A stretch of 19,113 nucleotides of DNA from Candidatus Thorarchaeota archaeon (lineage in GTDB: Archaea > Asgardarchaeota > Thorarchaeia > Thorarchaeales > Thorarchaeaceae): contig JBHIAE010000053.1 in assembly GCA_046758445.1 (NCBI GenBank), positions 1 through 19,113 of the forward strand, given 5' to 3'. The notes under the pieces were generated by a model. It was given only the letters and a program-made list of their open reading frames with translations, searched no databases and had not been told where the DNA came from. This document shows positions 1-19,113 of this stretch, one piece after another; positions within the stretch are counted from its first letter, which is position 1; every line of letters begins with the position of its first letter. The position numbers and the translations under genes were made by a program.

Positions 1-135
1 AATGGAATGAAGTTCAAGCTCCGTGTTCGGAAAGTGGACTTCGAGAACGTGGCCAGGCTCCGGGAGATGGAGGGCATAACTGTGGTGTCAACTCTCGATG
101 AGATTGTTGAGAGAATCACATCCATGCTTGGATGA
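1..135 (+). CDS. 3' end of a gene truncated by the window edge (unknown product)
   Basis: Frame 1 is open from base 1 to TGA at 133-135 (NGMKFKLRVRKVDFENVARLREMEGITVVSTLDEIVERITSMLG*). It is followed by GGGGAGG and the ATG at 149, an operon-like arrangement. Confidence 0.6.
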   Translation, partial: NGMKFKLRVRKVDFENVARLREMEGITVVSTLDEIVERITSMLG

Positions 136-148
136 GTGAGGGGAGGAC

Positions 149-814
149 ATGGGAGAAGCTCTCACTCTTAACGGTGAAAGAGCTGGGTTTGTTAGGGACG
201 CCATCATCGACTGGTATGAGGAAAATGGGCGCGACTTTCCGTGGAGGCGTACTACAAATCCTTTCCAGATTCTGATTGCGGAGATGCTTCTCAGAAGGAC
301 CACCGCAACAGCTGTGGCGAGAGTGTATCCTGAATTCATGCAACGATTCGCCAACCTGGAACAGCTTGCAGGCGCTCGGAAGTCAACGATAGAAAGGTCT
401 CTAAGTAGCGTTGGACTTCAATCAGTCAGAGCATCGCATATGCAGCAGATGGCAAAGAGATTGCTCAAGGACTACCATGGAATAGTCCCGAGAGATCTGG
501 CTGCTCTTGAATCTCTTCCTGGAGTTGGTCGGTACGGTGCTGCAGCAGTCATGAATTTCGCGTTCGCTGCTCCAGAGGCAATGGTGGATGGCAATGTAAT
601 CCATCTCATGAACCGCTTGTTCACACTCGGAGTCACGGACCCAAATACCAAACCAATCTGGGAGTTCATGAGGCATTTTGGTGGTTCACAGGACAAACGA
701 CTATACTGGGGGATAATCGATCTAGTCGCTACAATCTGCTTGAGAAAGATTCCACGCTGCCACGACTGCCCTCTCTCGAAGTATTGCGATTTCTATGCTG
801 TTAATCCCAGATGA
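149..814 (+). CDS. HhH-GPD DNA glycosylase with 4Fe-4S cluster, MIG/MutY family (most like T/U:G mismatch glycosylase MIG)
   Basis: WY..NGRDFPWR start, EMLLRRTTA (MIG-type; MutY has MLQQT), HhH motif LPGVGRY, catalytic VDGNV, and C-terminal C-x6-C-x2-C-x5-C FeS motif. An RBS (GGAGG) lies upstream. Confidence 0.88.
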   Translation: MGEALTLNGERAGFVRDAIIDWYEENGRDFPWRRTTNPFQILIAEMLLRRTTATAVARVYPEFMQRFANLEQLAGARKSTIERSLSSVGLQSVRASHMQQMAKRLLKDYHGIVPRDLAALESLPGVGRYGAAAVMNFAFAAPEAMVDGNVIHLMNRLFTLGVTDPNTKPIWEFMRHFGGSQDKRLYWGIIDLVATICLRKIPRCHDCPLSKYCDFYAVNPR

Positions 815-886
815 TATTGGAGATCAAAATCTTCACGGAAACATTCATGATTGCGTAAATTGCACCAAGACCGAAGTGTCCATGAA

Positions 887-2188
887 ATGAAGGATGAAAC
901 ATCTACTCCTCTACCAGATGGCCTCGAGTTCGGTATCGTGGAATCGGATGAAGAACTCGAAGAACTGATCAAGTTCAATTCATCAATCCACGAGCCGCAT
1001 GAAGGCGAGGAACTCAGAAGAATCATCGAACTGCTTCCGGGATTCAGTAGAGAGATGAACTTCTACATTCGAAACACTGACAGGGACGTCTTTGTTTCCT
1101 CACTCAACGCAATTCCCAGTGTCTGGAGCTATGCAGGCACTCCCTTGCGGAATCTGGAGCTAGGTTTTGTTGGAACATTACCTGAGTATCGAAAACGAGG
1201 GCTTGTAAGAGCTCTGTATCGTGAATTCTTCGAGAAAGAACTGAGAAGCGGCAAGTATGATATCTCCACAATACAGGGCATTCCCTATTATTACCGTCAG
1301 TTTGGGTATGACTTCGTAGTTCCGGCATGGAGGTCAGTCTTTCTAAGGACAGATCAGATTCCCGGTGTTCCCCCAAAGGAGAAGCCATCATGGATGCGTC
1401 TTTCTATTCGTCCGGCAACCAAATCGAATCTTGACTCCATCATCCAACTCTATGAAGAGATGACAAGTCGTACACTCGTTTCATCAATCCGGGATAGGAA
1501 GCTGTGGGAGATTCAAGAAGAACAACGTCGGGAGTACGATAAGGAGTTCACAACTTTCGTGGTGAAGCGAGGGAGGGACGTTGAGGGGTATTTCCGGTTG
1601 GTAGCGAGAGAGAGCGCAACTGACCCAGGGAACGGATTCTTGGACATTATAGAGAACAGCATCCGGTCATATGACGGCGTGAGACGCACCCTACATTTCC
1701 TCAAAGAGCAGTGTAAAGACAAGAGCCTCAATCGAATCGCACTCTCAGGTGCAATAACCTCCAATCTCTCCCGAGTTGGCCTAGACTTTGGTGGGAATTT
1801 GAGTCGTGGATGGAAGCATCAGCTTCTCCTTCCAGACATGGTCCGCTTTCTAAAACGAATTCGTCCCGTACTTCAGAAGCGCCTTCGAAGAACCATGTTT
1901 GAAGGACTCACCCAAGAAGTGACAATCAACACATACAGACATTGCTATGTGTTGGATTTCCAAGGAGGCAAGATAAAGCAAATCAAGGACTTGGGAGTCC
2001 ATGAGGATGGCAAGAACCTCAGCTTCAGGGCGCCGCCTCAGGACTTTGTGCGGCTTCTCCTTGGTCAGTATTCCATTGATGAATTGAGTCAGCAGAACAT
2101 CGACTTCCTCGTTGCTGGTCCAGTCAAGACACTAATCACGACACTATTTCCAAAACAGGAGAGCTTCATAGGCTACTATCACTGCTAG
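887..2188 (+). CDS. GNAT family N-acetyltransferase (Eis-like, tandem GNAT plus C-terminal SCP2-like region)
   Basis: Acetyl-CoA motif VGTLPEYRKRGLVRAL and GIPYYYRQFGY. The ORF is open from TTG 851; ATG 887 is the more likely start. Confidence 0.8.
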   Translation: MKDETSTPLPDGLEFGIVESDEELEELIKFNSSIHEPHEGEELRRIIELLPGFSREMNFYIRNTDRDVFVSSLNAIPSVWSYAGTPLRNLELGFVGTLPEYRKRGLVRALYREFFEKELRSGKYDISTIQGIPYYYRQFGYDFVVPAWRSVFLRTDQIPGVPPKEKPSWMRLSIRPATKSNLDSIIQLYEEMTSRTLVSSIRDRKLWEIQEEQRREYDKEFTTFVVKRGRDVEGYFRLVARESATDPGNGFLDIIENSIRSYDGVRRTLHFLKEQCKDKSLNRIALSGAITSNLSRVGLDFGGNLSRGWKHQLLLPDMVRFLKRIRPVLQKRLRRTMFEGLTQEVTINTYRHCYVLDFQGGKIKQIKDLGVHEDGKNLSFRAPPQDFVRLLLGQYSIDELSQQNIDFLVAGPVKTLITTLFPKQESFIGYYHC

Positions 2189-2200
2189 ACCGAGATCTCT

Positions 2201-2584
2201 CTAGTCCAAGTCTGGAATATCAATCTCAATATTGAACTGAGTCCCACATGGACAAGCTGCTGGAACTTGAAACTTGTCAGGAGTGTCAATATTGATCCTT
2301 GCACCCTGCATCGCGGCACGATCTATCATGGCCTGCATATTTGCTGTCATGTACCTAGCGAAACTCTGGACAAGCTCCGGAATTGAAATGTCATTGATCC
2401 AGTAGACAAAATGAGCGCAGTCAGGATTCGGGCAACTACTCAGTATCACTCGTGTACCATCACCACATGATTTGCATCTCAGGTCAGTGTGGTGATAGTC
2501 AGGAGCGATAGGTGCGGGAAGATCCAAGGCATTCTTGTCGCCGCATCGGTAGCAGAAGTATTCGAAGCGTACTTTGTCCGTCAT
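2201..2584 (-). CDS. Hypothetical multi-Cys zinc-binding protein
   Basis: 127 aa with CYRC, CKSC, CPNPDC and CPC; it fills the gap after the GNAT gene in convergent orientation. Confidence 0.75.
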   Translation of the reverse strand: MTDKVRFEYFCYRCGDKNALDLPAPIAPDYHHTDLRCKSCGDGTRVILSSCPNPDCAHFVYWINDISIPELVQSFARYMTANMQAMIDRAAMQGARINIDTPDKFQVPAACPCGTQFNIEIDIPDLD

Positions 2585-2740
2585 CGTCAGCTCACTAATT
2601 GAGAAGAGCCCCTCGATAAGAAAAGAGTATCTGTGCTCTTGATGGATTCTCTGGCCTGATGAGCTTTGTAGGGCCTAATAAGGCAACATCATAGCCTATC
2701 TCTGAGGATGTGACAGAAAGTGCAAGTCGCAAGCCCAAGC

Positions 2741-2908
2741 ATGAAAATGATTTCGCTGTTTCTGGTCTTCTTGACTGAGAACTTTGAGGCGAAAGCCGCT
2801 CCCTGTGACACTTGCAGCGCTTTGATTCCTCGCTTCGGTAGGGCATTCCACATTGGTGCCAAATGGATTTGTATAGATTGCATAGTCGGACGAATTCATT
2901 CCATCTGA
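2741..2908 (+). CDS. Small putative zinc-ribbon protein (55 aa)
   Basis: Two CxxC pairs (CDTC, WICIDC) in an otherwise unexplained intergenic gap; ATG at 2741. Confidence 0.45.
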   Translation: MKMISLFLVFLTENFEAKAAPCDTCSALIPRFGRAFHIGAKWICIDCIVGRIHSI

Positions 2909-2996
2909 TGCACATCCTGATTCTGTGGAGAAACTAGGCACTGAGCCTAACAGTGAAAAGTAGGTTATGTGCAGTAGAACAGGTCAGGTGAACAAC

Positions 2997-3758
2997 ATGA
3001 AGCGCAGGATTCAACCACATCTCAGAGTTGGAGAGGGTGATGTCGAAAAGATAGTCTTGGTTTCCGGAAACCCTGATAGGGTGCCAACAATAGCATCCAA
3101 GATGAAGGACGAAGAGGAAGTAGCGCGTTATCGAGGATTCGTGACCTACCGAGCCTACACTCCTGGTGGTGTACCCGTCACGATTTCTGGTACTGGAATT
3201 GGTACTCCTTCAACACACATCTGTATTGAAGAATTGGCCAACTTGGGCATGGAAGTTGTCATTCGGGTTGGCTCCTGTGGAGGGATTGATCCAAATGTCA
3301 CTACAGGAGATGTTGTCGTTCCTACTGGGGCCATTCGTGACGAACGTACAAGTCTGAACTATGCACCACTGGAGTATCCGGCGGTCGCCTCTCCGGTTTG
3401 GCACAATGCGCTCTATGATGAGATTGTGAAGCTATTGCCTGCTGACAGAGTCCACAGAGGAATGTGTTGGACGAGTGACGTCTACTATGTGAATCCTGAG
3501 CTGAACCCACTAGACATGTGGACCAAAGCCCAAGTGAAGTGTGTCGAGATGGAGAGTTCTTTCCTGTTCGTGTTCGCATCGACGCGCGGAATTGATGCAG
3601 CATCAATCCTTGCTTGCGACGGCAATCTTCACGGAGCTCAAAAGTCAGAGCAGACCGATGAATCAGAGGAATCCGGAGAACAGGATCCTCTTCTGGTTGA
3701 AGCGGTTGATAAGGAGATACAAGCCACAGTTAGAGCGATTGACAGAATCTATGGATAG
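2997..3758 (+). CDS. Nucleoside phosphorylase, uridine phosphorylase/PNP_UDP_1 family
   Basis: GNPDRV, TGIGTPS..I..EEL, IRVGSCG, GAIRDERTS..YAP.EYPAVA and VEMESS. RBS AGGTGA precedes ATG 2997. Confidence 0.9.
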   Translation: MKRRIQPHLRVGEGDVEKIVLVSGNPDRVPTIASKMKDEEEVARYRGFVTYRAYTPGGVPVTISGTGIGTPSTHICIEELANLGMEVVIRVGSCGGIDPNVTTGDVVVPTGAIRDERTSLNYAPLEYPAVASPVWHNALYDEIVKLLPADRVHRGMCWTSDVYYVNPELNPLDMWTKAQVKCVEMESSFLFVFASTRGIDAASILACDGNLHGAQKSEQTDESEESGEQDPLLVEAVDKEIQATVRAIDRIYG

Positions 3759-3820
3759 AACGAGTCATCAGTTGGAATTCCACATGTTTTTAGTGTAGCA
3801 TGTAGATAATCACATTCACC

Positions 3821-4915
3821 ATGCAGGACACGGGGACAGCCAATGGAAAGCTGAACAAAGCACGCCCGAGAATCACGCTCACACATTTCGCGAAAGTCAG
3901 CAACCCAAGGTCAATACACGGCATATACCCATACAGAGGGAAGATGTCCTCTCTCGATGCAGCCCATGTAATCTCGCAGGTCCCGGCTGATGCCATTCTC
4001 TTGGACCCCTTCTGCGGAACTGGGACAATCGTGTACGAAGCACAGGCTAGAGGCGTGCGTGCCATAGGTGTAGACAACAATCCCCTTGCGTGTGTCATCG
4101 CACGTGGAAAGACTGAACCTTTAGACGTAGCAGAAACGCTAGAGCATCTTGAACAAGCCGCTCTAGCGGCGGAGAGCCTAAGTAGCCCACCAGACATGCC
4201 AGCCTCTCCCGCACGGTATTATCACCCTGAAACAGCCGAGCAGATAATGCGTATGATTGCGGTGTCAGAGGACTTCTCATCCTATGAGCTATCTGCTCTC
4301 TATGGTTCCATTTGTGTTGCAGCGAGGGCCTGCAATGGCTGGACGTGGACTTCCACGTCGATAGGGAGAATAGCCGATTCACTGCGGCCCGTTGACTTCT
4401 ACAAGACGTTAAAGCGAAAGGCGAAGAAACACATCTCTTACGTCAGGGGGCGACCCAAAGCGAAGATCCACCGATATGATACTCGCCGCATCTTTGAGAT
4501 AATCCCTGAGAAGTCGATTGATGTAGTGTACTGTAGCCCTCCTTACTTCGATGCGCTAGACTACACTGGCTACTACACCAAGCTTGTACTAGAAGTCCTA
4601 GGTGAGAGTCGAGCTCGCATAAGAGAGGGCCTCATTCAGAGATTCTCAACCTATAGGGATGACATCAAGTCAGCATTACACGCCGTCGATAGGGTCGTAA
4701 AGGATGATGCTCTCGTTATATTCGTCGTTGGAGACCGAATGGTTCATAGGAAGCTCATCAGGGGGTCGGAATTCTTCGCCGAGATAGCCCCTTGGGAAGG
4801 CTCCTATGTCGTTGAGAGATCGTATTCCGACACCCCAAGCAGGCTGTGGGACAGAATCAACAAGACACAACGAAAAGAACAGGTCATGGTATGGGATCTT
4901 GGCAGTCGAGGATGA
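3821..4915 (+). CDS. Amino (probably N4-cytosine) DNA methyltransferase, alpha-type motif order
   Basis: H.IYPYRGK, then motif I LLDPFCGTGT near the N-terminus, then motif IV CSPPY after a long variable region. Confidence 0.8.
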   Translation: MQDTGTANGKLNKARPRITLTHFAKVSNPRSIHGIYPYRGKMSSLDAAHVISQVPADAILLDPFCGTGTIVYEAQARGVRAIGVDNNPLACVIARGKTEPLDVAETLEHLEQAALAAESLSSPPDMPASPARYYHPETAEQIMRMIAVSEDFSSYELSALYGSICVAARACNGWTWTSTSIGRIADSLRPVDFYKTLKRKAKKHISYVRGRPKAKIHRYDTRRIFEIIPEKSIDVVYCSPPYFDALDYTGYYTKLVLEVLGESRARIREGLIQRFSTYRDDIKSALHAVDRVVKDDALVIFVVGDRMVHRKLIRGSEFFAEIAPWEGSYVVERSYSDTPSRLWDRINKTQRKEQVMVWDLGSRG

Positions 4916-4919
4916 TTGA

Positions 4920-5765
4920 ATGAAGACCAACCATTTAGTGGTAATTGGAGACAGCCGGAAACTGGACCGCGTCTCGGATTCATCTGTTCACCTTGTTGTG
5001 ACTTCCCCACCTTATTGGCGTCTCAAGGACTACGGCGAGGATGTAGGAATAGGTCAGAGTTCAGTATCCTACGATGAGTATATGGCAGATATCTGCTCAG
5101 TGTTCAAAGAATGTGTGAGGACGCTTGTTCCGGACGGCAAACTGATTGTAAACATAATGCCGATTCTTCTAAGCGGAAAGACGTCAAAGTTCAACCGTAG
5201 AGTCACAAAGACAGTCTTGACCGAACTAGAGGGATTCATGACATTACTAGACGACATGTACTTCCACTCGCTCTATATCTGGGACAAAAGGAAGGCCGTT
5301 CGTTTCAGTTCCTGGGGTTCGTATCCCTATCCTCCGAACATCCTTTCGTCATACCCCTATGAATGGATCATCGTATTCTCCAAGAAGGGAAGACATCCAC
5401 CTGTTGACTCAAAGGTCAAAGAAGCCTCCAAGATCAGTCACGAGGAATTTACCAATTGGGCTCAGAACTCAATCTGGGAGTTTCAACCAGCTTCAGCAAA
5501 GGCCGAGGGGCATCCGGCTCCCTTTCCAGAAGAGTTACCACGAAGATGCATTCGGCTCTACTCCTTCCTGGGTGACACGGTTCTTGACCCGTTTGCAGGG
5601 ACAGGCACTACCCTGGCGGCGGCAAGAAGACTTGGCCGCAATTCGATCGGATATGAGATCAATCCAGAATTTGAGAAGCTAATCCGTGCAAAGCTAGGGG
5701 TGGGTGAGGACTGGAACGACGAAGCTACCTTCGAAGTGGCTGTGCGTAGCACTAAATCTAAATAA
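4920..5765 (+). CDS. Amino (N4C/N6A) DNA methyltransferase, beta-type motif order
   Basis: Motif IV VTSPPY is N-terminal; HPAPFPEELP and motif I VLDPFAGTGTT...GYEIN are C-terminal. Confidence 0.9.
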   Translation: MKTNHLVVIGDSRKLDRVSDSSVHLVVTSPPYWRLKDYGEDVGIGQSSVSYDEYMADICSVFKECVRTLVPDGKLIVNIMPILLSGKTSKFNRRVTKTVLTELEGFMTLLDDMYFHSLYIWDKRKAVRFSSWGSYPYPPNILSSYPYEWIIVFSKKGRHPPVDSKVKEASKISHEEFTNWAQNSIWEFQPASAKAEGHPAPFPEELPRRCIRLYSFLGDTVLDPFAGTGTTLAAARRLGRNSIGYEINPEFEKLIRAKLGVGEDWNDEATFEVAVRSTKSK

Positions 5766-5839
5766 AGAGGTCTTCCTTCAACTCTTGTTGCTTCGCTTGT
5801 TTCATTGCTGGAGTTGTTAGAAGGGAGGAATCTTCGCAC

Positions 5840-7060
5840 GTGCCGTATGATGTCATAGTTGTGGGAGCTGGCCCGGCAGGGTCGGTTACTGCACACGACT
5901 GTGCGACAGCAGGCCTGAAGACGCTTCTATTGGAGAAGTTCTCCCTACCGAGAGACAAACCCTGTGGCGGAGCCGTGATGTATAGGGGACTCCGTATATT
6001 GAGGGAGGGAGTCCCAAAAGGCCTAGTTGAACAGAGAGTACACGGCCTGAGATTCACTCTTCCGAAAGGCGAATCTGCGGAGTTCCGATCAGAGAAGCTG
6101 CTTGGAATTACAGTGTTCCGAAACCGCTTTGATGAGTTTCTCGCAAGGAGAGCGGCTACTGCCGGTGCCGAATTCTTAGAGCAGGCAAGAGTAGTGAGTG
6201 CGATCTCGGGCAAAAGAGGAACTACCGTGCAACTGAGTGATGGCAGAGAATTCAGGTCGCAATTCCTAGTAGGCGCTGACGGCGTCAACTCAGTCGTGGC
6301 CAAGTCGCTAGCCCTTCGGCCAGATCGGAAGGACTTGAACCGTGTAGGATTGGGAATGGAGTCTGATTTTCATGTGGGTGCAGAGGGTGTGCTCGAAGCC
6401 ATGAACGGAGACCCTTCCATTCTTTCAATAGTCCCTGCTGAGAACAGGGTTTCATATGGTTGGGTCTTTCCCAAGATGGAGCACCTGTCAGTTGGAATCG
6501 CTGGAGCAGCAGCACATATGCTTTCACTTCGTCCAATGTTTGATGCCTTCTGTAGGAGAATGGAGGAGAAGATAGGAGTCGAGCTGACTGGTGCGAAACG
6601 ACGCACATGCTTTCTTGGTGCCGATGGTGTCGTCAACAAGAACGTCATGGATCGGGTCATGCTCGTGGGTGATGCGGCCGGCTTCGTTGATCCGATGATG
6701 GGAGAGGGCATAGCATATGCAATGAAGTCAGGTGCCTACGCTGCTGAAGTGATTCTGCGAGCACTTGAAGAAGAAAGGCATGAGGAAGGCTTTCTGAAGC
6801 AGTATCAGGACCTCTGTGTCAAGGAGTTCGGTGCCAACTTCAGAATGGCAGAGTGGGCTGGATTGAGAGGAACCTCATTTGCTGAATTCGTTCTAACCAA
6901 GGCTAGTGGTCATCGTCTAGCATCAGAGATTCTAGCGATGCTAGCGAGGGGGGATATAGGCTATTCAGCTATACCTCAGACAATCGTGAAGAGTCTACCA
7001 AGGGAGCTGCCGGATATATTACGTCGCATAGTACAATCGAGGATGGCAAGTTCCTCCTGA
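5840..7060 (+). CDS. Geranylgeranyl reductase family FAD-dependent oxidoreductase
   Basis: YDVIVVGAGPAG, PRDKPCGG, VGADG..S, YGWVFPK and LVGDAAGFVDP..GEGI.YA. Confidence 0.92.
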   Translation: MPYDVIVVGAGPAGSVTAHDCATAGLKTLLLEKFSLPRDKPCGGAVMYRGLRILREGVPKGLVEQRVHGLRFTLPKGESAEFRSEKLLGITVFRNRFDEFLARRAATAGAEFLEQARVVSAISGKRGTTVQLSDGREFRSQFLVGADGVNSVVAKSLALRPDRKDLNRVGLGMESDFHVGAEGVLEAMNGDPSILSIVPAENRVSYGWVFPKMEHLSVGIAGAAAHMLSLRPMFDAFCRRMEEKIGVELTGAKRRTCFLGADGVVNKNVMDRVMLVGDAAGFVDPMMGEGIAYAMKSGAYAAEVILRALEEERHEEGFLKQYQDLCVKEFGANFRMAEWAGLRGTSFAEFVLTKASGHRLASEILAMLARGDIGYSAIPQTIVKSLPRELPDILRRIVQSRMASSS

Positions 7061-7101
7061 AAAGGTTCTTAGGCCGATTCGTGGTTCAGTCATGTCGGAC
7101 C

Positions 7102-8112
7102 ATGAGGCGTTTGCGATATACATGGGTTGTCCTGTTGCTATTCTTCGTCCCGTTTGGAGATGTAGTTGGTCTTCAGACAAGTCACATTCCGACCTTTGAT
7201 GGGACAAACGCCATGATGCATCTCATACAGCAGTGTGACTTTGGACCAAGGCCTCCAGGATCTCACAACCTAACGCTCAGCAGACTCTACATCATCAGTG
7301 TTCTAGAATCATTTGGCTGGCAAGTCACTCTACAGAACTTCACCTACTTGGGTGTGGAGTGCACCAATATTATCGGACGTTGGGGGCATGTGAACAATGC
7401 ATCTGTGATTCTAGGTGCTCATTATGACACGAGACCTCATGCGGATGAAGATCCAGATCCGGCGAACTGGACTCTTCCTGTTCTTGGAGCAAACGACGGT
7501 GCCAGTGGTACTGCGGTGTTGCTTGAGCTTTCACGAGTTCTTCCCGAGTCAGTCCGTTCATCAGTAGAGATTGTCTTCTTTGATGCAGAAGACTCCGGTG
7601 GATTGTCCGGGTGGGATTGGATTCTAGGGTCCACTCACTATGTACAACAGCTAAGTTCCAGCAGAAAAGAGGAGGTTTATGCCATGATCCTTCTTGATAT
7701 GGTGGGAGATGAGAATCTTCGTCTTCTTCGTGAAACCAGTTCGACAAGGTCTCTCCAGGATACTGTTTGGTCTTTGGCTGCTAACATGGGCCACGATGAG
7801 ATCTTCATCGACACATTGGGTGGCGGTGTCTTTGATGACCATTGGCCCTTTTTGGACGCGGGTATCCCTGCACTCAATATAGTCCATCACAACCCCTTCC
7901 CAGCCTATTGGCACACCCTGGAAGATACACCTGACAAGTGCAATGCCACAAGCCTTCAAGTCGTCGGACAGGTTGTCGAAACGTTCATTGTAGATGAGTT
8001 AGATGTTGACACCACATTCTCCCCTAATCCTCCAGACTACATCTCCATAGCACTACTGGTTGTGCCCCCAATCGTGCTGATTGGAGCTATCATGGCAAGT
8101 AGACGCAGATGA
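7102..8112 (+). CDS. Membrane-anchored M28 family Zn peptidase / glutaminyl cyclase-like
   Basis: Signal peptide MRRLRYTWVVLLLFFV; AHYDTRP, GANDGASG, FFDAED, LLDMVG, DDH.PF and YWHT..DT; C-terminal TM helix followed by RRR. Confidence 0.88.
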   Translation: MRRLRYTWVVLLLFFVPFGDVVGLQTSHIPTFDGTNAMMHLIQQCDFGPRPPGSHNLTLSRLYIISVLESFGWQVTLQNFTYLGVECTNIIGRWGHVNNASVILGAHYDTRPHADEDPDPANWTLPVLGANDGASGTAVLLELSRVLPESVRSSVEIVFFDAEDSGGLSGWDWILGSTHYVQQLSSSRKEEVYAMILLDMVGDENLRLLRETSSTRSLQDTVWSLAANMGHDEIFIDTLGGGVFDDHWPFLDAGIPALNIVHHNPFPAYWHTLEDTPDKCNATSLQVVGQVVETFIVDELDVDTTFSPNPPDYISIALLVVPPIVLIGAIMASRRR

Positions 8113-8180
8113 GATATTACACATTTTTAACATGGATAGCACAAATCATTCTTTGAGTACTCATCGTATGGTGTCCTAGC

Positions 8181-9071
8181 ATGAAGAGAAACGTTTTGTT
8201 CAGGCCTACAGGATTGCACGTTCCTCCACTGACCTGTCTATCAGCAGATCCGAAGGGAAAACGTGTTGCCTGCGGAACGTTGGAATCTGAGATCATTCTG
8301 CTCGATGCTACTACCGGCAAGCCCAAGAAACCGTTGAAGGGACACGAGGCGGCGGTTTCAGGAATCGCCTTTACAAGTGAAGGAAAGGGCCTGGTATCAA
8401 CCAGCTGGGATTGCACAACACGAAGATGGACCACAAGGGGAGCACCAAAAGAGAATCCGCTATTACGTCACAGGACACAAGTAAAGGCGCTTGCTGTTCA
8501 TCCTGAGTCGTCCCGTGGTGCGGCAGGGGGACGCGACGGAGAAGTGAAGGTCTTTTCAGTCGCCACCCTGAAGAATCTTCGAAACCTCCAAGCACATAGA
8601 ACTGACATATCAGGACTGGCATTCACCAGCGACGGCACAAGACTTGTGACTGCATCTTGGGATGGTGAGTCGAAACTATTCGACTTGAGCTCCTACAAAC
8701 AGATTCGAAGATTGGCAAAACAGAAGGAGCGTGTCCGGTCCATAGCACTAGCGCCTGACGACACGCGAGTCTTCTTAGGACTCCACAATGGAACAATCCT
8801 GTCAGTGGACACTGAGAGCCCAAGGGACACTCAAGAAATCGCAGGTCATACCGACATTGTGACGTCACTATCCGTTGATCCCTCTGGTGCTTGGCTCGTA
8901 TCTGGGGGATGGGACAGAACGCTCCGAGTATGGTCGTTAGAGTCCGGAAAGAAGGTGGACGAACAACGCCTCCTAACAGGAGTGTCCTCTTTGGCTTGGA
9001 ATGCCAAGAGTTCTCACCTATACTCGGCTGACTACTCTGGCGCCGTCATATCTTGGGACATCACGGAGTAA
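8181..9071 (+). CDS. WD40-repeat beta-propeller protein (about 7 blades)
   Basis: Repeated GH/AH...S.SWD...(W/F)D units, e.g. LKGHEAAVSGIAF, LQAHRTDISGLAF and IAGHTDIVTSLSV..LVSGGWDRTLRVW. Confidence 0.92.
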   Translation: MKRNVLFRPTGLHVPPLTCLSADPKGKRVACGTLESEIILLDATTGKPKKPLKGHEAAVSGIAFTSEGKGLVSTSWDCTTRRWTTRGAPKENPLLRHRTQVKALAVHPESSRGAAGGRDGEVKVFSVATLKNLRNLQAHRTDISGLAFTSDGTRLVTASWDGESKLFDLSSYKQIRRLAKQKERVRSIALAPDDTRVFLGLHNGTILSVDTESPRDTQEIAGHTDIVTSLSVDPSGAWLVSGGWDRTLRVWSLESGKKVDEQRLLTGVSSLAWNAKSSHLYSADYSGAVISWDITE

Positions 9072-9627
9072 CATGACCTACAGATGGCTCTCCCTTGATG
9101 CGAATGTCGATGTTCATGTAACCTTCCTTGTTCCATGTGAGTCTGACTCTCTCGTACTCCCTCGACCCGCCCGCTAGCGCTCTCAGTTGAACAGCTGCCC
9201 GGTTCCTGCTTGGTTTGTCATACGGAATGGGGACCCTCTCTCGTTCCGCAGTCTCGAGAGTCAGTACTTGTTCCTGAATCTTGATAATCGGCTTGGAGAA
9301 GATCATTCTACCATCTCTGAAGACTGGTGCCTTGGCCCTCATGCTCCGAACCGTCTTGGCCATTCTACGATGCCTTTGTATCTCAGACCATGCTGTCTTG
9401 ACAACATCTCTAAGATACTGCTCTCGCTTGTCAAAACGGGTCACAAATTCTTCCTTCACCTTCTCCAGTACCTTCTTTCCGGACGGGATGTGATCTCTAA
9501 GAATAGTCTTGATGACGAAATTGGTGGCTGAGACGTATCTCTCGAACTCTACGTCAATCTTATCCTGCTTCTCTCGGGTGAGTGTGACGCTCGTTAGTTT
9601 GACAATCTCAGTTTCCTCTTCAGTCAT
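9061..9627 (-). CDS. Basic protein resembling the N-terminal WED/REC lobe of TnpB/Cas12f, with no RuvC domain
   Basis: By-eye pattern: FERYVSATNFVI helix, K/R-rich helical REC, P-x-F (KAPVFR), and beta strands LTLET..RVPIPY and VRLTW..GYMNIDIRI. It ends where RuvC-I (GxDxG) would begin. The CDS is solid; the family call is an inference. Confidence 0.6.
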   Translation of the reverse strand: MTEEETEIVKLTSVTLTREKQDKIDVEFERYVSATNFVIKTILRDHIPSGKKVLEKVKEEFVTRFDKREQYLRDVVKTAWSEIQRHRRMAKTVRSMRAKAPVFRDGRMIFSKPIIKIQEQVLTLETAERERVPIPYDKPSRNRAAVQLRALAGGSREYERVRLTWNKEGYMNIDIRIKGEPSVGHVTP

Positions 9628-9689
9628 AAGACTACACGCTTCGCGGACAAATCCAGTTCCGCCTAATCAATCTAGCCTCATGAGGGTCT

Positions 9690-10712
9690 CTATAGTCGTT
9701 GTGCTACGAATTCCGCTTCCCTAATGCCGCGCTCAATTCCCTTCTCAGTGAATTCGAATGCACCGTGGCGCACGAGTATGTTCTCGTAGAACACTGGTTC
9801 ATTCTCCTTGAGTGCCTGGATGAAGTTTGTCTGATCGACGTCGAACTGACCCGCGAGAGCAAGTAGAGCCCTGCCTATGTTGTCCACGGCCCGTCGCATC
9901 TCTAACACTGCAAGCTCATAGTCCCCCGACAATGTACAGTTCGTTGCGCCATGATACTCTCTTTGGGCTCTTGTCAGGAGTTCCATTGCATATTCATCTA
10001 CAGTGCCTTCGCCAAAGCGACTCTCTGCTATCTCAATCCACTCTCTAATCTCCTCAAGGGTCTCCATCAGCTGTTCTTCTTCCATTCCCTTGAGCTTGTA
10101 GGTCCTGAGGAAGAGGGGATATGAAACCGGGTCGAGAAGACGTATCTCGGTGAGCACCTCCGAAGGCTTCATGATTGAGAAGTAGTTGTTCTTCATTACT
10201 ACTACTCTTCCTAAGTCGAAGAGTGCGCTGCGCAGGTCGTGAATTGCGCTGATTGTGTCGCCAGACTCAGCGTTCTTCTTCGCACTGTTCAATGTTAGAA
10301 GCGCACGCTCTTTGACACTGTCGATTGCTTCCTCCGACCATACAAACTCGGAAGCCCGTTTCTGCCAGCCTTTCAGCCACCCGCGCGTATCATGGACCAC
10401 CTGCGCATTCTTCAAGATTCCAATGATCTCCGCAACGCGAAGCGGATCGACTGTCTTCCCTTCGAGTGCATCCTCCACTACTTTTGGAGTCAGAAAATAC
10501 AAGTCAATGCGAACGCCTTTGTGTTCTGCGAAGAGTTGTGCAGGAGGTTCAGGATCATCCCATATGACCCCGAGGTCAAGGTCCGAAGTAGCCGTCAATG
10601 TCCCTCTCACAAACGACCCATAGACGAAAATCCCCTTCACCTTGTCGTGTTTCTTCCATTCTTTCACTGTGTCCTTTAATGCTGTATTGAACTTCTTTTG
10701 CAGATCAAACAC
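9690..10712 (-). CDS. Nucleotidyltransferase (Pol-beta superfamily) fused to helical HEPN-like domains
   Basis: YGSFVRG....SDLD...RID catalytic motifs, and two C-terminal helical units (A..N...GD...A...L...L; A.......GDY..A......A) resembling HEPN/substrate-binding domains. GTG start with RBS GAGGTG. Confidence 0.8.
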   Translation of the reverse strand: MFDLQKKFNTALKDTVKEWKKHDKVKGIFVYGSFVRGTLTATSDLDLGVIWDDPEPPAQLFAEHKGVRIDLYFLTPKVVEDALEGKTVDPLRVAEIIGILKNAQVVHDTRGWLKGWQKRASEFVWSEEAIDSVKERALLTLNSAKKNAESGDTISAIHDLRSALFDLGRVVVMKNNYFSIMKPSEVLTEIRLLDPVSYPLFLRTYKLKGMEEEQLMETLEEIREWIEIAESRFGEGTVDEYAMELLTRAQREYHGATNCTLSGDYELAVLEMRRAVDNIGRALLALAGQFDVDQTNFIQALKENEPVFYENILVRHGAFEFTEKGIERGIREAEFVAQRL

Positions 10713-10854
10713 GACGCGCGCACCTCTCCACGGGCATTACAGCAGAATCGGTGGTATTCAATTGCATGGGCTTGTCAATAAAGCTATCTAGTGGAATCAT
10801 TCGCCCATGAGAAATAATAGGTGGAGATGCCTTTCTGAACTAGAGTTGGCCATA

Positions 10855-11559
10855 TTGACCCGCATTGATGGGCGAACAAATGATGAGCTCAGACCTATAG
10901 AGATACTGCGTGGATTCCTGAAGTACCCCGAAGGCTCAGTCCTGATCAGTGCGGGGGAAACAAGAGTGATCTGCACTGCAACTGTGGAAGAGGGAGTTCC
11001 TGGTTGGCTCAACAATCAGAATCAAGGTTGGGTGACGGCCGAATACGCAATGTTGCCTCGTGCTACAGAAGACAGAACCAATCGAAGCAGAGTGAGTGGT
11101 CGCGGTGCTGAGATACAGCGACTGATAGGCAGGTCTCTGAGAGCGGCAGTCGACCTTGCTCGACTTGGTGATAACACCGTTAGGATTGACTGTGACGTCA
11201 TTCAGGCTGATGGAGGAACTCGAACGGTCGCTGTAACCGGAGGATATGTTGCCTTAGTGGATGCCCTAACATACATGGTCGACATGGACATGATACCTGA
11301 AGTCCCACTTCATGGCAATGTCGCGGCTGTAAGTGTGGGTGTAGTGAACGATGCCACACTCCTTGACCTCTGTTACGTCGAGGATGCCCAGGCGGATGTG
11401 GACATGAATGTGGTCATGCGCGACAATGAGTTTGTCGAGGTACAAGGAACTGCTGAAGGCCTACCCTTCGGTCGAGGAACCCTTGACGAGCTTCTCAGTC
11501 TCGCCTCAAAAGGCATAGGAGAACTCATAGAAGCACAGAAGAGTGCCCTCTCGGAATGA
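10855..11559 (+). CDS. rph: Ribonuclease PH (bacterial type)
   Basis: R.DGR..DELRP, EGSVL, GWVTAEYAMLPRAT, GR..EIQRLIGRSLRA, DCDVIQADGGTRT, LLDLCY.ED..A.VDMN and EVQGTAEG. The ORF is open from ATG 10807; TTG 10855 fits the usual N-terminus. Confidence 0.93.
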   Translation: MTRIDGRTNDELRPIEILRGFLKYPEGSVLISAGETRVICTATVEEGVPGWLNNQNQGWVTAEYAMLPRATEDRTNRSRVSGRGAEIQRLIGRSLRAAVDLARLGDNTVRIDCDVIQADGGTRTVAVTGGYVALVDALTYMVDMDMIPEVPLHGNVAAVSVGVVNDATLLDLCYVEDAQADVDMNVVMRDNEFVEVQGTAEGLPFGRGTLDELLSLASKGIGELIEAQKSALSE

Positions 11560-11646
11560 TGGGTCCATTTCGACCACATCAACGTTAATTGGCTTGTAGC
11601 CAGTCAGGTGAGGGAGATGTTTCAGCAAGAAATGTGCATCCGGCGT

Positions 11647-11656
11647 AAGCTTTATC
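11647..11656 (+). promoter_or_regulatory. Putative upstream rRNA promoter P1 (BRE/TATA)
   Basis: AAGCTTTATC shares AAGCTTTA with the promoter 114 bp downstream; tandem promoters are common for rRNA. Confidence 0.4.
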
Positions 11657-11757
11657 TTGGATTGACGGGCAGTTAGTCTGCTTTCGTCGAGTAGAGAAGG
11701 CGTTGTTCGGCGGCTATAGAAGGTCGCTGTAGGCTGTTCTGGCGAACCTCGACGTAC

Positions 11758-11772
11758 AGCAAGCTTTAAATC
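11758..11772 (+). promoter_or_regulatory. Putative rRNA promoter P2 (BRE/TATA)
   Basis: agcAAGCTTTAAATc lies about 25 nt before the first hairpin of the structured leader (11794). Confidence 0.6.
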
Positions 11773-11944
11773 GTCGGCCAAGACGGCTGACGGAGCGCGC
11801 ACCCCATTGAGTGGGTTGTGTGCTTGAGGTCCGGATTCCGGCGCGGTTAGGCTGGATGAAGGCCCATCGGGACCAGACCGAAGGAAGGAGTCATTCCCGA
11901 TGGGGGACCGTCGAAGCGGACAGTTCGATGCGGTGCTGTGCACC

Positions 11945-12032
11945 AAGGGTTGTCTCGCTGAGATTGCAGAGGATGGAGGCATACGTACACAAAATTGATG
12001 TTACAACTCCTTGGCAACAGGTAATACTGTGC
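11945..12032 (+). other. 5' strand of the pre-23S processing stem with bulge-helix-bulge motif
   Basis: Pairings: 11966-11980 with 15437-15451; 12001-12009 with 15421-15429; 12010-12018 with 15407-15415; AGGT 12019-22 with ACCT 15400-03; bulge AAT 12023-25; ACTGTGC 12026-32 with GCACAGT 15393-99. Confidence 0.88.
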
Positions 12033-14751
12033 CGGTCTCATAAGTAGGACTACGAATGCTGTACGGCCGCTGGTGGATGACTGTGGTTGGCTAGCCGATG
12101 AAGGGCGTCACGAGCTGCGAAAAGCCTGGGGTAGACGCATGAAGTCTTTGATCCCAGGATCCCCGAATTGGACTTCCTCGTGTGGGCTAATAACCTGCAT
12201 GGATCCAGTGTCACAGCTGGATTGGGAACGCTCGGAACTGAAGCATCTTAGTACGGGCAGGAAGAGAAAACAATAGTGATTCCGTGACTAACGGCGAGCG
12301 AAAGCGGAACAGGCCAAACTGAATCTTCACGCGAAGAGTGTGAGGAGATGTGGTGTGTGGGCCTCGAACTTATTGCCGACGTGCCTAAGCCGAAATCGTC
12401 TGGAACGACGCGGCAAAGAGGGTGACACCCCCGTAGGCGTAAAGCACGGGCATGTTTGAGGTTCCCGAGTAGCGCGGGTTGGGTTTCTCGCGTGAACGTC
12501 GCAGGTACAATCTGCGAAGCCTAAATACTCAGCCAAACCGATAGCAGACTAGTAGCGCGAGCGAAAGTTGAAAAGCGCCGCGGGAGCGGGGTGAAAAGCA
12601 CCTGAAACCAGTGGTCTACTCAAAGGATGCTGATTAAAAGAGGAGATGCTCGGGGAACGAAACAGGAGCGATCCTGGAGTAGGACCCGAGTGGATCGAAT
12701 CGGCATCATCCGTCTTGAAACACGGGCCAGGGAGTTCATGGGCGTGGCAAGGATAAGGCGTAAAGCCGTAAACGAAGCGAAAGCAACAAGCCCGCAGCCG
12801 CTTGCGGTGAGGGGCGACGTGTGATAAGTGCGTGAAGTCACTCCCGTGACACGAGAAACCAGTCGATCTTGGCCTGGGCAGGGTGAAGCCGGGCGAAAGC
12901 TCGGTGGAGGCCCGAAAGGGTGCTGACGTGCAACTCGTTCCGTTGACCTGGGCGAAGGGGTAAAAGGCTTATCTAGACTGGTGATTGCTCGTTCTCCGCG
13001 AAGTTGGTCGTAGCCAAGCCCCGCTTGAGGTATCATGTGGTGTAGAGCACTTTCGGATGTGCCCGGGGGTCGATAAGACCTCCACCATCCTGAAAACTCC
13101 GAAGCTGCATGAACCGTAGACGGCGGGAGACGGGTGCCCGGGGTAAGCCCGGCAGGCCGAGATGGGGAGAACCGAGAGTACGGTTAAGGTCCCTAAATGC
13201 CAGATAAGTGCGGTGAAGAAGGGTGTCGAGAGCCCAAAACAGTCTGGGGGTGAGCTTAGAGGCAGCTATCCCCGAACGAAAGCGTAACAGCTCACAGACC
13301 GAGGCTCTCGGCCTTGAAAATGGACGGGGCTAAATCTGGCTACCGAGACCGTACGGCACGTGGGTAGAACCGCGTGATCCGGTAGCGGAGCGACCCGGTT
13401 GGGCAGAAGTAGGGCCGTGAGGTCCTGTGGACCGTCCGGGTTTGATGATCCTGGCAGTAGTAACAGCAAAGCATGGTGAGAATCCATGTCACCGAAAGGG
13501 AAAGGGTTCTTCGGCAATGCGTCGTCAGCCGAAGCTTAGTCGATCCTAAGTGGCGTCGTAATTCGAGCGTCACGAAAGGGAATCAGGTCAATATTCCTGA
13601 ACCTCGGAAGTACGATTCGCGGCAACGCTAAGCCGGACTTGTGACTCATCTGGACAAGCCAAGCACAGCTCTCGCTGTGTTTAACACTATAAGGGTGCTG
13701 AGTACCGTAATGGTGAGAGGCAGCCGAAAGGTGGAATAGCGAGTGGTCGGACACTCGTTTGGCCCATTCCTGGTGACCATGAAAAGCGAGTCCGGAAGGA
13801 TCTTCCGAGTCCGTACCCAGATCTGACACAGGTTCCCTGGCTGAGAAGGCCAAGGTGTATCGGAGTCACCCCTCCTGAGGGAAATCGGCCAATTAGCAGC
13901 GTAACTTCGGGAGATGCTGTGCCTGGGTTAGTGCAAGCTTTCCCAGGTCTTAGTAACTAGGGGGTCCCAACTGTTTAATACAAACATAGCTGACTGCGAA
14001 CGGGAAACCGCGAGTACAGTCAGTGAATCCTGGTCTGTGCCTGTCAGTTAAAGCTCAGGAATGGGCCTAAGCTCAGGTTAACGCCGGGACTAACTATGAG
14101 TCTCTTAAGGTAGCCAAATGCCTTGTCGGTTAAATGCCGACGTGCATGAAGGGAGCAATGAGGTCCCCACTGTCCCCAGGAGGGCTCCGGTGAACCTACA
14201 CCGTACCGAACAGTGTACGTAGCGCCAATGGGAAGAGAAGTCCCTGCGGAGGTTTACTACGCAGTCTGTCATTGCCATTTCGGGCAATGTGCAGAGCATA
14301 GTCAGGAGCGTCGAACCACTCTCTCTGGGGAGTGGGAATGCGACCGTGTAATACTGACCATGTTGTCTGGGATGGCTAACCTAAGCCAAGCGAGCTTAGG
14401 AACACTGGCAGATAGGCAGTTGGGCTGGGGCGGCACACGGCTGACAAGAGATCAGCTGTGACCAATGCTGAGCTCAGAGGCGACGGAAACGTCTCGTTGA
14501 GATCAAGGGCATAAGCTCGGCTGACAGGATCCCGAACAGCAACGGATTCTGGGTCGAAAGACTGGCCTAGCGAACCTTCACTGGCCAATTGTAAGTGGTG
14601 GAGATGACAAAAAACTTACCCCAGGGGTAACAGAGTTGTCGCGTGCAAGAGTTCATATCGACCACGCGGCTTGCTTCCTCGATGTCGGCTCTTGGTATCC
14701 TGGGATTGCATAAGGTCCCAAGGGTGCGGGTGCTCACCGATTAAAACCGAA

Positions 14752-14782
14752 AAGATCCTTGATTCGTCAGGGGTTTCGGGAA
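14752..14782 (+). other. 31-nt intron-like insertion in 23S rRNA (about E. coli position 2572)
   Basis: Removing 31 nt restores TTAAA-ACCGA-ACGTGAGCTGGG, where ACCGA pairs with TTGGT upstream. The insert is a UUCG-loop hairpin with relaxed BHB junctions. Its boundary can slide by a few nt. Confidence 0.8.
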
Positions 14783-14809
14783 CGTGAGCTGGGTTTAGAC
14801 CGTTGCGAG

Positions 14810-15025
14810 TTTAGCCCGTTCATATCGGTGGTATCGCAGGGCCTTGAGGGAAACAAGACAGATTCCCATTGCCTTCTGTTGTTGTTAATGAGTCAAAGCC
14901 TTAACATTGATAGAAGGTCAAGGCACTCTGATGCCACCTGTGAATGGAGCAGGTCTATTGTGCTAAATCCGAAAGGACAACCACACAGTAGGCTCTGCTT
15001 GGGCGTTGCGCCCTGCTAGAGCAAC
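14810..15025 (+). other. 216-nt structured ORF-less intron-like insertion in 23S rRNA helix 93 (after about G2599)
   Basis: Removal restores GACCGTTGCGAG-ACAGGTTGG. The ends pair (TTAGC/GCTAG; TGC/GCA) in a BHB-like geometry, and the interior is a multibranch of long helices. Confidence 0.85.
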
Positions 15026-15159
15026 ACAGGTTGGTTTCTATCTATTGGCGCTGTCGGATGTCTGATGGCAAGATGAACTCTGTACGAGAGGAACAGTTCG
15101 TCGCGACCTATGGTGTACCCATTGTCTGAGAAGGCACTGTGGGGTAGCTAAGTCGTAAC

Positions 15160-15192
<33 letters not shown>

Positions 15193-15392
15193 GGACCAAA
15201 AAATAGACATCCACTTGCTGAACATCGACTTTCGAAGTCGGCATGGGGCTGGTGACAGCAACGTGTAGTTCAGGAACGAGGACTCTGGTAGAAGACCAGG
15301 TAAATAGGGCGGGGGTGTAAGTACCGAGCTTCGGCGAGGTATTCAGCTCACCGCTACTAATGTCCGAGGCGTGTAGTTTGAAAACGTGACTC

Positions 15393-15463
15393 GCACAGTA
15401 CCTAGAGTTGTCAAGACTGAGAGTTGTAATCGTGTAGCCTCCATCCTTTGTGGGTCAACCTTT
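15393..15463 (+). other. 3' strand of the pre-23S processing stem (BHB bulge AGA 15404-06)
   Basis: Complementary to 11945-12032 as listed for the 5' strand. Confidence 0.88.
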
Positions 15464-15474
15464 CCATTCTTTCT
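15460..15474 (+). terminator. Possible pyrimidine-rich archaeal terminator of the 23S unit
   Basis: CTTTCCATTCTTTCT lies immediately at the end of the processing stem. Confidence 0.35.
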
Positions 15475-15506
15475 ACAAACAAAGGGCCTAGGCCAATAGG
15501 TTTCAA

Positions 15507-15833
15507 TCACAGATACGGGAAGACGTCTTGGTCGAACCACTTCTCAAAGAGCAAACGAATGCCCTCTGAGTCTGGATGCCTGAAACCGCACTCCACACAG
15601 AACCATCCCTCCTCTGTCTTGGGGTCGGAAGCAAAGGTGACCTGTGGCTCAAGGACAACCACCTTTGTGTCAAAATCAATCTCGGCCCAAGCAGAAGAGA
15701 AACGACCATCATAGAAGGACGTGTGACCACAGTCAGGACACTCGAAGAGGTCTGTTCTGTTCGGTCTTGGGGGAGTGGGGCTCAGTATCACAGGGCGAAG
15801 TCGCAGATGATGATAGGGGTCGTGTGAAGTCAT
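15507..15833 (-). CDS. Hypothetical zinc-finger protein
   Basis: 108 aa with FECPDCG and WFCVECG; ATG start preceded by AGGG. Confidence 0.65.
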   Translation of the reverse strand: MTSHDPYHHLRLRPVILSPTPPRPNRTDLFECPDCGHTSFYDGRFSSAWAEIDFDTKVVVLEPQVTFASDPKTEEGWFCVECGFRHPDSEGIRLLFEKWFDQDVFPYL

Positions 15834-16194
15834 ATCCCTGTGTCCTGTATGGACGATTTAAGCCCGTTAGAGGAGGCCATCTTGAGAGGAAGCCCCACGA
15901 TTGCCACGTACTCATGGAAGCCGCTCCCCCATGACGCTCCGCTCTGAGGACTGGCGGGGCCTGACTCTCTGAGTCTAGTATGTTCAATTTGTTCACGTTG
16001 CCCCTGAAAGGCTCACCTTCCAGATAGAAGGATAGAATAAGGGTAGGTGTCGAGGGGAAGGTAGGGTTACATTCCCCTGAACATACAAGCGTCTGGTAAG
16101 AGAGCGATTTACCGGGCGTTAGATTGTAGGTTGCTAAGCCTCCTAAGGTTACAGTTTCAGGGGAAGGTAAGGTGAACGTACCGAGGGAACGCGC

Positions 16195-16419
16195 TCATTC
16201 CTCTTCGTCGTCTGCAACGATAAACCAGAGCAGGTCTTTGGCAATCACAAATCCGCCCACCCTGTAGGGTTCCTCACTATCAGTCATTATCTCCTCCATG
16301 AGCCTCTTGGGTGGGGTCGTAAGGAACTGTGGCTCTCCATCTCTGCGTGTCCGCTTGGTGATCTTCAGTTGATAGATGCGTGTGCACTTTGGATGCCTCG
16401 GCAGTCTAATCACTCTCAA
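16195..16419 (-). CDS. Small protein, possibly AbrB/SpoVT-like DNA-binding (copy A)
   Basis: Paralog of 18411-18635 with mostly synonymous or conservative changes. TTG start after GGGTGA RBS. KITKRTRRDGEPQFLTTPPKRLMEEI resembles the AbrB beta-hairpin/T-x-PK helix pattern. Confidence 0.7.
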   Translation of the reverse strand: MRVIRLPRHPKCTRIYQLKITKRTRRDGEPQFLTTPPKRLMEEIMTDSEEPYRVGGFVIAKDLLWFIVADDEEE

Positions 16420-16447
16420 CGTCTATCACCCACGCCTAGAGATGAAG

Positions 16448-16741
16448 TTACTGGATGACTCTGTGTACTGCGATTCTCTCTGTAAGGGAACTCATGGCCT
16501 CGCTGAACATGAACTCAAGGTGAGCGAGAGCATCATCGATCACAGCATAGTCCTCATCAGTCGAAGGTCCTTCTCATGCCGACTGAAAATCTACACGCGT
16601 GAACTCTCTGAGGGCAAACATACTATGAGTCCTCCCGCGCTCACCATATGGAACGTCATCGCTGTGATAGTTCCTCTCGATTGTCCACCGCTGGTTGAAC
16701 AGCTGCACGTCAACCACGGTGTCTAGGTCGTCCGGCTTCAT
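16448..16741 (-). pseudogene. ORF1 copy A with in-frame TGA at a Trp codon
   Basis: Colinear with 18666-18959. TGA at 16574-16576 aligns with TGG, and the frame continues EGPSTDEDYAVIDDALAHLEFMFSEAMSSLTERIAVHRVIQ to TAA 16448-50. Confidence 0.75.
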
Positions 16742-16774
16742 GTCATCGTGTGCCCCAAGGTCCAATTTGAGCCC

Positions 16775-16811
16775 ACATTATTACTAGTAATAGTGTATGA
16801 GTATATAAGCT
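16775..16811 (-). promoter_or_regulatory. TATA box (TTATATA) plus palindromic operator-like site over the expected start site, copy A
   Basis: The minus strand reads AGCTTATATA, followed by the perfect 14-bp palindrome TATTACTAGTAATA. Both are conserved in copy B. Confidence 0.65.
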
Positions 16812-16863
16812 TCCATGAAAAACCGCAGGCAGCCACAGGACCAAAGGTCCAGCTGCGTCGGAA

Positions 16864-17940
16864 CTATCCAGCGCATAGAGGACTGGTAGCTAGCTTCTCC
16901 AACCTCTTATACTTTCTCTTCACTAGGCCCTCGTCCGCGAACCTGTAGGGCTCTCGCTTCTTCAGCATGTGGAAGCATGCCACAGCGAGCTCCCTTGCAA
17001 CTGCCACGTAGGCCTTGGACTTCCCTCGCCTCTCGCTTATCCTCCTGAACTTCTTCTGGAAGTGGTCATCGTACCTCACAGCTGAGTGTGCCACCTGAAC
17101 CAAGGCCCATCTGACTCTAGGAGATCCCATCTTGGTGATGGCTCCATGATAGCACTTCTCCCCGCTCTGACTGACCCTCGGTGCAAGACCAAGCCAGCTC
17201 ACGAGCTTGCTAGAAGACGGGAATCTGTCAATGTCACCAATCTCACTGACAAACAGCATGGCAACGTAGTAGTCGATTCCGGGAATGGTCATCAGCAGCC
17301 TGATTCTCTCGTCCTCCACTGCCTTTTGCGCGATGACCCTCTCCACATCCTCTACAAGTCCAGTCAGGGCCTTCAGCTGATTTAGATAGGTCTGGAGAAT
17401 GAAGCGCTCTGCCTCTGGCAGCTCAAGTCCATTCAACCATCTGACACCAGCCTTTCCCCACAGTGTGCTCCCCGGATATCTGGGGCAATCACACCTTTCA
17501 AGGAGAGCATGGGTCCGGTTCTTGACTCTCACCCTATCTCTGACCAGGTTCATCCTGACACGAGTCAGCTCACGGACATCTCTCACATTTACAGGGGGCA
17601 CATAGCACGGGGCCACGAGGTCTGCCCTCAACAGGTCAGCAAGCATTGCAGCATCGACCTTGTCGCTCTTCAGCCTGGCCTCAGCGATCGCCTTGGTCTT
17701 CGATGGATTGGAGAGGATGACCTCAACACCACTCTCCTCCAGAGTCAGGAACAGCCTGAGCCACAGATTCCCAGTGCTCTCGATCACTGCCTTGGTCGGT
17801 CTTGCTCCAATGGCCCTGAGAAGTCTGGTGAACCCCTGGTCGGTGTTGAGAAACCTGAACTCCTCAAGAAGGACTCCCCTCTTGTCCTTGATACAGGCAT
17901 AACAGAACTTCTTGTGCACGTCGATTCCAATGTAGATCAA
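16864..17940 (-). CDS. IS110-family DEDD transposase/recombinase
   Basis: DEDD tetrad (YIGIDVHK, IESTG, KSDKVDA), L.TIPGI HhH, and C-terminal GLAPRVSQSG with the catalytic Ser. TTG 17940 is preceded by RBS GAGGTGG; the ORF track start at 18000 runs into the ncRNA. Confidence 0.95.
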   Translation of the reverse strand: MIYIGIDVHKKFCYACIKDKRGVLLEEFRFLNTDQGFTRLLRAIGARPTKAVIESTGNLWLRLFLTLEESGVEVILSNPSKTKAIAEARLKSDKVDAAMLADLLRADLVAPCYVPPVNVRDVRELTRVRMNLVRDRVRVKNRTHALLERCDCPRYPGSTLWGKAGVRWLNGLELPEAERFILQTYLNQLKALTGLVEDVERVIAQKAVEDERIRLLMTIPGIDYYVAMLFVSEIGDIDRFPSSSKLVSWLGLAPRVSQSGEKCYHGAITKMGSPRVRWALVQVAHSAVRYDDHFQKKFRRISERRGKSKAYVAVARELAVACFHMLKKREPYRFADEGLVKRKYKRLEKLATSPLCAG

Positions 17941-17943
17941 TAT

Positions 17944-18106
17944 GACCACCTCATGCATCGGCTCTATGCGGCAGGCATCCATTCGCTCTTCAAAGAGCAT
18001 TTCGATAGCCGCTCTGTCTGGTCCAGTCTCCCCACGACCTCATACGGGTCAAGCTTAAAACCGGCCAGCCGATACATCTGTGGTCTTCTGTCAAATGCCC
18101 GTTAGA
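17944..18106 (-). ncRNA. Putative bridge RNA / seekRNA of the IS110 element
   Basis: A basal stem (18067-85 with 17944-63) encloses two stem/internal-loop/hairpin arms. The loop segments match the reconstructed target and donor sites. The ends are approximate. Confidence 0.75.
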
Positions 18107-18410
18107 GGTTTTTCATATCGTCTCCCCTCAAAAGACACGGGTTCCTCCTCAGGGAAGGGCCTGTGACGCGGTTAGGGGCGATTCCATCTTACAGCCCTCC
18201 GATGGCTTTACGGTAAGGTGGTCACTCAAAACATATGCTTCATTCTACAGGGGAGTGCCTGTCATACAGTAGTTGAAGTTGTTAACGTGGTCCACCGAGA
18301 AACACCCCTTCCAGATAGAGGGGTAGATTCCTTGGGGAAGGTAAGGGTACACTCCCCTGAACGCACAAGCGTCTAGTAATGGAGCGACCTGCGCGCGCAT
18401 GAGGGGATGC

Positions 18411-18635
18411 TCACTCCTCTTCTTCGTCCGCAACGATCAACCAGAGGAGGTCCTTGGCAATCACGAACCCGCCCACCCTGTAGGGCTCCTCAGTATCACT
18501 GATGATTTCCTCCATGAGCCTCTTGGGTGGAGTCGTGAGATACTGTGGCTCTCCATTTCTCCGCGTCCGCTTGGTGATCTTCAGTTGATAGATGCGTGTG
18601 CCCTTCGGATGCCTTGGCAGTCTGACCACTCTCAA
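18411..18635 (-). CDS. Small protein, possibly AbrB/SpoVT-like DNA-binding (copy B)
   Basis: 74 aa paralog of 16195-16419; TTG start with GGGTGA RBS. Confidence 0.7.
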   Translation of the reverse strand: MRVVRLPRHPKGTRIYQLKITKRTRRNGEPQYLTTPPKRLMEEIISDTEEPYRVGGFVIAKDLLWLIVADEEEE

Positions 18636-18665
18636 CGTCTATCACCCACACCCCTAGAGATGAAG

Positions 18666-18959
18666 TTACTGCCTGAGCCTATAGACTGTTATCCTCTCGG
18701 TCAGTGAACTCATGGCCTCACTGAACATGAACTCAAGGCGAACGAGTGCGTCATCGATCACAGAGTAGTCCTCATCGGTGGATGGACCCTCCCATGCAGA
18801 CTCGGTGTTGACACGGGTGAACTCTCTCAGGGCAAACATCCCATGGGTCCTCCCACGCTCGCCATAAGGGACGTCATCGCTGTGGTAGTTCCTCAGGATG
18901 GTCCACCGATGGTTGAACAGCTGCACGTCAATCACGGTGTCTAGGTCGTCCGGCGTCAT
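18666..18959 (-). CDS. Hypothetical acidic protein ORF1, 97 aa (copy B, intact)
   Basis: Paralog of 16448-16741 with many third-position differences. The ATG is conserved in both copies (an alternative TTG lies at 18983). Confidence 0.75.
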   Translation of the reverse strand: MTPDDLDTVIDVQLFNHRWTILRNYHSDDVPYGERGRTHGMFALREFTRVNTESAWEGPSTDEDYSVIDDALVRLEFMFSEAMSSLTERITVYRLRQ

Positions 18960-18993
18960 GCTATCGAGTCCCCCAAGGCCCAATTTAAGCCCG

Positions 18994-19029
18994 CACTATT
19001 ACTAGTAATAATGTATGAGTATATAAGCT
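18994..19029 (-). promoter_or_regulatory. TATA box plus palindromic operator-like site, copy B
   Basis: AGCTTATATA on the minus strand plus the TATTACTAGTAATA palindrome, as in copy A. Confidence 0.65.
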
Positions 19030-19113
19030 GCGGTCATCACACAGGGACATGTCCACGACCAGCCTCTTGCAGTGTGGTTATCAACAGTCCACACTGGCAT
19101 ACCCCAAGACCAT

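Follow-up and report, generated by a model that had tools for sequence, protein, structure and literature searches.

The window, by which we mean the whole stretch of 19,113 nucleotides analysed here, carries a gene for a DEDD/serine recombinase of 358 aa, read on the minus strand from a TTG codon or, alternatively, from a GTG at 17949 [Table 1]. Its product matches PF01548 (DEDD_Tnp_IS110, E = 2.4e-28) and then PF02371 (Transposase_20, E = 2.2e-25), both above the curated cut-offs, and phmmer against ISCro4/IS621 gave E-values of about 1e-12 to 1e-13. When aligned to ISCro4/IS621, all the catalytic residues were present, namely D7, E54, D93, and D96 of the RuvC-like domain and S259 of the Tnp domain; D7, E54, D93, and S259 are invariant in 25 homologues. 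The whole 358-aa ORF, with its two Pfam domains and five catalytic residues, agrees with an earlier note on this DNA, made from the letters alone, in which the recombinase was described as intact. A protein search returned about 1000 homologues; of the 120 that were listed, all those with a name belonged to archaeal MAGs. The best named relatives of the RNase PH encoded in the window are 80-82% identical and are labelled Hermod-, Thor-, and Promethearchaeota; the host is therefore an Asgard archaeon, as had been thought probable. Elsewhere in the window, two DNA methyltransferase genes (N6_N4_Mtase and D12-class matches) adjoin each other at 3821-5765, with no obvious restriction enzyme gene between the two.

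The recombinase gene lies within an insertion sequence whose element proper measures 1312 bp, extending over 18121..16810 or 18123..16812 depending on how the core is counted. Read on the minus strand, the element starts at 18121 with ACGATATG (also given as ACGATATGAAAAACC...) and ends at 16810 with ...CATGGAAG (also given as ...GGTTTTTCATGGAAG). The ends ACGATATGAAAAACC... and ...GGTTTTTCATGGAAG are common to seven further copies or fragments, and the compared copies share the same ends; the differing ends that the earlier note had named as counter-evidence did not turn up. The flanks, on the other hand, are unrelated between copies; counting them as part of the element was considered and rejected because they are wholly different from copy to copy while the ends are constant. 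The subterminal inverted repeats, ATGAAAAACC and GGTTTTTCAT, are 10 bp long and 100% complementary (13 bp in the relative L025), and the left one begins 5 nt inside the element, or 7 nt if the core is counted.

The full target of the window element reads GAGGGGAGCTTATA. Its right half, CTTATATAC, looks like the TATA box of a downstream repeat unit, and conceivably ATATGAAAAA could serve as the TATA box with the junction supplying its upstream element. The window holds two paralogous repeat units (16001-16830 and 18292-19025, ∼83-89% identical), both of which start with the TATA-like CTTATATAC, and the element is located directly 5' of the TATA-like box of the second. The first repeat unit contains a 105-aa ORF (18666-18983) without a Pfam match; in the second, no minus-strand ORF reaches 80 aa. 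The left flank of the copies L006/L007 aligns with window positions 19113-19028, and both are inserted exactly at the homologous position.

Table 1. Positions of the insertion sequence, its putative RNA and guides, and its target within the window.
Feature	Position	Strand	Sequence, pairing, or basis
Unoccupied paralogous site	19019..19037	minus	...GATGACCGC-AG-CTTATATAC; homologous to the L006/L007 insertion site
Insertion sequence with both AG core copies	16810..18123	minus	constant ends across copies
Left target half	18124..18129	minus	GAGGGG; sequence
Left core copy	18122..18123	minus	AG (CT on the opposite strand); sequence
Left subterminal inverted repeat	18107..18116	minus	ATGAAAAACC; kept in relatives
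Putative bridge RNA core, 131 nt (basal stem and two guide arms)	17951..18081	minus	model R1, 140.5 bits
Basal stem, 5' strand	18067..18077	minus	ATGTATCGGCT; pairs with 17953-17963 (AGCCGATGCAT)
Target loop, 5' guide	18052..18060	minus	TTTTAAGCT; complements the top strand of core and right flank
Arm 1 distal hairpin	18035..18051	minus	TGACCCGTATGAGGTCG; helix 3, nearly invariant across lineages
Target loop, 3' guide with 2-nt extension AC	18026..18035	minus	GTGGGGAG + AC; equals left flank, core, and element positions 1-2
Donor loop, 5' guide	18003..18007	minus	TATCG; complements CGATA, element positions 2-6
Donor loop, 3' guide	17976..17982	minus	ATGGATG; 6/7 to right end and core ATGGAAG, mismatch in the core
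DEDD/serine recombinase gene, 358 aa	16864..17940	minus	TTG start 17940; stop codon 16864-16866
Right subterminal inverted repeat	16815..16824	minus	GGTTTTTCAT, then GGA, then core AG
Right core copy	16810..16811	minus	AG; sequence
Right target half	16801..16809	minus	CTTATATAC; sequence

The left end and the start codon are separated by 181 nt, for which the minimum-free-energy fold (-70.8 kcal/mol, z = -3.5, equalled by 0 of 200 shuffles) consists of a basal stem and two arms, each arm made of an internal loop and a distal hairpin. The basal stem (helix 1) is 11 bp long, pairing 18077-18067 with 17963-17953, and has two pairs changed on both sides. In a consensus structure over 12 sequences, 94.6% of the cells are paired, as against 28-41% with slid partners, and six pairs are changed on both sides, that is, compensatory. 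Both the minimum-free-energy fold and the consensus structure reproduce the basal stem with two arms that had been drawn from the single sequence. Two RNAalifold pairs inside loop 2 were left out of the structure, their positions falling in guide segments. We also observed a 9-nt complementarity between the RNA segment CGCATAGAG (17962-17970, between arm 2 and the basal stem) and the 3' end of tnp, CTCTATGCG (16872-16880); both motifs are nearly invariant across lineages.

With a covariance model of the window-type RNA (R1), the RNA was found in 22 further loci, each directly upstream of tnp. All of these are archaeal but one (a Dehalococcoidia MAG), and they belong to several phyla, with lineages including Methanosarcinales, Hydrothermarchaeales, Nitrosopumilaceae, Bathyarchaeia, Methanoperedenaceae, Methanoregula, and Thermoplasmata. 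R1 gave no match in the distant relatives from Salinigranum, Rhodococcus, and a Rhizobium plasmid (34-41% identity), and Rfam 15, searched at E up to 10, returned no relevant family, only two chance-level matches. A BLAST-level DNA search of 60 relatives' genomes recovered no copy beyond the window's own genome, and of the 150 other phylum genomes sampled, 5 had an R1 match, a patchy spread which fits a mobile element.

For a comparison of flanks and loops, the DNA around eight homologues was retrieved. The related elements have the same ends and the same RNA, their flanks differ, and their loops differ in step with the flanks. The four guide matches put forward in the earlier note were all found at their positions on the minus strand. 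In the target loop (loop 1), the right junction AG/CTTA (a slash marks the junction here and below) has its reverse complement in TAAGCT at 18057-18052, and the 5' guide agrees with its own flank AGCTTATA at 7/8 positions and with AGCTTAAA of copies L003/L005 at 8/8. On the other strand of the loop, GTGGGGAG at 18035-18028 agrees with the left flank GAGGGGAG at 7/8 positions and, extended as GGGGAGAC, with its own left junction GGGGAG/AC at 8/8.

Single matches of this kind are short, and the test against chance was therefore taken from other copies. The covariation set comprised 11 diverged lineages (four same-genome copies and seven metagenomic), in which own and other flanks were compared using one copy per lineage with the core positions left out. 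The left flank agreed with the loop-1 3' strand at 49 of 55 own positions as against 1.36 of 5 per non-own pair, a sum reached by 0 of 100,000 permutations. The right flank agreed with the reverse complement of the loop-1 5' strand at 41 of 45 own positions as against 1.78 of 5 per non-own pair, and this sum was reached by 2 of 100,000 permutations. Among the 22 further R1 loci, the arm-1 3' loop and the left junction share an exact word of at least 9 nt in 15. The left-junction match reads GGGGAG/AC in the window, TTGCTAAG/AC in L013, ATTTAAG/AT in L017, AATTAAG/AT in L019, GGTTAAG/AT in L024, AGTATTTG/AC in L032, and ACAGCTG/AC in L006, and the extension of the 3' guide (AC or AT) covaries with the start of the element (AC or AT). 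Likewise, the loop-1 5' strand matches core and right flank as TATCAAGCT in L013 (9/9), ACTTCACT in L024 (8/8), and GCTATACA in L032 (8/8). A collection of homologues in which to look for such covariation had been suggested in the earlier note; the loops do track their own flanks, and the view that the matches were unlikely to be due to chance now has the permutations across 11 lineages behind it.

The donor loop (loop 2) follows changes in the ends of its own element. Its 5' guide is the weakest of the four, being 5 nt long, mismatched in three lineages (L025, L032, and L035), and ending 1 nt short of the core. Its covariation is partial, with TATCA accompanying TGATA in L019-L024. The core is contained in three of the four guides of the RNA, the exception being this TATCG. 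As to the 3' guide, most relatives carry ATGGAAG, which equals the right end at 7/7 positions; L017 combines the donor guide ATAGAAG with the end CATAGAAG, and L032 combines ATGGATG with CATGGATG. In L032, TG replaces the core AG at both junctions and in each of the three guides that read the core, and L049 likewise has TG in these guides and junctions. A handshake of the donor loop was not evident: of 10 lineages, only 2 had a match between the 2 nt after the core and the right flank.

We consider, with a probability of about 0.9, that the locus is an apparently intact 1312-bp element of the IS110 superfamily and of IS1111 type in an Asgard archaeon, and that a Y-shaped bridge (seek) RNA, about 131 nt long, is encoded in its left end. 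That the RNA would act as a bridge/seek RNA with a target loop and a donor loop is supported by the natural covariation, which shows that the guides are real; the same proposal in the earlier note is borne out by this reprogramming across lineages. In loop 1, the 5' strand UUUUAAGCU complements the top strand of the core and right flank, and the 3' strand GGGGAG with AC complements the left flank and core on their bottom strand, reaching 2 nt into the element in a manner that resembles the handshake guide of IS621. In loop 2, the 5' strand UAUCG matches the left-end CGATA and the 3' strand AUGGAUG (AUGGAAG in relatives) the right end and core. By analogy with work on IS621 and ISEc11, the element would excise as a circle with its right and left ends joined at the core; in complex with the DEDD/serine recombinase, the RNA would hold this donor junction and a matching target together, and strand exchange would take place at the AG (CT) core with no target duplication. 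The element may be called programmable in so far as its relatives appear to have been reprogrammed in nature.

It is possible that the window copy was recently active. A less likely account, though one that we take seriously, accepts the RNA family and its mechanism and holds the window copy to be a decaying relic which no longer moves. The mismatch in the core of the donor loop (ATGGATG vs ATGGAAG) and the one mismatch in each target guide would speak for decay, but the mismatches are few, though none of those checked is a G-U wobble, and IS621 tolerates variation at one core position. In the own genome (113 contigs), seven further places match, 81-94% identical and none of them identical to the window copy; these are one full copy, L002 (G000 contig C2:27257-28562), and six fragments. 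In L002, which is the genome's one further full-length copy, a frameshift divides the transposase between two frames. This picture of diverged, partly broken copies does not suggest recent activity and also favours a relic; most copies, however, lie at contig ends, and collapsed identical copies could hide in an assembly of 113 contigs. An exact search of the metagenome contigs for the circle junction TTTTCATGGAAGACGATATGAAAA (...TTTTTCATGGA-AG-ACGATATGAAAA...) and for the empty site CTTTTGAGGGGAGCTTATATACTC (...TTTTGAGGGG-AG-CTTATATAC...) found neither, which would again suit a relic but says little because assemblies rarely keep such forms; in the own genome, the empty version of the window's site was absent at up to 3 mismatches. 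Against decay stand the whole ORF with all its catalytic residues kept, and the two ends and two inverted repeats, which are perfect.

Several other copies showed particularities of their own. The metagenomic copy L016 is truncated at its 5' end, so that arm 1 of the RNA is missing and arm 2 and the gene are kept. L025-L029, from five metagenomes, are near-identical elements with a common right flank (two DUF1670 genes) and four different left flanks, all of which end in TATTAG, equal to the 3' target guide; the pattern points either to guide-directed rearrangement of the left junction or to movement of a larger unit along with the element. In L017:2635-2660, L024:2372-2397, and L023:1309-1334 (two lineages), the last 13 nt (TTTTTCAT[G/A]GAAG) occur twice in tandem at the right end, and it is the flank beyond the second repeat that the loop-1 5' guide matches. 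The left junctions of L002 and L004 read AA, whereas their guides and right junction read AG, which looks like insertion into a target mismatched at one core position; the mismatch would fall on the first position of CT on the opposite strand, where IS621 tolerates variation too. In L059, a stretch of 17 bases, GAGGGTGACCGGCAGAC, is identical in the left flank and the RNA (∼980-1000 and 1075-1091) and extends from the guide into the stem of the distal hairpin.

The IS1111 and IS110 types are separable by their repeats and extensions, by the position of the non-coding region, and by the order of the guides (Siddiquee 2024, PMC11187229; Durrant 2024, PMC11208160). IS1111 elements usually have subterminal inverted repeats of 11-13 bp, perfect or nearly so, with extensions of 7 (or 6) and 3 bp; their long non-coding region lies downstream of tnp, upstream in "a few" members; and in their seekRNA the complement of the top strand stands 5' of the complement of the bottom strand (Siddiquee 2024, PMC11187229). 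It is improbable that the window element is of the IS110 type proper, like IS621 or ISEc21. The position of its RNA would fit, since 181 nt lie upstream of the gene and ∼53 nt downstream, and upstream of tnp is the usual place in the IS110 type; but the same arrangement occurs in those few IS1111 members with an upstream non-coding region, and the archaeal ISMac14 is listed in the IS1111 group with a left-end bridge RNA (Durrant 2024 Table S5, PMC11208160). Moreover, the element has a perfect 10-bp subterminal repeat with extensions of 7 and 3 nt (on the left AGACGAT, counting the core as Siddiquee 2024 does; on the right GGA), and the top-strand complement comes first among its guides, TAAGCT (complement of top-strand AGCTTA) preceding GGGGAG (top-strand sense). 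Two relatives, L073 (Altiarchaeales) and L065 (Nanoarchaeota), also argue against the IS110 type proper, having their R1 matches downstream of tnp, as is canonical for IS1111. The ends of L073, ACGATATGAAAACACC...GGTGTTTTCAT, are the same as in the window element, and its R1 match is weak (E = 0.079) and limited to arm 1, although a 3' guide there equals its own left flank; L065 is more diverged and has a full-length R1 match.

In a tree of 49 transposases, the window recombinase falls in a 13-member archaeal clade (95/86), all members of which have a left-end RNA. RNA position changes at least three times across this tree. The tree contains no IS110-type references and cannot separate IS1111 from IS110 for that reason; IS4321, IS5708, and ISPsy16 are placed on a long branch, and the backbone is without resolution. 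Structural criteria, rather than phylogeny, support the view that the element is of the IS1111 type. The same assignment in the earlier note holds by the 10-bp repeat, the 7/3-nt extensions, and the guide order, with the upstream RNA as the minority arrangement of the family. Finally, it is hardly credible that the structure is only a 5' leader which sequesters the ribosome-binding site, the flank matches being coincidental. The outer stem does have a 3' strand, GAGGTGGTC, that overlaps both the GTG/TTG start and the likely ribosome-binding site. In at least 11 lineages and a further 15 loci, however, the matches change with the flanks to an extent far exceeding chance. This covariation refutes a leader as the sole explanation, while a leader role could coexist with the guide role.

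A wider and more tentative reading, which in our judgement falls somewhat short of even odds, would join these observations. The window element might belong to a widespread, mostly archaeal IS1111-type clade (Asgard, Methanosarcinales, Bathyarchaeia, Nitrosopumilaceae, and others) whose bridge RNA gene was relocated to the left end. The RNA would be built like that of IS621, with the cassette flipped relative to a conserved CT core, such that the reversed guide order would reflect a flip in the polarity of the site rather than another mechanism. On this reading, the RNA module would have changed ends repeatedly (at least three times on the tree), and the members of the clade would be compact (358 aa and 131 nt), functional, programmable recombinases. 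If true, programmable recombinases would be native to the closest prokaryotic relatives of eukaryotes.

The mechanism (in bacteria), the presence of the family in archaea, and the upstream-RNA exception are already published, and the window element adds a well-supported example that leaves the known mechanism unchanged. In the literature searched, we found no detailed account of an archaeal bridge RNA; the present element offers a documented archaeal case for which target and donor are at hand, along with about 25 relatives reprogrammed in nature. According to published work, donor recognition in the IS1111 type is less clear than that of IS621. Because both of its loops are simple and readable, the clade could help to settle how the IS1111 donor is read and why the guide order is reversed. 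With a 358-aa recombinase and a 131-nt RNA, the element is also a compact candidate for testing. For annotation, exact element ends and an RNA model are gained for genes that are plain "IS110 family transposase" entries in many archaeal MAGs.

Among known systems is the ISMac14 group of Methanosarcina (ISMac14, ISMba7, ISMba20, and ISMma5), of which ISMac14 resembles the window element in being archaeal and listed as IS1111, in its left-end RNA, and in a GIDVHKK-like N-terminal motif. ISMac14 was compared by its table entry only, and the nearest Methanosarcinales relative compared by sequence was L049, at 59% identity. The IS1111 elements with seekRNAs (ISEc11, ISPa11, ISKpn4, and IS4321/IS5075; PMC11187229) share with it a DEDD/serine transposase, subterminal repeats that start with ATG and are flanked by a 7-nt left and a 3-nt right extension, the lack of a target duplication, the RNA segment complementary to the top strand coming first, and target specificities that differ between close relatives. 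Unlike them, the window element has its RNA upstream of tnp, a repeat of 10 bp, and an archaeal host, and both of its loops are plain internal loops carried by a single shared basal stem.

In IS621, the 5' guides carry top-strand sequence and end in the CT core, and the 3' guides carry the top-strand complement, ending in AG and two handshake bases which read the other DNA (Durrant 2024, PMC11208160; Hiraizumi 2024, PMC11208158). Like IS621/ISCro4 (PMC11208160, PMC11208158; PDB 8WT6, 9T56), the window element has a two-loop RNA upstream of the recombinase gene and a recombinase with the same five catalytic residues. The form of its guides is also that of IS621, the 5' guide being TAAG-CU and the 3' guide GGGG-AG-AC, with the 2-nt extension of the target loop reading into the donor. 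It differs in its long subterminal repeat and in its arms, which are closed by a common basal stem, whereas the loops of IS621 are described as separate consecutive modules after a 5' stem-loop. Its donor 5' guide is short and stops short of the core, and no donor-loop handshake was seen. The guides also read opposite flanks in the two elements; in the window, the 5' guide reads the flank downstream of tnp and the 3' guide the upstream flank, and the core is AG on the coding strand, compared with CT in IS621. No statement of a polarity flip as the account of the reversed guide order was found in the literature searched. Seen from the RNA, the core appears to be CT in both, with the genes of the window element and of IS621 on opposite strands. 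If gene orientation is flipped in this way against the CT core, that would account for the guide order which Siddiquee 2024 found to be reversed in IS1111-type elements.
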